From IMG/VR virus record IMGVR_UViG_3300013936_000023, positions 1 to 64,000 of that record: DNA of 64,000 nt; one strand, given 5' to 3'. Positions 1 through 64,000 of the stretch are shown piece after piece. Below the pieces are notes generated by a model. The model had not been told where the DNA came from. It worked only from the letters and a program-made list of their open reading frames with translations, and ran no database searches. This DNA comes from a virus. Lineage: Duplodnaviria; Caudoviricetes. A program made the translations under genes and the position numbers. How positions within the stretch are numbered: position 1 is the first letter of the stretch; each line of letters opens with the position of its first letter.

Positions 1-274
1 CCCGCCGCTTGACCTTGACCGCCGTGATATCAGCCGTGATTTGCTCCCAGTTGCCCGCGTTGACATTGCCATCAAAGTTGCAATCCATGATGGTATCAAA
101 GTCCCAATCCGTGGGCTTGGTGTGGTCGTAATCCATCGTGGTATTGCTGGTTACGTTGAAATGGTCAAAGATGCCATTGGCCAACTTGGTCGTCGTGATA
201 TTCCGAATCATCGTCGCCATAGGGTCAAGCGAGTTGATGTCCGAGCAGAAATTATAGCCTACAAAAGAAAGCAT
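1..274 (-). CDS. Phage tail/baseplate protein, partial (continues beyond window start)
   Basis: Not in ORF track. ATG at 274 overlaps the TGA of the upstream gene (ATGA) and reads MLSFVGYNFCSDINSLDPMATMIRNITTTKLANGIFDHFNVTS... open to position 1. Lies in the tail module. Confidence 0.7.
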   Translation of the reverse strand, partial: MLSFVGYNFCSDINSLDPMATMIRNITTTKLANGIFDHFNVTSNTTMDYDHTKPTDWDFDTIMDCNFDGNVNAGNWEQITADITAVKVKRR

Positions 275-1365
275 CAGGCGCTCACCCCCAAATTCTCCAT
301 GATGATATCGTAAAGGTCTCCATCCTGTCTCAGCCAAGCAAATACTTGGTCGTCATCGTCAGGCTTGGTAATTGTTGTAGATTTGATGACATATGCCCAC
401 GCAAAGTCAAGATTCTTGACCCGCAGCTCCCACCATGCCTTTGTTGCATCCTCGCGGTAGACAAGGCTTACGGTGTCGCCAGTCGTGTTGCTGAAGCGCA
501 GTACCTCGCCATCGGGAGTAAATGCTCGACCCCAAATGCGCGTGGTATAGCCATTTGTAATCTCATAGCCGTCATCCCACGTCACGCCATGCTCACGAGC
601 ATCAAGCGCTGTGTTATCATCGGTGTACACAGGCTCACCACCGCCATCAATCTTGCCAATGATTGCCACGACATTGCAATCAATCGTGATATACCCCTCT
701 TGACATTGGTTCGTCAAATAGATATAACTATACAAAGACGGCTGAGTATAAGTAGTCGTAAATCCAACCTTGCCAGTGGTAATCTGACGGCCACCAGTGG
801 TCACGCCAACAACCTCGACCATATACGCCGTCTTATCAACCAAGCCGCTGAACAAATAGCTCAGGTCAAGCGGCAAGGTCTTGCTTGAATTGTATTGAGC
901 GCCAGAGGTCGACAGCAATGTACCAGCCGCGTTATACAGGTTGAACACGAACTCGTTCAAATATTCATTGGCATTTGGCGTTACATTGTTGTATCGGACA
1001 GCAAAGGCATAGCTACTGTTGCCAACCTCGCCCTCATCAGCAATATTGGTAAAGGCAAAGCTGGGCTGAGCATAGCAATAGAACTGGACAGCATTGGACT
1101 CAGCCGATGTTTCACCAGCCGCGTTCTTGGTCTGGATGGTCGCCTGATAGTATGTGCCATTGGTCAGCGTACCAGCAGGGACAATATGCTCTAGCTTAAA
1201 CGTCGTGATGCTTGCTGTGTATACAACCTCAAGCGTCGCGTTGTTTTTAATGGTGATGGTGTTGCCCGTTACTTGGTCGCCACCACGAACCGCGAAGGTA
1301 AATGTTTGCGCATTGCTCGCATCAAAATATGGAACAGGAGCAAGCACAGGAGTTGTCAGAGCCAT
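274..1365 (-). CDS. Tail/baseplate-associated protein (beta-rich, FN3/Ig-like N-terminus)
   Basis: 363 aa, Thr/Asn-rich, with an FN3-like segment (GTLTNGTYYQATIQTKNAAGETSAESNAV). Position downstream of the tail fibre. Confidence 0.6.
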   Translation of the reverse strand: MALTTPVLAPVPYFDASNAQTFTFAVRGGDQVTGNTITIKNNATLEVVYTASITTFKLEHIVPAGTLTNGTYYQATIQTKNAAGETSAESNAVQFYCYAQPSFAFTNIADEGEVGNSSYAFAVRYNNVTPNANEYLNEFVFNLYNAAGTLLSTSGAQYNSSKTLPLDLSYLFSGLVDKTAYMVEVVGVTTGGRQITTGKVGFTTTYTQPSLYSYIYLTNQCQEGYITIDCNVVAIIGKIDGGGEPVYTDDNTALDAREHGVTWDDGYEITNGYTTRIWGRAFTPDGEVLRFSNTTGDTVSLVYREDATKAWWELRVKNLDFAWAYVIKSTTITKPDDDDQVFAWLRQDGDLYDIIMENLGVSA

Positions 1366-1381
1366 ATATTGATTGCTCCTT

Positions 1382-3361
1382 TCATGTTATGATTTGATAC
1401 CAGTAGTCACCAGCTTTGAGACCTGATGGCTGCGTGGGCGATAGGATTATTTGGACGCCGCCACCGCCAACATCAATCTCAACCGCGCCGGTCTGCCCAT
1501 TTACAGACGTAACAGGGTATGGAGGCGGATTGCTGGCAGAATATTGTTTTACATTGTCAACGTTACCAAGTCCTACATCGCCTTTAGCAAGCTCCACATC
1601 TCCGGTCTTGCCAGCCACACTTGTCACTGGATAAGGCGGTGGATTGCTCGCGCTATACTGCTTAACGTTGTCAACATTCGATAAACCAACGTCTCCCTTA
1701 GCCATCGTAATATTGATGGCTTTGTTGGCAGATGCATTTGCCGTGAATGTGCCCACAGCTGTGCCGTTCTTCTGGATGGTCAGCGTGGCATCATTGACCG
1801 TTGGCAACTGGCCAGCAACATAATCGGGAATTCCGCCAGCATCCTCAACAGCACCAGTCGGGTCATATGTCGCCTTGAGCATGTCGCCCGCGCCAGCGCC
1901 AGACAAGGCATCAGCCACAGCTTTCTCACTCGGCACCTTGGTCGTGCTTGTGCCAAGGGTTTGTGTCACGTCGCTGGTAGCCACAGCCCCAACATCAGAT
2001 GCACCAAGCACCACTGTTCCTGTCTTGCTGTTCACGCTAGTAACAGGTGCGCTCTCCAGCTTCTTATTAAGTTGCGTCTGGACATTGCTTGTCACGCCAT
2101 CCAGATAGCCAAGCTCTGTACTGGTTACATTGCTCACGGCTACCTTGCCATTACCATCAGATACAAGCGCACGATTTGCCGTGAGATTGTCATCGGTGAT
2201 AGTACTCGCGCCGCCAGTAATTGTATCCTGTTTAGATTGTAGCGCATTGGTCAACGTGGTCACATTGCCCTTGAGCGTCGTAATATCGCCTTGAGCTGCC
2301 TCCATATCAGAATCCAGCATAGCGATGTTGTCCTCGTTGGTATTGATTTGTTGCTTAGCCGCATCTGTGAAATCGTTGTGAGTGCGCACATAGGTCGTGC
2401 CATCTCCAACATCATCTTGCGTAAGTACAACTGCGCCAGTTTTGGTGTTGACAGATTGAACAGGGGCGACCGCAGATGCTCCAGCGGCATCAACAAATCC
2501 AGAATCGTTGTTAAGCTGGCTCGTCTTTGTTGGAACATCAGCCGTCTTAGCATACGGCTCAAGCGCGGCATCCGTAATAAAGCCCTCGTCATTATCAAGT
2601 TCACTGGTCTTAGAGGGGATGGTCGGCTTACCAGTCAAGTCATCATATGCGCCGCTGAACGAGCTTGTACCAGCCCCGATATTCGTGCGGGCTTGAGCTT
2701 TCTGCGCATCGGTTAAGCTCTGAGCCGTAGTCTTGACGGCATTGGTTGTCACAGCGCCAGTTTGACCATCCACGCTTTGAACAGGTGCGCCATCCGCCGT
2801 GATATAACCACTATCGTTAGTCAAGTCGCTGGTCGCCGTTGGAATCTTAGTCGTGCTCGGCAATGCCCCAACGTCCGATGCCGTAAGCGTGACATCTCCG
2901 GTCTTGCCATTGACACTGGTAACATCTCCTCCAACATCAATCGTCACATCGCCAGTTTGGCCATTGACGCTTGTGACAGGATATGGCGGCTCATTGCCTG
3001 TGCCATATACGCCAAGGTCAGAACTGGTTCTGTTGCCCGTCAGCGTTACATTATTGATGCTGGGCTTATTGGTCGGGTTGTTATAGTCAGCAGTTGTTGG
3101 CTTAGAGCCGCCAGAACCGCCACCAGTAATCATGAAGGCGTTCGACATATTGCCTTCAGGTACAAACACACGATATTGTTTGTTGGCCGTAGGTGCATCG
3201 CCATAGAATACAACCTTGGCCTCAACGCCATTCACAACCATCAGGGCGACATTGCTCGCAACTACACCTTTGCACGTGCTGTTGTAAATTTTCGTTGTAC
3301 TCTCTAACGCTCGGCCAATCAAAATTTGAATCGCGTCAAGAATTTCATTCCTTGCGTCCAC
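1382..3361 (-). CDS. Tail fibre-like protein with internal repeats
   Basis: 659 aa with repeated V(T/Q)SVNG(K/Q)TG(D/A)V and KTS(D/E/Q)LxNDSGF/Y motifs, a coiled coil and a duplicated 34-aa C-terminal module. Directly downstream of the tape measure gene. Confidence 0.7.
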   Translation of the reverse strand: MDARNEILDAIQILIGRALESTTKIYNSTCKGVVASNVALMVVNGVEAKVVFYGDAPTANKQYRVFVPEGNMSNAFMITGGGSGGSKPTTADYNNPTNKPSINNVTLTGNRTSSDLGVYGTGNEPPYPVTSVNGQTGDVTIDVGGDVTSVNGKTGDVTLTASDVGALPSTTKIPTATSDLTNDSGYITADGAPVQSVDGQTGAVTTNAVKTTAQSLTDAQKAQARTNIGAGTSSFSGAYDDLTGKPTIPSKTSELDNDEGFITDAALEPYAKTADVPTKTSQLNNDSGFVDAAGASAVAPVQSVNTKTGAVVLTQDDVGDGTTYVRTHNDFTDAAKQQINTNEDNIAMLDSDMEAAQGDITTLKGNVTTLTNALQSKQDTITGGASTITDDNLTANRALVSDGNGKVAVSNVTSTELGYLDGVTSNVQTQLNKKLESAPVTSVNSKTGTVVLGASDVGAVATSDVTQTLGTSTTKVPSEKAVADALSGAGAGDMLKATYDPTGAVEDAGGIPDYVAGQLPTVNDATLTIQKNGTAVGTFTANASANKAINITMAKGDVGLSNVDNVKQYSASNPPPYPVTSVAGKTGDVELAKGDVGLGNVDNVKQYSASNPPPYPVTSVNGQTGAVEIDVGGGGVQIILSPTQPSGLKAGDYWYQIIT

Positions 3362-3385
3362 GCCTTCACCTCGCTTTCTGTTTAG

Positions 3386-3419
3386 AAAAATGGCGGCTCA
3401 GTAAATACCAAGCCGCCAT
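3386..3419 (-). terminator. Rho-independent terminator after tape measure gene
   Basis: ATGGCGGCT/AGCCGCCAT 9-bp stem followed by TTTTT on the minus strand. Confidence 0.7.
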
Positions 3420-3423
3420 AATA

Positions 3424-6400
3424 TTAAGTTGTCGCATAACTTCTTTGCATCGCCATCTGCTTGAGGCCGTCAACAAACTGCTGGGCATTGCGCACGCTCG
3501 GCAGAGAAACATTGGCCACATTGAGGATGGTATTGCCAGCGCCAGATTTGCTTGCAAACCAACGCGGGTCAGAGCCAATCTTCATCAGGTTGCGCGTAAT
3601 GTCAGCAGGGATGATCCCGTCGCCTTGATTCAATACGCGCAACTCGGGGCCTTGTTCGCCAACCATGGCCAAGCCGCCACGAGCAGATAGCGTACCGCTG
3701 GCATAACCCATATCCGACAATTTCTTCCGCAGTTCCTCATTGCGCTCATGGAGACGCTTACGCTCTTCCTCATCGGCGTCGAACCATGCTTGAGAATTTC
3801 GCGCAATCTCATCCTCCATTCCCATGATTTTGGACTGGTCAGAATGACTAACGCTGCCGCTACTACTCGACGTGTTGTTGCGTCGAGACGAACTGGAAGA
3901 ACTGGAACTTGTCGAACCGGAATATCCAGATGTGTAGCCGTACTTGTTCTTCAGGCGATTCCACATATCTGCTGTGGATTCTCCCTGAATGCCAAGTGCT
4001 TGCATCTTAGCATTGCGCTGACCAATGACGCCCTTAATCCAGTCGTAGCCATAGCCTTTCTTGATTCCCTCTTCAAGAAGTTCACCATAGTCCGTATCTT
4101 TGTCCCAAAGCGGATTGTAAGCGTTGACAATGTCAGCCCAAGCCTCAGCGTCACTTGCATAGCCTTCGCCACTACCAGCCCATTCACCGGGTTGAACGCC
4201 AGAACCAGAACCATAGCCACCAGAACCACCGCCAAGACCAGCCAAGATGCTATTGTACTGGCTCGCAAAACTTTGGAGATTCGCCAAACGCGTCTGCCAG
4301 TTTGCGTTCTCTTGTTCAATGCCAAACATTTGGTCGGCGAGGAGCTTGTTCTGCTGATACTCATACTCGCTGGTCAGATTGCTCCAACCCTCTTTGTATT
4401 CCTCCCAGCGTGCCTTCTCCTCTTCAAGCGCCGCCGTTTCGTTCTTGCGCAGAGTCTCGATATATTCCTTCTCGGCCTTGAGCGAATCCTCAATGTACTT
4501 CTTGCGGTTCTCGTAATCCTTTTGGCGATAGTACGCATTCAGCTCATTTTGGGATTTACTTACAGCATCAGCATCGGCTTGATATACAAACTGGCCATCT
4601 TTGAATACCATCTGCATGGTATTCTTAGCCTTGTCCAGCGCATTGAGCTTTTCCTGTAAGGTAATCTGGTCTTCAACGGCGTCATTCTGAGCTTCCAGAG
4701 CATCAAGTTGCGCCTGAGCGCGGTCTTCCGCATCCTGAAGCATTTGGTCATACTTGTCGTTGATGGCGTCAATTTGGTCTTGCAGTTCCTCGATTTTACG
4801 AGAGGCATATTCGACGTAATAGTCAATGACGCCTTGCATCATCTGCTTCTGCTCGTTTAGAGCATCAGAGACGGAATCAGATACATTGTCAACCGAATCT
4901 TTGGCGGTTTTCTCAACCTCTTTGACAGCGTCCTTGGCTTCTTCCTTATTTTTCTGAGTTTGCTTAGAAGAGCTTGGCGATGTATATGTCGGGACACTTG
5001 TCCCGCCAGTTGGTGTGGTGGTAGAAGCAGACGGCTGATAGAACGACGTCAAGCTACCCCACAAGTTCTTCATATATGCCTGACTTGCTTGACGCATAGC
5101 CTCTTGACTGGTTAATTTCTTGCCAGCGTAATGTGCCTGTTGCATCAAGCCAGTAGCAGATGCTCGAATTTGATTCTGGGCGCTGGTGTCACTCATACCC
5201 ATGACAGCGGCGATAGCAGACGCGCTATATCCTGCCTGAGTCGCCAACTGCTGTAATGCGGCAATCTGCTGGCTGAAATTGAGTTGCTGATTATTGGTTG
5301 CAATCATTTGGGCCGCGAGATTATACATCTCGTTCTTGGCCGTGGTGGTTGTACTTGCTTGTTCAAGAAGTTTGTTGACGTAATTGCTGATATACGTCTG
5401 CGCCTCATTGTACGCAACTTGTGTGCTCTGGAACGTGTTGTACAGCAATTGTTGTTCATTGGTGCAACTTGCGACGCCGCCCTCGACATTCTCCATAGCA
5501 GACGTTAACCGCCCAGCCTCAGCCGTCAACTTATTGTACTCAACAACTTGCTCGCTGGTCAAGGATTTGTTTTGGCTTAGAATAGTCTGATATTTCTGGA
5601 GCTTTAACGTCAGTTGCTCATAATACTTTGCGCCCTCGATAAGCTCAGTAACAGGAACGGTCGTTTCCTTCCCGCCAATACGCTTAGTCGTATAGGTCGT
5701 TTCAGTAGTATAAGCGTTGTCAAGAATAGCTTGAGCCTTTTCGGTCTTGAGCTGCTGGTACTTGTCAATCTGATTCTGAAGCTCGGCGTTTTCCTTTTCA
5801 AGAGCGTCCTTCTCGGCAAGAATCTCCGGCGTCTTGTCATTCCAAGCTATACCGTTGATTTCTTCGAGACGAGCCCTATTCGTTTCAAGTTGCTGAGTAT
5901 CAGATTCAATAGACTCATTGAGTTCGTCAATGTTCTTACGACTGTCTTCGGTTGCCTTCCAGAAATAGCCACCAACAGCAAGAGCCGCAGCTACAGCAAG
6001 AATAACTGGAAGGATACCAGTAAGGACACCACCACCGGCGCTCAACGCCGCAAATAATCCAGACGCACCTTCTTTAGCAAGACTTGCCGCTGCTGCAAAA
6101 TTCTTGAATTGGCTAATAACGGAAGGGATAATCTTGGACGCCTGAAGCAATCCGGTTGCGCCCCAGCCAACACCAGTCAGTAACGTAATCTGCGTGACAA
6201 TGCGACCAAGGTCGGTATTGGCAAGCTGTAAGAATCCATTGGCTAAGTCCAACACAGCTCCAACCAATTTGTCGTCAATGACGTTATTGGCAAGGTCTTG
6301 GAATGTTGCCTTAAGGTTATTCGTCTTAGCCTCAAGCGATTCCATGTATGCCGCATTTTCGTTGATAGCTGAGCCATTGGCATCAAGCGCAAGAGTCAAG

Positions 6401-6673
6401 GCTTTCTCAACGCCCTCAAAGTTCGTGAGAGCTGCGGCGAGATTTGCAGATTGGTTAGCACCTGCTTGCTGATTCAGGTAGTAATCCTTCTCATTGGTCG
6501 TAAGCTCAGGCCAAATTTCTGCAACATCATGCAAGATATCGTAGAGCTTTCTGAGCTGACCCTCTTGGTCATAGATAGCAATATTGTGCTCTTCATACCA
6601 TGCCGTCAGAGCTTTGCCAGTAGAGGAGGATTCGTCGACGATTTGATTCAGACGAGATTGGATGGAAACAAGT
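3424..6673 (-). CDS. Tape measure protein, exon 3
   Basis: The frame of ORF 3424..6534 stays open upstream to 6673 (LVSIQSRLNQIVDESSSTGKALTAWYEEHNIAIYDQEGQLRKLYDILHDVAEIW), a typical TMP core. Long Ala/Leu/Gln-rich helical protein; predicted spliced product 1333 aa. Confidence 0.85.
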
Positions 6674-8229
6674 CATAGTTGTTTACTCAAGGTCGCTACC
6701 CTTGAGTGGAAAGGATGAACCCATCAATCTCATCTTTGTAATCTTCAGAATTTTCAATCTTCCAGAACGGTATTCTCAATAATGGAATGCCATGTGCTTT
6801 ACAATATCCCGTCTTCGCATCGTCATAAGCCACACGTTTTGCCAGATGTTCTTTGGCTTCAATCTTAGTCATGCCGCCCCATGGAATAGCTTTATAATGA
6901 CCGACGCCATCAACTTCTATACAAGCATTCAACTCAGGCAAATAAAAATCAAATGGTAAACAGCGACCAGTATAGCCAACGCAATCCGCAAACACTTTCT
7001 CTTTGATATATTCAACGCCAGACGCCACAAGATACAGCTCAACCAGTTTGGCGATATTCGATTGCTTCATACGGCATTCATTACACTTGAACTTTTTGTT
7101 GTGAATGAAATGCACTAAACTCGTCGTATATTCATTTCCGCAAGAACACCTGAATTTCATCATGGCTTTATCGCCAAGAAATCTTTGGTCTTCAACGACG
7201 CAGTCGCCGCCATTCAACTCAGCAAATCTTCGCATATTGTAGATAGTATATGGATTGTGGACATAGAATCGCTTAAAGCTACTACCGCGAGTCACAGCCG
7301 CCATAGACACGATGCCTCGATAACCTTCAGCGTCTTCGACCCCAACAGATGAATGGTATCGAATGCCGCTGTCACTCAAAATGTGTAACCCAACCTTAGC
7401 CATCATCTCTTCGTATATAACTCTATCATTCGGCTTTCGATGGGGATTATCCTGAGTTGAAGCCTTATAACAAGACGGACAAACCTTATTCTCGTCATGC
7501 TTAAAATCGAGAAATCTCTTCCAATAAGCCTTACCACAACACCCACACACAAACAACAGTTTGCTGTCTGAGTTAATATAATCTCCTTGACTTGACGCCA
7601 GCTTTGTTCCATTAGCCACAAATTTATCAACATAGTGTTGAATATTATACCAAGCCATAGGATTTTTAGAACTAAAGATATGTGGTGCAATCGCATCGTA
7701 TTTCGCTTTGTTCATCACGACTCGCAAAGACCTCATATGTCTATAACCGTCAGCGTCTTCGCATAGCATTTTTTCATCGACACTTCGATAGTCTTCGTCA
7801 AGCAAATTTAACCCAGCTTGCTCGAACATCTCTTTTACTTGTTCATAACTATATCTTTTCATAATTTCCTTTCCCTCACGCTTTCACGTGATGTTCAGAT
7901 TATTTCTTTATCTTCGATTAAGAAGATTCCACCATTTCAATTTAAGGGAATTTCACCCACCACCAAGCATTGTGGCCTTACTCCTGTTGCGGTTACGCCG
8001 CCAATGGGATAATCGTTTGACGCACCTCTATTCGAGGCTTTGCACCCAAGCATCCATTACTTTCAACACTTAGGCTTTTGGCCATATGCCATCTCTATCG
8101 TTTTTAATAGTTTCCCACATTCACGCTCGCCAGTCTTTCAAGGCCACGTTGTAGTGATAGAGCTTTAGGAGTTGCTGGGTTTAGATGGATACAAACAGAG
8201 CATATCACTATACTCTTAGGGACTTGTTT
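6674..8229 (-). mobile_element. Group I intron 2 in tape measure gene (1556 nt, endonuclease ORF in P9 region)
   Basis: P7 pairing GATTA/TAATC and terminal omega-G (AACTATG). The first 11 nt, AAACAAGTCCC, are the exact reverse complement of the ligated junction GGG|ACTTGTTT. Removal restores the frame (ARG-LVSIQ). P9 GNRA hairpin TCACG-TGAAAG-CGTGA. Confidence 0.85.
6696..7862 (-). CDS. Intron-encoded endonuclease, Vsr-like/EDxHD PD-(D/E)XK type with Zn-ribbon repeats
   Basis: C-terminal LPFDFYLPELNACIEVDGVGHY...YDDAK...IPLLRIPFW and repeated CxCG/CxxC modules. Confidence 0.75.
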   Translation of the reverse strand: MKRYSYEQVKEMFEQAGLNLLDEDYRSVDEKMLCEDADGYRHMRSLRVVMNKAKYDAIAPHIFSSKNPMAWYNIQHYVDKFVANGTKLASSQGDYINSDSKLLFVCGCCGKAYWKRFLDFKHDENKVCPSCYKASTQDNPHRKPNDRVIYEEMMAKVGLHILSDSGIRYHSSVGVEDAEGYRGIVSMAAVTRGSSFKRFYVHNPYTIYNMRRFAELNGGDCVVEDQRFLGDKAMMKFRCSCGNEYTTSLVHFIHNKKFKCNECRMKQSNIAKLVELYLVASGVEYIKEKVFADCVGYTGRCLPFDFYLPELNACIEVDGVGHYKAIPWGGMTKIEAKEHLAKRVAYDDAKTGYCKAHGIPLLRIPFWKIENSEDYKDEIDGFILSTQG

Positions 8230-8597
8230 CCCCGTGCCGCCTTAGTGCCAGAACGGGTAATTTCAACGATGCCCGTCATTAACGCCAAGGACTCTTCATA
8301 CGTGTTGTTACCAGTAGCCAACGCCGCAGACGCTTTACCAATATTTGTTGCGAGGTCAGCAGACGATACGGCCATGTTGTTCGAGACGTTGTTGACCGCA
8401 TCAATGATATGCTCGCTATCATCTGCGGTCAAATTGAACGCCTTCATCTGGCTGATGATAAAGTTGGATGCTTCACCAGCCGAAATTTGCTCATCAGCGA
8501 TATTCTGATAGAGCGAGGCCACCTTAGCAAGTTGAGCCGAATCAGCTTCACTGTAACCCGACTTCTTAAACTCGGTGGCCGCTTCAACCATTTCTGA
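8230..8597 (-). CDS. Tape measure protein, exon 2
   Basis: SEMVEAATEFKKSGYSEADSAQLAKVASLYQNIAD...IIDAVNNVSNNMAVSSADLATNIGKA, the conserved TMP domain. Confidence 0.85.
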
Positions 8598-8616
8598 CGT
8601 GGTTGTTTAGTCTTGA

Positions 8617-8949
8617 TTATTTTTTCTCTGGGTCATAGACACCATAGTCATTGTCGTATTTGTCTTGCGCTTTGACTTCGTTAATCATCTTTTGCCGCTC
8701 GTCGGGGTCATCCATGCGTTGCTGAGAGCCAATCATCAAGGCGTTGAGAATAGTCCCGACGAACGTCCAGATGCCAATGGCAACACAAAGATGGTCAGTA
8801 GTCGCGCCAAGATACATGCACAGCGTGAACCAGATGATGTTAAAGATAAAAACACCACCGGCTTTGCCATGTCCGCGCATACAAGCCCCAGCAATACCCT
8901 TGCAGATGCAATAGATGATGCCGACCCACATTCCAATTACTAATACCAT
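8617..8949 (-). CDS. Small membrane protein (about 3 TM helices plus charged tail) inside intron 1
   Basis: 110 aa with three hydrophobic segments and an acidic/charged C-terminus. GGAGG RBS and its own promoter. Confidence 0.8.
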   Translation of the reverse strand: MVLVIGMWVGIIYCICKGIAGACMRGHGKAGGVFIFNIIWFTLCMYLGATTDHLCVAIGIWTFVGTILNALMIGSQQRMDDPDERQKMINEVKAQDKYDNDYGVYDPEKK

Positions 8950-8980
8950 AATTTAACCTCCAATATTTTTTGATGGTTAA

Positions 8981-9009
8981 AATATAACATAGAAGAAAAT
9001 ATTTGTCAA
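8981..9009 (-). promoter_or_regulatory. SigmaA-type promoter inside intron 1
   Basis: TTGACA-17 bp-TATATT with extended -10 TG. Confidence 0.75.
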
Positions 9010-9344
9010 GACTAAATTTCCGAGGGTTTTCAATCCTCGCCTGAGTACTTCTTCGGCCTATAAATTTGGAGGCTCGCCCTGTATACTCGATTGACACACC
9101 GCTCATCACGGCTTCGCGCCCAAGCTGCCCTTTTGTCACGGATAGTATATAATATTCGTGACATAGCGATTGGGTCTTTCAACCATACGCCATCCTTGCC
9201 GTTTTATCGGTTTCCCACATTCACGCTCAAGCTTATCTCATCCTCACGTTGTAGTGGCAAGGCTCTTCAGGCTTTCAAGGGTTTAGGGGCTGTTCTCAGT
9301 GCTGGTTTACCATCCCATCACTCCGGCTCAGACCGATTTGGTTT

Positions 9345-9728
9345 GCCGGTACGCGCTACGGTTTTGCCCATCTCAGATAGGTTCTGGACATAGCTCTCCA
9401 GTCCGCTTCCGCGCAAATCCGAAACTTTCTTAAATTCCGTCATCGCGCCATTCAACGTGTATACTTGCTCAACCATGCTGGAAATTGCGTCAACAGAACG
9501 ACGGAATACCTCGTTCATCGCATTGAATGTCGCCTCAACATCGCCAGCATCTTTATTGACTTGCTGTGTTGCACCAGACATATCATTTAACTCAGCCGTG
9601 ACCGAGCGAATGCCCTTGCCGTCAACCTTGAACGTGACCCTCTTGGCGGCATTGTTGAGTTGCGACTGAATATTGTTTAAGTCAAGTACAACTTTCGCAA
9701 GAATACTATAATCATTGTTAGAAGCCAT
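9345..9728 (-). CDS. Tape measure protein, exon 1
   Basis: 128 codons (MASNNDYSILAKVVLD...MTEFKKVSDLRGSGLESYVQNLSEMGKTVARTG), a TMP N-terminus. Confidence 0.85.
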
Positions 9729-9744
9729 ATCTCACACCCTTTCA

Positions 9745-10251
9745 TTATTTGTGATTTTGGCTTTGGATGACCGCCCAGCCTATGAGTATAGCCTCGGCAG
9801 TATCATCCTCATTTTTGGTGCTCTTTGGCTTAACCCATGTCAGGTCAAGCCCGAATATTTCATTGGCCATCCGCACAGCTTTCTCTTTAAGAACGTCGCG
9901 CTGTAAGCCAGCTCTTGTGCCATCAAACATTCCAAGCTCACGACGCCATACGCTCGGCAACAGAAACGTCGGCTTGAGTCTAAATCCTGCGCAAAGACTT
10001 AGAATCATACCTTGCACTGCGCCAAGCTTAGCAATGGTGAGCTTGCCATCCTTCATGGGCACGTCCTCGGCGTATACCGCGTCTGGCTGATACTTTCGAA
10101 TAATCGCCGCAAGCTCCATGGTTTCAGCCGTGACATTCTCTCGCCAATCATCATGCTTTTCTTTAATGACACCATGAGCCACGAGTTTGCCATTGTCGAA
10201 GATGGCGTACCCCGTGGATTTTGTGGAGGCGTCGAGGGAGAGAAGTTTCAC
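9745..10251 (-). CDS. RuvC-like Holliday junction resolvase
   Basis: LLSLDASTKSTGYAIF, VYAED, LGAVQG, W-RR, DDTAEAILIG motifs. Probable GTG start at 10251. Confidence 0.8.
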   Translation of the reverse strand: MKLLSLDASTKSTGYAIFDNGKLVAHGVIKEKHDDWRENVTAETMELAAIIRKYQPDAVYAEDVPMKDGKLTIAKLGAVQGMILSLCAGFRLKPTFLLPSVWRRELGMFDGTRAGLQRDVLKEKAVRMANEIFGLDLTWVKPKSTKNEDDTAEAILIGWAVIQSQNHK

Positions 10252-10256
10252 GCCAT

Positions 10257-10757
10257 CTACCCCCTCTTCTTTGTAACGGTCAGGCCGGCCTCGGCAAAAC
10301 CTTGCCGCGTCCACTTGATGATATCCTCGCCATCAATATCCTCAATAAGCGCATCCCAAGCATCACGGCGTTGCGTCCAATAGCCATCGCCGTACTTTGG
10401 GCCAGATGCGCCATTGTAGATAAGCTCGGCCAGATATTCGCGAGCATCTCCCCAATCAGGGTCAATAGAACCATGCTGTGGGATGGTCGTCGTTAAGTTC
10501 AAGTCCATCTCAGACGGCTCATAGTGGAACTTTGCCTGAACGTGCATGCCAGAAATTTGAGCCTTATCGGTTTTCCACGCCTTCTGGAATTGACCAGTCC
10601 GCTCATAGATGCTTGGCTTGCCACGGCGATAAACATTAGCTTCAATCTCAAGCTGGTTTCGCTCGGCAATCTTCGCCATGATATAGTCCACGACGATTTG
10701 TAAACGCGGCATAAGCTCTCGCCTCAGTTGAGCGTCATTTCGTGGTAATCCCGCCAT
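10257..10757 (-). CDS. Probable tail-completion/neck protein
   Basis: 166 aa in the tail module; YERTGQF motif reminiscent of HK97 gp10-like proteins (weak). Confidence 0.5.
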   Translation of the reverse strand: MAGLPRNDAQLRRELMPRLQIVVDYIMAKIAERNQLEIEANVYRRGKPSIYERTGQFQKAWKTDKAQISGMHVQAKFHYEPSEMDLNLTTTIPQHGSIDPDWGDAREYLAELIYNGASGPKYGDGYWTQRRDAWDALIEDIDGEDIIKWTRQGFAEAGLTVTKKRG

Positions 10758-11139
10758 ACTTCTTCACCACAGCATCAAGTTGTTCCTGATATTTTGGAAG
10801 AGCCTTGACAATCTGAGCCAGAGCACGTTTAGTAGACTCCGTATATTCAATAGCTTCATAGACGCTAAACAGGTTCTTGATTTCGCCCATAACCTCGTTG
10901 ATTAAACCGCTCTGCAACAGCGCATCATGGCCAATCTCCTCCAGCTTTTCGGTCGGAATGTCCGTAGCAAACGCCAGCACGCACATATCAATATTCTGCT
11001 CTCGTTCAGCCCAGCCATCCAGTTCCTTGACGCCGTTGACAATCGCCTGAATCTGCGCATACGTCAGATATGGATTGACGCGCACATCATACGCCTCAAG
11101 GTACTTAGGCTCAATAGCCTTGATTTCTTTCATATCCAT
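10735..11139 (-). CDS. Hypothetical virion-module protein (possible tail chaperone)
   Basis: 134 aa, acidic and helical, good RBS, codirectional with the module. Confidence 0.55.
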   Translation of the reverse strand: MDMKEIKAIEPKYLEAYDVRVNPYLTYAQIQAIVNGVKELDGWAEREQNIDMCVLAFATDIPTEKLEEIGHDALLQSGLINEVMGEIKNLFSVYEAIEYTESTKRALAQIVKALPKYQEQLDAVVKKYGGITTK

Positions 11140-11155
11140 TTGTTCCTTTCATTCA

Positions 11156-11557
11156 TTAAAATTTCACATATTGTGACGCCCACATCATACCCAAACCAGC
11201 CATCACGCAGAGCCACGGCCAATTCTTCTTGACCCATTCACGGATGTCAAATTTGCCTGCATCCTCAATCTTTGAAACTTTAGTCTCAACTGCCGTCAGC
11301 TTTGTATTCACAGCGGCATTGGCCGTCTCTGATGCTTGTTTCATCTCTTTGATCTCTTCGGCTTGGGTATCCATTTTATCGTTGAGCTTGACCATAGACA
11401 TCTGTACGTCCTTCATGGTCTCGGCAAGCACCTCATTGCTCTTTACGCTTCGAGCGATAAGGTCTTGCAGGAATGGGCGAGTAGATTCGAGCGCGGTGAT
11501 GCGGTGGTCATGGTCATCCAGACGACCATAAATCTTGCCGATATCGCCATCTGCCAT
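11156..11557 (-). CDS. Coiled-coil protein with C-terminal TM helix (XhlA/holin-like)
   Basis: RLDDHDHRITALE coiled coil and C-terminal WPWLCVMAGLGMMWAS. Confidence 0.6.
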   Translation of the reverse strand: MADGDIGKIYGRLDDHDHRITALESTRPFLQDLIARSVKSNEVLAETMKDVQMSMVKLNDKMDTQAEEIKEMKQASETANAAVNTKLTAVETKVSKIEDAGKFDIREWVKKNWPWLCVMAGLGMMWASQYVKF

Positions 11558-11567
11558 TTTCTTTCCC

Positions 11568-11864
11568 TCACTCTCTGAGTTTATATTCGCCGGATTTTAA
11601 TTTCCTCACGCGGACACAAAGAGGTGTATGGTCAAATGGGTTCTTGACGCGGATTGTTTGCTCGCCAAGGTCTACATACAACCAACCCTTGCGCTCTTCA
11701 CGAACGCGGCAATATCCTGCTGGGATGTCCACGTCGCGCTTAACCTTGCAATCGGTCGGCATATAGTTGTTAGCTCGCCATGTTCCCGTTTGAGGACATA
11801 AGTACATCCACGGGCAAGCCTCCTTGGTGATGCGGCAAACATTCTGGTCTACATATTCGCACAT
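11568..11864 (-). CDS. Cys-rich hypothetical protein
   Basis: Likely start MCEYVDQNVCRITKEACPWMYLC; 98 aa. Confidence 0.6.
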   Translation of the reverse strand: MCEYVDQNVCRITKEACPWMYLCPQTGTWRANNYMPTDCKVKRDVDIPAGYCRVREERKGWLYVDLGEQTIRVKNPFDHTPLCVRVRKLKSGEYKLRE

Positions 11865-11888
11865 CCTATTCACCTCAAATTTTTTCTT

Positions 11889-11928
11889 AAAAAAATAGGG
11901 TAAGCAATGCAAAGATTACTTACCCTAT
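11889..11928 (-). terminator. Terminator after major tail protein
   Basis: ATAGGGTAAG/CTTACCCTAT stem followed by a T-run. Confidence 0.7.
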
Positions 11929-11934
11929 AATTTA

Positions 11935-12999
11935 TCAGGTCACGCTCACGTAAGCAAACGCCTGAGGAACATTGGCATAACCAGTAAGGGTGATACCAAT
12001 GACAGTTTTGCCAGCAGAGCCAGCGGCGGTCACAACACCAGAAGTGCTGACGGTAGAATCACCCTCGAGCACCGTAAAGGTGAAGTTGAAGTTGTCTTTA
12101 CGCTGGGACGCAACAGAGCCACCATAGACAACGCGCATGACGAGCGTTTCAGTCTCACCAGTGCCGAGTTCAATGTCGCCATTTTCGGGCGCAATGAACT
12201 GCACCGAGTCCTGCCACTTAGCACCATAAACCTGCTCGGTCATCGTGCCGTAAGAAGCGTCAGCAGTGCAACCCTCGGACGCAACATAGCGCAGAGCCGT
12301 ACCAGTGAGCTGAGTGGGCGCAGAGCTGGTTGCATTGAGCGTGAGGTCTTGAGACGGGTCAAGGCCAAGACGCGGAATATCGGTGATGAGACGGCCAACC
12401 TTGGACGCAGAAGCATCGGCGTTGATATCGGCGTTGTACAGATCGTTCAGCAGAACGATATGCAGCTCCTCGGGCGCAAAGTCCGCAGGAATCGCCATCA
12501 TGCGAGCATTCTCATCCATGTATGGGTACTTGATGCAGTACACATCGCCAGCGTTTGCGCCAGCAACAGCAAGGTAATACCTGCCACCAGTCTCGGTGAT
12601 AGCACCAATAGACCAACCAGCATCAGCGGGCTTCTTATACCAGCCAATCATCGTACCGTTGAACGCGGCGGGCTTATTCTTGAGTTCAATCTGACCAGTG
12701 GCGACAACAGTCTCGCCAGCGCCAGTGGATTCATAGAAGCTCGTGCCGCCCTGCTCAATGGTCGCGCCAAGCGACCACGCCAGATACTCCAACTTGAAGG
12801 TCGCGTTGGTGATAGTCACGTTCAGAGTGCTATCAGAGAACCAACGGCCAAGCAGGGGGTTGGACGTACCGCCACGAACCTCGTTGGGAGAGGCACTGAA
12901 AGAGAACGTGTTCTCGGTCAGGGTGTTACCCACACCGACAAACTCGTTGCCTCTGAAAATCAGGGCAGTGCCAACATTAGCAAGAAATTTTTCTGCCAT
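11935..12999 (-). CDS. Major tail protein with C-terminal Ig-like domain
   Basis: 354 aa, Gly/Ala/Thr-rich, highly biased codons, strong RBS. C-terminal TVSTSGVVTAAGSAGKTVI Ig-like motif. Confidence 0.75.
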   Translation of the reverse strand: MAEKFLANVGTALIFRGNEFVGVGNTLTENTFSFSASPNEVRGGTSNPLLGRWFSDSTLNVTITNATFKLEYLAWSLGATIEQGGTSFYESTGAGETVVATGQIELKNKPAAFNGTMIGWYKKPADAGWSIGAITETGGRYYLAVAGANAGDVYCIKYPYMDENARMMAIPADFAPEELHIVLLNDLYNADINADASASKVGRLITDIPRLGLDPSQDLTLNATSSAPTQLTGTALRYVASEGCTADASYGTMTEQVYGAKWQDSVQFIAPENGDIELGTGETETLVMRVVYGGSVASQRKDNFNFTFTVLEGDSTVSTSGVVTAAGSAGKTVIGITLTGYANVPQAFAYVSVT

Positions 13000-13017
13000 G
13001 AAATATTTTCCTCCTTG

Positions 13018-13863
13018 TTACAAATTATTTTGTTGCAAGAGCTGTTCGGCGTGGCTTGAACCATCGCCAATCGCAACATCGGCAACGCTACCATCGCCGC
13101 CAAACGACGCTTTGTATTTGCCCATGCTCGTCATATATCCATCATACTTACCCCTCTTGCGCGGATAAATCCAATGGTCAACCTCCTTGCCAGCATACAT
13201 AGTGATGGCGCGAGTTGTTTCAAAATCAACCTCGCCAGAACATTCCTCAAACACCCCTTGATGTTCTCTAAACGTCATCTTCATCTGTTCTTGCTTTGAC
13301 AGCCCAGTATGCGCCGTGATAATATACATCTTGCGCTCAAGCGTCGGGAACTCTCGATTGAAATTTTTGACAGAATCCGTAAGCTCCATAGTCTTCTTGA
13401 ACTCTGGATTGACATAAGAATCATCATAGTGTAAAATGTTCTGGTATAAAATAATCTTGGTAAGCTCGTCAAATTGCTTGGCCGATAATGTCAGGTCATG
13501 CGTCCTGTCAACAAGCACCAGCTTGCCGCGCTCATTCGCCGTTACAGCCCAATCGTTAATACCGCAGTAGGACAAGATGTTTGTCAACTTGTCCTCAAGG
13601 TATTCATCATCCGGCTTTATGACTTTGACGAGATATTCCAGATATGACATCTGAATAATCTCGACAGATGGTGACGAATTCTTGTCATGTTGCAAAATGT
13701 CTATGCTCGCCAAGAAAGTTTCGGCCTCCTCAAGCATGATTGGGCGAATCGTGATGACCTTATCCTGAACCACATATGGAACAGGCTTGTCAAACGCGAA
13801 GTACGCCCTGCGCAGGAAGTCAATATTAACCGCCATTGCAATCAGCTCGCTTGCCAGTATCAC
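13018..13863 (-). CDS. Hypothetical virion-module protein
   Basis: 281 aa, codirectional, between head-tail genes and major tail gene. Confidence 0.6.
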   Translation of the reverse strand: MILASELIAMAVNIDFLRRAYFAFDKPVPYVVQDKVITIRPIMLEEAETFLASIDILQHDKNSSPSVEIIQMSYLEYLVKVIKPDDEYLEDKLTNILSYCGINDWAVTANERGKLVLVDRTHDLTLSAKQFDELTKIILYQNILHYDDSYVNPEFKKTMELTDSVKNFNREFPTLERKMYIITAHTGLSKQEQMKMTFREHQGVFEECSGEVDFETTRAITMYAGKEVDHWIYPRKRGKYDGYMTSMGKYKASFGGDGSVADVAIGDGSSHAEQLLQQNNL

Positions 13864-14401
13864 CCGCCATCACGCCCATAAGCAGTTGAACGCCCGTAAA
13901 GGTGCGCTCATTGCCAATGACGGATTTTGCGGCGCAATATCTCGACATATCATCCAGCCACGTCAGCTTGCCAACACCGCCAACATAAGCGCCATTAAGG
14001 ACGGTCAGCATGATGTTGATAAACAAATCGCCGCGACTGACAGGGATTCCATTGTATTCCACAAGGCTCATCTGACCCCCATAAAGAAAATCAAAGGCGT
14101 ACACAATGTTCGCCTGATACATCTCCTTTGGCGCGTCATAATAGTTGTAAACCTTGAGGATACACTTGCTCATAGGGATGGCGTCTTCAATGAGGTTGGT
14201 AAAGAACACGCCATATTTCTCCTGCTGGCCAGTTTTCCATAACAGCCCAAGTTTTTCTTTGAGCGTCAGGTTTGGCTTGGACAGCGCATCATAGCCGTTG
14301 TACTTGAGGAGCTTCCACAAGTTCTCGGCGTCGGAAGATGTCGCCAGATATGTCAGGATATTGTAAGGAATAGAGGGTAACGCCGATAAACTATTGTACA
14401 T
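13826..14401 (-). CDS. Probable tail terminator/head-tail protein
   Basis: 191 aa; call is from synteny upstream of the major tail gene. Confidence 0.5.
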   Translation of the reverse strand: MYNSLSALPSIPYNILTYLATSSDAENLWKLLKYNGYDALSKPNLTLKEKLGLLWKTGQQEKYGVFFTNLIEDAIPMSKCILKVYNYYDAPKEMYQANIVYAFDFLYGGQMSLVEYNGIPVSRGDLFINIMLTVLNGAYVGGVGKLTWLDDMSRYCAAKSVIGNERTFTGVQLLMGVMAGDTGKRADCNGG

Positions 14402-15201
14402 CAGTCGCCACCTCCCAATTTGCCAACATTGTCCAGAATCTTGTCGACGTCATCATCGCCAGAGTAATCTGCCGACGAATTATCCGCAAGCTGGCTGGCA
14501 ATATCATCCCCATCGTGAATCTCGTCGAGATACAAGTCGAGATACAGCAGGGTATCGTAGTCTGTACTCAAGTCTGGATTCAAAGCATTCTGATATGCCC
14601 ACAGCTTGAATGGGCGACCGCCAAGGATATACCGAGTGTTAAGCTTGAACAGCCTCAGCGTATCAGCATTGCCTTGCACCATCACCGTAGCGTGGTTGTT
14701 GGGTGTCAGCAGATACGTGGTCACACGGGCATTCGGCGCTTGCATATCGTAATCAACAACGCATGGCGCACTAAACACCTCACCCGTAGTGGGGTCGATG
14801 ATGCGCAGAGCGTTATTGCAACGGCGAATCGCCACGTCCTGCGACAGACCCGTGAACTGGTTGTAAGCATGGACAATCCACCAGCTATTGTCAAACTTGT
14901 AATACAAGCCGCGAACGCTGGTCTTGTCAATGCTCCTGAAGACGAGCTTCATGAAATCCTTGGTATCTTTAAGGCCAGTGCTCGTATCAGCCACGGTTGG
15001 CTTGACCCAAGCCTCAATAGCCTGATATTCAGCAGAGCCGATTCCCTGCTGTTCAAGGATTTCGCCGCCATTCTCAGGCGTCTTAGCCGAGGTATTTGTC
15101 CATTCCTCATCAATGAACGACTGTTGGTTTGCGCGATACAGGTCGTTCGGCGTGGCGTTCATAATGGTGTCGGATGCAAATTCAAAAAAATCAAACGGCA
15201 T
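14401..15201 (-). CDS. Probable head-closure/connector protein
   Basis: Start MPFDFFEF at 15201; beta-rich with GLYYKFDNSWWIV and RRCNNALR motifs; synteny. Confidence 0.55.
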   Translation of the reverse strand: MPFDFFEFASDTIMNATPNDLYRANQQSFIDEEWTNTSAKTPENGGEILEQQGIGSAEYQAIEAWVKPTVADTSTGLKDTKDFMKLVFRSIDKTSVRGLYYKFDNSWWIVHAYNQFTGLSQDVAIRRCNNALRIIDPTTGEVFSAPCVVDYDMQAPNARVTTYLLTPNNHATVMVQGNADTLRLFKLNTRYILGGRPFKLWAYQNALNPDLSTDYDTLLYLDLYLDEIHDGDDIASQLADNSSADYSGDDDVDKILDNVGKLGGGD

Positions 15202-15460
15202 CGCTTTCACCATCCTTATCCAGCACATGAATCATGTGGAACACCGCGCGACGAACTTGGTCGTGGTCAGCATCCTGCCCGAGCGCTTCTAAGCCGCGAA
15301 CCATTGAAGTCATGCCATCATCAATGCCCGCAACCATGACGCTCAGGCGGCTCAGGTACGCAAGATACGCCCTATAAACCATCTCGGATTGCGTCTCCAC
15401 GACCTCTTCATACATCGGCAAGATTTTGTAGACGGCGGCAATAGCCTTATCCTTGTTCAT
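15191..15460 (-). CDS. Hypothetical protein
   Basis: 89 aa with RBS GGTGGTG; overlaps the next gene. Confidence 0.6.
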   Translation of the reverse strand: MNKDKAIAAVYKILPMYEEVVETQSEMVYRAYLAYLSRLSVMVAGIDDGMTSMVRGLEALGQDADHDQVRRAVFHMIHVLDKDGESDAV

Positions 15461-15472
15461 CTCACCACCACC

Positions 15473-15904
15473 TTAAAATTCATAGGCGGCAATGTCGAGC
15501 AAGAGATAATCCTGCGTCGCTCTATCCACTTCCTCGCGCAACTTGTCGATGATATTTTGCTTTTCCTTAAAGTTCTGCGCCTCAGAGTTGAACGTAAACG
15601 CCGAACTAACCTTGAGCTTTAAGGCAATCTGAGCGGCGTTGTTCGTCTCACGTTCCCACCATGCAATAACCCAGTAGCGCGAGAGGATGTAAACCTCAAG
15701 CACCGTCAGGTCGGCATTGAAAGAACGCGCAACATCGTCATAGGCAAGGTCTTGACGGCATTCCGTGAACTGAGCCACGGCGTTCATCAAAAGACCGTCG
15801 CAGAACTTTTTGAATTTTTCCTCGCTCTGGTCAAACAGCTTGCCGAGCTTATAGTCCGATACAACCGTAAGAGCGAGGTCTTCGATTTTGTCAAAGGGAG
15901 TTAT
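15473..15904 (-). CDS. Probable head-tail adaptor, ATA start codon
   Basis: Frame extends upstream of the track ORF to ATA-ACT-CCC-TTT-GAC (xTPFDKIEDLAL), bounded by in-frame TGA TGA. SD GAAGGAG lies 9 nt before the ATA. Confidence 0.65.
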   Translation of the reverse strand: MTPFDKIEDLALTVVSDYKLGKLFDQSEEKFKKFCDGLLMNAVAQFTECRQDLAYDDVARSFNADLTVLEVYILSRYWVIAWWERETNNAAQIALKLKVSSAFTFNSEAQNFKEKQNIIDKLREEVDRATQDYLLLDIAAYEF

Positions 15905-15910
15905 ATCTCA

Positions 15911-16540
15911 TCACTCCTTCGCGGTTTCGTCTTCGTCAGGCTCGATAAGCATCAAGTCTTTGCCGCAAAGTTTACCAATCTCGATGGCCGCATTCGCATC
16001 AACAAACTGGCCGCGTTCCTTGCGAGAACAAATCATGTCAACGATGATTTGCTTCTGTGCCGCGTTGACCATCTTATACGTCTCAATGATAGTCTTGCCA
16101 TCCTTGTCCAGCAGTTCTCTTAGCGCCTTTTCGTCAAGCAGATTGGCGTAAACATCCGTGAGATTATGCTCCTCAGCAAAGTCCTTGTCGGCGATATACA
16201 CCGCGCCAGAATTGATAAGGTTCGTCATATTCTCAACGATGATGCTCGCCTCTTTCTCGGCGAAGTCACGATGATTGAACTGGCCGTCAATACGCCACAT
16301 CACAGTGCCGCGCAGAACAATCGAGCCATTGGTCAGGTTGACAAAGCGAATGCGCTTGTCTTTCTTTGCGCTACGATTTTCTGTTTCAGGCTTTGCAGAC
16401 ATCATCTGGGCCATAAGCGCCATCTGAGCCTTCAGCTCTTCAAGTTGGGCTTTCAGGTCATCATTTTCTTTCTTGATGTCCTCAGCGGGCGTCTCAACTA
16501 CTTCGGCAACCTTTGCGGTTTCACTCTTGGTTCTTGCCAT
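15911..16540 (-). CDS. Hypothetical head-associated protein
   Basis: 209 aa with N-terminal coiled coil, directly after the capsid gene. Confidence 0.6.
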   Translation of the reverse strand: MARTKSETAKVAEVVETPAEDIKKENDDLKAQLEELKAQMALMAQMMSAKPETENRSAKKDKRIRFVNLTNGSIVLRGTVMWRIDGQFNHRDFAEKEASIIVENMTNLINSGAVYIADKDFAEEHNLTDVYANLLDEKALRELLDKDGKTIIETYKMVNAAQKQIIVDMICSRKERGQFVDANAAIEIGKLCGKDLMLIEPDEDETAKE

Positions 16541-16578
16541 TTTTATAATCTCCTTTTATTCCATTCATTCAGATTTTG

Positions 16579-16604
16579 AAATAAGAGGGGCGCGAAGCCC
16601 CTCT
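16579..16604 (-). terminator. Terminator after major capsid gene
   Basis: AGAGGGGC/GCCCCTCT stem with a TTCG-containing loop, followed by TATTT. Confidence 0.65.
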
Positions 16605-16614
16605 ATATTTCAAA

Positions 16615-17655
16615 TTAGTCGCTGATAGTATACACGCCAGCTTTCGCAGCGGAGGCGAAAACGAAATCCCAACCCTTACGATAGGTGAAGTTGGAAGTCA
16701 GGTCAGCATTGTCAAAGTGCTGGTTGGTGTTGGTCATGGCGGTGGTCATGACGCCCTTAACGAGCTTATCAACAGACGGGCTGATGACGTAAACCTTGTT
16801 GGCGGGCAGAACGAGCTTGCCGTCCGCACCAACAGCATTGGTCAGGCGCATGACGGGGAAGTCGAGCACGTTGTTAAGGATTTCGATAGAGCCACCCTCG
16901 CCGTTGATGTTCATACGGTAGCCAGTAGCGCTGTCAGGGAGAACCTTGAGCAGAGCAGCGGCAGAACCGATGATGTAGGGGCGAACGCCGCCATTGAGGG
17001 CCTGAACGGTCTCAGCCATCTCGACCAGAGAGGTGATATCCATAGCACCAGTCTTGTTGAGGTCGCCAGCAGGAATCGCGGCGATACCAGTGTTAAGGGC
17101 ACTGACGGCATCCTTATACATGGCAGACTCAACAGAGGTCAGGAGCAGGCCCATGAAATCAGCGATGCTCTCCTTGCCAGCGAGGACACGGTAAAGGTCG
17201 CTGTAGATGGTGACGATATGCTCGACAGGAGCCACGACGATATCGGACTCAGACTTCTTCTGACGGAAAGTGGTACGCTGGCCATTAGCGGTCAGGGACA
17301 CAGTGTAGAAGCTGCGAGGCATAATCTTGAACTTCACAACATCGCCGATACCAGCGGTGCGGAAATCAGCAAAGACGCTGAACTGGGGCAGGATGACCTG
17401 CGGCAGAATAGCGTTGATGGTCGCGTCGATGATGGCGAACGCAGCCCACTGGGTGGACGGATGGGCAATCCAAGCGTCAACAGCATTGTCCTTGCGGGAC
17501 ACGCCAGACTTGCGCTCAACCTCGGCGAACCAAGCATCCTGCATCAGAGCCTTGTTCTCAGCAGTCTGCTTCTTGTCGCAGAAATAGGACATAGCCGCTT
17601 CATAGAAGTCGGTGTTCTCGCCAGCAAAGGCGATAAGGTCTTTATTCATAAGCAT
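16615..17655 (-). CDS. Major capsid protein
   Basis: Start MLMNKDLIAF with RBS GAAAGGAG; 346 aa, strongly optimised codons, follows scaffold and decoration genes. Confidence 0.8.
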   Translation of the reverse strand: MLMNKDLIAFAGENTDFYEAAMSYFCDKKQTAENKALMQDAWFAEVERKSGVSRKDNAVDAWIAHPSTQWAAFAIIDATINAILPQVILPQFSVFADFRTAGIGDVVKFKIMPRSFYTVSLTANGQRTTFRQKKSESDIVVAPVEHIVTIYSDLYRVLAGKESIADFMGLLLTSVESAMYKDAVSALNTGIAAIPAGDLNKTGAMDITSLVEMAETVQALNGGVRPYIIGSAAALLKVLPDSATGYRMNINGEGGSIEILNNVLDFPVMRLTNAVGADGKLVLPANKVYVISPSVDKLVKGVMTTAMTNTNQHFDNADLTSNFTYRKGWDFVFASAAKAGVYTISD

Positions 17656-17684
17656 AGTATATTTTCTCCTTTCTACAAATTTCT

Positions 17685-18224
17685 TTACGCGTTCTTCATG
17701 CAACGCAGGACAGCGGTCTTGACAACGTCAGCGCCGCACTCAATCTCGTGCAGACCCTCAACGCGGAAGGTAGCACCAGAGGCAACAGACGCAGCAGGGG
17801 TAGCGAACTTGCCGTTGGCAGCAACGCCACAGAGCTGGCCAACCTGAGCCTGAGTGGGAAGGACGCCAGTCTGGAACGCCATAGCGTCAACCTCGATGCA
17901 GTCAAAGCCAGCAACGATGCCCTTGATGTCCATGGGCTTACCGGCGACGTTATAGAACTCGCGGATGTCGTCGTGAATCTGCATCTCAAGGGTCTTGCCA
18001 ACCTCAGGGGTGGCGACGAGCCAAACATTCACGGAGTTGGCCGCAGCGGGGGCAACCTCATACTGATAGCCAGTGATATCACCGGCGTCGGTCTTTGCGA
18101 TCTTGGTAAGGGTAACAAGAGTGCCGTTGTCGATGTCAGCAGTAGCATAAACGCCAGTCATGTTCAGGGCGTCAATATTTTCGCAAGCCATGAACGTAGT
18201 ATTGCAAATGCCGTGTTTTGCCAT
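17685..18224 (-). CDS. Capsid decoration/stabilising protein
   Basis: 179 aa, Ala/Gly/Thr-rich, between scaffold and capsid genes. Confidence 0.6.
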   Translation of the reverse strand: MAKHGICNTTFMACENIDALNMTGVYATADIDNGTLVTLTKIAKTDAGDITGYQYEVAPAAANSVNVWLVATPEVGKTLEMQIHDDIREFYNVAGKPMDIKGIVAGFDCIEVDAMAFQTGVLPTQAQVGQLCGVAANGKFATPAASVASGATFRVEGLHEIECGADVVKTAVLRCMKNA

Positions 18225-18254
18225 AATTTTTCAATCTCCTTCTTAAAATATTTT

Positions 18255-19433
18255 TTAGTGTTGATTTCTCAGGCGAGTCCAAATATCCTCGGACTGCTTG
18301 TTCATCTTAGGTTCTTTCGGCATGGCGAACGTAAGCACGCCAGCCTCATCCTTCTTGACGACCTTCTTGACCTCGCTAAAGCAAGCGGCTTTCACCTTAT
18401 TGCTCCATGCGTCAAGATTGCCATCGGTGCAAGCCAGACCTTCATCACGGAAGGCGGCAAACTGATCGTCCGAAACAAACGGACGAACCTCAGCCATCAC
18501 AGCCTCAACAGCACAAGCCATCTCCTTGGCCATGGCGACCTGCTTGAACTTGCGAAGTTCCTCAAGCTCGGCGTCTTTCTCCATGATGATATGGTCGCGG
18601 TCTTCAACATCCTTAGAGAGTTGGTTAATCTTGGCCATCATCTCATCCTCAGACATCTTCTCCTCGCCCTTGTCATCAGGCTCTTCGGATTCCTCGCCAT
18701 CGGGCTTTTCCTCTTCGAGCTTTTCGTCGCAAGCCATTTCCCCGTCCTGCTTCTCGGGCTCGGCCATTTCGACGGTAGGCTCTTCGACGACCTCGGTCTG
18801 CTCAACCTCGGCCATCTCGATGTTCTTCTCTTCCATCTTTTCCTCCTTTCCGTCAAACTTGGAATCAAGCTGACCATGAATTTTCTTGTAGTATCCCTCA
18901 GCGTCGCTTTCACTGAATCTCACCAGCTCAATATCGCTATCAGGGCAACTTGGGCGAACATTCTTGCCAAGAACCGTAATACCCTTAATATCAAACGCCG
19001 ACGCATCTTCATCATTTTCATCAGCGAACTCAAAGCGAGCCTCAATACTTACAGCACGCTCATTGTCCTGCTCAGAGAAGATGTCGTAAAATTCAGCGGC
19101 GTAACGCTTGCTGATAATACCGTCCACATATGCCCGCAGATAACCATCGACGTCCTCTTCAAAGACAACCTCTTGGTCTTGCGGCACAATGCCAACAATA
19201 TATTCGCCATCCGTATGCGTTGTGGCATCACCAAACTGCACATCGGCAACAATCCATTTGCCAAGCGCAGACGGCGAAGACGCCCTCAGAACATCCTCAC
19301 CAATACCAATGCCATGGCTGTTGGGCTTCGTAGAAATGAACCCAAGCCGCGCAATCGCGTACTCTTGCTCATCATAATCAGAAAATTCAATCTGCTTGAT
19401 TTCTTCGACTGCAAACTTAATTTCTTTCTGCAA
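18255..19433 (-). CDS. Prohead protease/scaffold protein
   Basis: N-terminal domain with H and ERAVSIE-type motif; very acidic coiled-coil C-terminal half. Confidence 0.7.
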   Translation of the reverse strand: MQKEIKFAVEEIKQIEFSDYDEQEYAIARLGFISTKPNSHGIGIGEDVLRASSPSALGKWIVADVQFGDATTHTDGEYIVGIVPQDQEVVFEEDVDGYLRAYVDGIISKRYAAEFYDIFSEQDNERAVSIEARFEFADENDEDASAFDIKGITVLGKNVRPSCPDSDIELVRFSESDAEGYYKKIHGQLDSKFDGKEEKMEEKNIEMAEVEQTEVVEEPTVEMAEPEKQDGEMACDEKLEEEKPDGEESEEPDDKGEEKMSEDEMMAKINQLSKDVEDRDHIIMEKDAELEELRKFKQVAMAKEMACAVEAVMAEVRPFVSDDQFAAFRDEGLACTDGNLDAWSNKVKAACFSEVKKVVKKDEAGVLTFAMPKEPKMNKQSEDIWTRLRNQH

Positions 19434-19468
19434 TCTTTCTCCTCCTTTCCTTAGAAATTTGGATTATA

Positions 19469-19636
19469 TTAAAGTTCACCAAGGAACTTCAATAACTTTT
19501 GTGTGCGTCTGAAATACAGACAGCCATCATCATCTTTATACAGAGGGATAAATCCATGCCGCGTAAGATTGGTGGCTTCATCGCCATCGGCGCAATAGTA
19601 CGCCGACACATCATCAGGATAGCCTAAAATAATCAT
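19469..19636 (-). CDS. Small hypothetical protein (55 aa)
   Basis: Not in track. MIILGYPDDVSAYYCADGDEATNLTRHGFIPLYKDDDGCLYFRRTQKLLKFLGEL with RBS GAGGT; fills the gap. Confidence 0.65.
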   Translation of the reverse strand: MIILGYPDDVSAYYCADGDEATNLTRHGFIPLYKDDDGCLYFRRTQKLLKFLGEL

Positions 19637-19645
19637 CTCGCTACC

Positions 19646-21208
19646 TCACTGGTCGTCATTCTGCTGGGCAGATTCCGACTTGTCAACAGAGTCAAGCACT
19701 GGACGACCACCGGTACTGCCGCCATCCTTGCTCGTGTTGGCGTTCATCAGCAATTGCAGATTCTTTGTCCAGCCCGTGTTCTTGCTCGCCATAAGGCTGC
19801 GCTCAAACAGCACAGGGTTCATTCCCATAGCAGACGCCCACGCCGAGCTATCAAGGACGATACCCTTGTCGGCATACTTGAACATCGTGTCAATGCGTTG
19901 CTGACGCTCATAGCGATACGTCGCGCCATCAAACACAAACTGCCACTTAAACTTCTTGGTCAACTGATTGCCAAAGAACGTCATAAACTTACCGAACTGG
20001 TCATAGAGCGGACGCATCGTCTGATACGTTTCATTCTGACCAGCCTCGATCTCGGCATTGCTCATACGGTCAGAGCTATAAATGACGCGACTGACATTGC
20101 TACCAATCGCCGCCGTAGAGCTGGATTGGTTGCTATACATATCGGGATTCTTGTCCTCATACTGGAAGAACTTGTTATCAGCAGTAGGCATAGCCACAGC
20201 CTTGATAGTCGAAGTTAAACCAGCCTTAACCTTGCCCATGAACGTGCCAAGCGTCTTCGGGTCTATAGAAAATTGGTTTTTCGTCGTGCCGCTCTTGGCA
20301 TTATCAAAGAGCTGGATAGCACCAGCCAAGATGCCATATGCCGACACCATATCCTTGTTCAGTTGAAGTTGCTGAACCTCATCATCCGTGATTGCATTTT
20401 TGAGAAGTGGCGCGAGATACGGCGTAGTGTTGAAGTTACTCAGGTCAAATTTGAACGCCCAAGCACCATCATCCGGACTCGTCTGCGTCCACATTGCATA
20501 AGTACCAATACGGTCGTTGAATGGGTTAGTTGGCCGATAGCTCTCAATGGATTTTGCCTCAGCCCCAAACACGCGCTGATAGTAGCGCTTAAACGCAGGG
20601 TCATAAGCGTCAATGTCAACAGATGGTTGGAGAAAATATGACATATCGAAATCAAACAACGGGCCAACATCGCTCATGCCCGTAAGCAAGCATCTGTCCT
20701 GCGGCAACATCTGAAGCGCGAACTTCATATTGCCACGATTTCCCCACTTGGTCTTTCTAAACCACGTATAGTAAACCTCATGGGTCAACAGTTGTTCAAC
20801 AACTTTGCGGAACTCACCGCGATAGTCAAACTTGAGCAGGAAGTCATCAATGCGGCGTTTATCCGCAAGATAAGCCTCCGAGCCATAGTCAGAATCCTTG
20901 GCATTTACGCAAACAAGCTGGAGGTCAAATGCCAGCGCATTCGCATAGCTCTTGAGAGTCTTTGCGAAAAGTTGGTCAAATACCTTCATATACTCCATGT
21001 AGCCCTGAATCGTATCAGCGCTCTCACGGTAAGTCGCCAGAGCCTTTCGCACGCTTTCAGAAGTTGCCACTCGTGCATCATTGTTCAAATTCTGCAATAA
21101 GCTATTGCTCATAAACGGCGACCATACGCCATATTGTTCACCATAAGCAAGACCCGCCGCAAAATCCACAATATCTTGCACCTGAGATTTAGTTAAACTC
21201 TCTTCCAT
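19646..21208 (-). CDS. Portal protein
   Basis: 520 aa directly after terL; C-terminal GGRP motif. Confidence 0.75.
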   Translation of the reverse strand: MEESLTKSQVQDIVDFAAGLAYGEQYGVWSPFMSNSLLQNLNNDARVATSESVRKALATYRESADTIQGYMEYMKVFDQLFAKTLKSYANALAFDLQLVCVNAKDSDYGSEAYLADKRRIDDFLLKFDYRGEFRKVVEQLLTHEVYYTWFRKTKWGNRGNMKFALQMLPQDRCLLTGMSDVGPLFDFDMSYFLQPSVDIDAYDPAFKRYYQRVFGAEAKSIESYRPTNPFNDRIGTYAMWTQTSPDDGAWAFKFDLSNFNTTPYLAPLLKNAITDDEVQQLQLNKDMVSAYGILAGAIQLFDNAKSGTTKNQFSIDPKTLGTFMGKVKAGLTSTIKAVAMPTADNKFFQYEDKNPDMYSNQSSSTAAIGSNVSRVIYSSDRMSNAEIEAGQNETYQTMRPLYDQFGKFMTFFGNQLTKKFKWQFVFDGATYRYERQQRIDTMFKYADKGIVLDSSAWASAMGMNPVLFERSLMASKNTGWTKNLQLLMNANTSKDGGSTGGRPVLDSVDKSESAQQNDDQ

Positions 21209-21231
21209 CCTTCTCCTCCTTTCATAAAAGT

Positions 21232-23077
21232 TTACCAGACAAGCTCGATATCATCGAGGTCGTCGTCGTCAGTTTGTTGTTGTCTGAGCCATTCCTGCTC
21301 AATCAACGACGCAATATAATTGCCATAAGACAAGATAACGGCTCTATCCTTAGTCCCGCTTCTTGGCTCGACCAGCTTGATTTTATCGTTGCGATATTCC
21401 GGTTTTAGCTCGATACACTCTTGAATGAGCATATCAACCTCACCATACGGCGCAACATCATTCGCAATCTCCTCAGCGCTCATCGTGAAATACGAGCCAT
21501 CGTCTTCAATTTTATTCTGCCGGTCTTGCATTGACACGAGGAATTTGATATTATTAAGGTCGAGTTGCTTACGCAATGTAATCCACATCTGGCTGTTGAG
21601 GTCTTGCGTGCCAATCATCGGGATGATAATACGTTGCGGGTCATTGTCAACCACGCGGCTTCTCAAGTCGTCAAGCTTTGTTGTCGGCACAACTTGATAT
21701 ATCAGCATCTCGGAAATGCCGAGACCATGCGGATTCCAATTTGCCCCACGCTCAGGATTTTCCTTGGGCTGGGACATATAGTTGTACAAGGTCTCGCCGC
21801 CGTTGCGAAGGTCAAGTATATAGTAATCCGCGCCATAGTCATAGACCAGCGCTCTAATGCGGTCGGCAGCTCCAAGACTATCGCTCGCCTCGAATTGCTC
21901 CATATAATCAACATGACGCTCAAACCGCGTCTTTCGCCAATGCAACGACATACACATGATTTGCGTATTATCGTTCTTTTGGCTCGTCGTAGTGTTGGCA
22001 AATGCAAAGTCCGAGATAATCAATCGAACCTCATTGTCCTCACGTGGGACATTGTGCATTTCAGCCCCAAGATATAGTTGCTCAACCGTCGGCGGTCTAA
22101 AGCATTGCTCAAGGATTTGGTTTTCCTTAAACGTCTTGAGCTTAAAGAACGCGTCTTCGGCTTCGCCCACCATCTCATTCAGGTCTTCCATGCGAAAGTC
22201 CATCTCTGAATCTTGCTTGCCTTTACGATAGTCAGCCCAAGTCTTCAGACGGTTCTCAATCGCCATGAAAATATCGCCCGCGAATACATTGCTCACGGTG
22301 CGCTTATCGACAAAATGGTTGGTCACAGTCTGCTTGAACGCGCCCCAAAACCATTCAAACTTATATCGCGCAGACGTGATATAGATGCGCTGGCACTGCT
22401 CAACCCAGCGCGGATTTTCCGCATAGAGCGGATTATCAAGATATTTGGCTTGACGCGGATGCGGCATCTTCTCGAAGACGGCATCCAATATGCCCTTTTT
22501 AAGTAAGCGTACCTCTTCGTAAATCAAAAGCGTCGCACGTTCACCACGACTTGATTCCACACACGGCAAGACAACAATCGTCGAGCCATTTAGCTTGTTC
22601 TCAATCCTTGTGCCATCATCTGGCTTAGTGATGACAATGTATTCATGCTCATACATATAGAGCAGATACGGCGAGAGCTTCTTGATAATTTCATCACGTA
22701 TCTTTTTGTCGGCGAGCTTATTCGCCTGAGACACAGTTGACGAGGTGATAACAATTTCGCTATATGGATATAGGTTCATCTTGCAAATCGCACCAAGACC
22801 AGCCATGAACGACTTAGATAGACCACGAGAGCATATCGCAAAGAATACATTGGATATGCCCATGAGGTAAATCATAATCATCTGGAACGGGCGCAACTTG
22901 ATACCAAGTACCATGTCAACGTAGATGTGCCAGTTGCGGCGATACCTAATAAAGGGTCAGCCACTCAATGGCATTTTCTTCACGCTCTATGTCTTTTCTG
23001 CGTGCAGACCCTTGCTCGGTGGTAATAAGATGGTTTGCCATAAATTTTCTACGCAAGCCACCCATCTGACTCTTCAT
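21232..23077 (-). CDS. terL: Terminase large subunit, reading frame interrupted at 22942-22951
   Basis: Main ORF has LRPFQ, CSRGLSKS (Walker A), SRGERATLLIYEE (Walker B), ITSA and nuclease ISDFA/KDRAV motifs. The N-terminal 43 codons (23077-22949, ...AIEWLTLY) are separated from YRRNWHIYVDMV by TAG-G. Confidence 0.85.
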
Positions 23078-23091
23078 TCAACATCACCACC

Positions 23092-23955
23092 TTATTGTTC
23101 CTCACGCGGAATATCAGGATAATTTCTCGAACCGCCAACAAGATTCTGCAAGCACCTCATCAAACCATCCCAAGTTTTACCAAATCCGCTAAAATCCTTA
23201 TATTTCTCAAGGTCTTCACATTCAGCGGGCTTAGTATTCTCAATAGTAAACGCCATCCGCTCAATGAATTTCTCTGTCTCGCTTTGCTTATTATCTTTGA
23301 AGTCATCAAGTTTCAGCATAGACATAAGCGTTTTGATTTGGTTGAACGTGTCCTTATCACCCTCGCCTTTGAACTGCTTCAGCTCTGCGCGACAAAGGTC
23401 ACGATAACGCAACGTCATAGCCGTATCCATCTCAAGAATGTCCTTAGTGTAATCCTCAAAATATTCATCAAGCCTCTGACAATCCTCATCGTCATAATCT
23501 TTGCCCCAAACCTTATCCCATTGCTTACGTTGAGCATCCATATCTTTCTGCATCGGCTCTTCGGGCGATTGCTCAATGCCAAGGTCGACAAACTCTGAAA
23601 GCTGCATATCGCTATCAAAGATGCCACGATATTGAACGCCGCCATCCTTAAGCAACGCAAGGTAAAGCCCAAACGGCTCAGGTCTGCGCCCCTTGCCATC
23701 AAGCCCATCATATTGGGCCTTGAGCAAATTGAACTTCTCCCGCAAGAACGGCACGCCCATCTCCATACAGAGACACCACAACGCGCCCCATCTTGAATCA
23801 AGAGCCTTAGACGCGGCATAATATTTCTTGCTTACGCATTCGCGGCAATATGGCAAAAATTCGCCAGAAGCAATGGGGCTTGGATAAAATTTCACCTTAT
23901 CCTTTACCGTAGAACAGCAAGGACAATAGCGCTGTTTTGCTCTATTTAATTCCAT
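23092..23955 (-). CDS. Zn-finger protein, possible terminase small subunit
   Basis: CPCC...CREC N-terminus; immediately upstream of terL. Confidence 0.55.
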   Translation of the reverse strand: MELNRAKQRYCPCCSTVKDKVKFYPSPIASGEFLPYCRECVSKKYYAASKALDSRWGALWCLCMEMGVPFLREKFNLLKAQYDGLDGKGRRPEPFGLYLALLKDGGVQYRGIFDSDMQLSEFVDLGIEQSPEEPMQKDMDAQRKQWDKVWGKDYDDEDCQRLDEYFEDYTKDILEMDTAMTLRYRDLCRAELKQFKGEGDKDTFNQIKTLMSMLKLDDFKDNKQSETEKFIERMAFTIENTKPAECEDLEKYKDFSGFGKTWDGLMRCLQNLVGGSRNYPDIPREEQ

Positions 23956-23974
23956 ATCCCCTCAATCCTTTTAT

Positions 23975-24530
23975 TCAATATGCAAAGATAGCGAGCCAGT
24001 GCGCAACCAGCCCGCTATTTCGCCACAATATTCAGTTGTAGACCGCAGTATCACCGTTGCTACGGGACTTACGGTAGATTTAGAATCACCTCCTTCAAAC
24101 TTTGGCCTGAATCTTCCAGACAGTTGGTTGCAAGTGAGATGACCTCCTCTCTTTCGAGAAATTTCTTCCAGCCGCCATTGATTAGTAGCGGCGAGCGTTT
24201 ATCCTTTGCTCAAAGCATCTTTTTCAGTTCTCGTATCTAAGAGCTGTCGAGTCGCTAATTTGTATGCCGCCACACGACAGGTCGGCAATCATTGTTGGGT
24301 TTTGCATGAACCGCTTACACGATTCAAGGAACTCTTTGTGCTCATGGCACATGAGATAGTTAAGTGTCTCGCCCTGCGCAAGGCCGACAATTTCAGCTTG
24401 CTCCTACGGTCTTAGCTTTTCGGCTCAAGTAGGAGACACATCCATTAGGACAATCTATCCAAACTTCCTTGGGCGGGCCTGATGCCTCACAAGCGTTTCA
24501 GACACAATCACTATATGGTCGCCCAAGAAA
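23975..24530 (-). ncRNA. Large structured ncRNA candidate (ROOL-like size and context)
   Basis: About 570-nt ORF-poor gap dense in hairpins (CTCCTAC/GTAGGAG, TGAATCG/CGGTTCA, GCCGCTA/TGGCGGC, TCTC-GAAA-GAGA, ACCGT/ACGGT, ATAGCGGGC/GCTCGCTAT). Strand assumed from flanking genes. Confidence 0.55.
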
Positions 24531-24537
24531 GATTGAA

Positions 24538-25746
24538 TCAAAGGTAATAATTGCGACTCCAAGTCTTGCCTTGGTCGTCTGTGTACATTGCCATATAGGC
24601 GCTGGGTCTTGCCGAGACGCGAATTTTTTTCGCGAATGCGTCCACGCCAACAATCGAGCCAACCCGTGTCAGCAGTCTATCGCCAACGTCGGCGTAGCCA
24701 ATCGCTTTGGATTCGGGGCGATGCAGATGGCCAGCCAAAATTTCATCACAATCGACATTGTAGAGATTGCCGAAATAATCTAACGTGGTCTTGAGGTCTT
24801 TATCTTCGCCATGCTGGAACATGATGTTCGTACCACGAATTGTTTTGATGGCAACATCTTGATAATCATCAACCTTGATATCGTCAAATCCTGCGAGCCT
24901 GAGCTTTAAGAACTCAACCACAATCTTAGTCAGGTTCTCACCCTCAAACTGCGGGCGAGAGGTCAGGGCGCGAATCACGTCGTGATTTCCGCCAATTGTG
25001 ACAACATTGATTGGGCAATCCAGATGTTCAGACACAGCCACCAGCCATTCAGCCATAAACTCACCGAAACGAATCACGGTATCAACAACTGGCTCACGCA
25101 GCTTGGTCAAACTCGAATCCCTGAGAATATTCTCGAAGCAGTCGCCAAGAATCGCCACGGTCAAGTCGTCAAACGCAAGGTCATCATCTGCAATCTTGTC
25201 GAGCAAGCTCCACATTCTCGCGCACATGATATCCCAACTGTAAGCGTTGACAATCTCGCCATACATCCCCTTAATTTCAAAGGTCGAGCCAGCGTGAAAA
25301 TCTGAGATGGCCAACAACGCCGTGGTCTTTGTGGCGTAGTCAATCGGGTGATATTTAATGCTCTGCCGCTTGATTGGCTCAAGGCGATTCACAGCGGCAA
25401 TCAGTTGCTCGTGGAACATATCATTTCGAGCTTCTGCACGTTGAGCAGCATTATATTCAAGATTCGCCGTCTGGACTTTCAGCTTCTCAGCTTTGATATC
25501 GTCGAGCAACTTTCTCAACCCAGCTTCATCATCGCCAGATTCAATTTGTTCATCATCGAGATTTTTGACAAAGATGGCGAACACCTTTGCAGCACGACGA
25601 ATATACTCGTCGCTAAAGACGTCGCGATAATCCTCTCCAAGTACCTCGACCACCCATTGCTGATAGTCAATCAACTTGGCATCAAGATTCTCCGTCGCCA
25701 ATTTCGTTTTCTGTAGGTACGTCATCCTGTTCTCCATTCTTTCCAT
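24538..25746 (-). CDS. Calcineurin-like metallophosphoesterase
   Basis: SDFH, GD, GNHD, HG and GHLH motifs after an N-terminal coiled coil. Confidence 0.85.
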   Translation of the reverse strand: MERMENRMTYLQKTKLATENLDAKLIDYQQWVVEVLGEDYRDVFSDEYIRRAAKVFAIFVKNLDDEQIESGDDEAGLRKLLDDIKAEKLKVQTANLEYNAAQRAEARNDMFHEQLIAAVNRLEPIKRQSIKYHPIDYATKTTALLAISDFHAGSTFEIKGMYGEIVNAYSWDIMCARMWSLLDKIADDDLAFDDLTVAILGDCFENILRDSSLTKLREPVVDTVIRFGEFMAEWLVAVSEHLDCPINVVTIGGNHDVIRALTSRPQFEGENLTKIVVEFLKLRLAGFDDIKVDDYQDVAIKTIRGTNIMFQHGEDKDLKTTLDYFGNLYNVDCDEILAGHLHRPESKAIGYADVGDRLLTRVGSIVGVDAFAKKIRVSARPSAYMAMYTDDQGKTWSRNYYL

Positions 25747-26245
25747 TTAACTTCTTGGCAAGCAACGCTGAGAAGCCGCCTCTTGCTCGTTGAGCTTTGT
25801 GTTCATTCTCAACGGCTATAATTTCCTTTAACACGTTATTCTCTTCTTCAAGCTTCTGCATGCGCATCATACGCTCATAGTCACGCTGACTCATCACGTG
25901 ATTCTTTGCGCGTTTACGAGCCGCTTGTGTCACAGCTCGACCATTGATGTCGTTGATAAAGTCATCGGCGTTGTGCCACACAGGCACATAGCGCTCTGGT
26001 TGAAGATAGTGAACCTTGCCGCCAGTCTTAGGGTCTGTCTGCTCCTGAATGTATTCGTCAACATGGCGGCAATCAAACCAACCCAGCTCAGGCAGATAGC
26101 AATACTGCCCGTAGTACAGATTTCGCTTGATGACCTCTGTGAACACCTTCCACCATTTCTTGGCCACGCCGACATCTTTACTGTCATTCAGACGCAAAGC
26201 CTCATAGTAAAAATCTCGCTCAGTTGGTCTTGCCATTTTCATCAC
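25682..26245 (-). CDS. HU/IHF-like DNA-binding protein with C-terminal extension
   Basis: Helical N-terminus, CYLPELGWF beta-arm motif, DPKTG...PERYVPVW. Confidence 0.55.
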   Translation of the reverse strand: MMKMARPTERDFYYEALRLNDSKDVGVAKKWWKVFTEVIKRNLYYGQYCYLPELGWFDCRHVDEYIQEQTDPKTGGKVHYLQPERYVPVWHNADDFINDINGRAVTQAARKRAKNHVMSQRDYERMMRMQKLEEENNVLKEIIAVENEHKAQRARGGFSALLAKKLNGKNGEQDDVPTENEIGDGES

Positions 26246-26567
26246 CCGACTTTACAGTTGTCGCCTCACGAATCTTTTGCGCGAGACCCTGAGAGAACCG
26301 TATCTTGACAAGACGATAAGCATCAAGATGAGGAATTACACTTTTCTCTTGTTTGACAATGTTGAAATGCTCAACATTATCTCTGGCTGGCATATCTTTG
26401 TATGTGATGGTTGCCAAATACGGGACAGGAAGTCCAACACCAGCCATGATGGATTCCTCGGCGACATCTCTCAGTGCCTTAAACGCCGCATCAAGGTCTT
26501 CATATCTCAGATGTGCGCGAAATGCAACCTCTGAGATGACCTCCTTGTTTGTTAGTCTTGGATTCAT
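26220..26567 (-). CDS. HU/IHF-like DNA-binding protein
   Basis: LTNKEVISEVA...LDAAFKALRDVAEESIMAG..VPYLATIT...VKIRFSQGLAQKIR follows the HU-fold pattern. Confidence 0.7.
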   Translation of the reverse strand: MNPRLTNKEVISEVAFRAHLRYEDLDAAFKALRDVAEESIMAGVGLPVPYLATITYKDMPARDNVEHFNIVKQEKSVIPHLDAYRLVKIRFSQGLAQKIREATTVKSGDENGKTN

Positions 26568-26627
26568 ATTTTGTTCCTTTCTCCCTATTGGGGCACAATT
26601 TGTAGTATTGCCATTTTGCACAAACCA

Positions 26628-29237
26628 TTATATTGCAATGGCTTCAACGATTTCGCCGTGCGAAGTTTTTGGCTTTGGAGATTCCCACCTATCCTTTGCT
26701 CTTTGTCTCTCAGCAACATCATAACACGCTGCGCCGCAATACTTTTGCAGTTCATCTCGCGGCTTAAATCGCTTGCCGCAGATTGGGCAAATCTTCCCAG
26801 CGCCCACAAGATTCCTCTCGAGGTTGCGCACGATATCCCAACCAAAGCAAGCCCACAACATTTTCTTATTGCTGGACTTCTTGACCGTGTAAGCATAAGC
26901 CACAAGGCTATTCACAACATACGCCAAATCTTCGCCGCTCGCCGCCAAGATTTCTTCACGGACTCGCCGCGAGATATAATCATCGCCATCCTTGATGTTG
27001 TCCAGCTCTTCGTTGAATTTTGCTCGATTCCGCAACCAGTAGTTATAAGCCTTTATGACTTCAGAATCTTCGCGGATTGTATAGTCGACATCTTTGTTGA
27101 TAAGCATCCGCCAATCAAATTTACCGATGTTTTTGTTGTATTTTACTCTGGCGTCTGGTATGCTGTTAGATATGCGGTCCATCGTCGAGCCATTGGGTTG
27201 CTCAACTTGCCAAGATTCTTTATCTTTAGCATAAATAAAGAACTGCGGGACGCTCGACTTAGTATATCGCTTGATGATCTTGTCAATGCTCTTAGGGCGC
27301 TCAGGTAGCCATAAAGTCTTGGCGTAGTCAATCACGGCGTTGTTCTCAAAACAGAGCCATTTGACCACATCAAGTTGCTCTTGGCCAATCTTACCGCTAT
27401 TCCAAATCTTCGTGATGTTATTGGATATCGGCCCGATATTGCCGCCAGTGTAAGCATGAATCATTCCTTGATACATCGACTCCGGCGTAAGCACAGCGGG
27501 CTGGGCCTTCTTGAGGTCGTAGGCCAGCGGTCGAATGTCTGTCATGTTGCGTTTGGCAATCTTGGTGAGCGTGCGGTCTTTGACTACGAGGCTCTTGTCT
27601 CCATCACAATCAAACATGAGGTAACGGCTGATAAGGTCGTGAGTAGACGTGTAGATGCACTTGGTCTCGCCAAACCACTTGTCAAGCTCAGTTGTGCGCG
27701 TGTTGGTCTTGACCGCCCATTCCCTATACAAGTGCGGCGAGCGGAGACACGCCAACTCATCACCGTCGCGGTATTGGTTGGTATACACCTCCCCATCCGC
27801 AAGCAGACCCCGTGGATTTTGTTCACCCTTGAATAGCCACTCGCAAAAGGCATAAAGGTCAGGAGACAGAAACAAGTACTTGCCATTCACGCGCAACCGA
27901 CCGCCACGCGCTTGTTTGACAAGGCTCTGCTTAGCTTGCTTCAGAATCTCGCGGCTGTAAACATCCTTAAACAGCTCAGGGTAAATCTCAAGTGCCGCTT
28001 GCACAGCCGACTTATAGCGGTTGTACGGCGTAGCTCCAAGTAGCCGCATAGTAGTTTGGTAATCCGCGCCGATAGTCTCAATCTCGTCAACCGTGCGCTT
28101 GGTCAACCGCTCAATCTCGCCATCCGTCATATCGCTGAGAGTCTGAAGCATCTGGTAGTTGATACGGCTCTTAGGGATATACGCCTCCTCGATATTGCAG
28201 AAGCTCGCCTCGCAACCATATGCCTTGAATCGCGCTTTATAGCATTCCCAACTCGCGTAGTATTTCCAGAGCTTGAATTGGCTCTTGGTGAAGATATAGC
28301 GAATATCCTCAAGCACAACATTGTGCCGCTGACCGTAGATATCTGTGACCCACCATTGGTCAGGCGTACATTTTTCGCGCAGGAATTTGTCGAACGGAAA
28401 GTAGACCATCAAACCCTTGACCCACGGCAAACGAACCATGCGCGTCGGCTTGTCAAGCATGATACCGCAGCCATCCATGTGGGGGATAGGCGTATCTGTC
28501 AACTCGCGCTTGATTTCATACGTCATGCCGTCAATGTGGTCAACCTCACCAGCCACCAGTGTCTCAAAATCGTCAACCACAATGCTCTTGTCGATATCGA
28601 AATCTTCCCAAACGTCCGTAGCAGAGTTCATCAGCGCCAGATATGCCAAGAACTTGTTGCAATTCATGCCGCCTTGCCGATTGATATCCTCGATGGTCAA
28701 TCCACACATCAGGCGTTGCTCTACGCGGAGAAATGCGGACTCGCGGATGAACACGGCCCTCTTGGTGCGGATTTGGCCAGCAGAAGCAGTGAGGAAAATG
28801 TAGTGCTCGCCATCCCAATCAAATCCTTGCTTAACAAGATTCTCAAAGACCTGAAAGAAAAATACGTTGACGATAATCAAATCCTTGGTAAGCTGGAACG
28901 TCTTGAGGTTCAAAGCTCGCGTCAAGCTCGACTCAAACAGGTTGATGACGTTGCGGTCTTTGAGCGCCTCGGCATTGAGCTGTCGCGTGACACCTTCAGC
29001 CGCCCGCTTGTCAAGAATCGCGCTCAGGCGTTCTTTATGCTTAGCAAGACAGCGGTTGTACGCCGATACGCGCCATTGACCATCCCAAGCATTGGTTTTA
29101 CCATCCTTGAGCCGCGTCTTTAATTTTGCTCGCGCCGAGTACATCTTGGCCATACGCCGATGAATCGCTTGCTCATCTGGCTGGTAGAATGTACTGGTAT
29201 CGCACGAATAGAGATATACTTGATTCGTCAAACTCAT
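26628..29237 (-). CDS. YonO-like single-subunit (RdRP-related) DNA-dependent RNA polymerase
   Basis: 869 aa with DGCG, LRSPH and FDCDGD (DxDGD catalytic) motifs; SPbeta-like context. Confidence 0.85.
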   Translation of the reverse strand: MSLTNQVYLYSCDTSTFYQPDEQAIHRRMAKMYSARAKLKTRLKDGKTNAWDGQWRVSAYNRCLAKHKERLSAILDKRAAEGVTRQLNAEALKDRNVINLFESSLTRALNLKTFQLTKDLIIVNVFFFQVFENLVKQGFDWDGEHYIFLTASAGQIRTKRAVFIRESAFLRVEQRLMCGLTIEDINRQGGMNCNKFLAYLALMNSATDVWEDFDIDKSIVVDDFETLVAGEVDHIDGMTYEIKRELTDTPIPHMDGCGIMLDKPTRMVRLPWVKGLMVYFPFDKFLREKCTPDQWWVTDIYGQRHNVVLEDIRYIFTKSQFKLWKYYASWECYKARFKAYGCEASFCNIEEAYIPKSRINYQMLQTLSDMTDGEIERLTKRTVDEIETIGADYQTTMRLLGATPYNRYKSAVQAALEIYPELFKDVYSREILKQAKQSLVKQARGGRLRVNGKYLFLSPDLYAFCEWLFKGEQNPRGLLADGEVYTNQYRDGDELACLRSPHLYREWAVKTNTRTTELDKWFGETKCIYTSTHDLISRYLMFDCDGDKSLVVKDRTLTKIAKRNMTDIRPLAYDLKKAQPAVLTPESMYQGMIHAYTGGNIGPISNNITKIWNSGKIGQEQLDVVKWLCFENNAVIDYAKTLWLPERPKSIDKIIKRYTKSSVPQFFIYAKDKESWQVEQPNGSTMDRISNSIPDARVKYNKNIGKFDWRMLINKDVDYTIREDSEVIKAYNYWLRNRAKFNEELDNIKDGDDYISRRVREEILAASGEDLAYVVNSLVAYAYTVKKSSNKKMLWACFGWDIVRNLERNLVGAGKICPICGKRFKPRDELQKYCGAACYDVAERQRAKDRWESPKPKTSHGEIVEAIAI

Positions 29238-29358
29238 CTGCTACTACATCCTTCTCGAATTGCCAATCGGGATAATCGTCAAGCTCTTCCTGCTCGACCT
29301 CTAATCGCTGTCGCATGGTCAACTTTGGCTGGTTGTACGACATCTCTCGCCATTTCAA
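29173..29358 (-). CDS. Small acidic hypothetical protein
   Basis: Strong RBS GAGGAGGTG before TTG; overlaps the RNAP start. Confidence 0.45.
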   Translation of the reverse strand: MKWREMSYNQPKLTMRQRLEVEQEELDDYPDWQFEKDVVADEFDESSISLFVRYQYILPAR

Positions 29359-29398
29359 GTTTTCACCTCCTCGCCTTTCTCTCTAACTCTTTTATTGT

Positions 29399-29427
29399 AT
29401 TATAACACATGATATGTTAGCTATCAA
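29399..29427 (-). promoter_or_regulatory. SigmaA promoter for the RNAP operon
   Basis: TTGATA-17-TATAAT. Confidence 0.65.
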
Positions 29428-29471
29428 TAGATATATTAGAAATTATCATAAAATATTTTATCAAGTTATAC

Positions 29472-29500
29472 TTGACAAATCTATTATTATATGCTATAAT
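29472..29500 (+). promoter_or_regulatory. SigmaA promoter
   Basis: TTGACA-17-TATAAT. Confidence 0.7.
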
Positions 29501-29596
29501 ATTTTATATAGCTTATATAATAATAAATATATTAGTTAGTAAAAGGATAGAAAAGGGGTTGTAGGGGAAAGGAAAGGGAATGGTAAAAATTTCCTC

Positions 29597-29625
29597 TTGA
29601 CAATCTCGACTCGTCATGATATACT
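29597..29625 (+). promoter_or_regulatory. SigmaA promoter
   Basis: TTGACA-17-TATACT. Confidence 0.65.
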
Positions 29626-29733
29626 CGCAAGCGAGGTAAACGAAAATGTTGCAAATGCAACAATGTAAATGTTAATAGTTTATTTACAGAATATTCATGA
29701 TGCTGTCATAGAATCTTGATATAATTACCATAA

Positions 29734-29810
29734 TGGCAGGACAGGGAGTCATGACCTTGTTGATACCCTCAATATCAACTAACTGCCAAAATTTTTAATA
29801 CTTGAGGGGT
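29734..29810 (+). promoter_or_regulatory. Three-way-junction/anti-SD leader of GIY-YIG gene
   Basis: P1 TGGCAG/CTGCCA, P2 ACAGGG/CCTTGT, P3 TGATA/TATCA. Loop CCCTCAA is complementary to TTGAGGG (29802-29808, SD). Confidence 0.6.
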
Positions 29811-29817
29811 ATGCAAA

Positions 29818-30588
29818 ATGAATGAAAATGAACGCATTTGGAAACTGTATCGGTACACATGCAAGCATAATGGCCTTATCTATATCGGCATAACCAGCAA
29901 AACACTTGATGAGCGCTGGATGAATGGACATGGATATAAGAGCAATCCGAGGCTTAACAATGCTATTCAGAAATATGGAGTAGATGGATTTATTCGGGAG
30001 ATATTACTTGACAACTTGACTCAGCAAGAAGCGTTCGAAAAAGAAATTGAATATATTGCAGAATTTAATGCCACAGACAAAAATGTGGGATACAACATAT
30101 CGATGGGCGGAACAGCGCCAATGGCAGGGAGACATCATTCAGAAGAAACCAAAAGGATGTTCTCTCAAACAAGACTTGGAGAAAACAATAGTTTTTTCGG
30201 AAAACATCATTCCGACAGAACCAAAGAAATTTTAAGCGAAGCCAACAAAGGCAAGAAGCATACGGAGGAATGGAAGAAAGAGCAATCTAAGCATTCTAAA
30301 ATTTGGCACCAGACACATGACAACCCAATGCTTGGAAACCATAGATTTGCCGGTGAGAACAATCCTATGTATGGCAAGCGTGGCGGGGATTCTCCTTTTG
30401 CCGTTAAAGTTGCAAAGTTCTCTCTGGACGGTAAGTTGCTTGAAGTGTTTAATTCGACAACAGAGGCGGCGCAGTCTATTGGAGTTTACAATGGAGCTCA
30501 TATTACAGAGTGCTGTAAGGGAAGACGTAAAAAGTGTGGTGGTTATATATGGAGATATTTTGTGAACGAACAGGAGGAAGAAGAATGA
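29818..30588 (+). CDS. GIY-YIG homing endonuclease with NUMOD3/NUMOD1 domains
   Basis: KLYRYT...IYIGIT...ERW; GRHHSEETK and GKHHSDRTK repeats; FNSTTEAA. Confidence 0.85.
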   Translation: MNENERIWKLYRYTCKHNGLIYIGITSKTLDERWMNGHGYKSNPRLNNAIQKYGVDGFIREILLDNLTQQEAFEKEIEYIAEFNATDKNVGYNISMGGTAPMAGRHHSEETKRMFSQTRLGENNSFFGKHHSDRTKEILSEANKGKKHTEEWKKEQSKHSKIWHQTHDNPMLGNHRFAGENNPMYGKRGGDSPFAVKVAKFSLDGKLLEVFNSTTEAAQSIGVYNGAHITECCKGRRKKCGGYIWRYFVNEQEEEE

Positions 30589-30884
30589 GTGTATGGGTAT
30601 ATGAGGGGCATCTCAGCGGATTGTACACATCGGATTATCCGGAAGACCCAGAAGATTTGTATTGCGAGCAATGCGGCGGTAGCGATTGGGAAATTGGGTG
30701 CTTTGAGACGTTTGCAGATTTTCTTAAATACTATGCTGACAATATTCACGTCGATGATGGTGACGGCGGGTTTGACCTCGACTTTGTTATCTCGTCCGTC
30801 ATGTATTCGTTTGATGACGAGCTAACACGAGAAGAAGCGGCGAATATTGTCAGAGCGGCAAGAAAAGAAATGGAGGAAAAATAA
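30585..30884 (+). CDS. Hypothetical acidic protein with CxxC
   Basis: ATG at 30585 (ATGA overlap), RBS GGAGG; 99 aa. Confidence 0.65.
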   Translation: MSVWVYEGHLSGLYTSDYPEDPEDLYCEQCGGSDWEIGCFETFADFLKYYADNIHVDDGDGGFDLDFVISSVMYSFDDELTREEAANIVRAARKEMEEK

Positions 30885-31333
30885 TGGCAACAAGAGAAGA
30901 AATGGTGAGAACGCTTGATGAGTTTTGCGACGGGCAAGAAAAATGCAGTGTCTGTTTGCTTAATAAATTTTCTTGCTCAAACGGCGATTCCTGGGACTTT
31001 GACGAATGGTCTGATGACAAGTTGGCAATCGCGTATGACCACGTACGCAAGAACGGCGAAACTCGTCTGGATAGTAGTCATCTGAAAGAACAGAGCGACA
31101 AGCCTGATGAGGCATACGATGTGGTCTCTCGTCCGAAGCATTACAATCAAGGCGGCATCGAGTGCATCGAGTGCATCAAAGCGGCTGTTACCAATAAGGT
31201 TGGAATTGAAGCCGTTTGTGTTGCCAATGTAATTAAATACCTTTTTCGCTATGAAGAAAAGAACGGCGTAGAGGATGTGCACAAAGCTAAGTGGTATATT
31301 GACAGATTGTTGAAGGAGATGGAGGAAAAATGA
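30884..31333 (+). CDS. DUF3310 (T7 gp1.7-like) domain protein
   Basis: VSRPKHYNQGGIECIE...NVIKYLFRY..KNGVEDVHKAKWY. Confidence 0.8.
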   Translation: MATREEMVRTLDEFCDGQEKCSVCLLNKFSCSNGDSWDFDEWSDDKLAIAYDHVRKNGETRLDSSHLKEQSDKPDEAYDVVSRPKHYNQGGIECIECIKAAVTNKVGIEAVCVANVIKYLFRYEEKNGVEDVHKAKWYIDRLLKEMEEK

Positions 31334-31803
31334 TGTGGCCGTGGATTCTGGTTGGTGCTCTGGCTTGGCAGCTCGTCACGACGATTGTTGCCATTGTGGA
31401 TGAGGATGAGGTTTGCCCGAGCTTGGTTGTTGGCGGCGGTATTCCTGCTTGCATCGTCATGGGGTTCTGTTGGTGTTGCCGTAAGGTTATCAAAGCCATC
31501 AATGGACGAAGATACGTCTCCATGTTGGTCAAGGACGACGAGGCTTGGTATTGCACATCAAATGATGATATGTGCGGCAAGTTAATGTATATGTTTGGTT
31601 ATCAATGGAACGACACGTTTCGGAGCAAGTATAAACCAGAGGATGGTTGGCGTAAGCAAGATTGCAATTTTGGCGTAATAAACGTCCGCTATACGCCAAT
31701 CAAGATTGCTAAGGCTGAAGGCGCAAAACCTGTACCGAAGGAAATTATCGCAGAGGTACAGAGAAGACACGACGAGGAAGAGTTTTTCGTCAACCCCGTC
31801 TAA
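31330..31803 (+). CDS. Membrane-anchored hypothetical protein
   Basis: Two N-terminal hydrophobic segments. Confidence 0.65.
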   Translation: MMWPWILVGALAWQLVTTIVAIVDEDEVCPSLVVGGGIPACIVMGFCWCCRKVIKAINGRRYVSMLVKDDEAWYCTSNDDMCGKLMYMFGYQWNDTFRSKYKPEDGWRKQDCNFGVINVRYTPIKIAKAEGAKPVPKEIIAEVQRRHDEEEFFVNPV

Positions 31804-32761
31804 ACCATCTCGGCGGATTTTTGATCATATTGTATTGAATAAATTCTTGGCGCTGGTTATTGGTGCAAACCGCATCAAGCTGGGTAGTGCCAAGAATTTT
31901 TCTTTTTGCCTCGGCGTTGATAAGCTCGATTTGCCCAATGCGCTCCTTGACGATTCTTAGCATAGCGTCGACATCCTCGGCTTTCATCGGATAAAGGATT
32001 AACACAGAGCGAATATGATGATAGCCCTCTGTCGCAAATTCTTGCTGGGTCAACTCGGCGAGTTTATCTTCAAATTGATTCCACTTGGCTTCTGGCATCC
32101 ATTTGATATCAGCGTCCATAGCATAGTCAACGTGGTGAACTTCCTTAAGCGCGTTAACCCAAACCCTCTGGCAACGTTGTTCCATCTTGCTTCCAGTTTC
32201 CACGTTGCGATACATGGTATATTCTACGCCGTCAATCTCTTGGAGATAGTAAAGACGAAATCCGCGCTTCTTGAGAATGAGGCGTCTGACATCCATAGAG
32301 TCAATTTTGCGTGCCGTCCACTTATGCAGGATGCGATAGACGACTTTTCCCATGTCTGCCATGTAAACAAAGTTCCGGTTGATGGCGGCAAGTTGGCGCG
32401 GATTGAATGTATAAGAGAAGTTGTCGTTGACCTCTTGGAACAGCTTCAGCATCTCGGTGTTGGAAAGATAGAGCGGCTTATACTCGTTGTCTTTGAACGC
32501 CTCATACAGCGCGGCATCAAAGAGCAACTGTTGCTCTGGCGAGTCTAAGCTCTTCATCAGCTCGACAAGCTCGTCGGCATAAACTTCTTTGACAAGATAG
32601 CGATGCGTGCCTTGGACGCGCTCAAGGTCGCAATATTTTTCAAACTCTTTCATCTGGGCCACCTTTGATTTGCCGTTCTTAATTGGTTCGCCAAGAGTTT
32701 GACAAAGCTCTTTGTAGCTGACTTCGCGGCCTTCCAGCTGCTTTAATTTATTATTCGGCAT
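31790..32761 (-). CDS. Hypothetical DNA-binding protein
   Basis: Start MPNNKL with RBS AAGGAGG; N-terminal SYKELCQTLGE HTH-like segment; own consensus promoter. Confidence 0.65.
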   Translation of the reverse strand: MPNNKLKQLEGREVSYKELCQTLGEPIKNGKSKVAQMKEFEKYCDLERVQGTHRYLVKEVYADELVELMKSLDSPEQQLLFDAALYEAFKDNEYKPLYLSNTEMLKLFQEVNDNFSYTFNPRQLAAINRNFVYMADMGKVVYRILHKWTARKIDSMDVRRLILKKRGFRLYYLQEIDGVEYTMYRNVETGSKMEQRCQRVWVNALKEVHHVDYAMDADIKWMPEAKWNQFEDKLAELTQQEFATEGYHHIRSVLILYPMKAEDVDAMLRIVKERIGQIELINAEAKRKILGTTQLDAVCTNNQRQEFIQYNMIKNPPRWFRRG

Positions 32762-32776
32762 CTTTCGCCCCTCCTT

Positions 32777-32859
32777 AAAATTTGGCTCTTTTTCAAAATT
32801 TGGCTCTCCAATGGGCATTGATTATAGTACTACTATATCCCACAAAAGAGCCAAATTTT
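32777..32859. repeat. Three copies of 13-bp AAAATTTGGCTCT (two direct, one inverted)
   Basis: Exact copies at 32777-32789 and 32795-32807, inverted copy at 32847-32859. Confidence 0.85.
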
Positions 32860-32869
32860 TTTCACCATG

Positions 32870-32898
32870 ATTATATCAGATTTGAGCTGAGATGTCAA
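32870..32898 (-). promoter_or_regulatory. SigmaA promoter
   Basis: TTGACA-17-TATAAT. Confidence 0.75.
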
Positions 32899-33716
32899 TA
32901 GGGTATGTAATAATATTTTTAGATTTTGACGTGTTTGATATTTTTACTGATTGGCTTGAAATCATTGGTATGATTACAAGTGTGGGCTTTGTTAGTGCTA
33001 CAAGCGATAATGCAACCGATAGGTGCTTTCTGCTCCGATTCCCAGCCCCATGTTAAACACCTCTAATATACAGAATAATACTTATTATAAGGTGAATACT
33101 GTTGCTTTTGCAACATTCTGGATAAATAGTCCAAAGTCGGACTGTCAACCGGCTTGACTATATCGGCAACCGATATACATAGACGCTCTATACATTACGC
33201 GTTGTGCTCATGTTGGTATTACAAATAGCAATCGCCCATCAATACAACCTGTAATCCCTTTACCATTACTATCTGTAATATATCTCTATTACTCTATGTA
33301 ATACAATACTATCCATGCCATACCATCATAGCATCATCACTACTATGCAATAATGTAATACTATTATATATCTTCATGGCTATAACAATAGTAAACATCT
33401 ATTTACTATCAATCAATCTACTAACTAAATAGGTTGTTATGCGGGCGAGCATAGCGAGCACGCCGACGCCGATAGGCGGCGAAGCGTCGCAGACGTAGTA
33501 CTATAGCAGCCGTCCAACATACAAGCGCGGCATAGCATCTCAACGCCTTTATTATATTATATATATGTATACTCTATGCGTTAGTCATCATGCACAACTA
33601 AACTATAAATCTTTTGTGCAATATTCCGTCTTGCAAAATACTATTGATGATGCTATACTCAAATCATCGAAAGGCAAAACAACAAAATCAAATCAAAAAG
33701 AATTTTGAAAAACCTC

Positions 33717-33745
33717 TTGACAAAACCAAAAACCTGTGATATTGT
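33717..33745 (+). promoter_or_regulatory. SigmaA promoter with A-tract UP element (early genes)
   Basis: TTGACA-17-TATTGT with extended -10 TG. Confidence 0.65.
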
Positions 33746-33778
33746 AAATACAACGAAAGACGAAAGGAAAACAAAAAC

Positions 33779-33877
33779 ATGAAAAACTGGAAACGCGACA
33801 ACTTCTGTGCAACGGTCGAACTAATCCTTATTGTATTAAGTTTTTTCGTCGTAGCCTATCTTGAAACGAACTGGTAA
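33779..33877 (+). CDS. 32-aa membrane peptide
   Basis: MKNWKRDNFCATVELILIVLSFFVVAYLETNW with RBS GAAAGGA. Confidence 0.55.
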   Translation: MKNWKRDNFCATVELILIVLSFFVVAYLETNW

Positions 33878-33956
33878 AGCCTAAAGAGTTCTAAAGGGCA
33901 GCTCTATAAAAGCCCTATTCCATTCAATTTTTTTTATTAAAAGGAGAACAAAAAAC

Positions 33957-34211
33957 ATGAAAATCTATTCTGAAAAGTCTCTGAACGATCTTGAGTTTTG
34001 GAACGGTGCGCGTGATACTGTCAAGTATCTGACTTCTGACGAAATTAACCAGATCGAACAGAATCTTGAAGATCTTTATCCGGACGGCATGGACGAAACG
34101 GAAGTTAATGATTTCTTTTGGTTTGAAAACAATACTATCGCGGAATGGCTCGGCTATAATTCTTTTGAAGACATTATGAACCGCGAAGAGGCCGAAAATA
34201 ACGAAGAGTAA
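33957..34211 (+). CDS. Small acidic early protein
   Basis: 84 aa with RBS AAGGAG. Confidence 0.75.
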   Translation: MKIYSEKSLNDLEFWNGARDTVKYLTSDEINQIEQNLEDLYPDGMDETEVNDFFWFENNTIAEWLGYNSFEDIMNREEAENNEE

Positions 34212-34292
34212 ACCGCGCGGGCTCTCTAAGCCGTTCGAGCCTTTAATCGAGCGGCATTCCATTCAAAATTTTTAATAAAGGAGATTAAAAGT

Positions 34293-34481
34293 ATGAAAAT
34301 AGATAAAAAAAATATGTATGTTGCATATCCGACATTTTGCAAAAATCCGCGCGAAACATTGATTATTTTTGCTGATGATTGTTGCGAAGCGCGCATAAAA
34401 GCAAATAAATTTTACGGCCATAGCTTTGTAAATGTCAGACCGCTTGAGAAAACAAAAGACAAGTATGTTTATAAATTTTAA
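34293..34481 (+). CDS. Small early protein
   Basis: 62 aa with RBS AAGGAG. Confidence 0.65.
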   Translation: MKIDKKNMYVAYPTFCKNPRETLIIFADDCCEARIKANKFYGHSFVNVRPLEKTKDKYVYKF

Positions 34482-34497
34482 TAAAGGAGATTAAAAA

Positions 34498-34725
34498 ATG
34501 CTGACAATGGACAAAATCTGCGCTACACTGAAGGCGCACGGAATTATTTTTGAAAAGCGCAACGGTGAACAGGTGAAGGAATTTTGTTGTTATTGCTATG
34601 CTTATTCTGACGCTTGCGACGTTATCCGCTGGACTTCTGACGCGGGCGCGTGGTACCTGATAGACCCCGCCGGGAATAGTGAGAAGCTGACGGTTAACGG
34701 CCTGAAGGCGTGGTTAGGATATTAA
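34498..34725 (+). CDS. Small early protein
   Basis: 75 aa with RBS AAGGAG. Confidence 0.7.
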   Translation: MLTMDKICATLKAHGIIFEKRNGEQVKEFCCYCYAYSDACDVIRWTSDAGAWYLIDPAGNSEKLTVNGLKAWLGY

Positions 34726-34741
34726 AGAGGAGGTAAAACAG

Positions 34742-35050
34742 ATGTTTTATTATTGCGAGTATGCCAACGGTACGCGCTATGTTCGCGCCCATGACGAAAA
34801 GAAGCACGGAGCACCGCGCGTCGTGTCGCCCGACCTTACATTTCTTTTCCATGGTGCTGTCAGTACGTGCCGCGTCTATAGCACGGAAATGGAAGCACTC
34901 GAGGCATGGGGCAAGTATAGCAATAAGCCTGTCATTATGCCCGACGGTAACACGGTCACGCCTGCGCGTTATTTTGGTGTAAAGCGCATCGAAGATATAT
35001 TTATTCCATGGTCCGACGTAAAGGGCGAACGTTGGCCAGGTGAATATTAA
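34742..35050 (+). CDS. Small early protein
   Basis: 102 aa with RBS GAGGAGG. Confidence 0.7.
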   Translation: MFYYCEYANGTRYVRAHDEKKHGAPRVVSPDLTFLFHGAVSTCRVYSTEMEALEAWGKYSNKPVIMPDGNTVTPARYFGVKRIEDIFIPWSDVKGERWPGEY

Positions 35051-35061
35051 ATAACCCTATG

Positions 35062-35098
35062 AAGCCCGTAGAATGACCGCTGCGGGCTTTTTCTTTTT
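35062..35098 (+). terminator. Terminator of early cluster
   Basis: AAGCCCGTAG/CTGCGGGCTT stem followed by TTTCTTTTT. Confidence 0.75.
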
Positions 35099-35994
35099 GC
35101 CCGTGTACTTTATACCCCTTGCGCCTTGCGTGTGCGTGTGCGGCCTCTCAGAGCCATTTACAGCGGTTCACGCTATGCCTTGCCAGTTGCTATGTATGCA
35201 GCGGGCTTTTCATTGTGCTCTGCGCTTTACTATGGTAGCATGACAACATACACAAGCGGAGTGAATATCCAAACCGACATTCACTTTACCACAGTAACAC
35301 AGCGGCATGACAACGTGATAAAACCTACCTGTTAGATGGGTTGATTCTGCCAGCGATATAGTCTTGTGCGCACGTCAATTACGGATTGCGTCATTTTCGC
35401 CAGATATACCTATTGCGTTAGTGTGTTTATGCAGCAGCTCGGTCTGTCCAGCTCTCCTTGCGTTACTCGTGCAAACGGATTTGCCGCAGCGTCTCTCACG
35501 TTACCTCTCATGCGCGTTTCGCCCGCGATATGGATATAGTATATGCTGGCGGCTAACATGGCTCAGAGCGGCCTTTAATTGTCTTGGCGGCATGGTTTAT
35601 GTCCACACAAGGCTTGGCCTCAATAAAATTCATACTTGACAAGTTCGTTTGGTTGTGCTATGCTCGCATTAAGTAAATAGAAGAGACAGGTATCTATTGA
35701 CTCATCGTTTAATAGATTAATAGATGTACACGCAGCTCAATGCCAAATGCGTGTAGAATCTAAATAAACAATCAGCAAATCAAAGCCGATTTGCAACGCC
35801 ATGGCTCAATTGGTATATGGATGCACCCAAAGCAATTCTTTACTAAATTGATTCGATTTTACCATTGTTTATGTTGTGTTTTGCTTTCTAATAATATTGC
35901 GATTGACATTACGATTGCATGGATGCAATGAATCAAAAAATGAAAATTGACGTGTGAGCTGTGAAACGAGATTTGATTTTTCTCTTTTGGAAAA

Positions 35995-36735
35995 TTGAAA
36001 TTAAAACGGCGATTCAAAAATTTGAATTTAAGAAATGGGGAATGGAATTTGAATGTAAAGATTCTAATGCCGGAGGTAAATCCAAAATCGTTTATTGACG
36101 ATTACCTCTACAAAATGGGAATTGAATATCCGCAATCCTATATGAATGTATGGCGAAGTCATCTGGAAGAACCGAATCGATATTTGAATATTGATGAGGC
36201 AACCAGTCGGCTAAACCAAGCAATCAGGAATGCCGAATGCGTGGGCGTTATCCAAGATTGTGATGTTGATGGGCTATGCTCAGCGGTCATTGCCTATCAA
36301 TTTCTAAAATCGAATGGCGTAGAGCCAATTGTATTTTTCCATTCAGGCAAGCAGCATGGTATCAACGACCTGATGCCGCAAATCAAAGATGCAAATTTGG
36401 ATTTGCTTATTGTTCCGGACGCAAGCGGGAAAGCTGAAGAATGTAAGACGCTGAAAGATAATGGTTGTGATGTAATCATAGCGGACCACCACGAATACGA
36501 TTTCGATTCAAATCCATTTGCAATTATTGTGAATTGTAAGCAACAAGAAACGACAAATCAAAAAGCCAGCGGCGCATTAGTGATGCAAAAAATCGTGGAC
36601 AGATTTTACGAAAGATATGACGGCAAGAAAGAAAATGACTGTGGAGATTTGGTTGGGTTGTCAATCCTCAGTGATTCTATGAGTGTTCTTGAAATTGAAA
36701 ATCGAGCATATCTAAACATAATGATGAGAGGCTGA
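35995..36735 (+). CDS. RecJ-like DHH exonuclease, N-terminal piece
   Basis: DCDVDG, LLIVPD, ADHHE and SDSM..ENR motifs; true start may be TTG near 36046. Confidence 0.8.
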   Translation: MKLKRRFKNLNLRNGEWNLNVKILMPEVNPKSFIDDYLYKMGIEYPQSYMNVWRSHLEEPNRYLNIDEATSRLNQAIRNAECVGVIQDCDVDGLCSAVIAYQFLKSNGVEPIVFFHSGKQHGINDLMPQIKDANLDLLIVPDASGKAEECKTLKDNGCDVIIADHHEYDFDSNPFAIIVNCKQQETTNQKASGALVMQKIVDRFYERYDGKKENDCGDLVGLSILSDSMSVLEIENRAYLNIMMRG

Positions 36736-36740
36736 TTCTA

Positions 36741-37256
36741 ATGGCACACTTTAATAAACGATATAATCGCTATGATTTAAGCGGAGATTATGGCGTTGGT
36801 TACACCAGTAAAGGTGAAGAGTTTTATTTTGATTTAGAAGACTACGATAAAATTAAAGATTATTGTTGGGTAATTTCAAAAACCACGGATACCGTTTGTG
36901 CCAGAATGTGCGGAACGAATAAGTTAATCGTAATGCACCGTCTCGTTATGGACGTTGTAAATGCTGGTCGCAATGTTCAGGTTGACCACATTCATCACAA
37001 TCGCCACGACAACAGAAAATCGGAATTGAGAATCTGTAATAATTCTCAAAATTCTATGAATAAAGGTTTACAATCAAACAATACGTCGGGAGTTGCTGGC
37101 GTAAGCTGGGATGAGAAAGATAAACTTTGGCACGCATATATCCAGAAAAATCACGAAAGAACATCGAGATGGTTTAAGAATTATGACGATGCCGTTGCAT
37201 GGAGATTGGAAATGCAAAAGAAAATTTTTGGAGAATATGAATATGTTGAGCATTGA
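36741..37256 (+). CDS. HNH endonuclease with AP2 domain
   Basis: VDHIHHNRHDNRKSELR; NNTSGVAGVSWD...WHAYI. Confidence 0.85.
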   Translation: MAHFNKRYNRYDLSGDYGVGYTSKGEEFYFDLEDYDKIKDYCWVISKTTDTVCARMCGTNKLIVMHRLVMDVVNAGRNVQVDHIHHNRHDNRKSELRICNNSQNSMNKGLQSNNTSGVAGVSWDEKDKLWHAYIQKNHERTSRWFKNYDDAVAWRLEMQKKIFGEYEYVEH

Positions 37257-37301
37257 GAATCGAGCATATTTGAATTTGGGATTTGGAGGAGGTTGGCCAA
37301 A

Positions 37302-38249
37302 ATGACGAATGGGTTTTTGAACCTCTGCGTTGAAAAGAAACTCGGCAAGAAGCCGCTCGTTCCCCACAACCTAAGCTTCAGCCTCATTCCCTATCTCAAC
37401 GCCGTCTGCCGCTCTAATAATCAAGATGCAAAACGGGCGCTGTTTATGGCGTTTGCTAAAGGCGAGAATGAAGCTGAAGCCCTCAAGCAGATGAATGCGG
37501 CATATCGTGTCCAGCGCGAGACGATGACGCGCATGGTTGAGGAGTTGAGCCGACAAGCAGATGGTCAAGTTGAGCGCGGCGACAAGATTTTGTTCGTGCG
37601 CATGGCGAATGATGACAAAGAATATGGTGGGCTTGCGGCAAACAAATTAAAATCCAAATATGGGCTTCCCGTGGTTTGTCTGCGGGAGGCCGACCCAAAC
37701 AACTGGTCTGGCTCTGTGCGTTCGGATTGCGACACACTGGATGCCATGAACGTAACGGGGCTGGCCAAATGCCAAGGTCATAAGAGCGCACATGGCATCA
37801 TGGTACGCAAAGCCGTGTTTGATGAATTTCGCGCATGGGCAAATGAGCAAGATTGGAATCCGCAAGAGCTGACGGCAACTGCCGAGCTGACCGTAGATGA
37901 TATTACACTTGAGCTTTGCGAGCTGCTGGATAGCTCGGCATGGCTTTGGGCTAACGATTTGCCAGCGCCGACATTCTATTGCAAATTTGAAATTCCGCGT
38001 GGCGCAAGCGTGCTATGTGGAGCTGCTGGCAACTGCTTCAGATATACGCCGTTCATCAAATTTGGATGCAATGAGCGCGAGGTTGAGCGGCTGACGGCAG
38101 ACCATGCTCGTACTATCGAGGCGATTGTTGAGCTGACGGTCAACGAGTACATGGGCGTTCGTTATCCTCAAGCGCGTATTGTAGATTGGGAAATTCATGT
38201 TGAACAGCCGCAGGAAGAAAATTTTGATTTTGGTGCAATTTTTTCTTGA
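37302..38249 (+). CDS. RecJ-like exonuclease, C-terminal piece (DHHA1)
   Basis: LSFSLIPYLNAVCR, GGLAANKL...PVV, GSVRS and GHKSAHG motifs. SD GGAGGAGG 9 nt before ATG 37302. Confidence 0.8.
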   Translation: MTNGFLNLCVEKKLGKKPLVPHNLSFSLIPYLNAVCRSNNQDAKRALFMAFAKGENEAEALKQMNAAYRVQRETMTRMVEELSRQADGQVERGDKILFVRMANDDKEYGGLAANKLKSKYGLPVVCLREADPNNWSGSVRSDCDTLDAMNVTGLAKCQGHKSAHGIMVRKAVFDEFRAWANEQDWNPQELTATAELTVDDITLELCELLDSSAWLWANDLPAPTFYCKFEIPRGASVLCGAAGNCFRYTPFIKFGCNEREVERLTADHARTIEAIVELTVNEYMGVRYPQARIVDWEIHVEQPQEENFDFGAIFS

Positions 38250-38274
38250 CAAGCGCGATGGTGTGTGTTATATT
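38246..38274 (+). promoter_or_regulatory. SigmaA promoter
   Basis: TTGACA-17-TATATT. Confidence 0.65.
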
Positions 38275-38306
38275 TTAATCATCAACTAAAGCAAAGGAGA
38301 TTTAAG

Positions 38307-39209
38307 ATGGACATTAAGGAAATTCTTAAAAAGCATAAGATGTGGCTTAACAACGAGATTGGTGGAAAGCGAGCAAACCTGCGTGATGCAGACCTGTGGG
38401 GTGCAGACTTGTGTGGCGTAAACCTGCGTGATGCAGACCTGCGTGGTGCAAACCTGCGTGGTGCAGACCTGAGTGGTGCAAACCTGTGGGATGCAGACCT
38501 GAGTGGTGCAGACCTGTGTTGTGCAGACCTGCGTGGTGCAAACCTGCGTGGTGCAAACCTGCGTGGTGCAAACCTGTGGGATGCAAGCCTGCGTGATGCA
38601 GACCTGCGTGGTGCAAGCCTGCGTGATGCAGACCTGCGTGGTGCAAGCCTGCGTGATGCAGACCTGTGTGGTGCAGACCTGCGTGGCGTAAACCTGCGTG
38701 ATGCAGACCTGTGGGGTGCAGACTTGTGTTGTGCAGACCTGTGGGGTGCAGACCTGTGTTGTGCAGACCTGCGTGGTGCAGACCTGCGTGATGCAGACCT
38801 GCGTGGTGCAAGCCTGCGTGGTGCAAACCTGCGTGGTGCAAAAAACCTCGATAACGTTACATGGTCGATTTATACGGCATTTTATCCGCTTCAGTGTCCA
38901 GAAGAAGGAGAGTATATCGCATGGAAAAAGGCTCATGGCAAGATTGTCAAACTTAAAATTACGGAATCAGCAAAGCGTTCTTCTGCAGTATCTCGAAAAT
39001 GTAGGGCAAGCGAAGCATTGGTTCTTGACATCCAATCTATTGACGGAATGGAACATCTTGAATCGGTTGCAAGTGATAGAGATTCTAATTTCATCTATCG
39101 TGTTGGCGAAATTGTTCGAGTAAATGATTTCGACGAAGATAGATGGAATGAGTGCTCGACTGGAATTCATCATTTTATCACTCGTGAAGAAGCTGTGAAA
39201 TACAACTAA
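38307..39209 (+). CDS. Pentapeptide-repeat protein with conserved C-terminal domain (DUF5758-like)
   Basis: 31 A(D/N/S)L(R/W/C/S)(G/D/C) units; C-terminus CPEEG...KCRASEA...ECSTGIHHF. Confidence 0.85.
   Translation: MDIKEILKKHKMWLNNEIGGKRANLRDADLWGADLCGVNLRDADLRGANLRGADLSGANLWDADLSGADLCCADLRGANLRGANLRGANLWDASLRDADLRGASLRDADLRGASLRDADLCGADLRGVNLRDADLWGADLCCADLWGADLCCADLRGADLRDADLRGASLRGANLRGAKNLDNVTWSIYTAFYPLQCPEEGEYIAWKKAHGKIVKLKITESAKRSSAVSRKCRASEALVLDIQSIDGMEHLESVASDRDSNFIYRVGEIVRVNDFDEDRWNECSTGIHHFITREEAVKYN
38373..38837 (+). repeat. 15-bp tandem coding repeat x31
   Basis: Consensus GCA-RAC-CTG-YGT-GRT. Confidence 0.9.
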
Positions 39210-39221
39210 GGAGAATCCATA

Positions 39222-39416
39222 ATGAACAAGAACCCCTGTTTCAAATGCGCAGACCGTTGTGTGGGTTGCCATGGCTCATGCGAGCGATATAGCGAATGGC
39301 GTAAAGCATATGAATCCAATGCCAACATCGTTCGCGAATCCAAGGCAAGAGCTACAGATTATCTTGCGGCTCGCCGTCAGCTTCAATTTACCAATACGGC
39401 AAAGTGGGGTGTGTGA
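39222..39416 (+). CDS. Small Cys-rich protein
   Basis: CFKCADRCVGCHGSC; RBS AAGGAG. Confidence 0.7.
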   Translation: MNKNPCFKCADRCVGCHGSCERYSEWRKAYESNANIVRESKARATDYLAARRQLQFTNTAKWGV

Positions 39417-40000
39417 TGGTGAGAGGCGAAAGAATCATGGTTGGAGCGATTGGCGTCTTGACTGTTGCAAGTATCGGCATTGGTTGCCGTGCGTATATGC
39501 TCAAGCCTGAGTTGCACGACGTATCGGCTGACCGCGTAACGTCCATGCCGGAGCCGATCTGGAAGCCAGAGTATGACATCCCGACAATTGAGTATGCGTA
39601 CATCACGGATGAGCAACTGGAGGCAATCGAGGCTCAGGAGGCTCAGAGCATCGAGGATGCGCTGTTGGCTCAGGCGACCAAGATTGACAATGTGACCGTG
39701 ACGCATTACTGCACGTGTAAGAAATGTTGTGGTAAGTCGCCTGACCATCCGGCATATGGCATCACGGCGTCGGGTCGCAAAGCCACGCCATACGTCACGG
39801 TTGCTGTTGACCCATCTGTGATTCCGCTTGGCTTCGATGTGCTGGTGGATTATGGCGATGGTGTGATTGAATACTATCGCGCGGACGATACTGGTTCAGG
39901 TGTTGGCGGCAGACATATCGACCTTTGCGTTTCGAGCCATGATGAGGCAATCAATCTTGGTGTAAGAACGGCAACGGTTTATGTTGTGCCGCAGGAATAA
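39416..40000 (+). CDS. 3D-domain (lytic transglycosylase-like) membrane-anchored protein
   Basis: N-terminal TM; VTHY...GITASG...VAVDP...ADDTG...HIDL. Confidence 0.8.
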   Translation: MVRGERIMVGAIGVLTVASIGIGCRAYMLKPELHDVSADRVTSMPEPIWKPEYDIPTIEYAYITDEQLEAIEAQEAQSIEDALLAQATKIDNVTVTHYCTCKKCCGKSPDHPAYGITASGRKATPYVTVAVDPSVIPLGFDVLVDYGDGVIEYYRADDTGSGVGGRHIDLCVSSHDEAINLGVRTATVYVVPQE

Positions 40001-40011
40001 GGAGGAGCAAG

Positions 40012-40278
40012 ATGCAAGAAACTTGTGTCGAATTTATCAAGGGCGAATCAACGCTGTCATGGTATAGCTCTGATAGCAAATGGATTACGCGTATGGTGCA
40101 GCTTGCCAATGAGCGGCCTGATGAGGTCAAGATTATTTGTAAGGATGAAGACGGGCTGATGGTACATTGTCCAGCATCGTGGTTCAAGCCGCCTAAGCCG
40201 CCTATTAAGCGCGAACTTACACCTGAACAGCGAGCAGAAGCAGCGGCACGACTCAAAGCCGCTCGTGAATCCAGATAA
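40012..40278 (+). CDS. Hypothetical protein
   Basis: 88 aa with RBS AAGGAGG; ELTPEQRAEAAARL tail. Confidence 0.7.
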   Translation: MQETCVEFIKGESTLSWYSSDSKWITRMVQLANERPDEVKIICKDEDGLMVHCPASWFKPPKPPIKRELTPEQRAEAAARLKAARESR

Positions 40279-40418
40279 ATAATCAGGATTTCGATTGCAA
40301 TTTGCAACGCTATGTTGTATTGGGTGTAATTTGATGGCTAAAATTTTCTTGCGAATTTGAGCTGAATTTTCTGATAAGTTGTGTGTGAAAAATATCTTAG
40401 AAAATTTTGAAAAAGGTA

Positions 40419-40447
40419 TTGACATAGAATCAAGGCTATGATACAAT
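40419..40447 (+). promoter_or_regulatory. SigmaA promoter of tRNA/ncRNA cluster
   Basis: TTGACA-17-TACAAT with extended -10 TG. Confidence 0.75.
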
Positions 40448-40558
40448 ACACGATGTCAGGAGGCAAGAGTCCTGACGTTGGGTGTGGTAAGGACAAAGCG
40501 AGAGGTAATGTTCTTCAACTCGAATGGCTGGTGAGAGGATAAATAATCCAGCCAAAAT

Positions 40559-40633
40559 CGGGGAGTAAGCCAATGATAGACGGCAGCATTTGGGATGCTG
40601 AGGTTGCAGGTTTGAGTCCTGCCTCTCCGACCA
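40559..40633 (+). tRNA. tRNA-Pro(TGG)
   Basis: Acceptor CGGGGAG/CTCTCCG, anticodon stem CAGCA/TGCTG with loop TTTGGGA, T-arm GCAGG-TTTGAGT-CCTGC, encoded CCA. D-arm is weak. Confidence 0.8.
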
Positions 40634-40634
40634 A

Positions 40635-40713
40635 GCCGTAAAATACGGCAAGTGTTCATGTTGTGGCTCTCCTTTCAAATTTGCATGGTGCTGGGCATCA
40701 CTTGAAACTGCCC
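40635..40713 (+). ncRNA. Small RNA candidate with anti-SD/anti-AUG linker
   Basis: Hairpin GCCGTA/TACGGC, then CAT-N7-CTCTCCTTTC, then hairpin GGGCA/TGCCC. Confidence 0.45.
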
Positions 40714-40723
40714 GTTGGGATAT

Positions 40724-40824
40724 GCAAGATGCGGTTGGCGCAGTTTGGTTCGATTCCGATTAACTGGTAGCGCAAGGCTACACCTGACGAGGAGGCAGCG
40801 GTGGTTCGACTCCACCATCTTGCG
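40724..40824 (+). ncRNA. tRNA-like RNA lacking an anticodon arm, with two T-loops
   Basis: Acceptor GCAAGAT/ATCTTGC stacked on GGTGG-TTCGACT-CCACC; internal long hairpin capped by TTCGATT. Confidence 0.6.
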
Positions 40825-40935
40825 GACAGTAAAGTCTTAAAAATCTTCATAACATGTTATTCCAGCGGAAAGTTAAAGAGGCTGGCGTTTAGACCTGCGT
40901 GCCTATCAATGGTGGTACGAAAAGCCATCAAATAT

Positions 40936-41009
40936 AGCCGATTAGGATAAAAGAAGTCCGGATGGCTTTGAACCATTAAGAGGCGGGGCGGTACCGTCAT
41001 CGGCCGCCA
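40936..41009 (+). tRNA. tRNA-Gln(TTG) with atypical T-loop
   Basis: A1/C72 mismatch plus 6-bp acceptor, D-stem GGAT/GTCC, anticodon loop CTTTGAA, T-stem GGCGG/CCGTC with loop GGCGGTA, CCA end. Confidence 0.7.
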
Positions 41010-41010
41010 G

Positions 41011-41100
41011 ATAAACATAGGGAACAATCAAGTCGCTCTTGGTTGAGATAACAGCGCTCCTTCGTTGGGCTATGTTTATAAAATAAATATATCTAAGGAG
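41011..41100 (+). promoter_or_regulatory. Three-way-junction/anti-SD leader of endonuclease gene
   Basis: P1 ATAAACATAG/CTATGTTTAT, P2 CAATCAAG/CTTGGTTG, P3 CAGCG/CGTTG. Loop CTCCTT is complementary to AAGGAG (41095-41100). Confidence 0.6.
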
Positions 41101-41110
41101 AGGTATTATA

Positions 41111-41791
41111 ATGAGTAAGCGTTGTGATAATGCTATCGGTAAAAGGGTTGGCATATATGATGTTTTATATAAATGCGACCATAGGGACAAAGACGGTCAT
41201 GAGTTATGTCATGTAAAATGCTCTGTGTGCGGGTGGGAGTCTAATATGAGGCTTTCTCAAATATCGAAAGCTAAGACTTGTACACACATATGTCTTGGAG
41301 GTAAGTTTGTACCAAAGTATTCTTGGAAGTCTCAAAGGCTTAGAAGAATATTTTCTAACATTAAAAGTAGATGCTATGACCCAAGCAACAAATCTTACCG
41401 TTGGTATGGCGGCAAAGGAATTGTCGTATGTGATGAATGGCTGTCAAATCCAGCTTCGTTTGAGGACTGGGCGTTACAAAATGGATATAGTGATGATTTA
41501 ACAATAGACAGGATTGATGAATCTCTTGGCTATTGTCCAGATAATTGTAGATGGATAACAGTCAAAGCTAATTCCAAATATAAATCTACGACAAGAGTTA
41601 TCTACGTAAACGGCGTTGGTCATACGGGAAGAGATTGGGCAAAGATTTTATGTCTTGGCACAAACGTCATCAACAAAATGATGAGAGAATACGACGAGGA
41701 TATTGTCGCAAGATTTATAAGAGCGAGAATGTACAATCCATCCTTAAAAACAAGAAATAAATCTTGGTTAAAGGTTTATGGTTTAATCTAA
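41111..41791 (+). CDS. HNH-type homing endonuclease
   Basis: IKSRCY...YGGKGIVVCDEW...LTIDRID...YCPDNCRW. Confidence 0.8.
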   Translation: MSKRCDNAIGKRVGIYDVLYKCDHRDKDGHELCHVKCSVCGWESNMRLSQISKAKTCTHICLGGKFVPKYSWKSQRLRRIFSNIKSRCYDPSNKSYRWYGGKGIVVCDEWLSNPASFEDWALQNGYSDDLTIDRIDESLGYCPDNCRWITVKANSKYKSTTRVIYVNGVGHTGRDWAKILCLGTNVINKMMREYDEDIVARFIRARMYNPSLKTRNKSWLKVYGLI

Positions 41792-41968
41792 ACAACGTTC
41801 TAAAAGCCAGTTTTGTTTTAGTGGATTTCTAAAAAGATTCTCAAATAACAAGAAAGATGCCGCAGCCACTGCGAAGTGTGGCAAGCAATCAAAGCTCGCC
41901 TCTCCATATACCGAGCTTGTATTAACGGTGTAGGTAGTTCACCGTTATAGTTCTGAGGGAGGCAATTT

Positions 41969-42045
41969 GCTATCATAGCTCAACTGGATAGAGCAGCGTT
42001 CTTATAAAGCGCAGGCCGGTTGTTCGAGTCAACCTGATAGCACCA
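41969..42045 (+). tRNA. tRNA with anticodon TAT (Ile-UAU) on an Arg-like body
   Basis: Full cloverleaf: GCTATCA/TGATAGC, GCTC-AACTGGATA-GAGC, GCGTT-CTTATAA-AGCGC, GGTTG-TTCGAGT-CAACC, ACCA. Confidence 0.85.
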
Positions 42046-42046
42046 C

Positions 42047-42145
42047 AGGCCAGTAAGCGGGCCTTCATAGTAAACCTCCTATAAAGTCGATGCGGTTAAG
42101 CAGCTCTGTGGTTCGGGGAAAACCATGGAGCTGTTGCCGCATTTT
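42047..42145 (+). ncRNA. Small RNA candidate with anti-SD/anti-AUG linker and terminator-like hairpin
   Basis: AGGCC/GGCCT hairpin, CAT-N5-ACCTCCT, then a long hairpin ATGCGG...CCGCAT followed by TTT. Confidence 0.5.
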
Positions 42146-42160
42146 CCTTGAAATTTATGC

Positions 42161-42189
42161 TTGACAAATAGCTCGACATATGCTATCAT
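42161..42189 (+). promoter_or_regulatory. SigmaA promoter of recombinase gene
   Basis: TTGACA-17-TATCAT with extended -10 TG. Confidence 0.7.
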
Positions 42190-42219
42190 AGCATCAGAAA
42201 ACAAAAGGAGGAATAAACA

Positions 42220-43050
42220 ATGAATAAGGCTTATGTTGATTATCTGGTTGGCGAGCAGAAGAGTAGCAACACCATCAAGGCGTATGTCAAGGATGTTGAG
42301 CAGATGCTTGACTATATTGGCAAGCTGGAGGAGAACATCAGCTATGCCGACCTCCTAAACTGGAAGGCGAGCATCAGCAGTATGGCGTCTGCAAGCGTCA
42401 ATCGCAAAATCGTGGCGGTCAGCGGGTACTTCAAGTTCCTGCATGATGTAGATGCCATCAGCACCAATCCTGCGGCGAACCTAAAGAGCGTCAAGGTCCA
42501 CAACAAGGAAAAGCTGGCTATGAGCCGCGAGGACATTTGCAAGATGCTCAACGCTTGCAAGAGCAACCGGCAGAAGGCCATGCTGTATACGCTTGGCGCG
42601 ACTGGTATGCGTGTGAGCGAGCTGACGGGGCTTGGCTATAAGCAGTACCGTGATCGTGTTGATAACCAGCTCGTTATCACAGGTAAGGGTGACAAGCAGC
42701 GCGTGGTTTATTTGAATCATCAGGCGGTCGAGGCTATCAACCTCTACATCCGTACTGAACGCAAGGCTGGCAGCGAGTTTCTGTTTGCCAGCTCTCAAGG
42801 CGGCAAAGTCGATGCTAACAATTTCGACAAAACGCTCAAGGCTTTGGCTCGTAAGGCTGGCGTCAAGAACGCGGATGCTGTTAGCGCTCATACGTTCCGC
42901 CATAGCTTTGCCACGATTCTTTTGAATGAGGGTCAGCCGATTGATGTTGTGTCGAAATTGCTTGGGCACAATAACATTCAGACCACGCTCATTTATGCAA
43001 AGCGCAATGCGCAGACGTTAAGAGCTGCGGGTGTGTCTGTATCGTTTTAG
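42220..43050 (+). CDS. Tyrosine recombinase (XerC/D-like integrase)
   Basis: GMRVSEL, GKGDK, HTFRH, LGH and TTLIY catalytic residues. Confidence 0.9.
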   Translation: MNKAYVDYLVGEQKSSNTIKAYVKDVEQMLDYIGKLEENISYADLLNWKASISSMASASVNRKIVAVSGYFKFLHDVDAISTNPAANLKSVKVHNKEKLAMSREDICKMLNACKSNRQKAMLYTLGATGMRVSELTGLGYKQYRDRVDNQLVITGKGDKQRVVYLNHQAVEAINLYIRTERKAGSEFLFASSQGGKVDANNFDKTLKALARKAGVKNADAVSAHTFRHSFATILLNEGQPIDVVSKLLGHNNIQTTLIYAKRNAQTLRAAGVSVSF

Positions 43051-43059
43051 GAGGACATA

Positions 43060-43977
43060 ATGAATTATAATTTTACCGATATGACCGGATGGAAAATGAA
43101 CGAGCACGGCGTTCCTGATAGTAGATGGACAGTTAAACGTTTCGTTGGCCTTAATAAGAGTGGCAAGGCTATGTGGGAATGCGAATGTTCTTGTGATAAG
43201 CACACTATCAAAACAGTTGAAGGAACGCTTTTGAGAGGTGGTCAAAGCAAGAGTTGTGGATGCTACCGTTTGGTTAGACGGCGTAAGAACCATGGATTCG
43301 TCGATATGACGGGTTGGGTTATGAAAGAACATGGTGTGCCAGAGAGTCGCCTTACCGCGTTGAGCTTGGCTGAACCATACATTGGCAATGACGGCCACAA
43401 GAGACAACAGTGGTTATGCCATTGTGAATGCGGCAACGAAATTATTGCGCTTGGATTTCATATTAGAAAGGGCGTTACGAAATCGTGTGGATGCTACCAC
43501 TCTGATGTTAGTGCTGAGCTTGGCCGTAGGACGGGCAAACTTAGAGTGACGCATGGCGAAAGTAATACGCGTTTGTATAAAGAGTGGCGCGGCATGAAGG
43601 TGCGGTGCAACAATCCAACAGACCAACATTGGCCAGATTACGGTGGCAGGGGCATTAGGCTATGCGATGAATGGAATGAATCGTATGAAGCGTTTGCCGA
43701 GTGGGCAAAAGCAAATGGATATGATGATAGTTTGACGATTGACCGCATTGATGTGAACGGTAACTATGAACCGTCGAACTGTCGATGGGTGACGCAGAAA
43801 GAGCAAAGTAATAATAAGAGAACCAACGTGTATTTGACGTATAAAGGTGAGACAAAAACGGCGGCGCAGTGGGCCGAAGAAATTGGCATGAATCCCATAA
43901 CGTTGCGTAGGAGAATCCAAAAAGGCTGGAGCGTTGAGGACGCTATCGAGAAGCCATTGAGAAGAAAATCGTTTTGA
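43060..43977 (+). CDS. HNH-type homing endonuclease with tandem CxC..SCGC domains
   Basis: Two WECEC/SCGC modules; MKVRCNNP...YGGRGI...TIDRIDVNGNYEPSNCRW. Confidence 0.8.
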   Translation: MNYNFTDMTGWKMNEHGVPDSRWTVKRFVGLNKSGKAMWECECSCDKHTIKTVEGTLLRGGQSKSCGCYRLVRRRKNHGFVDMTGWVMKEHGVPESRLTALSLAEPYIGNDGHKRQQWLCHCECGNEIIALGFHIRKGVTKSCGCYHSDVSAELGRRTGKLRVTHGESNTRLYKEWRGMKVRCNNPTDQHWPDYGGRGIRLCDEWNESYEAFAEWAKANGYDDSLTIDRIDVNGNYEPSNCRWVTQKEQSNNKRTNVYLTYKGETKTAAQWAEEIGMNPITLRRRIQKGWSVEDAIEKPLRRKSF

Positions 43978-44026
43978 ATGGCTCAATGCCGTTTGAATAA
44001 AATCAAAAATTGTAAAGGAGGTCTAT

Positions 44027-44293
44027 ATGCAAGATTATCCAGAGAGCATCATCAATGAGGTCGAACGCGAATGTTGTTATCAAGAGGATGATGTCGCTGA
44101 ATCGCTTGAAGCAATCCTTAATGAGACCCGCGAGCTGACGGATGCTTGCAGAGAATGGCTTGTTGCGCACGACCGATGTATTTATTGCGGCTCGAAATTG
44201 TACACTATGCGCGGCAGAGAATATCATTCAGAGGTTGACGCATACGAGCCATATTGTGAGAAATATTGCCCAATTTGTGATTTAGGAGGCTAA
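44027..44293 (+). CDS. Small Zn-ribbon protein
   Basis: CIYCG...CPICD; RBS AAAGGAGG. Confidence 0.7.
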   Translation: MQDYPESIINEVERECCYQEDDVAESLEAILNETRELTDACREWLVAHDRCIYCGSKLYTMRGREYHSEVDAYEPYCEKYCPICDLGG

Positions 44294-44294
44294 A

Positions 44295-44531
44295 ATGGAC
44301 GAAAAAGATAAGAAATTTGAAGAATCCATTCGAGAGAAAATCGGGACGATTTGCAAGCAGCAGTTCATGCTTGGGCTTATGGCAGGTCATCAGGCGGCAT
44401 GGGAGATTGCCGTTGAGCAGACCAAAGACATGACCAGCGCCAAGAAAATCAAGAAATTCCTCAAGGATAAGCTGGACATTGCGACGAGAGTAAAAGAACG
44501 CCGCCCAGAGGAGGTCAAGCATGAAGTATAA
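44295..44531 (+). CDS. Hypothetical protein
   Basis: 78 aa with RBS AGGAGG. Confidence 0.7.
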   Translation: MDEKDKKFEESIREKIGTICKQQFMLGLMAGHQAAWEIAVEQTKDMTSAKKIKKFLKDKLDIATRVKERRPEEVKHEV

Positions 44532-44799
44532 AGATTCGCTTATCCCAGTATATTTATTTGCTGGTGGCGTCCTGTTCTATACCATCGCCATGCCGTGTTT
44601 GGACAGCATTAGTTGTGTATTGCAGTCGGCTTGCAATCGTCTGGTGGCAAAATGGCAGATGGATTTGAATGAAGCTCAAGCCGAAAGCAATGCGGCTGTT
44701 GAGGTTATCCAGCCAGCCAGCCAGCAGAATACTCAAGCCATCGGTTTTGACCTTGGCTATACGGAGGGCAACGACGATGACTGGTGTGACAAGCGGTAA
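44521..44799 (+). CDS. Membrane-anchored hypothetical protein
   Basis: N-terminal TM; RBS GAGGAGG. Confidence 0.65.
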   Translation: MKYKDSLIPVYLFAGGVLFYTIAMPCLDSISCVLQSACNRLVAKWQMDLNEAQAESNAAVEVIQPASQQNTQAIGFDLGYTEGNDDDWCDKR

Positions 44800-44998
44800 G
44801 CAGCTCTGGAATATTGTATGCACACGATGCCAGTACCAGCGGCAATGCGACGAGCGATGCTGTGGGCAAGGCGGCCACCAGCATATCAAGGATGCCGTGA
44901 CGCGATACTATACGAGCCGTAGAGATTGCCCGTTGTGGATTGCATTTGAATCAGATAGGAGAAGCAAGAATGGCAAGCAAGAAGAAGATTGTGAATGA
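44777..44998 (+). CDS. Small Cys-rich protein
   Basis: Probable ATG at 44777 with GGAGG; CTRC...C...CC. Confidence 0.5.
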   Translation: MTGVTSGKQLWNIVCTRCQYQRQCDERCCGQGGHQHIKDAVTRYYTSRRDCPLWIAFESDRRSKNGKQEEDCE

Positions 44999-45662
44999 CG
45001 TAAACGAGTTTGGTGCACCGCCCGAGGATATGTTCTTTGGGCTGACGCTCAATGAGGGCCAGAAGATTTTCCGTGATGCTATCATGTCGGAAGATAAACA
45101 GGTGGTCATTGCCAATGCTGTTGCTGGTAGCGGCAAGACATTGATTGCTACGGCGTGTGCGAGGATGCTTCAGGCGTATCATGGCTATGACGGCGTGGTT
45201 TACGTGTTCAGCGCGAACCAAGAACAGGCATTAGGGTATAGGCCGGGAACAACTGAAGAAAAAATTTTAGATTACAGAGAACCTTTGGACGATGCTCTTA
45301 TCAAGCTCAACGAGGACCCCGTTCGTGCCATCAGCTCTGTGGATACAATCAAGATGGGCACGGCATGGATTGATGCTCGCCCGTCGACGTTTCTTCGTGG
45401 CGTAAACTTTAATCATAAAGTCGTCATCATTGATGAGTGCCAGAACTTCACTGTACCTGAAATCAAAAAGGTCATCAGCCGATGCGATGATGCTTGTAAG
45501 GTTATCCTTATTGGATGTTCGGCGCAGATTGATATCCCTGCTGACCGGTCATGTTTTGAGCGTCTGATTCAGTATCTTGGCGCATATGACTTTGTCAAGG
45601 TTTGTCATTTACCTGAGAGCTACAGAGGAAAATTATGTACAATCATTGACCGCTTCTTATAA
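44970..45662 (+). CDS. phoH: PhoH-like ATPase
   Basis: AVAGSGKT, FLRG, IIDECQN and GCSAQID motifs. Confidence 0.85.
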   Translation: MASKKKIVNDVNEFGAPPEDMFFGLTLNEGQKIFRDAIMSEDKQVVIANAVAGSGKTLIATACARMLQAYHGYDGVVYVFSANQEQALGYRPGTTEEKILDYREPLDDALIKLNEDPVRAISSVDTIKMGTAWIDARPSTFLRGVNFNHKVVIIDECQNFTVPEIKKVISRCDDACKVILIGCSAQIDIPADRSCFERLIQYLGAYDFVKVCHLPESYRGKLCTIIDRFL

Positions 45663-45670
45663 AATAATGC

Positions 45671-45699
45671 TTGACAATCCTCCTGTTTTATGGTACAAT
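45671..45699 (+). promoter_or_regulatory. SigmaA promoter with anti-SD spacer
   Basis: TTGACA-17-TACAAT; AATCCTCCT is complementary to downstream AGGGGGATT. Confidence 0.7.
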
Positions 45700-45731
45700 C
45701 CAAGTATCAACCAGATAGGGGGATTGATTTT

Positions 45732-45956
45732 ATGAACGACCTTGAGAAAGCGCTAAATTGCTATCAATGTGTTCTGGACGATGTTTGCTTTGGGTTGACG
45801 TGTACGGATTGCAATTTATACCAGCAGCAATATCTAAATGCGCAAGATGTTATGGAAGCAGCTATCCGGCGCATCCATCAGCTTGAAAAATCAAATCGCA
45901 ATTGGCGGCGTAAAGTCCAGAGATTGCGTAAAGAATTGAAGGAGGTAAAGTTATGA
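45732..45956 (+). CDS. Hypothetical protein
   Basis: MNDLEKALNCYQC...; coiled-coil C-terminus. Confidence 0.65.
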   Translation: MNDLEKALNCYQCVLDDVCFGLTCTDCNLYQQQYLNAQDVMEAAIRRIHQLEKSNRNWRRKVQRLRKELKEVKL

Positions 45957-46129
45957 AGAGTAAATGGAAATGGGTAATCTGGATGTCGATTCTGGCTGTG
46001 CTCAACGCTGGATGTGGCGTGTATAGCCTTAGCTGGCGACCTGATTGGCGAACGGCTGTGAGCTGGTTCGTTTCCGGATGCTGTGCGATGAGCGCGTTCT
46101 GGAGTTGGTTGCATGACGAGGAGGATTAA
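45953..46129 (+). CDS. Small Trp-rich two-TM membrane protein (58 aa)
   Basis: Not in track. MKSKWKWVIWMSILAVLNAGCGVYSLSW...; RBS AAGGAGG; ATGA overlap. Confidence 0.6.
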   Translation: MKSKWKWVIWMSILAVLNAGCGVYSLSWRPDWRTAVSWFVSGCCAMSAFWSWLHDEED

Positions 46130-46132
46130 GCC

Positions 46133-47158
46133 ATGACATTCTTAGATTGGGCAAGCACAAGCCCTGAGATTCGATTCACAGTAAGCAAGTATGATGGCCT
46201 ACATTGCAATCCCAATGCGGCATATGCTTATAAAGAGCGCGGGTTACTAATGGGTTGCGAAGAGCGCATCAAGGCGGCTATCGGTGTTAATAGTGGCCAC
46301 GTGTTGTATTTTAGATGCGCAACGGAGGCGATTGAATGGTTGGTCAATACGGTAGGCGGCAGCAGATTGGCATGGTCGCATAGCCCATATGAACACGATG
46401 CTTGTCTGATAGGAGCAACGGCCAAACCAAATGAAATTATCGGCGCGGATTTTTACATTCATCAATGGGTCAATCATATTACGGGAGAAATTTTCGACCT
46501 GAAGAAAATTCGGGCAGAGTTAGACGAAGATTGCCGTCTGGTTGTAGATGCTACGGCAGGATTTGGTAAAGCCAAGCTGCCACGAGACATTGACAATATT
46601 GCCGATGCGCTGTTCATGTCGGGACACAAGATTGGATGTCCCGACCTTTCGTTCATGTGGATCAACGACGAGCTTTGTGAATGGCTTGGAGCGGCTAAGG
46701 ATATCCGTAACCAATGGGGTTTACATCATGGCAGCTTAAGCGTGGCGAGCGTGCTGGCATTGGCCGATGCTGTTGAGTGGGCGTGTGAAAATGGCGACCG
46801 AGTAGATGGGCATGGTATTGACCTGTATGTGCAGATGAACAATCTTCTTGACGAGGCTTGTATTGAGCACCACGATGTGATTGGGTGTCAAATGTTTGCG
46901 GGGTCTATCAACGCCATTCGCCTCAATGGCATCAATGCCGATGCTCTACAGCAGTTCCTTGCTTCGCGCAACGTCTACATTGGCGTAGGTGGCTCGGCTT
47001 GCTCTGCGGCGCATGACCATCGCGTGTTGCGGGCATATGGCCTGACAGATGATGAAGCGGCTGAGATTATCAGGGTGTCGTTTGGGCCAGAGACGACAGC
47101 AGATGATATTAAAGCGCTGGTTGACGGCATCAAGGAATATCGTAAGCGGTTTTGCTAA
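46133..47158 (+). CDS. Cysteine desulfurase-like PLP enzyme (class V aminotransferase)
   Basis: VDAT, SGHK (PLP lysine), GGSAC (catalytic Cys) and IRVSFG motifs. Confidence 0.8.
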   Translation: MTFLDWASTSPEIRFTVSKYDGLHCNPNAAYAYKERGLLMGCEERIKAAIGVNSGHVLYFRCATEAIEWLVNTVGGSRLAWSHSPYEHDACLIGATAKPNEIIGADFYIHQWVNHITGEIFDLKKIRAELDEDCRLVVDATAGFGKAKLPRDIDNIADALFMSGHKIGCPDLSFMWINDELCEWLGAAKDIRNQWGLHHGSLSVASVLALADAVEWACENGDRVDGHGIDLYVQMNNLLDEACIEHHDVIGCQMFAGSINAIRLNGINADALQQFLASRNVYIGVGGSACSAAHDHRVLRAYGLTDDEAAEIIRVSFGPETTADDIKALVDGIKEYRKRFC

Positions 47159-47168
47159 AATTTAATAC

Positions 47169-47197
47169 TTGACAAATCTCCTCTTGTGTGGTATCAT
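47169..47197 (+). promoter_or_regulatory. SigmaA promoter with anti-SD spacer
   Basis: TTGACA-17-TATCAT; spacer CTCCTCTT is complementary to AAGAGGAG. Confidence 0.7.
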
Positions 47198-47230
47198 GTA
47201 GATATGATGTAAGAGGAGGTTTGTCTTGTT

Positions 47231-47887
47231 ATGGAAGAAATTTGGAAAGATGTAATCGGGTATGAAGGTTTGTATGAAGTTAGCAATTTCGGATTGGTGC
47301 GCAGCGTTGATAGAGTTGTAACAAGGAAAACTGATGGTGCTTTATGTTATCTAAGGGGTAAAAAGTTGACTCAGCAAATTGATTCCAGTGGTAGATATTG
47401 GATGGTTGCTTTAAGTAAAAATGGTATTGAGAAAAGCTATAAAGTTCATTCATTGGTCGCAAAAGCATTCTTACCAAATGACGGCTCCTCCTTGGTTGTT
47501 GTGCACAAGGATGAAAAGAATCTGAAATATGATGGCGTATGCAACAACAGAGTTGACAATCTTGAATGGGGAACGCTGGCAGAGAATAGTTCCAGTCCTG
47601 TTGCGAGAGAGCGCAATGCGGCATCTAAGAATATGGTTGGCGAAAACAATCCAATGTACGGTAAAACTCAATCTGAAGAGACGAGAAGGAAAATTTCTAT
47701 TAAACTCAAAGGTAAGGGTGGGAGAATATCTCGTTCAAAGAAGGTCATGTGTGACGGAGTTTTATATGACTGTGTAACGGACTGTGCGGCAGCGTATAAC
47801 GTAAAGGCTTGTACTATGATGTCTTGGTTGCGCGGTGATAGACCCATGAGAAAAGATTTTAGAGAGAGAGGGCTTACCTATGTCTAA
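47231..47887 (+). CDS. NUMOD4-HNH homing endonuclease
   Basis: EEIWKDVIGYEGLYEVSNFG; VHSLVA...VVHKD...NNRVDNLEW; NUMOD3-like GKTQSEETR. Confidence 0.85.
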   Translation: MEEIWKDVIGYEGLYEVSNFGLVRSVDRVVTRKTDGALCYLRGKKLTQQIDSSGRYWMVALSKNGIEKSYKVHSLVAKAFLPNDGSSLVVVHKDEKNLKYDGVCNNRVDNLEWGTLAENSSSPVARERNAASKNMVGENNPMYGKTQSEETRRKISIKLKGKGGRISRSKKVMCDGVLYDCVTDCAAAYNVKACTMMSWLRGDRPMRKDFRERGLTYV

Positions 47888-50800
47888 TTATACCATTTTA
47901 CATTGTCACACCATGTTATCAAACGCCGTGACTAACATCGACTCTGTAACGACATATCAGCAATATGTTGACAGGGCTAAAGAGTTGGGCATGACAGCTA
48001 TGGCGATATCCGAGCATGGCTCAGTTATGGGCTGGGTCAAAAAGAAATTGGCAATGGAAGCCGCTGGTATAAGGTTCATTGCAGCCGAAGAATTTTACTT
48101 GACCAACACGCTCGACGAAAAGATTCGAGACAACTACCATTGCTTGCTCATCGCCAAGAATTATGACGGCGTACTTGAGCTGAACAAGTTGTCGAGCAAA
48201 TCTTTCAATCGAGACGACAATTCGTTCTACTATGTGCCGCGCATCACTATTGAGGATGTCAAGAACACCAGTGACAACATCATCGTATCAACGGCGTGTT
48301 TGGGCGGCGTGCTTAACAAAGCACCTGAGCCTATTCGCCAAGATTTTTTTGATTGGCTATGCCAGCATCCCGACCGTTGCTTTCTTGAAGTTCAGCCGCA
48401 TATCAGCGCAGAGCAGAAACGATATAATCAAGCGCTTTGGGCGTTGAGCAAACGTAGTGGATTGCGGCTGCTGATGTGTACAGATACCCATGCGCTCAAC
48501 GCCGAGCATGTGGAAGGTCGCAAGATTTTACAAAAGGCCAAGAGCATCCACTTTGACGGCGAGGATGAATTTCATCTTGAGATGTTGAGCTATGATGAGC
48601 TTGTACGGCTATGTCAGCTCCAGAACGCCTTGCCCATGCAAGTTTATCTCGACGCCATTGAGATGACGAATACGGTGGCGGATATGGTTGAGCCGTTTGA
48701 GCTGGACTATTCCTACAAGTACCCGCACCTTTGGGGTGATGATAGCGAACAGGTGCTTAGAGCCAAGATTGCAGATGGCATTAAATGGCGCGGCGTTGAT
48801 AAGCTGCCCAACTACCAGCAGTATCTTGACCGCATTGAGTATGAAATGAAGGCATATATCCATAATGGCGCTATTGATTTCATGTTGTTGATGGAGGATA
48901 TTGTGGCATGGTGTCGCACACAGGATATTCTAATCGGTTATGGGCGAGGGTCGTGCACGGGCAGTCTGATTGCCTATCTGCTCGGCATCACAGAGATGGA
49001 CAGCATCAAGCACGGCCTTAATTTCGACCGCTTCATGAATGTGGAGCGTGTGTCACTGAGCGACATTGATAGCGACATCGCTCCAAACAGAATTGACGAG
49101 GTTAAGGATTATGTGTTCAATAAGCACGGTCTGTACTGCGCCGATATTGTCACATTTAACACCATTGCCCTGAAGGGTGCCGTGCGAGATGTTGGCCGTG
49201 CATTAGGTATGTCGCTTGATGAAGTCGGCGCAATATGCAACGTGGTCGAACAGGATGAGGCTGGATGCCGCGCTAAATATCCGGAGTTGTTCGAATATGT
49301 CGATATAGTAAACGGCTGCGTGGTGTCTGTGGGCAACCATCCTTCGGGCATGATAGTAGCACCGCACAGCATTGATGACCGCATGGGGCTATTCACCACA
49401 TCTACGGATACGGTGCCTATTAGCCAAATCAATATGAAAGAGGTTGACCTTCAGAACTACGTTAAGCTCGATTTGCTGAAATTGATAACCATACAGATTA
49501 TCAATGAGACTTGCAAAATGATTGGCATAGACAGATTGACGCCGGATAATATAGACGTAAATGATGTGGCTGTGTGGCAGTCTATTAGAGATGATACAAC
49601 GGCCATATTCCAGTGGGAGTCGAGTTCGGCACAGCGGTATATCAAGCAGCTGCTGTCAGATAATACTATTGCCAAGTTGCGCAAGGTGCAGCCCGATATT
49701 GACTATATCACATTGCTGTCTATGGGTAATGGTGCCATTCGCCCCGCTGGCGCATCATATCGTGATGAATTGGCAAACGGCGATATTAGAACCTATGACA
49801 ATGAAGCAATCAACAATTTCATGTCTGATACATTCGGCTTCTTGATTTTCCAGTGTCAGATTATCGGCTTTTTGCACCAATACTGTGGCTATACTATGGG
49901 CGAGGCCGATGTTGTGCGTCGTCATTTTGCCAAAAAAACAGGCACAGATAAGGATATCCCGCAAATCAAGGCTGGCTTTGCCAAGACTATGAGGGAACAG
50001 TATGGAATGAGCCAAGAGGAGTCCGACAAGACCATTGCCGATTTTATCCAGGTCATTGAAGATGCCAGCAACTATCTATTCAGCCTAAATCATAGTCAGC
50101 CGTATAGCTATGAGGGATATGCCGAAGGATGGCTTAGATATTATTATCCGGTACAATTCCTGACCGTATGCCTCAACGTTGAACAGGGCGATGACGGCAA
50201 GACGGCGGCATTGACAGCATACGCCCATAAGCTGGGCATCAAAATTAAATCGCCGCAGTTCCGTCATTCCAAGTCTGATTATTTCTGCGACGTTGACACC
50301 AAGTCCATATACAAAGGTCTTGGCTCAATCAAGTATATGAGCGCCGCAGTAGCCGAAGAATTGTACACCATGCGCGACCAGCAATTTGGCAATTTTATTG
50401 ATTTTCTGTTCGCCATGCAGTCTATGACCAATAAGCCTGATAGCCGCCAGCTTGACATCCTTATCAAGATTGGGTACTTTGAGGAATTTGGCCCAGCCAA
50501 GGCGCTGTTGCTTGGCGTAGAGATTTTTAATAAATTTTTCAAGTGCAAGAATTTAAGGCTTGACAAATGGGCTGAGATGGGTTATGATATAGCCGTCCTA
50601 AAGGCCAACGCTGCCAAGCTCACAGATAAGACGGCGAGCGGCATTGACAATCATGGGCTTATCTTGGGTATTCTGCGGTCGTTGAAAATGCCGCGCACGA
50701 CCATTGTTGACAAGCTCAGATGGCAATTCGAGATGCTTGGATATGTTGATGGTTCTGACTCACGCCGAGACGTCAATGAATATCTCGTGCTTGCCATCGA

Positions 50801-51032
50801 GACAACAAGTTATGGTGCGATATGGCTTAGGCTATATAACCTTGCCTACGGTGCTGAACGACGTTACAAGGTTGACAAGCGATGGGCAGCAAGCCATAGC
50901 TGCAAGACTGGCGATGTGCTCAAGGTTGTGCTGGATGAGAAGCCAAAATTCAAGAAACTTGATGATGGCAAATTCGTCAAGACTGGCGAGGTCGAGACGG
51001 TTGTGAAAATGTTTAAGGTTTTGGAGGTTTGA
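47880..51032 (+). CDS. dnaE: DNA polymerase III alpha subunit (PHP plus polymerase)
   Basis: LHCHT PHP domain; GRGSCTGS, SDIDSD, HPSG, KLDLL and FSLNHS motifs. Confidence 0.92.
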   Translation: MSNYTILHCHTMLSNAVTNIDSVTTYQQYVDRAKELGMTAMAISEHGSVMGWVKKKLAMEAAGIRFIAAEEFYLTNTLDEKIRDNYHCLLIAKNYDGVLELNKLSSKSFNRDDNSFYYVPRITIEDVKNTSDNIIVSTACLGGVLNKAPEPIRQDFFDWLCQHPDRCFLEVQPHISAEQKRYNQALWALSKRSGLRLLMCTDTHALNAEHVEGRKILQKAKSIHFDGEDEFHLEMLSYDELVRLCQLQNALPMQVYLDAIEMTNTVADMVEPFELDYSYKYPHLWGDDSEQVLRAKIADGIKWRGVDKLPNYQQYLDRIEYEMKAYIHNGAIDFMLLMEDIVAWCRTQDILIGYGRGSCTGSLIAYLLGITEMDSIKHGLNFDRFMNVERVSLSDIDSDIAPNRIDEVKDYVFNKHGLYCADIVTFNTIALKGAVRDVGRALGMSLDEVGAICNVVEQDEAGCRAKYPELFEYVDIVNGCVVSVGNHPSGMIVAPHSIDDRMGLFTTSTDTVPISQINMKEVDLQNYVKLDLLKLITIQIINETCKMIGIDRLTPDNIDVNDVAVWQSIRDDTTAIFQWESSSAQRYIKQLLSDNTIAKLRKVQPDIDYITLLSMGNGAIRPAGASYRDELANGDIRTYDNEAINNFMSDTFGFLIFQCQIIGFLHQYCGYTMGEADVVRRHFAKKTGTDKDIPQIKAGFAKTMREQYGMSQEESDKTIADFIQVIEDASNYLFSLNHSQPYSYEGYAEGWLRYYYPVQFLTVCLNVEQGDDGKTAALTAYAHKLGIKIKSPQFRHSKSDYFCDVDTKSIYKGLGSIKYMSAAVAEELYTMRDQQFGNFIDFLFAMQSMTNKPDSRQLDILIKIGYFEEFGPAKALLLGVEIFNKFFKCKNLRLDKWAEMGYDIAVLKANAAKLTDKTASGIDNHGLILGILRSLKMPRTTIVDKLRWQFEMLGYVDGSDSRRDVNEYLVLAIETTSYGAIWLRLYNLAYGAERRYKVDKRWAASHSCKTGDVLKVVLDEKPKFKKLDDGKFVKTGEVETVVKMFKVLEV

Positions 51033-51036
51033 TGCT

Positions 51037-51159
51037 ATGGGAAGAAAAATCGATGTGGATGCTTTAATTGATTGGCTTGAAGACGGCTATGATGAAGACC
51101 ATGCTTTTGCTGAAGGATTGCTTAGGGCTACGAGTGAGGAGGATGGTGGCAATGACTGA
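51037..51159 (+). CDS. Small acidic protein (40 aa)
   Basis: MGRKIDVDALIDWLEDGYDED...; RBS GGAGG. Confidence 0.5.
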   Translation: MGRKIDVDALIDWLEDGYDEDHAFAEGLLRATSEEDGGND

Positions 51160-51451
51160 ATACATTGAGCGTGAAGCGGCGCTCAGAGAAATTGAACGGC
51201 GCGAGAAGTTTATGGTTGGCGACAAGACTATTACGACGGATGCCATGAAATCGTTTATCAAGAATCGCCCTGCCGCTGACGTTGCGCCGGTGGTACATGC
51301 CAAGTGGGGCACGGGCCGGTTCAATCTGGAAACAGGAAACTATGAGGAACAGTGCACCCGATGCCGGAAATTCTCTAAAGAGTATTGCGTGCCGTACTGC
51401 CCCAACTGCGGCGCGAAGATGGACGGAGGTGAGAGAGATGCCAGCGTGTAA
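51152..51451 (+). CDS. Hypothetical protein with Zn ribbon
   Basis: MTEYIEREAAL...PAADVAPV...CTRC...CPNCGAKMD. Confidence 0.7.
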   Translation: MTEYIEREAALREIERREKFMVGDKTITTDAMKSFIKNRPAADVAPVVHAKWGTGRFNLETGNYEEQCTRCRKFSKEYCVPYCPNCGAKMDGGERDASV

Positions 51452-51701
51452 AGCGTGCGGCGAATGGTTCGCCAAATCCAGAGATGACATGGTGCTTTGC
51501 AGCAAGTGTGAAATGGCATTAGGACGATTGGCTGGTTACGCCGTGGTCGTGACGCGGTGCAAAGACTGTCGAGGCTCTCGCAAGCTGAACCGAAACGACA
51601 GGCTGGAAGATGTCTATACAGAAGGGGTTTTGTGGTGCATGAATCAGTCTAATGGCGTATGGCCGGATGATTTTTGCAGCTATGGCGAGCCGAAGTTTTG
51701 A
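51438..51701 (+). CDS. Cys-rich hypothetical protein
   Basis: MPACKACG...RCKDC...DDFCSYGE; RBS GGAGGTG. Confidence 0.65.
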   Translation: MPACKACGEWFAKSRDDMVLCSKCEMALGRLAGYAVVVTRCKDCRGSRKLNRNDRLEDVYTEGVLWCMNQSNGVWPDDFCSYGEPKF

Positions 51702-51726
51702 CAAATGCAAAATTCTATGATATAAT
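51698..51726 (+). promoter_or_regulatory. SigmaA promoter (probable original ATPase promoter)
   Basis: TTGACA-17-TATAAT. Confidence 0.7.
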
Positions 51727-51767
51727 ATCAAATGCTGAATAAAGGCAGAAAGTGAGGATATAAGAAT

Positions 51768-51839
51768 ATGGGGATTGCAGTCAAGAATTTTCAAAAAAAA
51801 GTTCTTGACAACGGCATCTGGATGCGATATAATCTATAA
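51768..51839 (+). pseudogene. Vestigial 5' stub of the AAA ATPase gene (MGIAV...)
   Basis: ATG GGG ATT GCA GTC with RBS GAGGA mirrors the ATPase start ATT GGG GTA GCT GTT at 52503. Confidence 0.6.
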
Positions 51840-51930
51840 TAGAGGTTGAGATAAGGTTGCAAACTTTCTCATTTAGGACAACGTGCTTACTCCGCGTTGT
51901 CCACTCTAATAAAAATTTCTTGAGTAAGGA
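51805..51930 (+). promoter_or_regulatory. Promoter plus three-way-junction/anti-SD leader (copy A)
   Basis: TTGACA-17-TATAAT; P3 GGACAACG/CGTTGTCC; loop CTTACTC pairs with GAGTAAG (51922-51928). Confidence 0.75.
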
Positions 51931-51939
51931 GAATGTAAG

Positions 51940-52503
51940 ATGGAAGAAATCTGGAAAGATGTTGTTGGATATGAGGGTTTATACGAGGTAAGTAATCTTG
52001 GTAATGTGCGTAGCTTGTTTCGGTACAAGAAACAACTCAAGTGGAACGTCTTGAGTTCTGGCTATGCGACTGTTCAACTTTTCAAAGAAAAAGTTGGTAC
52101 AAGATTGCTTGTACATCGACTTGTCGCCAAGGCATTCTTACCCGATCCAGATGGATTACCGGTCGTCAACCACAAAGACGAAAACAAATTAAATAATAGC
52201 GCGGACAATCTTGAGTGGTGTACTCAACAGTATAACTTAGCTTATAACGACGGGCATAGAAAAAGAGCCGACAACACGCGCTGGTTCTATGATGAAATGC
52301 GTGTAAGGTTCAAAGAAAATAATCCCGCTATAAAATTGCCAGTCGTTCAGATGAGTTTGTCTGGCGAATTTATAAAAGAATGGCCAAGCGCCAAAGATGC
52401 AGTTGTTGCGCTTGGCTATAAATCAGACCATATCTGTGAATGTTGCAAAGGGAAACGAGAGACATCTAATGGATTTAGATGGAAATATAGGGAGGTAATT
52501 TAA
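51940..52503 (+). CDS. NUMOD4-HNH-NUMOD1 homing endonuclease
   Basis: EEIWKDVVGYEGLYEVSN; VHRLVA; VNHKDENKLNN..DNLEW; EWPSAKDA. Confidence 0.85.
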   Translation: MEEIWKDVVGYEGLYEVSNLGNVRSLFRYKKQLKWNVLSSGYATVQLFKEKVGTRLLVHRLVAKAFLPDPDGLPVVNHKDENKLNNSADNLEWCTQQYNLAYNDGHRKRADNTRWFYDEMRVRFKENNPAIKLPVVQMSLSGEFIKEWPSAKDAVVALGYKSDHICECCKGKRETSNGFRWKYREVI

Positions 52504-53150
52504 TTGGGGTAGCTGTTTTGATTCTTGGTGAATCCGGCTCTGGTAAGTCGGCGTCCATGCGAAACTTTGCGGAGAATGATGTTCGCATTCTGAATGTGGC
52601 ATCTAAGCCGCTGCCGTTCAGAAATGTTAACAAGCTCAAGAAGGCCGATAAGGCAACCTATGGCATGATTCGTGGCGCTGTTACGAGTGGCCAGACGTTG
52701 AGCTATGTAGTGGATGACGCGCAGTATCTCATGGCGTTCGAGAGCTTTGACAAGGTGAACGAGACAGGATATGGCAAGTTTACCACCATGGCTAAGAACT
52801 ATGAAGAAATGCTGAGATGCATTCAGGAGGACACGTCGCCCGACACCATCGTCTATGTTATGCAGCACGTTGACGTCGATGAAAATGGCAAGGTAAAGGC
52901 AAAGACGCTCGGCAAGATGCTTGACCAGCAGCTCACGGTTGAGGGGTTATTCACGATTGTTCTGCTTGCCAAGGCAGATGAACGCCGCCATTATTTTATC
53001 ACCCAGTCTGATGGCATGAATCCGTGTAAGTCGCCGATGGGGATGTTCGACGAAGTTGAGATTGACAACGACCTCAAGATGGTCGATGACACCATCAGAG
53101 AATATTATGGACTGAAGAAGAATACTGCGCCGAGTAAAAAAAGTCCTTGA
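52503..53150 (+). CDS. Sak4-like/AAA_24 ATPase, probable ATT start
   Basis: ILGESGSGKS, VVDD and KSPMGMF motifs; SD GGAGGT 6 nt before ATT; paired with SSB gene. Confidence 0.8.
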   Translation: MGVAVLILGESGSGKSASMRNFAENDVRILNVASKPLPFRNVNKLKKADKATYGMIRGAVTSGQTLSYVVDDAQYLMAFESFDKVNETGYGKFTTMAKNYEEMLRCIQEDTSPDTIVYVMQHVDVDENGKVKAKTLGKMLDQQLTVEGLFTIVLLAKADERRHYFITQSDGMNPCKSPMGMFDEVEIDNDLKMVDDTIREYYGLKKNTAPSKKSP

Positions 53151-53272
53151 CAAAAGCATCCGGATGTGATATAATCCATAATAGAGGTTGAGATAAGGTT
53201 GCAAACTTTCTCATTTAGGGCAACGTGCTTACTCCGCGTTGCCCACTCTAATAAAATTTCTTGAGTAGGGAG
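53147..53272 (+). promoter_or_regulatory. Promoter plus three-way-junction/anti-SD leader (copy B)
   Basis: Near-identical to copy A, with a compensatory A-T to G-C change in P3 (GGGCAACG/CGTTGCCC) and GAGTAGG target. Confidence 0.75.
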
Positions 53273-53280
53273 AATGTAAA

Positions 53281-53937
53281 ATGAGTGCTCTGAAAGATTT
53301 AACTGAGAAACGCTTTGGAAAGTTGATCGTATTACGTAGGAGTGGCAATGATAAACATAAGAATGCGACGTGGTTGTGTCAGTGCGATTGTGGAAACAGA
53401 TGTAATGTCGTAGGTGCAAATCTTTGGCGAGGCGATACAAAGTCTTGCGGATGTTATAAGAAAACCAATAAATACGAAGAAGATGGGGCCGTAACAAGAA
53501 TCCATCTCACGAATGGCTCTGTTGTGTTAGTTGACACCGAAGATGTTCCTAAGATATCAATGTACCAATGGAGTATCGCACGTGGATATGCCGTAGCAAC
53601 GATTAACAATAAAACAACATCTATGCATCGACCAATAATGGACGCCAAAGACGGATTTGTTGTTGACCATATCAATCATAACGAGCTTGATAACAGGAAG
53701 AGTAACTTGCGCGTGTGCACTCAAAGCAATAACGCCATGAATCGTAAAAAGGCAAGCAATAACACGTCTGGATATATAGGTGTCGTGTTTAAGAAAGATT
53801 GTGGTAAATGGGAGGCATTTATTCGAGTTGACAAGAAGCGAAAATATTTAGGGTTATTTGAAACGCCAGAGCTTGCTCACGAAGCTCGCAAAGAAGCCGA
53901 AGAAAAATATTTTGGTGAGTTCGCCTATCAAGGCTAA
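53281..53937 (+). CDS. HNH-AP2 homing endonuclease
   Basis: DLTEKRFGKL...WLCQCDCG; VDHINHNELDNRKSNLR; NNTSGYIGV; YLGLF. Confidence 0.85.
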   Translation: MSALKDLTEKRFGKLIVLRRSGNDKHKNATWLCQCDCGNRCNVVGANLWRGDTKSCGCYKKTNKYEEDGAVTRIHLTNGSVVLVDTEDVPKISMYQWSIARGYAVATINNKTTSMHRPIMDAKDGFVVDHINHNELDNRKSNLRVCTQSNNAMNRKKASNNTSGYIGVVFKKDCGKWEAFIRVDKKRKYLGLFETPELAHEARKEAEEKYFGEFAYQG

Positions 53938-53977
53938 CGATAGATTTCAATAAATTTCAGAAAGGATTCAAAAAAGT

Positions 53978-54628
53978 ATGAGAAAGGTAGATTTAAGCAA
54001 GGTTCAGGAAGCTGGTAGCGGTAACTACAAGAAGTTGCCCGTAGGAGGTTATGTTATCCGCATCTTAAAGTGCGAAGACGTTCCCGACAAAAATCGTCTC
54101 GATTTTTACTTTGACATTGACGAAGGCGAGTACAAAGGATTCTATGGCGAGAAGTACAAGAACGATACTCGCGAGACGAAGAAGTGGGGTGGCCGTTTCT
54201 CTAAGTCTTACGACTCAAGTAACGAAAAGGCGCTGCCGTTCTTCAAGCAGTTTGTAACGGCTGTTCAGAACAGCAATAAGGGCTTTGTGTGGGATGAAGA
54301 GCACGAGCAGCAGTTTGTTAAGAAGGTTGTTGGAGCGACCTTTAGGGAGGAAGAGTATCAAGGCAATAACGGAAAGATTCAGACGAGTTGCAAGCCTGAT
54401 ATGTTCCATAGCGCCGATAAGATTCGCAAGGGAGATTTTGAGGTTAGAGAGCTGAAGAAGCTCGACGCAACCAAGGTATCCAGTCAGACTAAGCAGGATG
54501 ATTTTACTGACCCGTTTGCAAATCAGGACAACACGAAGGCCGCAAGTGACCCGTTTGCCAGTGCGCCCGCTAATGATGCCCTTGGTGATGCTACCGCACC
54601 TTGGGATACGGAGAACCCTTTCGCCTGA
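53978..54628 (+). CDS. Phage ssDNA-binding protein (DUF669-like)
   Basis: KLPVGGYVIRI...REEEY; acidic tail ending ENPFA; follows the Sak4-like ATPase. Confidence 0.65.
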   Translation: MRKVDLSKVQEAGSGNYKKLPVGGYVIRILKCEDVPDKNRLDFYFDIDEGEYKGFYGEKYKNDTRETKKWGGRFSKSYDSSNEKALPFFKQFVTAVQNSNKGFVWDEEHEQQFVKKVVGATFREEEYQGNNGKIQTSCKPDMFHSADKIRKGDFEVRELKKLDATKVSSQTKQDDFTDPFANQDNTKAASDPFASAPANDALGDATAPWDTENPFA

Positions 54629-54642
54629 GATAAAAAATATTG

Positions 54643-54681
54643 AGAGGCGGGCTTGACAAAGGCTCGCCTCTTTGCTATAAT
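54643..54681 (+). terminator. Terminator hairpin overlapping a sigmaA promoter
   Basis: AGAGGCGGGC/GCTCGCCTCT stem plus TT, with TTGACA in the loop; TATAAT at 54676. Confidence 0.7.
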
Positions 54682-54704
54682 ATCCAACAAGAGGTGATGA
54701 GCTG

Positions 54705-55337
54705 ATGGTCAATAGATTCTTATCGGTAGGCACTTTGAGCGAGTGCGCCATTCAATTCTATCGCACCCATATCAAAGTTCGCCTATCGCTTGAGGTCAAC
54801 CGTCAGGTCATCACCATGCAACAGACCATCAGCCGAAAGTGGAACGCCGAGCAATATCAGGCAATATGCAAGGCTATCCCTTATTTGCATCCGCAGATTG
54901 AGGGAATTGTAACTAAGGGCGAGCATGACCACATATACGCCATACCGCCAGCAGACCAGCCAACACGGTTGATGGTAAGCGGCAACATCAACGAATGGCA
55001 TGGGCGCATCTACTTCAACGCCCGGTACATCCGCATAGAGCCACGAGCGCCTGATAACATGACCATAGAGCTTGATGGTCAATGGGTGGACGGTCATAAG
55101 CTGGTCAACGTGGTTGGCGATTGGCCAAGAGCATTTAGCTTGGATGCCCCAGTGGGCTATGAGCGACGAGTATATCGCTTGCGGCTTGGCTATTCAGCGG
55201 GATATATCGAGCAGGATGGCATGGTGGTTAATGTGCCATATGGATTGCAGATGTTGAGTTGCCAGCCACTTGATGAATATATCGACGATGAGCAGATGAA
55301 GAAAATTTTGCTTGAGCTTGAAATTATGGAGGGTTGA
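54705..55337 (+). CDS. Hypothetical protein
   Basis: 210 aa with RBS AAGAGGTG and own promoter. Confidence 0.65.
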   Translation: MVNRFLSVGTLSECAIQFYRTHIKVRLSLEVNRQVITMQQTISRKWNAEQYQAICKAIPYLHPQIEGIVTKGEHDHIYAIPPADQPTRLMVSGNINEWHGRIYFNARYIRIEPRAPDNMTIELDGQWVDGHKLVNVVGDWPRAFSLDAPVGYERRVYRLRLGYSAGYIEQDGMVVNVPYGLQMLSCQPLDEYIDDEQMKKILLELEIMEG

Positions 55338-55338
55338 C

Positions 55339-56034
55339 ATGGACAGAAAATTTCGATTACTGGTCTGTTGTGAAGAAAGTCAGCGTGTATGTACGGCGTT
55401 TAGAGAGCGCGGCTGGGAGGCGTACAGTTGCGATATCGAGCCATGTTCTGGCAGTCATCCTGAATGGCATATCCAACAGGATGTGCTACCGTTGATTGAT
55501 GGAGACTGTACGTTTACAACCATGAATGGCGTCGAGCATCATATTGATGGTCGGTGGGATTTGCTGATTGCTCACCCGCCTTGCACTTATATGTCCAAAG
55601 CGGGTGCGAGATGGATGTATCCAACTGCTGGAGTTATCGACCAAGACCGGTTTGCATTAGCCATGGAAGCCAAGGATTTTTTCATGCGATTCTATAATGC
55701 AAAATGCGACCATATCGCCATTGAGAATCCACGCCCGCTCAAGGTTGTTGGATTGCCTAAGCCATCTCAAATTGTTCAGCCATATGAATATGGCGACCCA
55801 TACTCCAAGGAAACGCTGCTATGGACGACCGACGTTCCCGATTTAATCCCCACCAACATCTTGACAACCTACACTCCATATGTGCCGTCTAATACTGGCG
55901 TATTCAGTCGAGGTGGAGGCGGCAATAGTGGCGTAGCACAAGGCTCTACAAAGCGGTCTAAAACATTTGAAGGCATTGCCAAGGCTATAGCTGACCAGTG
56001 GGGCGCATACATCGAGGGCAAATCCAATGGCTAA
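55339..56034 (+). CDS. DNA cytosine-C5 methyltransferase-like protein (short, atypical motif I)
   Basis: LVCCEES, SCDI, AHPPCTY (motif IV), IENP (motif VI), K.T.LW and RSKTF.GIA. Confidence 0.75.
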   Translation: MDRKFRLLVCCEESQRVCTAFRERGWEAYSCDIEPCSGSHPEWHIQQDVLPLIDGDCTFTTMNGVEHHIDGRWDLLIAHPPCTYMSKAGARWMYPTAGVIDQDRFALAMEAKDFFMRFYNAKCDHIAIENPRPLKVVGLPKPSQIVQPYEYGDPYSKETLLWTTDVPDLIPTNILTTYTPYVPSNTGVFSRGGGGNSGVAQGSTKRSKTFEGIAKAIADQWGAYIEGKSNG

Positions 56035-56371
56035 AAAATCGACAAGTCCAGATGCGGTTGAACGCAAAGCCTTGCTTGATTACATCAAATCCATTGACCC
56101 CAACGCCAACTTCATTGTGATTGGCTCGCAGCTCAAGCGGATGACGGCTGAAGGTATGACCTATGTCGGTATACGATATGCGCTATGGTATAGCATCAAC
56201 GTCAAACAGATGCAGTATCGTGGCATTGGTATCGTGCCATATATCTATGATGAAGCAAAGGCATATTGGCAATGGCAGCAGCGTATGAAGCAACAGGTAG
56301 CCAGTTGGCAACCACAAGATAATGACGCCGTAGTTGTTAAGCGGCAGAGAGAGGCCGAGGTGTTTGTATGA
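56027..56371 (+). CDS. Hypothetical protein upstream of helicase
   Basis: 114 aa with GIGIVPYIYDEA; ATG overlap. Confidence 0.65.
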   Translation: MAKKSTSPDAVERKALLDYIKSIDPNANFIVIGSQLKRMTAEGMTYVGIRYALWYSINVKQMQYRGIGIVPYIYDEAKAYWQWQQRMKQQVASWQPQDNDAVVVKRQREAEVFV

Positions 56372-57852
56372 GCGTATATGATTCACAGGTGGCTCGCCTT
56401 TGCTTAGGCGCTATGCTCATCAAGCCAAGTCTTGCTCTGAGCGATAAATTCCCATTAGCCAAGCAGGATTTTGAGCCGCAGATTTTTCATCTTAGGCTAT
56501 ATCAGGCTATCACGGCGTTAGCCAAGCGTGGCGCTCAGAGCATTAGCGCGATGGATTGTTATACACTATGCGCGAATAACGCTGAAGTCAAGCGGGTGTT
56601 TGATGATAACAGCCTGACAGATTTCATCGACACCATCAAGCAGTTGGCCAGCGCGGACAACTTTGAGCTATATTGGTCGAGCGTTCGTAAGGCAACATTG
56701 CTTAGAGAATATGCTAAGGCTGGCTTTGACATTGGCCGCTTTGAAGGAGATATGGCTAAGTGGAGTATCCAAGATATTCTCGACTACTATGACGGTTTAG
56801 CTATCAGCATCCGCAAGCAATTCTATCAGGATAAGAGCACAAAAGAAATGAAGGCGGGAGATGGCTTTGAAGTGGTCAAGGAACGATTCAAGGATGAGCC
56901 AGCATTTGGCGCAACTACCTTCAGCCGATACCTTAACACGGCGGCAAGAGGTTGGCAACGTGGCCAGTTGACAATGCACGGCGCGGTTAGTGGTTCTGGC
57001 AAGACAGGCGTGGCGCTATACAATGCGGCGTTGGTTGCTTGCCCTGAGCTATGGGGTGATGAGGCTGGATGCTATCAGCCTAACCCATGCTACCAGCATA
57101 AAGGTTGTCTCGTAATCCAGTACGAGCTAAACGACCAAGAGGAGCTTACACCTAAGCTCATCGGCTCTATTAGCGGGGTTCAGACCTATCATATCCTCAA
57201 TGGTCGATACGAGGATGGCGAGGAAGAGCGCGTAGACAAGGCTATTGAAATCTTGCACGATTCTAACATCTACCTTGTAACCATGCCAAGCTTTACGAAC
57301 GACAAGCTCAAGGCGTGCATCAAGGAATATGCCACGTTGCATGATGTTGGCTATGTGGTCTTTGACTATGTGAGCCAGCAGTCCGCGGTATCGAGCGATA
57401 TCGCTAAGAAGAACGGCGTGGCAACTCGCTCAGACCAAGTGCTGTCAGACATTGTTTCCAACCTCAAGGATATTGCGGTTGAAAATAACGTGGCCATTCT
57501 GACGTTCTGTCAGACCAACGCCAACGTCAACAACCAAGAGGTTCTTGATGCCGGATGCTTGGCTGGTAGTCGCGCTATGCAAGATAAGCTGGACGTGGGC
57601 GGCATCATCATGCCGTTACGTCGCCAAGAGAAAGAAATCGTGGCTATGATGGTTGAGGCCGGTAAAGCGCCCATTGAGCCAAACCGCATCATTCATTTGT
57701 TCAAGGTTCGCTTTGGCAATCAGATTCGGCACCTCAAAGTTTGGGGTAGGTTGGATTTGAACACAGGCAGATGGACGGATTGCTGGTGCACTGATAGCGA
57801 TAACAAGCCATACGAGATGACAAGGACAAAGCTGGTATATGCCAATGATTGA
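56368..57852 (+). CDS. DnaB-like replicative helicase
   Basis: GAVSGSGKT, YEL, VFDYV, QTN and GSRAMQDK motifs. Confidence 0.85.
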   Translation: MSVYDSQVARLCLGAMLIKPSLALSDKFPLAKQDFEPQIFHLRLYQAITALAKRGAQSISAMDCYTLCANNAEVKRVFDDNSLTDFIDTIKQLASADNFELYWSSVRKATLLREYAKAGFDIGRFEGDMAKWSIQDILDYYDGLAISIRKQFYQDKSTKEMKAGDGFEVVKERFKDEPAFGATTFSRYLNTAARGWQRGQLTMHGAVSGSGKTGVALYNAALVACPELWGDEAGCYQPNPCYQHKGCLVIQYELNDQEELTPKLIGSISGVQTYHILNGRYEDGEEERVDKAIEILHDSNIYLVTMPSFTNDKLKACIKEYATLHDVGYVVFDYVSQQSAVSSDIAKKNGVATRSDQVLSDIVSNLKDIAVENNVAILTFCQTNANVNNQEVLDAGCLAGSRAMQDKLDVGGIIMPLRRQEKEIVAMMVEAGKAPIEPNRIIHLFKVRFGNQIRHLKVWGRLDLNTGRWTDCWCTDSDNKPYEMTRTKLVYAND

Positions 57853-58900
57853 TATCCAATCCATCAAACAACAAATCAACGCCGACAACATCATTGACCT
57901 CATGGATTCGCTTGGAGCGGATTACAATTTTGCCTCAGCTCATCAAATCCACTTCAAGTCCATATGCCATGGCTCTGATAGCTATAAGCTATGGTGGTAT
58001 GATGACGATGCTGGAGGCCATTTGCGTTGTCATAGAGATGGTGAGAGCTGGGACGTGATTGGTTTTGTTCAATTTATCAAACATCTGGACTTCCTACCAG
58101 CAGTTGAATATATTTGCCAGACGCTTGATATCCACGCCGCTGAGGTAGACACAAGAGATGATGTTGACCCGTGGCAAAAAGAATTGCGCCGTTGGTTGCC
58201 AAATGCCGAAGCCGAACCTGAGCCACTGACAACCTATGACCCAAGCGTGCTACGGCTGTTCAAGCCCATCCCCCATAAATCATGGCTTGATGACGGAATT
58301 AGCAAGGCGGCCATGCGCAAGTTCAGCATAGGCTGGTATGGGCGTAATGCCCAAATCGCCATCCCTGTGCATGACCCTGATGGCAATCTTGTGGGCATCC
58401 ATGCTCGTAATACACGCCGAGCCATTGTTGATGCTGGACGCAAATACGAGCCGCTGAGAACCTTGACGCAAGATTATCGTTTCCCAACTGGCCGCGTATG
58501 TTATGGGCTATATGAGAACCAAGCCGCCATCAAGGCAACCCATGAGGTCACGATATTTGAAGCCCCTAAGTCAACGCTACAGATGGTGTCCATGCTTGGC
58601 GATGGCGCGGCTTGCGTTTCTTTATTTGGTTGGAATTGCAACAAGCTGCGTCGCGATATGCTCCTCGACCTTGGCATCCAGCGGATCAACATAGCGCTTG
58701 ACCGGCAGTACCATGAGACAAGAGGTGGTGAGTTCGGCGTATATGTTCGACAAGTCAAGAAGATTGCCAATCTCTTCAAGCCATATTGTCAAGTGGCGAT
58801 AATCTGGGATAAGCAAGACCGCCTTGGATACAAGGACTCGCCCAGCGACAAAGGGTTTGAGGTTTGGAATAAATTATATCAAGAGAGGACGATTCTATGA
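57839..58900 (+). CDS. DNA primase (Zn finger plus TOPRIM)
   Basis: ICH...CH zinc finger; IPVHD...GIHAR; YGL; IFEAPKS; IALD; KDSPSD. Confidence 0.85.
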   Translation: MPMIDIQSIKQQINADNIIDLMDSLGADYNFASAHQIHFKSICHGSDSYKLWWYDDDAGGHLRCHRDGESWDVIGFVQFIKHLDFLPAVEYICQTLDIHAAEVDTRDDVDPWQKELRRWLPNAEAEPEPLTTYDPSVLRLFKPIPHKSWLDDGISKAAMRKFSIGWYGRNAQIAIPVHDPDGNLVGIHARNTRRAIVDAGRKYEPLRTLTQDYRFPTGRVCYGLYENQAAIKATHEVTIFEAPKSTLQMVSMLGDGAACVSLFGWNCNKLRRDMLLDLGIQRINIALDRQYHETRGGEFGVYVRQVKKIANLFKPYCQVAIIWDKQDRLGYKDSPSDKGFEVWNKLYQERTIL

Positions 58901-59073
58901 GTTGCGAATATGAGCATCGGTTTGAGCGAATCACTGGTTGGCGTGACGCCAATACGCCCATCACGTCCAAGGCGTGTTTATGTTGGGCTGAGAAAGAACC
59001 GCCTGATTGCCCCTACTTTTTGGATGATAACCAGAAAGATTGCCCAAGATACAAAGAAAAAATTTCAGAATAG
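58897..59073 (+). CDS. Small Cys-containing protein (58 aa)
   Basis: Not in track. MSCEYEHRFERITGW...; RBS AGAGGA; ATGA overlap. Confidence 0.55.
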   Translation: MSCEYEHRFERITGWRDANTPITSKACLCWAEKEPPDCPYFLDDNQKDCPRYKEKISE

Positions 59074-59077
59074 CCCC

Positions 59078-59106
59078 TTGACATCCTCCTTATGGTTTGG
59101 TATGAT
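59078..59106 (+). promoter_or_regulatory. SigmaA promoter with anti-SD spacer
   Basis: TTGACA-17-TATGAT; CCTCCTTATG is the exact complement of CATAAGGAGG (59120-59129). Confidence 0.75.
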
Positions 59107-59137
59107 TGTGATATCAAATCATAAGGAGGTTTTGTTT

Positions 59138-59401
59138 ATGAGCTACAACGAGTGGCTGACTGAGGTTTGTAAGCACACCGAAGACTTGATGGATTGCACT
59201 ACGCAAATTTATGGATATGGCGTTCGTCTTAAATTCAAGCCGTTTGGCACAATACTTTGGTCGATGATGTTCGAGGAAGGCTGGCTTGGCGAGGAATATA
59301 ATCTCTACACCAATCCCAAAGCTACGGCATACAACATGGCCATCCTCGTTCGCCGTGAATGGTGGAAGGTCATCTCCAGAAAGGACGAACACAATGATTG
59401 A
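59138..59401 (+). CDS. Hypothetical protein
   Basis: MSYNEW...; RBS AAGGAGG; 87 aa. Confidence 0.7.
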   Translation: MSYNEWLTEVCKHTEDLMDCTTQIYGYGVRLKFKPFGTILWSMMFEEGWLGEEYNLYTNPKATAYNMAILVRREWWKVISRKDEHND

Positions 59402-61016
59402 CCACCGTTCTTTTGGCATCACCTATAAAGCAAATCAGACCAAGCTTCACAAGCTCTACAAAGAGGATGTTAAGTGGTTCAAAGAAGCCATTCACGCCAA
59501 CCCGTATCGTGTTCTCATTGATCAAGCTGGCATGAGTTGGGCTAAGGCTGATGAGCTTGCTACAAGCCGCTATTGCAAGCTGGACGATTATAACCGATGC
59601 ACATACGCCGTCTATGAGGCGCTGAAAGCCAATGAACAGCATGGCAATACGCGCATGGTCGATTCAGAACTTGCCCGTGATGTTCATAAACTTGCGCCAG
59701 AGGTTATCCCCAGCATTGTCAAAGTTGTTAGCGATGACCTGCGCATCTGGTACGACCCGTCTCGTCATCTGGTGGCTCTGAGTGGTACGCATAGAGCCGA
59801 GCAAAACATCGCAGAGCATATCAAGCGGCGGCTCAAAGCAAAGCGTGACGATGTTGTTAATCGAGCCAACCATGAGGGGCTTACAGACGAGCAGTTCAGC
59901 GCTGTAGAGCTTGCCATCAACCGTGACGTGTCGATGCTCAATGGCTATGCTGGCTCAGGTAAGAGCTTCACGACCAAGGCCATTATCGCCGAGCTTGAAG
60001 ACCGCGGGCTTAACTACCAGCTCCTCGCCCCTACTGGTATCGCCGCCAAGGTGCTGCGTGGCTATACTGGCCGTCAAGCCATGACTATCCATATGTTCTT
60101 GACTGACCCATGGAAGCCCGACTATATTATCATCGACGAGGCAAGCATGGTATCGGTTCATCTGCTGTCGGCATTGCTTGATGCTGTTGGCAATAAGCCG
60201 CGCCTTGTATTCGTTGCCGATAATGCCCAACTTGCATCTATCCAATGTGGCTCGGTGGTTCAGGATATCATCGACGGCGGCGTTGTTCCGCGTACACAAC
60301 TTACCAAGATTTTCCGTTATAATTCGAGCGGCATTGTCACCATAGCAACTGATATGCGGCAAGGCAGTTGCGAGCATTTGACGGATGATTTTCCTGATTA
60401 TTTATTTGAGCAGGAGAACAATTCTGAACCTATCCAACAGGTAGTTCGGCATTATGAGGCGTTGCTTGCTCAAGGCTATACGCCTGACGACATCATGGTG
60501 TTATGCCCGTTCAATCGGCACGTTGGAGCAGACGCTATCAATGTAGCCATCAGCGATATGGTTAATCCCAACGAGCCAGTACGCAAGAACAGCACTATCA
60601 AGATTGGCGACAAGGTTATCAACATCAAGAACGATTACTCGGCTGGCGTCGACAACTTCATTGCCAATGGCGATATTGGCTATCTGCGCAAATATCAACC
60701 CGTGCGCGGAGACGAGGATATCGTGCTGGTGGATTTTGACAATGGTGAACACAATGTTGGTAGCCTCATGCGGCTCAAGCAAGCATATGCTCTCAGCGTG
60801 CATAAGAGTCAAGGCAGTTCGGCCAAGGTGGTCATCGCACTGATTGACCCAAGCCACGGGTTCTTCCTTAGCCGTAATCTTATGTACGTGGCGGTTACTC
60901 GTGCGCGTGAGAAGCTAATCGTGATTGGCGATGAGGGGACCATCGCCGATGGCATCAAGACGGTTGAGCAGTTGAAACGAAATACGGGATTAAAAGAAAT
61001 GTTGGCGGCCACTTGA
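59394..61016 (+). CDS. RecD2-like SF1B helicase
   Basis: GYAGSGKS, LAPTG, IIDEASM, DNAQL, YALSVHKSQGS and YVAVTRA motifs. Confidence 0.88.
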   Translation: MIDHRSFGITYKANQTKLHKLYKEDVKWFKEAIHANPYRVLIDQAGMSWAKADELATSRYCKLDDYNRCTYAVYEALKANEQHGNTRMVDSELARDVHKLAPEVIPSIVKVVSDDLRIWYDPSRHLVALSGTHRAEQNIAEHIKRRLKAKRDDVVNRANHEGLTDEQFSAVELAINRDVSMLNGYAGSGKSFTTKAIIAELEDRGLNYQLLAPTGIAAKVLRGYTGRQAMTIHMFLTDPWKPDYIIIDEASMVSVHLLSALLDAVGNKPRLVFVADNAQLASIQCGSVVQDIIDGGVVPRTQLTKIFRYNSSGIVTIATDMRQGSCEHLTDDFPDYLFEQENNSEPIQQVVRHYEALLAQGYTPDDIMVLCPFNRHVGADAINVAISDMVNPNEPVRKNSTIKIGDKVINIKNDYSAGVDNFIANGDIGYLRKYQPVRGDEDIVLVDFDNGEHNVGSLMRLKQAYALSVHKSQGSSAKVVIALIDPSHGFFLSRNLMYVAVTRAREKLIVIGDEGTIADGIKTVEQLKRNTGLKEMLAAT

Positions 61017-61041
61017 CAACGACACATCTATTTGATATAAT
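61013..61041 (+). promoter_or_regulatory. SigmaA promoter
   Basis: TTGACA-17-TATAAT. Confidence 0.7.
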
Positions 61042-61075
61042 CTAATGTGTCAAAGGGCAGAAAGGAGGAAACACC

Positions 61076-61282
61076 ATGACAGTAGCCGAGCTTATCTGGA
61101 AGCTCTTGTACTATCCATATGATATGGAAGTTAAGGTCTGCGTAAGGCCAAGAGTTGAACCAGCGGCAAGTGTAGGCCCAAGCGTCGATATTGACACCAA
61201 CAAAACATCAATAGTTATCTACGGCGATAAGCCATATGATATGTTCAAGGAGGTATCAGCAGTTGCAAGTTACAAAGCGTGA
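61076..61282 (+). CDS. Small hypothetical protein
   Basis: MTVAELIWKL...; RBS AAAGGAGG. Confidence 0.6.
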   Translation: MTVAELIWKLLYYPYDMEVKVCVRPRVEPAASVGPSVDIDTNKTSIVIYGDKPYDMFKEVSAVASYKA

Positions 61283-64000
61283 TGGCCGAAAGGTCGAATT
61301 TGATTCAGACAAGATTGTCAAGGCAATCACCAAGGCGTTCGTCGAGGTTTATCCTGACGGCGTGACTGGTGAGATGCAGGAATGCGCGCATCGCATTGCC
61401 AATGAAATTGCCGCTAAGGACGGCATGACGGTTGAGGAGATTCAGGACGCCGTTGTTCGCAAGCTCATGGCAAGCAAATGGAAAGACGTAGCCAAGACCT
61501 ACGTTGAGTACCGCTATCTACATCAGATGGCGCGTAGCCAGTATGCCCAGCTCATGGACGCCATTGCCGAAAAGCTGGAGGCGCGAGATGTCAAGAACCA
61601 AAATGCAAATGTTGATGAGCACAGCTTTTGCGGGCGCGTGGGTGAGGCCAGCAGTGTTGTTAACAAAAAGTATGCGCTGGAATATCTGGTCTCGCCGATG
61701 GCTAAAGCGAACCATATCAACAATGAAATTTACATCCATGACCTTGACAGCTATGCAGTTGGTATGCACAATTGCTTCCAGCGTGATACAAAGTTCCTCA
61801 CAACTGAAGGCATTAAGAAATTTTCAGATTTCAGGGATGGCGATAAAGTTAAAGTTCTCACGAAGGATGGCAACTGGAATGAAGCAACCGTCCATTGTTA
61901 TGGTCGACAGTCTATGTATCGTGTAACTCTGCGTAGAGGCAATCTCGTTAAGAGTTTTAATTGTACAAGAAATCATCGCTGGGTTTTGTGCGATGGTTCG
62001 GTTACGGATAATCTTCAGGTTGGAGATAGGCTGGTACCACTTGATATTGGCTCGGCGCTCAACTATGTTGAAGAACGTGAGGCAGACGAGTTTCTTGGCA
62101 TGACAAAAAGAGAAGCTGATATGTTCTGCTTTGGCTTTGTTATCGGCGATGGTTGCGATCATGGCAACAACATTCAGGCAAGAATCTGTGGAGACAAGGC
62201 AAAGTACCTTAAGCCGTTTGAGATTGCTCAGTATCGTAAGTCCTACATCAAAGATTCCAGCGATATTCTGTGCTTTAAGCAAGCGGAGTTTCATAAGCAA
62301 GAATTCCTTGACCATGAGATGTGGCGTCTTTTGTCTTTCGCCGACAAGGTGGAAGTATTTGCTGGTTACATGGCGGCAGACGGTAGCAAGACCACCTCAA
62401 CCAAACTTGTGTGGACTTCTGATGTTCGTGTGCTCAACATGATTAAAGACCTGTCGGCTTTGTGTGGATATCACATTCACCACATTCGCGAAATCAAGAA
62501 CAGCACAAACTATGCCGCAGACAGAATCTTGTATGAGGTTACGTTTACAACGTCTTATAGCGCAAACAGCACTTGGACGGTTACGAATATCGTTAAACAG
62601 TCAAACTCCGACTATGAGGCATGGTGTGTGGAAGAACCCAGTACCCATACGTTCACGCTTGATGGAGGAATTGTGACCGGCAACTGTTTGAGTATTCCGT
62701 TTGATGACCTGTTAGCCAACGGCTTCAATACTCGTCAGACGGATGTGCGCCCTGCTCAGAGCATCAACACGGCATTCCAGCTTGTGGCGGTCATTTTCCA
62801 GCTCCAGAGCCTCCAGCAATTTGGTGGTGTTAGCGCAACACATCTTGACTGGACGATGGTTCCTTATGTGCGCAAGTCGTTCGCCAAACATTGGAACGAT
62901 GGATGTAAGTATGTCGAGAATAGTATGGTAAAAGGCATCCCGCCTATCAACGGGAGCATCGACGACAAGTTCTTCACAAGTATGCCGAGAGCATATCAAT
63001 ACGCCATGGATATGACGGAGCGTGAATGTTATCGGGCCGTCGAAGGTATGTATCATAACCTCAATACTCTCCAGAGCCGTTCTGGCAATCAGCTGCCGTT
63101 CAGTTCCATCAACTATGGTACGTGCACATTGCCCGAAGGCCGCATGGTCATTAAAGCTTTACTGGACGTTTCTATTAAGGGCATGGGGAAACTCCACAAG
63201 ACCAGCATCTTCCCCTGCGGTATTTTCCAGTGTATGGATGGCGTGAATCGCCATGAAGGCGAACCTAACTACGACCTGTTCAGGCTGGCACTCAAGTCTA
63301 CAAGTCTGCGGCTGTACCCAAACTACGCCAACGTAGATTGGTCTGGTAATGCTGGCTACGACCGCAATGACCCTCGGACGTATTTTAGCACGATGGGTTG
63401 CCGTACTGCTAATGGCTGGGACATCAACGGCTTTGGGCAGCTTAAGGATGGGCGCGGCAACATCTGCCCTGTGACCATCATCATGCCGACTCTGGCCATG
63501 GAGGCCGAGGAGAGGGTTGACACCTTTACTGAGGACAACCAGCCAGATGTGGTTGAGATATTCATGCAACTGCTCGACCAGAAAATCCATGAAGCTAAAG
63601 ATATGCTCATTGAGCGCTTCAATTGGATTTGCTCACAGAGTCCAGACAGCGCCAAGTTCATGTATGAAAACCACACCATGGCTGGCTATATTCCTGAAGA
63701 GGGCATCCGCTCGGCGCTCAAGCATGGTACGCTTGCCATTGGTCAGCTTGGCCTTGCTGAGACATTGCAAATCTTGATTGGCTGCGACCATACCACGTCT
63801 AAAGGCATGGAGCTAGCCAAGCGTATCGAGCAGTTGTTCAAAGACCGCTGTGCTGAGTTCAAGGATCAGGAGCATCTAAATTTTGGCGTATACTATACGC
63901 CCGCAGAAAACCTTTGTTACACGGCCATGCAGAAGTTCAAGGCGCGTTACGGCGAAATTTCTAATGTCTCTGACAAGGATTTCTTCACCAATAGCATCCA
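61263..64000 (+). CDS. nrdD: Anaerobic ribonucleoside-triphosphate reductase, partial, intein-containing
   Basis: TTG start with AAGGAGG. ATP-cone MQVTKRDGRKVEFD; NQNANVDE, IYIHDLD, QFGG, TLQSRSGNQLPFSSINYG, MGCRT, GRGNI and TPAENL motifs. Open to the window end. Confidence 0.92.
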   Translation, partial: MQVTKRDGRKVEFDSDKIVKAITKAFVEVYPDGVTGEMQECAHRIANEIAAKDGMTVEEIQDAVVRKLMASKWKDVAKTYVEYRYLHQMARSQYAQLMDAIAEKLEARDVKNQNANVDEHSFCGRVGEASSVVNKKYALEYLVSPMAKANHINNEIYIHDLDSYAVGMHNCFQRDTKFLTTEGIKKFSDFRDGDKVKVLTKDGNWNEATVHCYGRQSMYRVTLRRGNLVKSFNCTRNHRWVLCDGSVTDNLQVGDRLVPLDIGSALNYVEEREADEFLGMTKREADMFCFGFVIGDGCDHGNNIQARICGDKAKYLKPFEIAQYRKSYIKDSSDILCFKQAEFHKQEFLDHEMWRLLSFADKVEVFAGYMAADGSKTTSTKLVWTSDVRVLNMIKDLSALCGYHIHHIREIKNSTNYAADRILYEVTFTTSYSANSTWTVTNIVKQSNSDYEAWCVEEPSTHTFTLDGGIVTGNCLSIPFDDLLANGFNTRQTDVRPAQSINTAFQLVAVIFQLQSLQQFGGVSATHLDWTMVPYVRKSFAKHWNDGCKYVENSMVKGIPPINGSIDDKFFTSMPRAYQYAMDMTERECYRAVEGMYHNLNTLQSRSGNQLPFSSINYGTCTLPEGRMVIKALLDVSIKGMGKLHKTSIFPCGIFQCMDGVNRHEGEPNYDLFRLALKSTSLRLYPNYANVDWSGNAGYDRNDPRTYFSTMGCRTANGWDINGFGQLKDGRGNICPVTIIMPTLAMEAEERVDTFTEDNQPDVVEIFMQLLDQKIHEAKDMLIERFNWICSQSPDSAKFMYENHTMAGYIPEEGIRSALKHGTLAIGQLGLAETLQILIGCDHTTSKGMELAKRIEQLFKDRCAEFKDQEHLNFGVYYTPAENLCYTAMQKFKARYGEISNVSDKDFFTNSI
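61773..62684 (+). mobile_element. Intein (304 aa) with LAGLIDADG endonuclease in nrdD
   Basis: Begins CFQRDTKFLTTEG; block B CTRNHRW; FGFVIGDG and AGYMAADG motifs; ends HTFTLDGGIVTGN before Cys+1. Exteins join as MHN-CLSIPFDDLL. Confidence 0.9.

Follow-up and report, generated by a model that had tools for sequence, protein, structure and literature searches.

Few features of group I catalysis are as strongly conserved as the U-G wobble at the 5' cut site and its J4/5-J5/4 receptor, and it is on account of both that group I ribozymes engineered for trans-splicing or for permuted-intron circular RNA require a target with a U. The locus considered here lies in a window of 64 kb (the whole stretch of DNA that was analysed, 64,000 nucleotides), taken from a 74.7-kb IMG/VR phage record rated complete, whose host is probably among the gut Clostridia. 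An earlier note on this DNA had claimed that the tape-measure protein (TMP) gene contains two group I introns and that neither has the wobble pair at its cut site. We asked whether the junctions of these introns are correctly placed and, if so, how their 5' splice sites could be recognized.

Organization of the tape-measure gene

The TMP gene occupies the minus strand as five segments, three exons and two introns, with the following layout.

9345-9728, minus strand: TMP exon 1, 128 codons, ending ...ACCGGC; C9345 is position -1 of intron 1 (Gly GGC)
8598-9344, minus strand: intron 1, group IA-type, without P7.1/P7.2; omega-G at 8598
about 9344-9021, minus strand: ribozyme core of intron 1, followed by a promoter and a small ORF
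8230-8597, minus strand: TMP exon 2, starting TCAGA and ending ...CGGGG; PF10145 profile positions 17-135
6674-8229, minus strand: intron 2, group IA2-type; omega-G at 6674
8229-7870, minus strand: core of intron 2, followed by an HNH endonuclease ORF
3424-6673, minus strand: TMP exon 3, starting with ACTTGTTT at 6673

The last base of exon 2, G8230, is position -1 of intron 2 and the second base of a Gly codon, GG/A (a slash marks the junction here and below). When joined, the exons form a single frame of 1333 aa. In protein alignments, the spliced TMP is gap-free over both junctions against the intronless TMPs of the Enterocloster phages PMBT24 and CB473P1 (TVARTG/SEMVE vs TVARTADEMVE at junction 1, KAARG/LVSIQ vs RIARGLRSIT at junction 2), and likewise against numerous alleles without introns from viral and metagenome contigs. 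A scan of genome contigs yielded just two intronless alleles, in a Clostridia MAG and in Agathobacter, which were the nearest genome matches. A near-identity search among phage records gave no match, and a distant search of phage records returned short core matches only. Since read-through meets a stop 8 codons into intron 2, a full-length TMP requires splicing.

Several further features were located inside the introns and elsewhere in the window.

6696-7862, minus strand: HNH-type homing endonuclease of 388 aa in intron 2 (phrog_559, E 5.6e-40; phrog_9084, E 3.6e-23)
8981-9009, minus strand: near-consensus sigma-70-like promoter in intron 1 (TTGACA, 17 nt, TG-n-TATATT; 11/12 matches)
8617-8949, minus strand: 110-aa hydrophobic ORF in intron 1, at the place usual for a homing-endonuclease gene
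40559-40630 and 41969-42042, plus strand: two tRNA genes

In Pfam, the HNH ORF had just a weak DUF2726 match, and the 110-aa ORF matched no Pfam or PHROG family. The latter is conserved in two related loci (L006 and L012), and a third (L007) has a different small ORF after its own promoter-like site.

Guide sequences and the pair at the cut site

Each intron has a guide sequence close to its own 5' splice site (22 nt away at most).

9323-9332, minus strand: intron 1 guide (IGS), UCUGA-GCCGG, P10 part then P1 part, equal to TCTGAGCCGG
8218-8229, minus strand: intron 2 guide, AAACAAGU-CCCU

In each intron the guide is exactly complementary to the ligated junction: TCTGAGCCGG (9332-9323) to CCGGC/TCAGA in intron 1, and AAACAAGTCCC (8229-8219) to GGG/ACTTGTTT in intron 2. 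Both guides occur once in the 64 kb, counting both strands, with 0.12 (intron 1) and 0.03 (intron 2) occurrences expected. P1 is formed by GCCGG with CCGGC in intron 1 and by CCCU with GGGG in intron 2, and each omega-G is accompanied by a P10 pairing: G8598 with UCUGA/UCAGA, and G6674 with AAACAAGU/ACUUGUUU, in which U8222 of the guide forms a pair with A6673 at the start of exon 3. The combination of omega-G and P10 recurs in every relative whose 3' exon is known. As the guides are exact complements of the junctions, unique in the window and in agreement with the gap-free alignment to intronless TMPs, the earlier claim that they fix both junctions holds.

At these junctions the cut-site pair is C-G in intron 1 (C9345-G9327) and G-C in intron 2 (G8230-C8221), as the earlier note had stated. 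The exon ends of intron 2 permit three registers that yield the same mRNA, with (-1, omega) equal to (G,U), (G,G) or (A,A); U occupies position -1 in 0/3 of them, which bears out the claim that no register puts U at the exon end, and omega is G in 1/3. No register yields a U-G wobble in either intron. In intron 1, the sole in-frame option with U at -1, a cut after CGT at 9351, loses two conserved residues and comes without a matching guide. The further claim, that both introns end in omega-G and restore an in-frame TMP, is confirmed by G8598, G6674 and the 1333-aa frame.

An automatic longest-run search proposed rival forms of P1, with AUCGGU from the loop of intron 1 or with a slipped UCCC, which were overruled by P10 contiguity and covariation. 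The P1 loop of intron 1 contains AUCGGUC (9331-9337, minus strand), a near-copy of the exon end ACCGGC that is able to pair with the exon end or the guide and could serve to mimic the exon or to form an alternative P1.

Fold and classification of the introns

A search with the motif GGGTGARAYTCCCTTAAAT retrieved 74 phage loci of an IA2-like family; two loci from a 17-mer scan (L005 and L010) were discarded as chance matches. The fold was tested on an alignment of 16 relatives against a named structure, P1-P9 with a large P5 extension, P7.1 and P7.2, in which 18 helices, among them those of the P3/P7 pseudoknot, contribute 82 pairs. Pairing is seen in 93% of cells, vs 37-45% when the partner is slid, with P3 cells 99% and P7 cells 100% paired. 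In this alignment, 56/82 pairs show changes on both sides, and 0/500 shuffles matched the observed signal. An initial assignment of GUGGGAAAC to P4 and UAAGG to P3' was rejected, as covariation puts P4 at CCCAG/UUGGG and P3 in the 6 nt before UAAA. The core elements are placed as follows.

8168-8189, minus strand: 5' strands of intron 2, with P3 UCCAUC 8189-8184, P4 CCCAG 8179-8175, J4/5 CAAC 8174-8171 and P5 UCC 8170-8168
8045-8055, minus strand: 3' strands of intron 2, with P5 GGA 8055-8053, J5/4 UGC 8052-8050 and P4 UUGGG 8049-8045
7898-8014, minus strand: P7 of intron 2, GAUUA 8014-8010 with UAAUC 7902-7898; two pairs changed on both sides
9043-9088, minus strand: P7 of intron 1, GAGUAU 9088-9083 with GUACUC 9048-9043, from sequence and family alignment

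P2-P6 are common to the two introns and the 3' halves differ, P7.1 and P7.2 being present in intron 2 only. P7 of intron 2 encloses P7.1, P7.2, P3' (GGUGGA 7933-7928) and P8, and the presence of P7.1 and P7.2 between P7 and P3' places this intron in subgroup IA2. P7 of intron 1, which covaries with GACUAU/AUAGUC of its relatives, encloses P3' and P8; as this intron passes from P7 straight to P3' and P8, it is IA-like and not IA2. Against the Rfam model RF00028, intron 2 scored 23.8 bits (gathering cut-off 50) and intron 1 gave no match; unrelated introns in the TMP genes of relatives reached 54-62 bits.

Relatives at the same and other insertion sites

At the site of intron 1 (..T-G/S-E..), relatives share its guide UCUGAGCCGG, which lies opposite an exon ending ...GGU in L012, L007, L064, L091, L105 and others, and opposite GGC in the window, L006, L131 and L173. 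The L012 intron is 96% identical to intron 1 and has U-G at the cut site with the same guide. These comparisons indicate that the C at -1 of intron 1 is a recent synonymous third-position change, GGU to GGC, inside a U-G lineage. Other occupants of this site carry altered guides: L124_s1 has C at -1 (ACAGGC) with the adapted guide AUGAGCCUGU, and where the exon ends in GGG (L037 and L119) the facing G of the guide has been replaced by C (UCAAG-CCCGG and UCUGG-CCCGG). The L012 intron (L012:6738-8928) sits at a recombination boundary, the exon 1 protein being 97% identical to that of the window and the sequence after the intron just 60%.

At the site of intron 2 (..A-R-G/L..), G at -1 faces C in all introns except that of L064, and GG/ is found with CCC in at least 13 phages. 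In L064 the codon is Ala, GC/A, with guide GCC, so the pair is C-G. Judged by these relatives, intron 2 is a member of a site-2 lineage in which the pair is always G-C, or C-G where the codon is that of Ala. The first P10 pair at this site covaries as well (U:A in 9, G:C in 3, G:U in 1). Site-2 introns without an ORF (L008, L037 and L117) retain the fold, which suggests selection for function. One further intron, ambiguous at first, was settled as G(-1) via ARGLRTIGNNI homologs and stands outside the statistics (L096). Covariation of guide and exon was also seen in L111 (ACUGGU with GCCAGU), L089 and L113. Across the family, this covariation indicates that the -1 pair is genuine and paired, in the three forms U-G, C-G and G-C.

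In related phages a single TMP gene can hold as many as four or five group I introns, and 10 or more insertion sites are in use (L009, L033/L112, L037, L113, L114 and others), near residues 95, 128/129, 156/157, 196/197, 209, 234, 236/247, 250/251, 313/324, 322/323 and 364/365. These introns belong to at least two families, some over the Rfam cut-off. At the residue-209 site, L164 (380-400, 1890-1910) may have A at -1 facing a guide G (exon AGCGACA/, guide UAGGUCG, J5/4 UGA); if real, this would be a mismatch at the cut site.

A J5/4 base covaries with the nucleotide at the cut site

The Tetrahymena ribozyme reads the wobble pair with A207 in J5/4 and A114 in J4/5; the counterparts of A207 are A87 in Azoarcus and A83 in Twort (PMC9943679, PMC1891724). 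We compared J5/4 with the -1 nucleotide in 44 distinct introns of the family, hand-curated, with junctions fixed by protein alignment, omega-G and guide. This set comprises TMP genes only, with L164 and L161 (no 3' exon) left out, and hand curation of the junctions could bias it. U is at -1 in 23/44 of these introns and another base in 21/44. The P4-proximal J5/4 base is A in 22/23 of the introns with U at -1, and U or C in 21/21 of the others. In the single exception, L012, U-G occurs together with a C in J5/4, and the coupling is thus less than strict. In the window the corresponding bases are C8050 in intron 2, which covaries with position -1, and C9124 in intron 1.

9124-9126, minus strand: J5/4 of intron 1, AGC, with P4-proximal C9124 where U-G relatives have A

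Among about 450 columns covering the first 300 intron bases, the J5/4 column was the best discriminator, ranking above the column of the guide's -1 partner, and it alone differs in 7/8 sister contrasts. On a maximum-likelihood tree of the family, computed with the guide and J5/4 masked, the non-U state changed 7 times (at least 6-7) and the J5/4 base 6 times; with this number of changes, the non-U state did not have a single origin. Six independent pairs could be drawn on the tree, of which 5-6 were concordant and 0 opposite (sign test, median p 0.031). An attempt to carry the J5/4 rule over to all 74 loci of the IA2 set did not succeed, given their different P4-P6 domains and a lack of known exons. 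By its secondary-structure position next to P4, the covarying base would be the equivalent of the wobble-receptor adenine A207.

[quoted passage not shown]

The earlier note had proposed that the Watson-Crick variants form a subfamily with different splice-site recognition. This proposal is partly supported, and its recognition part gains real comparative support from the loss of the J5/4 adenine in 21/21 non-U introns. The notion of one subfamily does not stand, given that the 3' halves of the two introns differ and that the C of intron 1 appears recent. We consider it probable that the two insertions are true self-splicing introns of group IA, cut at the predicted junctions. In this family, the cut-site pair is not fixed as U-G but set by the codon at the insertion site, with the guide compensating, and introns with a Watson-Crick pair there have also lost the P4-proximal J5/4 adenine. 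Such variants would dock P1 without the classical wobble receptor, most likely through retained J4/5 adenines acting on the Watson-Crick minor groove in an A-minor-like manner, while the contiguous P1-P10 guide would set the cut site.

That the gene is instead spliced at other sites with U-G pairs, giving a slightly different TMP, or is expressed as separate pieces, we regard as very improbable: nothing beyond the general rule of U at -1 speaks for it, no in-frame combination of U(-1) and omega-G has a matching guide, and the TMP length across both junctions is fixed by homologs. The method was capable of finding such solutions, as a U/omega-G solution was always recovered for canonical neighbours (L037 and L033 at 364/365, and L141). 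For intron 2, the exon G run could slip by one register, so that G(-1) pairs with U8222 (GGGG on UCCC) as a reversed wobble. The guide GUCCCU, present in the window and 9 other site-2 introns, would allow this, and an unbiased longest-run search chose the slipped pairing for several site-2 introns. Yet in L008, L148, L113_s2 and L096 the guide base is G, which would give G-G, and the covariation of this base with the first base of the 3' exon is what the unslipped P10 predicts; before the first step, the U can also pair with the intron's own A(+1). We therefore think the slipped register unlikely.

Hardly more probable is a reading in which the non-U introns are inefficient or crippled ribozymes that need a host or phage protein helper, the J5/4 change being decay and not adaptation. 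A C-G pair at the cut site makes P1 undocking about 80-fold faster in Tetrahymena (PMC1891724); Watson-Crick pairs there weaken docking, so that splicing of the window introns may be poor or helper-dependent, and intron 2 does encode a protein. However, compensatory changes are kept in all other helices within the non-U clade, and the ORF-less members imply that the intron need not encode a helper of its own. Moreover, it is one and the same position that is altered in several lineages with the other junction bases unchanged, unlike what general decay would produce.

Under docking without the wobble receptor, our preferred reading, a position -1 that is U, C or G, with one receptor base changing along with it, would amount to a natural double-mutant cycle, and the ORF-less members, such as L008, measure 360-400 nt. 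This reading would also explain insertion inside a Gly codon (GG/N), which is closed to canonical introns. A broader proposition, that a natural ribozyme lineage gave up both U-G and the J5/4 receptor and takes any Watson-Crick pair, including a purine at -1, through several co-evolutions, comes close to our acceptance but stays tentative; if true, the 5' splice site would be chosen by another rule in that lineage.

Comparison with known systems

The motifs AACGACUAUCCC and GGAGUAGGG and the J8/7-P7' block GAAGAUAUAGUC are, we presume, common to td, Twort and the window introns. The phage IA2 introns Twort ORF142-I2 and T4 td also share the order P7-P7.1-P7.2-P3', the omega-G end and the P1/P10 guide. 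In Twort, U-G is read by A83 of J5/4 (PMC1891724), whereas in the window introns the pair is C-G or G-C, and C occupies the matching position.

A precedent exists in the group IA2 introns TMP-IVS1/IVS2 of Bacillus cereus-group prophages (Tourasse and Kolsto 2008, PMC2504315): there too, homologous IA introns occupy several sites of one tape-measure gene, with a conserved core, P1 and guide re-adapted to each site and a homing-endonuclease ORF in some only. The window introns differ in belonging to other phages, hosts (gut Clostridia-like) and sites, and in a divergent P4-P6 that falls under the Rfam cut-off; non-U splice sites are not reported for TMP-IVS1/IVS2 (PMC2504315).

Our search for natural group I introns with G at -1 found no report, though the search was thin and does little to establish their absence. 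C at -1 has been described before, in a large type of bacterial tRNA group I intron (Williams 2020, bioRxiv 10.1101/2020.01.27.920355), which likewise forms a natural, sizeable set without U(-1). Those introns are IC3-type, in tRNA genes and with C only, and, as far as the accessible part of that preprint goes, no link to the receptor is mentioned, whereas the window family also has G at -1 and resides in protein-coding genes.

What the first reader, a model, noticed from the sequence alone, without database searches (positions are those of the whole stretch)
8598..9344. Group I intron used as a carrier for a promoter-driven membrane-protein 'moron'
Seen in sequence: in the P9 region, where introns normally carry a nuclease, intron 1 holds a 110-aa three-TM protein with its own TTGACA-17-TATATT promoter and GGAGG RBS. 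The cargo is looped out by an exact 11-bp stem (TTTAGTCTTGA at 9016-9006 with TCAAGACTAAA at 8616-8606) that overlaps the -35 box. The gene can therefore be expressed early or in a lysogen by host RNAP, independently of the late TMP transcript, while staying invisible to TMP after splicing. Established: small membrane morons such as HK97 gp15 block superinfection through the incoming TMP. Inference: an exclusion or immunity gene linked inside the TMP allele it must be compatible with.
Basis: partly seen in the sequence, partly recalled or inferred. Interest (0 to 1): 0.85.

Follow-up and report, generated by a model that had tools for sequence, protein, structure and literature searches.

The report
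Tail-gene intron carrying a membrane-protein gene
A self-splicing-type (group I) intron inside a gut phage's tail tape-measure gene carries, instead of the usual DNA-cutting enzyme, its own bacterial-type promoter and a small membrane-protein gene. About 85 related introns from pig and human gut phages do the same, so the intron acts as a carrier for an accessory gene whose job is still unknown.

Summary
Window 9344..8598 (minus strand) interrupts a tape-measure (TMP) gene exactly where Enterocloster phage TMPs are continuous.

- **Intron identity.** Rfam gives no hit for this copy. Comparative analysis of 37-85 relatives shows a group I architecture: exon/guide P1 and P10, an omega-G, and a covarying P3/P7 pseudoknot with P2, P4-P6, P8 and P9. 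In all, 98% of cells pair and 30 of 65 pairs carry compensatory changes.
- **Cassette.** After P9 comes an 11-bp stem (11-18 bp in relatives, different sequence in each clade). It loops out TTGACA-17-TGn-TATATT, GGAGG and a 110-aa three-TM ORF. 84 of 85 unique introns keep such a promoter, and none carries a nuclease.
- **Cargo.** It is under purifying selection (dN/dS about 0.07-0.13). All cargo classes share a cytoplasmic C-terminal motif, Q-[DE]-K-Y-D-N-x-[WY]-G. Every context checked lies in a TMP gene, including a different, Rfam-positive group I intron at another TMP site.
- **Not supported.** Cargo alleles do not co-vary with TMP alleles; they swap independently. One contig of a binned metagenome genome aside, no copy was found in bacterial genomes, so expression in a lysogen has no support.
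- **Untested.** Superinfection exclusion remains a hypothesis (about 30%).

This scan noted the same kind of intron earlier on another genome (e1-3753236). I found no published description.

The parts
9345..9728 (-). TMP exon 1 (128 codons, ends ...KTVARTG). The last 5 nt, CCGGC (9349-9345), form the exon strand of P1.
   Evidence: tblastn with the uninterrupted PMBT24 TMP; P1 covariation
8598..9344 (-). Group I intron 1 (747 nt), ending in omega-G at 8598
9323..9332 (-). Internal guide: UCUGA (9332-9328) pairs with 3' exon UCAGA to form P10; GCCGG (9327-9323) pairs with the end of exon 1 to form P1
   Evidence: Four covarying exon/guide combinations in 82 unique introns; for coordinates
9298..9322 (-). 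P2 hairpin (AGUGAUGG / CCAGCACU) with conserved loop GAUGGUAAA
   Evidence: 5 of 8 pairs with double changes
9128..9290 (-). P3 5' strand (9290-9287) followed by the P4-P6 domain. This holds CCCUU/AAGGG, CCUUGCC/GGCAAGG, two GNRA hairpins, and a 28-nt hairpin at 9162-9135 seen in only part of the family.
   Evidence: The module 9256-9214 is 85-95% identical to modules in the ICP1 TMP intron and the SP-15 capsid-gene intron.
9043..9088 (-). Catalytic core: P7 5' GAGUA (9088-9084), J7/3 UACA, P3' GGGC (9079-9076), P8 hairpin (9073-9056), J8/7 CGAAGAAG, P7 3' UACUC (9047-9043)
   Evidence: P3, P7 and P8 each show compensatory changes. In L045 and L138, P7 reads CAGACUA / AAAUAGUC, the canonical R/S consensus.
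9021..9039 (-). P9 hairpin CGAGG-AUUGAAAAC-CCUCG
   Evidence: 5 of 5 pairs with double changes
9006..9016 (-). 5' arm of the cargo-bracketing stem (UUUAGUCUUGA); overlaps the -35 box
8981..9009 (-). Promoter: -35 TTGACA (9009-9004), 17-nt spacer ending in TGT (8989-8987), -10 TATATT (8986-8981). Predicted start near 8974.
8953..8980 (-). Leader hairpin UUAACC (8980-8975) / GGUUAA (8958-8953), overlapping SD GGAGG (8961-8957). The 5' arm lies between the -10 box and the predicted start, so the hairpin is expected only on read-through RNA.
   Evidence: Same position with different sequence across clades (CUAACC/GGUUAG, AUAGAUACUU/AGGUAUCUAU, ACACUC/GAGUGU). Inferred, not shown.
8617..8949 (-). 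Cargo ORF, 110 aa: three TM helices, predicted N-out/C-in, with a charged C-terminal helix ending ...KAQDKYDNDYGVYDPEKK
8606..8616 (-). 3' arm of the bracketing stem (UCAAGACUAAA), starting directly after the stop codon
8230..8597 (-). TMP exon 2 (starts SEMVEAATEFKK...; PhageMin_Tail domain). The first 5 nt, UCAGA, form P10.

Best explanation
The 747-nt insert is a group I intron in the tape-measure gene of an SPbeta-like gut siphophage of about 75 kb, probably infecting Clostridia.

**Splicing.** The guide sequence pairs with both exon ends (P1 and P10). Splicing would restore ...VARTG|SEMVEA..., as seen in uninterrupted relatives.

**Cassette.** After P9 the intron holds a cassette looped out by an 11-bp stem, which brings the 3' splice site back to the core. 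The cassette is an independent expression unit: a host sigma-A-type promoter (TTGACA-17-TGnTATATT), an SD and a small membrane-protein gene. The promoter's -35 box and spacer DNA double as the RNA stem's 5' arm.

**Inferred expression.** Host RNA polymerase transcribes the cargo from this promoter, independently of the late TMP message. The late genes are probably transcribed by the phage's YonO-like polymerase. On the long late RNA, a leader hairpin partly covers the SD. That hairpin cannot form on the promoter-derived mRNA. The logic matches the T4 I-TevI intron ORF, with the timing reversed.

**Inferred product.** The protein anchors in the membrane with a variable TM domain. It displays a conserved acidic/aromatic C-terminal peptide (Q-D-K-Y-D-N-x-W/Y-G) in the cytoplasm.

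**Inferred role.** The cargo is a fast-swapping accessory (moron-like) gene acting at the membrane in phage-phage or phage-host conflict. Superinfection exclusion at DNA entry is the single most likely role.

**Sub-probabilities.** Group I intron 0.9. Own promoter functional 0.8. Real membrane protein 0.9. Exclusion function about 0.3.
For: **Precise insertion.**
- PMBT24 and CB473P TMPs are continuous across the site.

**Group I structure.**
- On 37 cores, 98% of cells pair and 30 of 65 pairs carry double changes. Slid controls give 2-6.
- The P1 exon/guide pairing covaries in four forms. Omega-G is present in 82 of 82. P10 is UCUGA/UCAGA.
- L045 and L138 carry the canonical R/S sequences.
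- A 37-nt module is 94.6% identical to the ICP1 TMP intron. That intron's splicing was shown by RNA-seq and RT-PCR (PMC10448857).
- Intron 2 of the same gene shares this module and gives a weak RF00028 hit.

**Cassette.**
- The promoter is kept in 84 of 85 introns while the spacer sequence varies.
- The stem is 11-18 bp, with a different sequence in each clade.
- A leader hairpin starts at +1 after the -10 box in most clades.

**Cargo is real.**
- dN/dS is 0.07-0.13.
- The motif is conserved with synonymous codon variation.
- There are 0 K/R before the first TM versus 3.05 per protein after the last TM, in 74 proteins.

**TMP-specific association.**
- All five distant family members checked (L138, L139, L140, L141, L142/L143) lie in the same setting. 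L138, L140 and L142/L143 are clearly inside split TMP genes; L139 and L141 are contigs too short to tell.
- L140 is a different intron at a different TMP site. It scores RF00028 58.3 bits, above the 50-bit cut-off, and has the same stem/promoter/cargo layout.

**Hypervariable cassette.**
- Cargo is 53% identical between phages whose first 120 aa of exon 2 are 100% identical.

**Late polymerase.**
- The phage encodes an 869-aa protein matching Pfam RdRP, as YonO does (PMC5467207).
Against: - No RNA evidence for splicing or for a start site near 8974. The RNA-library contigs showed no exon-exon joint, which is uninformative either way.
- Rfam RF00028 finds nothing in this intron at E<=10.
- The window clade has C-G rather than the near-universal U-G wobble at the 5' splice site (8 of 82).
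- No intrinsic terminator follows the cargo, so it is not a textbook moron unit.
- TTGACA could also pair with an invariant UGUCAA in J6/7. Part of its conservation could therefore be RNA-structural. L140 has the box without that partner.
- For function there is no homology to any exclusion, holin, toxin or defence family.
- There is no co-variation with TMP sequence.
Confidence: 0.6

Rival explanations
1. The cargo is an early host-takeover or anti-defence membrane effector, for example a division or transport inhibitor. Its conserved cytoplasmic C-terminal peptide would bind a conserved host protein. It would have no specific relation to TMP or to superinfection; TMP introns are simply where the cassette arose and spread.
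For: - Host-type promoter.
- The conserved part is the cytoplasmic tail, while the TM anchor is freely exchanged between 1, 2 and 3 TM forms.
- No co-variation with TMP.
- Known Gram-positive exclusion proteins (Ltp, Sie2009) act on the outer face of the membrane (own knowledge).
Against: - Every context checked is a TMP gene, including a second, unrelated intron at another TMP site. That is hard to explain by descent alone.
- No homology to any known takeover protein.
Confidence: 0.25
2. The cargo is a holin, antiholin or other lysis-timing protein.
For: - Size (60-134 aa), 1-3 TM helices, predicted N-out/C-in topology and a highly charged C-terminal tail all resemble class I-III holins (own knowledge of holin classes).
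- No Amidase_2, Amidase_3 or GH25 endolysin, and hence no mapped lysis cassette, was found in the record.
Against: - No match to any Pfam or PHROG holin family.
- No adjacent endolysin.
- A strong constitutive host-type promoter, with predicted masking of the SD on late RNA, is the opposite of late holin expression.
- Some introns carry two or three such genes.
- The tails are often net acidic.
Confidence: 0.1
3. The cargo is a selfish stabiliser of the nuclease-less intron, for example a small membrane toxin of the type I toxin-antitoxin kind. Alternatively it is a nearly neutral passenger with no benefit to the phage.
For: - The intron has no homing endonuclease yet is present in all alleles found.
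- SPbeta-type prophages carry small TM type I toxins such as BsrG and YonT (own knowledge).
- The shape, a TM segment plus a charged tail, is similar.
Against: - No conserved antisense promoter or RNA: 7 of 85 introns have any antisense promoter-like site, and none is conserved.
- Strong purifying selection plus a conserved protein motif argue against a neutral passenger.
Confidence: 0.07
4. It is not an intron. The TMP is made as separate polypeptides, and the 340-nt segment plus the ORF are ordinary intergenic DNA and a gene.
For: - No splicing data.
- No Rfam hit.
- Gene callers annotate a 129-aa ORF, the cargo and a 1209-aa ORF separately.
Against: - The insertion falls inside the PhageMin_Tail domain, at a point where relatives are continuous.
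- Exon 2 has no SD.
- Extensive covariation fits a group I fold with guide pairing to both exons.
Confidence: 0.03

Closest known systems
[quoted passage not shown]
   Same: A group I intron in an essential phage gene, with the ORF looped out of the ribozyme. The ORF has its own promoter inside the intron, embedded in a transcription unit of another temporal class. An RNA hairpin that forms only on read-through transcripts masks the RBS.
   Different: The cargo here is a small membrane protein, not a GIY-YIG or HNH nuclease, so it gives no homing function. The promoter is host sigma-A type (early or constitutive) inside a late gene, whereas T4 has middle or late promoters inside early genes. 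The ORF lies after P9, bracketed by a stem that overlaps the promoter.
TMP-gene group I introns with HNH nucleases, such as Vibrio phage ICP1 (spliced in vivo, PMC10448857) and intron 2 of this same gene (8229..6674)
   Same: The same host gene (TMP). A shared 37-43-nt P4-P6 module. The intron sits at a boundary of recombination between phages.
   Different: Those introns carry a homing endonuclease and vary in presence or absence. This intron has no nuclease, was present in every allele found, and carries a promoter-driven membrane-protein cassette.
Morons, such as HK97 gp15 (PMC3594210)
   Same: A small accessory gene with its own host-type promoter, set inside the late structural region. 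It encodes a membrane protein and turns over rapidly. HK97 gp15 is an exclusion protein.
   Different: The cassette is inserted inside an intron within a coding gene, not between genes. It has no terminator. No lysogen expression or prophage state is shown. There is no sequence similarity to gp15.
Non-nuclease proteins in group I introns, such as rps3 in the fungal mitochondrial LSU rRNA intron (own knowledge)
   Same: A group I intron serves as the home of a gene that is not an endonuclease.
   Different: That gene is a housekeeping ribosomal protein in an organelle. It has no promoter of its own and is not a hypervariable membrane-protein cassette.

Membership tests
Group I intron | P1: the 5' exon end pairs with an internal guide, with a U-G wobble at the splice site | tested here: met
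   The exon/guide pairing covaries (ACCGGU/GCCGGU, ACUGGU/GCCAGU, AGCGGU/GCCGCC, ACGGGU/GCCCGU). U is at -1 in 74 of 82 introns. Deviation: the window clade (8 of 82) has C-G instead of U-G.
Group I intron | Terminal omega-G and P10 pairing of the 3' exon with the guide | tested here: met
   G is the last intron base in 82 of 82. The 3' exon UCAGA or UCGGA pairs with UCUGA immediately 5' of the P1 guide strand.
Group I intron | Core fold: P3/P7 pseudoknot enclosing P4-P6, then P8 and P9 | tested here: met
   98% of cells pair. Compensatory changes occur in P2, P3, P4, P5a, P6, P7, P8 and P9. Slid controls give 31-44% paired. The P4-P6 region has an extra closing helix and an extra hairpin before P7, and no subgroup was assigned.
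Group I intron | Match to the curated covariance model Rfam RF00028 | tested here: not met
   No hit at E<=10 for the window intron or L045. Intron 2 scores 23.8 bits. The L140 cargo-bearing intron scores 58.3 bits, above the 50-bit cut-off. RF00028 is known to miss many phage introns (own knowledge).
Group I intron | GTP-dependent self-splicing | not testable with these tools
   RNA-library contigs gave no exon-exon joint and are uninformative.
Homing-endonuclease-bearing mobile intron | Intron ORF encodes a LAGLIDADG, GIY-YIG, HNH, His-Cys or PD-(D/E)xK nuclease | tested here: not met
   No Pfam or PHROG match. The cargo is a 3-TM protein. None of 85 unique introns carries a nuclease.
Moron | Autonomous unit of promoter, gene and terminator, inserted between genes of a late operon and expressed from the prophage | tested here: inconclusive
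   Promoter and gene: met. Terminator: not found. Location: inside an intron, not between genes. Prophage expression: one real copy in 185,579 species genomes, on a MAG contig whose flanks were not examined.
Superinfection exclusion proteins (HK97 gp15, T4 Imm, Sie2009, Ltp, P22 SieA) | Sequence or profile similarity to a known family | tested here: not met
   No hits in Pfam, PHROGs or PADLOC. The Atlas nearest clusters are unnamed.
Superinfection exclusion proteins | Blocks DNA entry of incoming phage, with escape mutations mapping to TMP | not testable with these tools
   Needs plating and DNA-entry assays.
Holins | Match to a holin family and a position beside an endolysin | tested here: not met
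   No holin family hit. The neighbours are TMP exons.

The most novel reading that the evidence does not exclude
Group I introns of tape-measure genes in gut phages are dedicated vehicles for a hypervariable family of early-expressed membrane proteins. These proteins gate DNA entry, either by acting on the incoming tape-measure channel or on a host factor it needs, through the conserved QDKYDNxWG tail. The intron supplies a silent docking site, a promoter and a translational switch. The cassette moves between different TMP introns by recombination. Together this would be a mobile 'injection-immunity' locus tied to the gene it targets.
Probability: 0.25. Interest if true: 0.9.

Novelty: new variant of a known kind. 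Interest (0 to 1): 0.78.

Why it matters
Group I intron ORFs in phages are taken to be homing endonucleases that serve the intron itself. Here a widespread intron family has exchanged the nuclease for a promoter-driven accessory gene. I found 85 unique copies in pig and human gut viromes, plus a second intron type at another TMP site.

This has three consequences.

- **Intron persistence.** It offers one explanation of how nuclease-less introns can persist: by paying their way with useful cargo.
- **A new place for accessory genes.** Phages can hide host-transcribed genes inside tightly packed late operons.
- **A testable protein family.** The cargo forms an unannotated family of about 54 clusters at 50% identity, found only inside TMP genes, with a sharply conserved cytoplasmic peptide.

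For annotation, such TMPs are currently called as two or three separate genes plus a 'hypothetical protein'.

Tried and rejected
- **Rfam.** Scans of the window at gathering threshold, of a 4-kb stretch and of a 411-nt stretch gave no group I hit for intron 1. L045 also gave none.
- **Named phages.** megablast and tblastn against named phages found nothing for the region or for the cargo.
- **RNA evidence.** Four RNA-library runs were laid as contigs. No exon-exon joint was seen. The joint 8605->9003 ('skips 397, between not known') first looked like a cargo-less allele. The contig length (114 + about 261 + 28 = 403) fits a relative with a different, shorter cargo instead. High depth over 9230-9337 reflects many relatives sharing the conserved core and is not a measure of expression.
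- **Cargo-less junction.** Pattern search in metagenome contigs: 0 hits.
- **Intron-less junction.** Pattern search (CGNACCGGYTCRGANATGGT) in viral contigs: 0 hits. The pattern is exact, so this is weak evidence.
- **Alternative 5' splice site.** A site after CGU, with a U at -1, was rejected. That codon varies (CGT, AGA, CGC), and the matching 3' end would lack omega-G.
- **'AAAUUUAGUC' as J8/7-P7'.** Rejected, because the segment is absent from most clades.
- **Structure.** The AF2 model of the cargo has pLDDT 66.7, so no fold search was run.
- **Complex prediction.** A job pairing the cargo with the hydrophobic TMP segment was sent 7 times, and the machine was unreachable each time. There is no result.
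- **Chance 19-mer hits.** Environmental 'Ga...' and Acidobacteriota matches are chance or repeat matches.
- **Endolysin families.** Amidase_2, Amidase_3 and GH25 were not found in the record. The lysis cassette remains unmapped.
Full report
**What is in the sequence.** On the minus strand the tape-measure (TMP) gene is in three pieces:
- exon 1, 9728..9345;
- exon 2, 8597..8230;
- exon 3, 6673..3424.

The pieces are separated by insert 1 (9344..8598, the finding) and insert 2 (8229..6674, with a 388-aa HNH nuclease).

- stem arms at 9016-9006 and 8616-8606, exact 11-bp complements;
- -35 TTGACA at 9009-9004;
- a 17-nt spacer ending in TGT;
- -10 TATATT at 8986-8981;
- GGAGG at 8961-8957;
- a 110-aa ORF at 8949..8617.

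Hydropathy and an AlphaFold model (pLDDT 66.7) both give three TM helices plus a C-terminal helix.

**It is an insertion into an otherwise continuous gene.** Enterocloster phages PMBT24 and CB473P1-3 have one uninterrupted TMP directly after a RuvC-like gene, the same synteny as here. tblastn puts window exon 1 (...KTVART) and exon 2 (...SEMVEAATEFKK) next to each other, at PMBT24 ...LTVART-AD-EMVEAATEFKK. The break falls inside the PhageMin_Tail domain.

**It is a group I intron, although Rfam misses it.** RF00028 gives no hit at E<=10. I therefore collected relatives:
- 12 cargo homologues, all in the same position;
- 44 viral contigs and about 70 real metagenome contigs sharing conserved intron words.

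Together these give 82-85 unique introns of 590-1078 nt.

*Exon-guide pairing.*
- The last exon bases pair with an internal guide, and the two sides covary in four combinations.
- The base before the splice site is U in 74 introns and C in 8. The 8 are the window clade.
- The intron ends in G in 82 of 82.
- The first five exon-2 bases (UCAGA or UCGGA) pair with UCUGA directly 5' of the P1 guide. This is the canonical P1/P10 arrangement.

*Core fold.*
- I wrote out a structure with P1, P2, P3, a P4-P6 domain, P7 (pseudoknotted with P3), P8 and P9, and counted it on a 37-sequence alignment.
- 98.0% of cells pair, and 30 of 65 pairs have changes on both sides.
- With the 3' partners slid by 1-3 columns, only 31-44% pair and 2-6 pairs have double changes.

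*Links to known group I introns.*
- In L045 and L138, P7 and J8/7 read CAGACUA...GAAGAAAUAGUC, the classical R and S elements.
- A 37-43-nt module (9256-9214) is 85-95% identical to modules in the Bacillus phage SP-15 capsid-gene intron and in the Vibrio phage ICP1 TMP intron.
- Splicing of the ICP1 intron was shown by RNA-seq and RT-PCR (PMC10448857).
- Intron 2 of this same gene shares the module and scores 23.8 bits on RF00028.

No subgroup was assigned. The P4-P6 region has an extra closing helix and an extra hairpin before P7.

**The cassette.** After P9 every family member has the same layout.

- **Stem.** An 11-18 bp stem joins the promoter region to the last 5-16 nt of the intron, in 38 of 40 unique viral-contig introns. 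Its sequence is clade-specific:
  - UUUAGUCUUGA / UCAAGACUAAA in the window clade;
  - ACAAAUUAUUCAAUA / UAUUGAAUAAUUUGU in L011;
  - AAAUUAUCUAAU / AUUAGAUAAUUU in L016;
  - CUUGACAAAAUUU / AAAUUUUGUCAAG in L002, which offsets the T-to-G mismatch in the window-type arm.
- **Promoter.** 84 of 85 introns keep TTGACw-N14-TGn-TAnnnT while the spacer varies. In the window it is the best sigma-70-like site on the coding strand of the structural arm.
- **Position of the -35 box.** The box sits in different RNA contexts in different clades: the stem arm here, the P9 3' strand in most others. That argues for selection on the DNA signal. One caveat: an invariant UGUCAA in J6/7 could pair with it.
- **Leader hairpin.** In about two thirds of distinct leaders, the 6-10 nt right after the -10 box pair with the 3' half of the SD and its spacer. 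Examples are UUAACC/GGUUAA here, CUAACC/GGUUAG, AUAGAUACUU/AGGUAUCUAU and ACACUC/GAGUGU. Transcription should start about 7 nt after the -10 box. The hairpin can therefore form on read-through late RNA but not on promoter-derived mRNA. [quoted passage not shown] It is inferred, not shown.
- **Downstream.** No terminator follows the ORF.
- **Late polymerase.** The phage encodes an 869-aa protein matching Pfam RdRP, as SPbeta YonO does (PMC5467207). Host-RNAP and late transcription are therefore plausibly separate.

**The cargo is a real protein family found only in TMP genes.**
- *Selection.* Among close alleles dN/dS is 0.07-0.13.
- *Diversity.* Across the family the cargo is diverse: 1, 2 or 3 TM segments, 60-134 aa, sometimes two or three ORFs in a row.
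- *Shared tail.* All classes end in a charged tail carrying [KE]-x-[QE]-[DE]-[KR]-Y-D-N-x-[WY]-G. The motif's codons vary synonymously, so the constraint is on the protein.
- *Topology.* No K/R precedes the first TM in 74 proteins, against 3.05 per protein after the last TM. That predicts a cytoplasmic tail.
- *Family size.* A profile search of 1.84 billion representatives finds 54 clusters. All but two are short; the two long outliers are repeat proteins. One cargo class alone has more than 217 clusters at 90% identity in gut metagenomes.
- *Context.* All five distant members checked lie in the same setting. L138, L140 and L142/L143 are clearly inside split TMP genes. L139 and L141 are contigs too short to tell.
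- *A second intron type.* L140 is a different intron at a different TMP site (...YMESIEA|...). It passes RF00028 at 58.3 bits against a 50-bit cut-off. It still has stem arm + TTGACA-17-TGT-TATAAT + SD + a TM protein with QEKYDNEWG.
- *No known family.* Pfam, PHROGs, PADLOC and the Atlas all give nothing.

**What the comparisons say about function.** The cassette turns over independently of its surroundings.

| Pair | Exon 2, first 120 aa | Exon 1, last 100 aa | Cargo |
|---|---|---|---|
| Window vs L007 | 100% identical, dS 0.34 | dN 0.37 | 53% identical, dS saturated |
| L006 vs L007 | dN 0.004 | dN 0.013 | dN 0.44 |
| Window vs L013 | 47% identical | dN 0.066 | 90% identical |

- Whole-TMP comparison shows a mosaic with no match to cargo similarity.
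- The pattern looks like a hypervariable accessory cassette flanked by conserved recombination handles.
- The 19-mer scan of 185,579 species genomes gave one real hit, on a 20.8-kb contig of a binned Bacteroidales genome. Its flanks were not examined. The record has a Xer-like tyrosine recombinase. Lysogenic expression is therefore unsupported, and early lytic expression is the more likely setting.
- No conserved antisense promoter exists, which argues against a type I toxin-antitoxin pair.
- Holin-like shape is noted, but the promoter logic and the lack of any holin or endolysin link argue against that reading.

I rank the possible functions as follows:
- superinfection exclusion or another block at DNA entry, about 0.3;
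- another early membrane effector, about 0.25;
- lysis timing, about 0.1;
- selfish or neutral, about 0.07.

Exclusion ranks first for three reasons. The association with TMP is exclusive. Allele turnover looks like an arms race. TMP is an established target of membrane exclusion proteins (HK97 gp15, PMC3594210; Ltp, own knowledge).

**Novelty.** Introns in TMP genes are known (PMC10448857; PMC4299906). So are intron ORFs with their own promoters and RBS-masking hairpins (PMC2988022). I found no paper describing a group I intron that carries a promoter-driven membrane-protein gene in place of a nuclease. This scan noted the same kind of intron earlier on another genome (e1-3753236). My analysis was made independently and agrees with it.

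Noticed in passing
window 8229..6674 (minus strand): Intron 2 of the TMP gene carries a 388-aa HNH/homing nuclease ORF (7862..6696). It shares the CACUACAACGUG...GUGGGAAAC module and the P10-then-P1 guide layout with intron 1 and scores 23.8 bits on RF00028. The exon base before it is G, so it also lacks a U-G wobble. It is present in L007 but absent from L002 and L006.
   Followed up: partly
window 9345 (minus strand): The window clade (8 of 82 introns) has C-G instead of the U-G wobble at the 5' splice site, from a synonymous GGC rather than GGT codon. Whether splicing efficiency is affected is unknown.
   Followed up: partly
L140:2700-3416: A different group I intron (RF00028 58.3 bits) at a third TMP site carries the same stem/promoter/TM-protein cassette. 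This implies that the cassette transfers between introns.
   Followed up: partly
L015, L023, L032, L035, L036, L049, L054, L142: Some family members carry two or three small TM ORFs in tandem inside the intron (introns up to 1078 nt).
   Followed up: partly
window 8605-8585 (minus strand): The hairpin CAACCA...UGGUUG spans the 3' splice site (6 bp). Shorter AACC...GGUU versions occur in other clades.
   Followed up: no
window 26628-29237 (minus strand): An 869-aa protein matches Pfam RdRP (39.4 bits against a 23.8-bit cut-off). It is a YonO-like single-chain RNA polymerase and probably the late transcriptase.
   Followed up: partly
window 41111-43977 (plus strand): A Xer-like tyrosine recombinase (42220-43050; SAM-like N domain plus catalytic domain) is flanked by two HNH nuclease genes (41111-41791 and 43060-43977). 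A GIY-YIG/HNH nuclease lies at 29818-30588. The genome is rich in homing nucleases. Two tRNA genes lie at 40559-40630 and 41969-42042.
   Followed up: partly
window 9728..8230 versus L002, L006, L007, L013, L027: The window TMP is a recombinant. Exon 1 and the cargo resemble L013 and L027, while exon 2 resembles L006 and L007. The breakpoint lies at the 3' end of the intron.
   Followed up: yes

Follow-up and report, generated by a model that had tools for sequence, protein, structure and literature searches.

We identified a gene for the large terminase subunit (terL) of an uncultured gut phage that appears to be decoded by a short programmed translational bypass, or stop-hop. Seven extra bases, the first three of them a stop codon, interrupt the gene after codon 43. 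Ribosomes most likely hop over this gap, because about 48 related contigs have stop-containing breaks at the same place with matching codons on either side. The mechanism is inferred rather than demonstrated, since no protein-level, ribosome-profiling or reporter evidence exists, and we put its probability at roughly 0.7. What we observed is how the site is arranged, that it recurs and covaries in relatives, that purifying selection acts before and after the gap, and that the genome has no other terL.

Layout of the interrupted gene

The gene lies on the minus strand of the window, by which we mean the whole 64,000-nucleotide stretch of DNA analysed (IMG/VR record IMGVR_UViG_3300013936_000023). 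Its elements and neighbors are as follows.

23087..23093, minus strand: AAGGTGG, the Shine-Dalgarno (SD) sequence of terL, 9 nt before its start codon, read from the sequence
22949..23077, minus strand: terL segment 1, 43 codons (MKSQMGG...EENAIEWLTLY); the proposed take-off codon is the TAT that ends it (22951-22949)
22942..22948, minus strand: 7-nt coding gap, comprising TAG (22948-22946), spacer G (22945) and the proposed landing codon TAT (22944-22942)
21232..22941, minus strand: terL segment 2, 569 codons (RRNWHIYVDMVLGIKLRPFQ...), with resume codon CGC at 22941-22939 and stop codon at 21234-21232
22912..22914, minus strand: internal ATG, the terL start chosen by gene callers and probably not the real one, with no purine-rich SD upstream
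22810..22833, minus strand: Walker A-type P-loop CSRGLSKS of the ATPase domain, read from the translation
19646..21208, minus strand: portal gene directly downstream of terL (phrog_2739 portal protein, E 5e-33)
23092..23955, minus strand: YonG-like gene directly upstream of terL (phrog_3314)

The 43-codon open reading frame (ORF; 23077-22949) starts with an ATG at 23077, 5' of which the SD can be read, and ends GAG TGG CTG ACC CTT TAT, followed by TAG, a single G, and TAT CGC CGC AAC TGG. The sequence thus bears out the initial annotation, which described an ORF with a ribosome binding site ending in CTT TAT TAG and then G TAT. The downstream terL frame is +1 relative to this ORF and begins at the second TAT, 7 nt on. 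It is limited upstream by the TGA in GGC TGA CCC, and comprises 570 codons (YRRNWHIYVDM...) up to the stop at 21234-21232.

Segment 1 corresponds to positions 1-43 of a profile built from full-length uninterrupted TerL proteins (E 5.7e-9), and segment 2 matches positions 42-613 of that profile. Segment 1 also aligns with the N-termini of terL from Enterocloster phage PMBT24, Thomasclavelia TR-TP1 and SPbeta, and the aligned counterparts of the segment 2 P-loop are ASRGQGKT (SPbeta YonF) and AARAIGKS (TR-TP1). ORFs of 43 amino acids ending at the last residue of segment 1 form 13 clusters.

Identity of the gene and genome context

The proposal that the gene is terL is supported by tblastn, the adjoining portal gene and the structural model of a relative. 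By tblastn, with at least 96% of the query covered in every case, the protein has 48.6% identity to the annotated terL of PMBT24, 35% to the TR-TP1 terminase and 28% to SPbeta YonF. The gene order yonG-like, terL, portal is the same in SPbeta, PMBT24 and TR-TP1, with yonG immediately preceding yonF in SPbeta. The YonG-like homologues of relatives have a weak match to PF27269 (YonG_N). An AlphaFold model of an uninterrupted relative with 98% identity (L077; pLDDT 74.6) matches the large terminases of T4 (gp17), HK97, Sf6, D6E and P74-26 with probability 1.0, and also matches separate ATPase and nuclease domains, as expected of the two-domain TerL fold. No Pfam terminase model reaches threshold for this protein, and its identity therefore rests on tblastn, PHROG context and fold. 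These data support assignment to an SPbeta YonF-type lineage of large terminase subunits.

The genome, whose completeness is estimated by CheckV at 100%, carries one copy of terL, in two pieces. Under the standard code 90% of it is coding, and TAG terminates nine of its 87 ORFs. A megablast search against GenBank phages gave no match, and a search of genome contigs matched only four MAG contigs, with no clue to the host. Related phages have Enterocloster bolteae and Thomasclavelia ramosa as hosts.

A constant junction and six classes of insert

In every one of 101 uninterrupted homologous loci, which represent 42 distinct junction peptides from SPbeta YonF through the 98%-identical relative, the region corresponding to the break reads [W/H]x[T/S/A]x[F/Y]-R-[R/A]-N, without any variation in length. 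Taking exactly 7 nt out of the window, and nothing else, recreates this family junction. In the model of the uninterrupted relative L077 the junction is predicted to lie within a confident helix (residues 28-44, pLDDT about 85) that runs on into the ATPase domain.

About 48 related loci carry a stop-containing insert of 6-9 nt at the identical codon boundary. The inserts, shown with the preceding take-off codon, fall into six classes.

TAT TAG G/C/T TAT: 7 nt, spacer base variable
TAT TAG TT TAC: 8 nt
TTC TAG CAA TTC: 9 nt
TTC or TTT TAG TTC: 6 nt
TTC TGA TTC: 6 nt
TTC TAG TTA: 6 nt, the commonest class (21 loci)

With gap lengths of 6, 7, 8 and 9 nt, all three reading frames are represented. 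A stop codon directly follows the take-off codon in each class, UAG in five and UGA in one. The landing codon is readable by the take-off tRNA in five classes and matches at two of three positions in the TTC/TTA class. Take-off and landing by the same tRNA would thus be possible with TAT/TAT in the window and with TAT/TAC, TTC/TTC and TTT/TTC in relatives. The geometry that the initial annotation had pointed out in the window, a matched take-off codon, an adjacent UAG and a matched landing codon, extends to the classes found in relatives, apart from the UGA of one class and the near-matched landing codon of another. The pairs covary, Phe with Phe and Tyr with Tyr, though this Phe-to-Tyr covariation depends on what is essentially a single evolutionary event. 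In the TerL tree all insert carriers fall in one clade and each class is monophyletic.

A check for the same 7-nt insert in related phages, which had been recommended, was positive: the insert recurs in independent IMG/VR, ENA and Logan assemblies, varying only in its spacer base (G, C or T). The pattern goes far beyond chance. One pattern match in L039, TAC TAG A TAT, proved spurious: it reads in frame as HITRY and contains no stop.

Selection on both sides of the gap

Segment 2 of the window differs from that of three other carriers of the 7-nt insert (L004, L078 and L160) by 137-170 synonymous and only 3-17 non-synonymous changes. Among carriers of the 7-nt insert its pN/pS is 0.006-0.03, with pS about 0.4-0.48 and pN 0.002-0.015. 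Across classes, pN/pS is 0.08 over the first 20 codons past the landing codon, and no start codon precedes them. Between the landing codon and the methionine at 22914 lie 9-10 codons (RRNWHIYVD) that are conserved despite many synonymous changes, indicating purifying selection. Judged by these substitution patterns, terL is alive and strongly selected in gap carriers, and purifying selection acts on the sequence before as well as after the gap. A gap maintained by evolution within a gene under purifying selection is one criterion for programmed bypassing, and it is met here.

Proposed mechanism

In the mechanism we propose, ribosomes would initiate at the ATG at 23077, translate 43 codons, and pause when peptidyl-tRNA-Tyr sits on UAU (22951-22949) in the P site while UAG occupies the A site. 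Some ribosomes would then escape release by RF1: the peptidyl-tRNA would unpair, the mRNA would shift by 7 nt, and the same anticodon would re-pair with the second UAU (22944-22942), so that decoding restarts at CGC. The predicted product is a TerL of 612 amino acids with the normal family junction ...EWLTLY-RRNWHIY... (junction sequence ...EWLTLYRRNWHIY...). Ribosomes that terminate would release a 43-amino-acid peptide.

Hopping is the only reading that gives the invariant family junction without an insertion or deletion, and the only one that covers all six insert classes with a single mechanism. Only a gap-less product would have the junction length of all 101 uninterrupted relatives, which is indirect support. 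It is also probable, if not strongly so, that a whole clade of uncultured gut phages maintains stop-hops of 6, 7, 8 and 9 nt, with covarying codons, at one codon of an essential gene.

We found no conserved RNA element that might stimulate a hop. RNAalifold gave no consensus structure at the site, folds of single sequences around it had z-scores of -0.5 to -2.5 and shared no helix, Rfam had no match within 20000-26000, and no SD-like motif was found near the site by reading the sequence. Since neither a conserved RNA structure nor an internal SD-like stimulator was found, a high efficiency of bypassing is not expected. We infer that hop efficiency is probably low, and that a low efficiency would be sufficient, because terminase acts catalytically. 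Synthetic stop-hops operating at low levels need no such cis-acting stimulators (PMC5009743).

Two further features of the region were seen. A small hairpin formed by the W-H-I-Y codons occurs in some relatives and is absent from the window, and the nascent peptide before the gap has a conserved sequence, EENxIEWLTL[FY].

Frameshifting and readthrough

The alternative that survives best, though we regard it as unlikely, is that each class uses its own conventional form of recoding and no hop takes place, giving products whose junction is longer by two to three residues. For the window a +1 shift would be needed, either by slippage of tRNA-Leu from CUU to UUU (product ...EWLTLIRYRRNW...) or by out-of-frame A-site decoding of AGG at UAU-UAG-G (product ...EWLTLYRYRRNW...). 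The 8-nt class would need a -1 or +2 shift, and the in-frame 6- and 9-nt classes readthrough of the stop codon. The geometry for a +1 shift is present, in that slippage at CUU-U or at UAU-UAG would rejoin the frames, and the TGA in the landing frame confines any such shift to ACC-CTT-TAT. A -1 slip is conceivable on the U-run of L005 (ACT TTT TAT). In the 21 loci of the TTC-TAG-TTA class the landing match is imperfect and the gap is in frame. Because the landing codon there is only nearly matched and the frame is kept, plain readthrough could serve this class.

However, conventional recoding would require three mechanisms at one homologous site and leaves unexplained why a duplicated codon for the same amino acid follows every gap. 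The junction length of its products occurs in none of the 101 uninterrupted relatives. The peptides given in the initial annotation for hopping (WLTLYRRNW) and for slippage at CUU-U (WLTLIRYRRN) are both correct strings. The tryptic peptide EENAIEWLTLYR is identical for the hop and the UAU/UAG +1 shift.

The +1 frameshift of prfB (RF2) depends on a stop codon directly after CUU and a strong SD 3 nt upstream. A prfB-like slip at CUU-U had also been suggested for this site. Such a slip is geometrically possible and would rejoin the frames, but the resemblance goes no further: the site reads ACC CTT TAT TAG, preceded by GAGTGGCTGACC, which contains no SD. The defining features of prfB are therefore absent: CUU is followed by UAU instead of a stop, and no SD stands 3 nt before it. 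The two sites are alike in having CUU-U close to a stop and a +1 shift that rejoins the frames in the window; the prfB mechanism, however, cannot serve the 6-, 8- and 9-nt classes.

Transcriptional slippage was rejected, as the site has no long homopolymer. Reassignment of TAG or a suppressor tRNA was rejected because the two parts lie in different frames in the window and the genome is densely coding under the standard code. The only tRNAs in the genome are tRNA-Pro(UGG) and tRNA-Ile(UAU). Neither this genome nor the records of four relatives yielded a suppressor tRNA. An unusual tRNA-like gene in an 8-nt-class record has no CUA or UCA anticodon, and no link between it and the site was found.

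A split or inactive gene

It is quite improbable that the locus is a split gene, in which the 43-amino-acid peptide and a separately started large protein (from the ATG at 22914 or another start) cooperate, or in which the peptide is dispensable. Gene callers do annotate an ORF of 43 amino acids and one of 560, and the ATG at 22914 is in frame. However, this ATG has no SD, and L005 (AERV) lacks its methionine, as do the 21 loci of the TTC-TAG-TTA class (VDLV). The conserved RRNWHIYVD codons precede it with no start codon in front of them, and the model would place segment 1 and the first residues of segment 2 in one helix. The possibility raised in the initial annotation that functional terL starts at 22914 is thus not borne out.

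We can set aside with still greater confidence a dead gene, inactivated by the 7 nt in a phage that is decaying or defective, or an artefact of assembly or sequencing: a stop-bearing insertion of this kind would normally inactivate, but the identical insert is found in assemblies from different projects, its carriers have diverged widely at synonymous sites with hardly any amino acid change, the genome is complete and densely coding without a second terL, and a 7-nt insertion in non-repetitive sequence is atypical of sequencing errors. Judged from assembled sequences alone, an assembly error, which had been named as one way the proposal could fail, is very unlikely because independent assemblies agree. 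Nor is the insert unique to one defective prophage, another such possibility, as other phages carry it. A pseudogene is rejected by pN/pS and by this being the sole terL of a complete genome.

Comparison with known bypassing systems

The closest parallel is in Streptomyces. The initial annotation mentioned a proposed bypass in a Streptomyces phage terminase, and this proved correct: the terL candidates are phiHau3, with two 10-nt gaps, and prophage StrepC.1 and an S. catenulae prophage, with a 7-nt gap (PMC10732093). According to the account given there, Smith et al. 2013 proposed terminase bypassing in a Streptomyces phage. Bypass of the 10-nt phiHau3 gaps in E. coli has been shown by mass spectrometry (PMC10732093). 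The two cases share the gene, short frame-disrupting inserts missing from relatives, a similar gap size (7-10 nt), and bypassing as the favored reading. In both, frameshift products with extra residues are unlikely because the junctions are highly conserved. The A-site trigger differs, being the rare sense codon UUA in phiHau3 (read by the bldA tRNA and tied to the host life cycle) and here the stop UAG, or UGA in one class. The terL lineage and the position in the protein also differ, ours being SPbeta YonF-type without a Pfam terminase match. Gapped terL genes number three of 100 in Streptomyces, whereas here they make up a whole clade (about 48 loci in six length and sequence classes). Predictions for phiHau3 include flanking stem-loops and an SD, neither of which we found here.

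The stop-hops of Weiss et al. 1987, synthetic sequences with matched codons around a stop, are functional in E. coli (reviewed in PMC5009743). As in our proposal, nine nucleotides specify one amino acid, the peptidyl-tRNA re-pairs a few nucleotides downstream, and no elaborate stimulator is required; their geometry is exactly that of the 6-9-nt classes described here. Those hops, however, are engineered reporters, whereas this site is natural, lies in an essential phage gene and is evolutionarily maintained. A 2016 review knew of no natural occurrence of in-frame stop hopping (PMC5009743).

Gene 60 of T4 has a 50-nt bypass, with homologues on the MobA mobile element (PMC5009743; bioRxiv 10.1101/2022.08.31.505936). 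It resembles the proposed hop in that the peptidyl-tRNA is kept in the P site, and in occurring in a phage genome rich in introns and homing endonucleases. In contrast to gene 60, the gaps here are only 6-9 nt. We found no take-off stem-loop, there is no demonstrated nascent-peptide signal, no SD-like element in the gap and no adjoining homing endonuclease gene, and efficiency is probably much lower. The byps of Magnusiomyces capitatus mitochondria are mobile elements of 27-55 nt at 81 sites (PMC5009743). Like them, the inserts described here would be short stretches within coding sequence that are skipped in translation while function is kept. Byps, however, occupy many sites and depend on a mitochondrial translation system, whereas the phage gaps of 6-9 nt occur at one site and are subject to bacterial-type translation.

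Implications

Translational bypassing is among the rarest recoding events. To our knowledge, natural cases are almost unknown beyond T4 gene 60 and its homologues, one yeast mitochondrial genome and the candidate phiHau3 terminase. If the reading proposed for the clade is true, it would be the first natural allelic series of peptidyl-tRNA re-pairing over a stop codon in normal gene expression, and would mean that hopping can dispense with the elaborate signals that T4 gene 60 has. The six variants of one site, which differ in gap length (in all frames), stop codon and codon pair, amount to a natural experiment.

There is also a practical consequence. Gene callers yield a 43-amino-acid 'hypothetical' protein and an N-terminally truncated terminase, and because they split terL in this way, completeness and phylogeny pipelines based on terL will mishandle these abundant gut phages.

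Any regulatory or protective role of the gap is inferred. The gap may persist because it throttles TerL; it may also spoil a conserved site in the DNA that homing endonucleases target, or leave the phage less exposed to defenses that sense terminase. If the gap is functional, it would add a new layer, either to the control of phage late genes or to the arms race between mobile elements.

The interrupted terminase gene

The phage contig containing the window is a single sequence of 74,756 nt with 47% G+C and a CheckV completeness of 100%. A search with a profile of full-length relatives found only one terL gene in this genome, lying in two pieces, with profile positions 1–43 at 23077-22949 and positions 42–613 at 22947-21235. 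The initial annotation had reported a 7-nt, stop-containing break in terL, and re-reading the sequence confirmed both the break and every detail of the site.

Features of the interrupted terL gene
23093-23087, minus strand: AAGGTGG (Shine-Dalgarno sequence, SD), preceding the ATG at 23077
23077, minus strand: start codon ATG, opening the 43-codon ORF MKSQMGGLRRKFMANHLITTEQGSARRKDIEREENAIEWLTLY
22951-22949, minus strand: TAT, last codon of the 43-codon ORF, followed by the stop TAG (22948-22946)
22945, minus strand: spacer base G, between TAG and the second TAT
22944-22942, minus strand: second TAT, followed by CGC CGC AAC TGG in the +1 frame
21234-21232, minus strand: stop codon of the long open frame (570 codons), +1 relative to the 43-codon ORF

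Just upstream, the long frame runs into a TGA (GGC TGA CCC), so any frameshift joining both frames would be confined to ACC-CTT-TAT.

Pfam gave no significant match for the window's terL. A tblastn search of GenBank phages with this gene matched 66 records; among intact matches, that to the annotated large terminase of Enterocloster phage PMBT24 is best (48.6% identity), ahead of the terminase of Thomasclavelia phage TR-TP1 (35%) and SPbeta YonF and its relatives (28%), in each case over at least 96% of the query. The AlphaFold model (pLDDT 74.6) of L077, an uninterrupted relative 98% identical to the window's TerL, matches the large terminases of T4 (gp17), HK97, Sf6, D6E and P74-26 with probability 1.0. 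A YonG-like gene precedes the window's terL and a portal gene (phrog_2739, E 5e-33) follows it, an order common to the window, SPbeta, PMBT24 and TR-TP1. Upstream of the packaging genes lies a gene for a 402-aa calcineurin-like phosphoesterase (24538-25746, minus strand; PF12850; phrog_284 'exonuclease', E 4.8e-35), and the ORF-free gap between it and the YonG-like gene (23956-24537) has no match in Rfam.

In PMBT24, TR-TP1 and SPbeta the annotated terL starts lie 34–52 codons upstream of where the window's long ORF begins to align, and the junction is continuous (EWATFYRRNW, HWITFYRRNV and AWTSFYRANP, respectively), where the window has EWLTLY and RRNW on either side of the break. Homologous loci were drawn from IMG/VR, metagenome assemblies, MAGs and contigs encoding look-alike 43-aa ORFs. 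Among these, 101 loci are uninterrupted and encode 42 distinct junction peptides, every one of which fits [W/H]-x-[T/S/A]-x-[F/Y]-R-[R/A]-N with no length variation, and deleting TAG-G-TAT (equivalently TAT-TAG-G) from the window gives the exact family junction. Judged from these alignments, exactly 7 nt were inserted at the break. The L077 model places the junction inside a confidently predicted helix (residues 28–44, pLDDT about 85), which continues into the ATPase domain.

Interrupted relatives

Approximately 48 loci, some of them one contig fetched twice, are broken at precisely the same codon boundary, and the 7-nt insert recurs in related phages.

Codon patterns at the terL break (pattern; gap; loci, where L-numbers are homologous loci or contigs)
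TAT TAG G TAT; 7 nt; window
TAT TAG C TAT; 7 nt; L004/L014, L076, L078
TAT TAG T TAT; 7 nt; L160, L163
TAT TAG TT TAC; 8 nt; L005/L015
TTC TAG CAA TTC; 9 nt; 5 loci
TTC TAG TTC and TTT TAG TTC; 6 nt; 8 loci
TTC TGA TTC; 6 nt; 5 loci
TTC TAG TTA; 6 nt; 21 loci

With gap lengths of 6–9 nt, the classes resume in the +1, +2 or 0 frame. The stop codon always comes immediately after a Phe or Tyr codon, and a single tRNA reads both the codon ahead of the conserved RRNW and the one preceding the stop, with the exception of the TTC TAG TTA class, where the landing codon matches the take-off codon at two of three positions. The two codons covary, both being Tyr codons where the residue is Tyr and both Phe codons where it is Phe, and the spacer base of the 7-nt class may be G, C or T. 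When the 43-aa ORF was used to query 5.8 billion protein clusters, 13 clusters (260 member sequences) were matched, every one of them exactly 43 aa long and ending in WLTL[Y/F].

Both pieces of the gene are under selection. Across segment 2, the terL body, the window differs from L004, L078 and L160 (all 7-nt class) by 137–170 synonymous and only 3–17 non-synonymous changes (pS 0.39–0.48, pN 0.002–0.015). The TerL body of L078 (window 21232-22944) has ~99.5% amino acid identity to that of the window, yet ~8% of its nucleotides differ (137 synonymous changes). Purifying selection is thus unusually strong here, a sign that near-identical proteins have long circulated side by side in different gut samples. 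Over the first 20 codons past the landing codon, pN/pS across six classes is 0.08 at a pS of 0.89; the Arg-Arg pair is variously encoded as CGC CGC, CGG CGC, CGA AGA or CGT AGG. No start codon occurs between the stop and this conserved stretch. The 43-codon ORF has a conserved start and end and matches the N-terminus of uninterrupted relatives. From these substitution patterns we infer that terL is alive and that both parts are translated.

Decoding of the interrupted gene

The geometry, recurrence, covariation and selection demonstrated at the site lend comparative support to the stop-hop interpretation put forward in the initial annotation, and we consider it probable (roughly 0.7) that the window's terL is decoded by a 7-nt stop-hop; the hop and its efficiency are inferred, without proof from the protein. 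Once UAG occupies the A site while peptidyl-tRNA-Tyr is paired to UAU in the P site, termination would compete with codon-anticodon dissociation, after which the mRNA would slide 7 nt, the anticodon would re-pair with the next UAU, and decoding would resume at CGC. Hopping would yield a 612-aa TerL, and terminating ribosomes would release a 43-aa peptide. The weak A/U-rich pairing of Phe and Tyr codons may favour take-off, although this is inference. At the hop site we found neither a conserved RNA structure nor an Rfam family nor an SD-like element. Hopping, if it occurs, would be like simple synthetic stop-hops and not the highly stimulated event of T4 gene 60.

Each class might instead use its own form of recoding: a +1 shift in the window, a -1 or +2 shift in the 8-nt class, and readthrough in the in-frame classes. 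A prfB-like +1 slip at CUU-U, also raised in the initial annotation, is geometrically possible, but no stop follows CUU and no SD lies upstream. Class-specific recoding requires three mechanisms, none of which accounts for the duplicated codon, and the product of a +1 shift or readthrough would carry two or three extra residues where the family length never varies. Initiation at ATG 22914, the terL start chosen by gene callers, was rejected; this codon lacks an SD and gives way to other codons in L005 (AERV) and throughout the TTC TAG TTA class (VDLV). Neither a reassigned TAG nor a suppressor tRNA can bring two different frames together.

Under the standard code 90% of the genome is coding, and TAG terminates 9 of 87 ORFs. 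The only tRNAs are tRNA-Pro(UGG) and tRNA-Ile(UAU), at 40559-40633 and 41969-42045, and none with a CUA or UCA anticodon was found in the records of four relatives. The tRNA-Ile(UAU) is common to the relatives examined, one copy being 93 nt long with an extra insertion. L166, the IMG/VR contig of L005, has a tRNA-like gene (L166:1501-1573; 46 bits with Rfam tRNA; uncalled by ARAGORN) whose anticodon arm, ATAAT-TTATATCGA-ATTAT, has either a loop of 9 nt or, with a 6-bp stem, the loop UAUAUCG without U33. The gene probably represents a diverged homologue of the shared tRNA-Ile(UAU), and we found nothing that connects it with the hop site.

The proposed stop-hop is a form of translational bypassing, which is itself already known. 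Matched codons flank a stop in the synthetic stop-hops of Weiss et al. 1987 (PMC5009743), and the window site has the same geometry. For in-frame stop hopping in nature, a 2016 review by Atkins and colleagues states that 'no occurrences are known' (PMC5009743). Among natural cases, terL of Streptomyces phage phiHau3, with two 10-nt gaps, comes closest, together with two prophages that have a 7-nt gap; the trigger there is the rare UUA codon, and bypass is supported by mass spectrometry in E. coli (PMC10732093). This bears out the mention, in the initial annotation, of a proposed bypass in a Streptomyces phage terminase. In contrast, the trigger here is a stop codon, the terL lineage and the position of the gap in the protein are different, and the gaps form a graded series of lengths across a whole clade. 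Our literature searches found no published report of the stop-containing terL gaps of this clade.

History and persistence of the gap

In a maximum-likelihood tree of 87 TerL sequences, with the trait codons left out, the interrupted genes all fall in one clade of 34 rows and each class is monophyletic. Six uninterrupted sequences lie within this clade (L007; L021/L022/L045; L077; and L122, whose long branch is doubtful). Most simply, the gap was gained long ago, then remodelled and in a few cases lost; repeated gains are not excluded. Two gapless relatives, L077 and L084, have TerL proteins 98% identical to that of the window and DNA 85–92% identical across yonG and terL. Their identity drops to 53–63% at 23100-22983, a patch of ~120 nt covering the first 30 or so terL codons immediately 5' of the hop site, and this low-identity patch suggests that the gap was lost or gained through a short recombination tract.

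In this SPbeta YonF-type lineage, mobile insertions have a hot spot in terL. Long interruptions lie within the terL of several relatives (L013:3738-3973, and also L066/L067, L052-L054 and L099); that of L013 is a group I intron (RF00028, 70.6 bits), and an I-TevI-like intron endonuclease is annotated in terL genes of Enterocloster phages (CB473P1 etc.). L099, of the TTC TAG TTA class, has a second terL frame interruption ~60 codons past the landing codon. Just downstream of its terL, L099:3186-3299 matches the Rfam 'drum RNA' (RF02958, 57.9 bits).

Why the gap persists can be framed only as possibilities. It may limit TerL synthesis, or be neutrally tolerated because little terminase is needed. 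It may also shield a conserved DNA site from homing endonucleases, an idea given some context by the group I introns and intron endonucleases in relatives' terL genes and by the T4 gene 60 gap, which moves together with a mobile element (bioRxiv 10.1101/2022.08.31.505936).

Follow-up and report, generated by a model that had tools for sequence, protein, structure and literature searches.

The comparative data indicate that a RecJ-like exonuclease is encoded in a whole clade of phages by two separate genes, an N gene and a C gene, and that in the window (the entire stretch of DNA that was analyzed, 64,000 nucleotides) a free-standing HNH endonuclease gene lies between them. As such, the locus is a new, clade-wide example of the known genes-in-pieces kind. 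The history that we regard as probable is one in which the clade already possessed the two-gene RecJ when the HNH gene invaded the end of the N gene together with a tract of donor DNA, thereby orphaning the native gene end (Table 1).

Table 1. Features of the split RecJ-like locus in the window
Feature	Position	Strand	Description or basis
N gene, split RecJ-like exonuclease	36049..36735	+	DHH-domain core, motifs I-IV; ending ...IENRAYLNIMMRG and stop
Putative foreign block	36400..37242	+	Donor-derived 3' ~300 nt of N (apparent co-conversion tract), donor tail, HNH gene
Copy 1 of the duplicated 11 codons, VLEIENRAYLN	36685..36717	+	Within the N protein, right after the motif IV Asp of LSDS
Donor tail of the N gene, IMMRG and stop	36718..36735	+	Read from the sequence
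Free-standing HNH(-AP2) homing endonuclease gene	36741..37256	+	Intact, encoding 171 aa; phrog_99
Native N-gene 3' end, apparently orphaned (MLSIENRAYLNLGFGGGWPK and stop)	37243..37305	+	Similarity to N-gene ends of HNH-free relatives
Copy 2	37243-37275	+	Inside the orphaned N-gene end
SD GGAGGAGG	37285-37292	+	In the orphaned N-gene end, serving the C gene
C gene, split RecJ-like exonuclease	37302..38249	+	DHH-domain end, linker helix, DHHA1, OB fold

The N frame is open from 35995 onwards (ORF 35995-36735), and homology to relatives, whose N proteins begin with MNVKILMP, makes TTG 36049 the likely start, with ATG 36067 as the alternative. The C ORF spans 37293/37302-38249, and in the -1 frame relative to it a small ORF (37111-37305) holds copy 2; the stop of the orphaned N end (TGA 37303-37305) overlaps the C-gene ATG. 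The HNH ORF is preceded by 5 nt and followed by 45 nt, and its stop (TGA 37254-37256) falls inside copy 2 together with its last 3-4 codons. The left boundary of the foreign block is approximate, at 36400-36457.

At the protein level, the two pieces correspond to the split DHH/DHHA1 exonuclease that a preliminary description of the locus had proposed; they are a DHH piece and a DHHA1/OB piece that are continuous in intact homologues. Specifically, the N protein (~225 aa) matches the Pfam DHH family above the cut-off (4e-12), and the C protein (~315 aa) gives weak matches to DHHA1 (3e-4) and RecJ_OB (4e-5), both under the curated cut-offs. In the PHROGs family of RecJ-like exonucleases (phrog_2484), N covers positions 15-228 and C positions 239-559. 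Aligned to RecJ structures, the N profile occupies residues 59-246 of 8y30 and 58-242 of 5f54, and the C profile (alignment A2) residues 256-559 of 8y30 (E=7e-20) and 256-519 of 5f54. The AlphaFold model of N (pLDDT 88.5) has a five-stranded alpha/beta fold in which ENRAYLN... forms the final helix; that of C (pLDDT 85.5) begins with four short helices (7-56) and a long linker helix (60-95), followed by an alpha/beta part and by beta strands (196-303) that form the beta-barrel part, the OB fold. RecJ structures are the top Foldseek matches of the C model (4e-18). The order of parts, DHH motifs I-IV, motif V region, linker helix, DHHA1 (GS.RS, GH) and OB fold, is that of bacterial RecJ (D. radiodurans, T. 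thermophilus, S. aureus; 5F54, 2ZXO, 8Y30) and of phage members of phrog_2484 such as SPbeta YorK. Unlike bacterial RecJ, the enzyme consists of two polypeptides and lacks the extra N- and C-terminal regions.

The motifs DCDVDG, PDA, DHH and LSD, which represent motifs I (DxDxDG), II, III and IV, are invariant in the N alignment (A3), as are G140, S141 and R143 (GS.RS) and G162 and H163 (GH) in the C alignment (A2), and the C gene carries the motif V region (LNAVCR) on the last four helices of the DHH domain. In DrRecJ, the DHH domain spans residues 49-295, with D223 in motif IV and F269 in motif V, and the 5'-phosphate is bound by R109, R280, S371 and R373 (PMC4846377). Aligned to this enzyme, the break interrupts the DHH domain and separates motif IV from motif V at approximately DrRecJ residues 243-255, so that the active site would have to be assembled from two polypeptides.

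A split catalytic domain could in principle reflect a dead gene, i.e., two fragments of a RecJ-like gene that have been decaying since a mobile element disrupted it. The probable dispensability of phage recJ-like genes in the laboratory and the sub-threshold Pfam scores of the C half fit this notion, which is nevertheless highly improbable: both frames have remained open and constant in length across a clade in which identity falls to 38%, the catalytic and phosphate-binding motifs are invariant, and both pieces yield confident RecJ-like models. Furthermore, both halves have dN/dS values of 0.08-0.22, also when the window is compared with HNH-free relatives; some pairs of distant relatives were left out because of saturation or frame problems. 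Both halves are thus under purifying selection, and they look functional.

The same split, at the same residue, recurs in ~90 clusters of N-piece proteins, 22 clusters of C-piece proteins and 17 fetched loci, at identities between 100% and 38%, and the HNH gene is missing from most of the loci. The 22 stand-alone C proteins (38-93% identity) all begin at the same M-x-N-x-F-L, and the majority of the ~90 stand-alone N proteins end in SIENRAYLNLGFGG... Two relatives (L163 and L165) have no insert at all, their N stop and C start sharing the sequence ATGA, and in L077, L164, L166-L172 and L178 other small ORFs occupy the N/C junction. In many relatives, 0.2-1.3 kb of other genes separate the halves; neither Pfam nor PHROG assigns a function to these junction cargo ORFs. 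L177 is likewise split and lacks an HNH gene, which its near-identical relatives L082 and L175 possess.

This distribution bears directly on the model put forward in the preliminary description, according to which the HNH gene inserted into an intact recJ in this very genome, eight codons were duplicated and recoded, and 11 newly acquired nucleotides became an SD that restarts the C half. The position of the HNH gene between the pieces is in keeping with such an event, as are the junction length of intact homologues that is restored when the 11 nt are removed and the related HNH that occupies this position in L082; the fission in the ancestor of the clade may, moreover, go back to an older HNH insertion. 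As an account of this genome, however, the model is very unlikely, since the break falls at the same residue in HNH-free relatives (L163, L165, L077, L164, L166-L172 and L177) and HNH-free relatives share the tail and the SD (TTTGGAGG) as well, with L163 and L165 contradicting it outright; copy 1 lies within a foreign tract of ~300 nt and does not represent a local recoding, and the insertion lies 20 codons short of the end of an N gene that already existed. The split thus appears to be older than the present HNH gene.

Trees were built from concatenated N and C sequences, junction tails included. In the IQ-TREE analysis of a reduced set, the 17 split forms all group together (SH-aLRT 94) to the exclusion of the intact forms, and in the FastTree analysis the split forms fall in three places. 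A single origin of the split is favored by the data, not proven. A protein search for longer homologues returned intact forms with no more than 40% identity, and the database therefore seems to hold no recent unsplit ancestor. A scan of genome contigs likewise retrieved distant intact forms only; a scan of viral contigs with a single C-half protein gave no match, whereas alignment-based scans did find homologues.

The duplication that flanks the HNH gene was described correctly in the preliminary account, which had reported two synonymous copies of IENRAYLN at 36694-36717 and 37252-37275. A degenerate pattern (ATTGARAATCGAGCATATYTRAAY) matches these two positions only and has no match in 100 shuffles; the copies differ at 4 of 24 bases, every difference being synonymous, and copy 1 is in frame with the N ORF and copy 2 with the small ORF. 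Comparison with relatives reveals that the true duplication is longer, comprising 33 nt or 11 codons, (V/M)L(E/S)IENRAYLN. Deleting the 11 nt TTTGGAGGAGG indeed brings copy 2 into frame with the C ORF (...YLNLG-LAKMTNGFL), and alignment confirms that the rejoined product would have the same junction length as intact forms, e.g., ENR-DFFLFG-TNKI-NNPFL in Enterocloster phage CB473P1 and ENR-AYLYSG-LNNV-TNPFL in L083. The interpretation of these 11 nt as an acquired SD holds only in part: GGAGGAGG is the RBS of the C gene, but it is not newly made, since the SD-bearing tail, LGFGG... followed by a stop, is found, along with the identical split, in many HNH-free relatives down to 38-50% identity. 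Nor are the 11 nt private to the window, which differs from the corresponding TTTGGAGG of HNH-free relatives by one additional triplet only.

In HNH-free relatives, the N gene ends in ...MLSIENRAYLNLGFGGxxx and a stop that often overlaps the C-gene ATG, and nearly all HNH-free N proteins of the nearer groups terminate in ...SMLSIENRAYLNLGFGGxxx. Because these gene ends match copy 2 exactly, copy 2 appears to be the native end of the N gene, orphaned and still bearing the GGAGG site for the C gene; over 47-48 nt, the orphaned end is 89-96% identical to the N-gene ends of the HNH-free relatives L164, L166 and L077. Copy 1, in turn, did not arise by the local recoding that had been suggested and belongs to a foreign allele of the N 3' end that came with the HNH gene. 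The two synonymous copies would accordingly represent two alleles of one N segment, one from the donor and one native.

The extent of the foreign block can be read from the identity profiles. A block of ~800 nt (~36400-37242) is ~100% identical to the closest relative, L162, and 50-68% identical to HNH-free alleles. Against L162, identity is 98-100% from ~36457 to 36826 and 64-85% upstream. Against five HNH-free relatives, it is 72-90% in most alignment windows up to ~36400 and then 48-70% up to 36717, a region over which these five are 81-85% identical to one another; a dip to 56-69% around 36200-36270 lies where the relatives themselves also fall to 73% mutual identity. In the N protein, identity to the nearest HNH-free group drops from 75-86% over residues 1-124 to 56-65% over residues 124-217. 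Homology detected by blastn to each of the five relatives breaks off at 36543-36618 and resumes at 37242/37243, the right-hand junction being defined against HNH-free relatives. The IMMRG tail is common only to L162, P0032 and P0033, and a similar NIAMR... tail occurs in the group P0102-P0112. No donor lineage was found: the foreign segment is just 59-65% identical to its best non-HNH matches. Taken together, the foreign block appears to have arrived with the HNH gene as a co-conversion tract.

The middle ORF matches the PHROGs family of HNH endonucleases (phrog_99, 3.6e-30), and its Pfam matches to HNH_3 (0.009) and AP2 (0.0087) are both under the gathering scores, so that the name HNH-AP2 is based on PHROG profiles and domain order. 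The endonuclease has 73 homologues in viral contigs. Since it is intact here, cut to 28 codons in L162, absent from L163-L166 and recurrent at the same RecJ junction in a distant lineage with only ~40% RecJ identity (L082, L175 and L176; 64-68% HNH identity), the gene appears to behave as a mobile element. An AGAGG in the codons of the donor tail, 8 nt upstream of the HNH ATG, is likely the RBS of the HNH gene and would provide for translational coupling. A sigma-70-like match in copy 1 (36695-36722) was rejected as unconvincing and too near this RBS.

A further possibility is that the pieces are rejoined during expression via a group I intron, a split intein, ribosomal hopping or a -1 frameshift. 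In favor of the last, the sequence A_AAA_TGA after GGAGG in L163 and L165 could in principle permit a slip from N into C. Rejoining is nevertheless extremely improbable. The preliminary description had seen no intron, and this is borne out, as Rfam detected no Intron_gpI or other intron match at E<=10 in 35000-39000 or 36600-37400, the 558 nt between the copy ends are nearly all HNH ORF, and the ATGA overlap in L163 and L165 leaves no room for one. Intein halves would be far longer than the non-homologous tails at the break (5-10 aa for N, 1-3 aa for C), and the gap exceeds the range of ribosomal hopping. Frameshift fusion was rejected because neither the stop contexts nor the intervening genes are conserved: tails and stop contexts vary, many relatives have other genes between the halves, and in the window the HNH gene separates the N gene from the slip site.

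The available data are thus compatible with the probable history outlined above, in which the HNH gene invaded a RecJ already encoded by two genes. In the ancestral state, the N gene would end in ...ENRAYLNLGFGGxxx and a stop, with the GFGG codons (TTTGGAGG) doubling as the SD of the C gene; in the simplest relatives, the ATGA overlap of N stop and C start would imply coupled translation. The N and C polypeptides would assemble into one enzyme, a 5'-3' ssDNA exonuclease, in which both chains share the active site and the 5'-phosphate pocket. Subsequently, an HNH-AP2 gene would have entered the 3' end of N through recombination with an HNH-carrying donor. A left crossover within N at about 36400-36450 would have replaced the last ~100 N codons with those of the donor, whose ending IENRAYLN-IMMRG and stop would supply the HNH RBS. 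At the right junction (37243, at the end of the HNH ORF), the last 20 N codons of the recipient would persist as an untethered relic, copy 2, which retains the SD of the C gene and whose stop forms the ATGA overlap with the C start. The genome would in turn be shielded from its own HNH nuclease by the heavy divergence of the donor allele and because copy 2 is no longer joined to its upstream half.

More speculatively, an HNH-AP2 gene of the same lineage may itself have caused the ancestral fission of recJ, which would then have been fixed as an obligate two-subunit nuclease with an active site across both chains. The junction would have become a permanent landing pad, re-invaded by HNH genes and filled by cargo that includes a conserved small 'KINELVDAVNELRK' protein, perhaps a third partner of the enzyme. 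We consider this scenario possible and rather doubtful; if true, it would be the first clade-wide, evolutionarily stable gene fission by a homing endonuclease.

Very few worked examples of gene fission by selfish endonuclease genes exist, chiefly nrdA of Aeromonas phage Aeh1, which mobE, a free-standing endonuclease gene, divides in two (Crona et al. 2010, PMC3045599). At both loci, a DNA-metabolism enzyme is made as two polypeptides whose genes flank a homing endonuclease gene, a catalytic unit is divided without RNA or protein splicing, and short non-homologous tails are present at the break. In Aeh1, the split arose through the insertion of the endonuclease gene, which also contributed tails that the enzyme requires for activity (PMC3045599). 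In contrast, the RecJ split appears to predate the HNH gene, is fixed in the clade and mostly free of endonuclease genes, and its two-chain assembly is predicted; moreover, the HNH gene lies within the N-gene end and brought a substitute end. In fractured genes, split intein halves surround an endonuclease gene (PMC2677866), and no such halves were found at the RecJ locus.

Intron-independent homing, accompanied by co-conversion of flanking markers, is known for free-standing phage endonuclease genes such as seg and mob of T4 (PMC2988022), and genes of this type are found at boundaries of genetic exchange (PMC10448857). The HNH gene shares with them its sporadic presence among close relatives, its location in or next to a conserved gene of DNA metabolism, the flanking donor tract with a sharp break in identity and the decayed copy in a relative. 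By contrast, the right junction is not a clean homologous exchange and leaves a 63-nt duplicate of the recipient's gene end, and the putative HNH_3 plus AP2 architecture lies outside the T4 families. HNH-AP2 homing endonucleases, with an N-terminal HNH and a C-terminal AP2, are known from protists, cyanobacteria and phages (cited in PMC10448857), and the 'IPA-HNH' class is a divergent branch of this family (PMC10448857). The endonuclease described here resembles the family in its putative N-terminal HNH and C-terminal AP2-like region, its size (~170 aa), proximity to replication and repair genes and frequency in large phages, with the difference that its Pfam matches are below threshold.

The findings show that such fissions need not be transient and can persist stably: in an entire clade of uncultured phages of ~65-100 kb, the nuclease remains split within its catalytic domain down to ~40% identity. 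The locus also offers an unusually clean natural record of homing: a donor tract with a sharp left boundary, a recipient relic on the right, a decayed endonuclease gene in a sister genome and alleles free of it, which together define a target site open to testing. Annotation pipelines will label such halves 'DHH phosphoesterase' and 'hypothetical protein', or pseudogenes; they should instead be annotated as one two-subunit RecJ-like enzyme.

Analysis of the window, which comprises bases 1-64000 of a 74,756-base record that is complete by CheckV, identifies a single DHH-family match, in the first of three consecutive ORFs. Because the N piece (DHH) and the C piece (DHHA1/OB) match positions 15-228 and 239-559 of the phage RecJ-like family phrog_2484, they jointly span one protein. 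The ORF between them encodes an HNH endonuclease, with Pfam HNH_3 and AP2 matches both below threshold. As the preliminary description held, two copies of IENRAYLN flank this gene, at 36694 (copy 1) and 37252 (copy 2), with chance excluded, and no intron is found by Rfam at the RecJ locus.

Intact phage RecJ-like genes, such as those of Enterocloster phage CB473P1, Brevibacillus phage Sundance and Alicyclobacillus phage KKP_3916, are single ORFs of 555-602 aa. Alignment with them places the break directly after the conserved ENR motif and confirms that deleting 11 nt from copy 2, as previously proposed, yields a junction of exactly the intact length. Stand-alone homologues number 22 for the C piece (266-319 aa, 38-93% identity), and all full-length ones begin at the same M-x-N-x-F-L. 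The N piece has about 90, most full-length ones measuring 222-249 aa; they end mostly in ...SMLSIENRAYLNLGFGGxxx-stop or, in deeper groups, ...ENRAYLNLGMExxx-stop, and the ending ...VLEIENRAYLNIMMRG-stop is confined to the window's protein and two clusters at 87-88% identity. Among HNH-free loci from related phages, N stop and C start codons share an ATGA in L163 and L165, and one to several small ORFs separate the halves in L077, L164, L166-L172 and L178. L177 is also split and HNH-free, while its close relatives L082, L175 and L176 carry, at the same junction, an HNH gene 64-68% identical to that of the window. The closest relative, L162, has the IMMRG tail and only the first 28 HNH codons, followed by four unrelated small ORFs. 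To judge from these comparisons, the RecJ split is clade-wide and predates the HNH gene, and the earlier proposal that HNH insertion broke an intact recJ fails for this genome, since HNH-free relatives such as L163, L165 and L177 are split too. In relatives further away the gene is intact. In an IQ-TREE tree of 29 sequences, the 17 split forms all group together (SH-aLRT 94) and the intact forms fall outside the group; a single origin of the split is favoured but not proven, because split forms were scattered in a larger FastTree tree.

In blastn of the window against each of five HNH-free relatives, homology ends at 36543-36618 and restarts at 37242/37243. Sliding identity to HNH-free relatives stays at 72-90% across most windows as far as ~36400; it dips to 56-69% near 36200-36270, a stretch in which identity among the relatives also drops to 73%. 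From ~36400 to 36717 it is 48-70%, against 81-85% among the relatives. In the N protein, identity to the nearest HNH-free group is 75-86% over residues 1-124 and only 56-65% over residues 124-217. Against L162, identity is 64-85% upstream of ~36440 and ~100% over a stretch that starts at 36457 and takes in 86 nt of the HNH gene's 5' end. The blastn and identity profiles argue that the last ~100 N codons, the IMMRG tail and the HNH gene form one foreign block (~36400-37242), as expected after homing or recombination in which the left flank was co-converted. Copy 1 is then the donor allele and copy 2 the recipient allele; the N-protein clusters P0102-P0112, with tails NIAMR..., are a possible donor lineage. 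HNH homologues align as far as residue ~168 of 171, which places the joint at the extreme end of the HNH gene; the ORF itself extends into the relic, the orphaned native N-gene 3' end, and stops at a TGA inside copy 2. Apart from one extra triplet, the copy 2 region matches the usual N-gene 3' end of HNH-free relatives codon by codon, including TTTGGAGG, the SD for the next gene, and it finishes in a stop codon overlapping the ATG that follows. Neither the "recoded" duplication nor the "newly made" SD of the preliminary description thus survives: copy 1 lies within the foreign block, and copy 2 with its SD is the native N end.

Features of the RecJ locus, its surroundings and related loci
Feature	Position	Strand	Remarks
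Three consecutive ORFs	35995-38249	+	N piece, HNH, C piece
N piece	35995-36735 (open frame)	+	DHH domain, Pfam 4e-12
Promoter-like match, copy 1	36695-36722		TTGAAA-16-CATAAT, 10/12; 19 nt before HNH ATG
HNH endonuclease	36741-37256	+	171 aa; phrog_99, 3.6e-30
GGAG	37230-37233		upstream of relic ATGs
FGE(Y/F)-encoded GGAG to next ATG	37230-37245; L082:5330-5352		spacing 9-12 nt
Relic in-frame ATGs	37237, 37243
Copy 2 region	37243-37305		ATG TTG AGC ATT GAG AAT CGA GCA TAT TTG AAT TTG GGA TTT GGA GGA GGT TGG CCA AAA TGA
GGAGGAGG	37285-37292		9 nt upstream of C-gene ATG 37302
C piece	37293/37302-38249	+	weak DHHA1 and RecJ_OB matches
Pentapeptide-repeat gene	38265/38304-39209		insertion, window 38250-39220
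Its promoter	38246-38274		TTGACA-17-TATATT with TG
Second HNH paralogue	53458-53928		37% aa identity to RecJ-site HNH
MKYEFHVGDYVET...KINELVDAVNELRK gene	L162:5039-5470; L167:1387-1695; L168:1439-1768; L170:4187-4588; L171:4181-4549; L172:4282-4662; L178:545-916; L077:2810-2989		59-143 aa; truncated in L077
MKFILGGRGSGVTTD... gene	L166:2955-3287; L169:4178-4519		110-113 aa; phrog_1828, function unknown; L169 sequence same as L078:2358-2699
Three-piece RecJ	L085:3983-5892		gap 4195-4449
Gap in another RecJ-like gene	L044:3763-3990

Both halves show dN/dS of 0.08-0.22, also when the HNH-carrying window is compared with HNH-free relatives, and no catalytic residue varies in either alignment. The N and C profiles cover residues 58-242 and 256-519 of DrRecJ (5f54), and 59-246 and 256-559 of S. 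aureus RecJ (8y30). DrRecJ comprises DHH (49-295), linker helix (296-327) and DHHA1 (328-424) domains, with D223 as the motif IV Asp, F269 as motif V, and R109, R280, S371 and R373 as 5'-phosphate ligands (PMC4846377). Mapped onto these domain and motif positions, the break is placed inside the DHH domain, between motifs IV and V, which assigns the predicted metal ligands to the N chain and the R280, S371 and R373 counterparts and the GH motif to the C chain. The AlphaFold models agree with a break inside the DHH domain: N (pLDDT 88.5) has a five-stranded core and ENRAYLN... as its last helix, and C (pLDDT 85.5), whose best structural matches are RecJ structures, opens with four short helices, followed by a 36-residue helix, the DHHA1 domain and a beta-barrel. 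We infer that the two chains assemble into one enzyme.

The closest precedent is Aeh1 nrdA/mobE, in which insertion-made tails are essential for assembly (PMC3045599). Unlike in Aeh1, the HNH gene now at the RecJ junction did not cause the split, and the fission has become fixed across a clade whose loci are mostly HEG-free. The donor tract beside the HNH gene fits free-standing phage HEGs (PMC2988022) and HEGs at recombination boundaries (PMC10448857). A literature search turned up no description of a split RecJ.

Regarding expression, sequence inspection shows AGAGG inside the IMMRG codons, 8 nt upstream of the HNH ATG, and no terminator-like sites were seen between the N, HNH and C genes. 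Since in-frame ATGs follow a GGAG supplied by the codons of the HNH protein's conserved FGE(Y/F) terminus, a relic peptide of 20-22 codons, ending on the C start, might be translated. As this GGAG precedes the next ATG in both the window and L082, HNH genes of this family may bring a built-in RBS for the downstream gene. Copy 1, unlike native copy 2, is among the promoter-like sites; the evidence is weak, and a transcript starting at the copy 1 match would cut into the HNH RBS.

Downstream, a pentapeptide-repeat protein gene with its own near-consensus promoter is private to this phage; in six of six compared relatives, ~38300 is joined directly to ~39208-39228. Between the RecJ halves of most HNH-free relatives lies a small conserved gene, MKYEFHVGDYVET...KINELVDAVNELRK; its stop overlaps the C-gene start in most carriers, it has no match in Pfam or PHROG, and it may represent cargo or else act as a partner of the split enzyme. 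A further gene that recurs as junction cargo is MKFILGGRGSGVTTD... (phrog_1828). In the relative L085, a second interruption adds to the usual N|C split: a gap of ~250 nt, free of ORFs, breaks motif I (VLVD | TDNDG), with no Rfam match. A comparable gap occurs in another RecJ-like gene, in L044.
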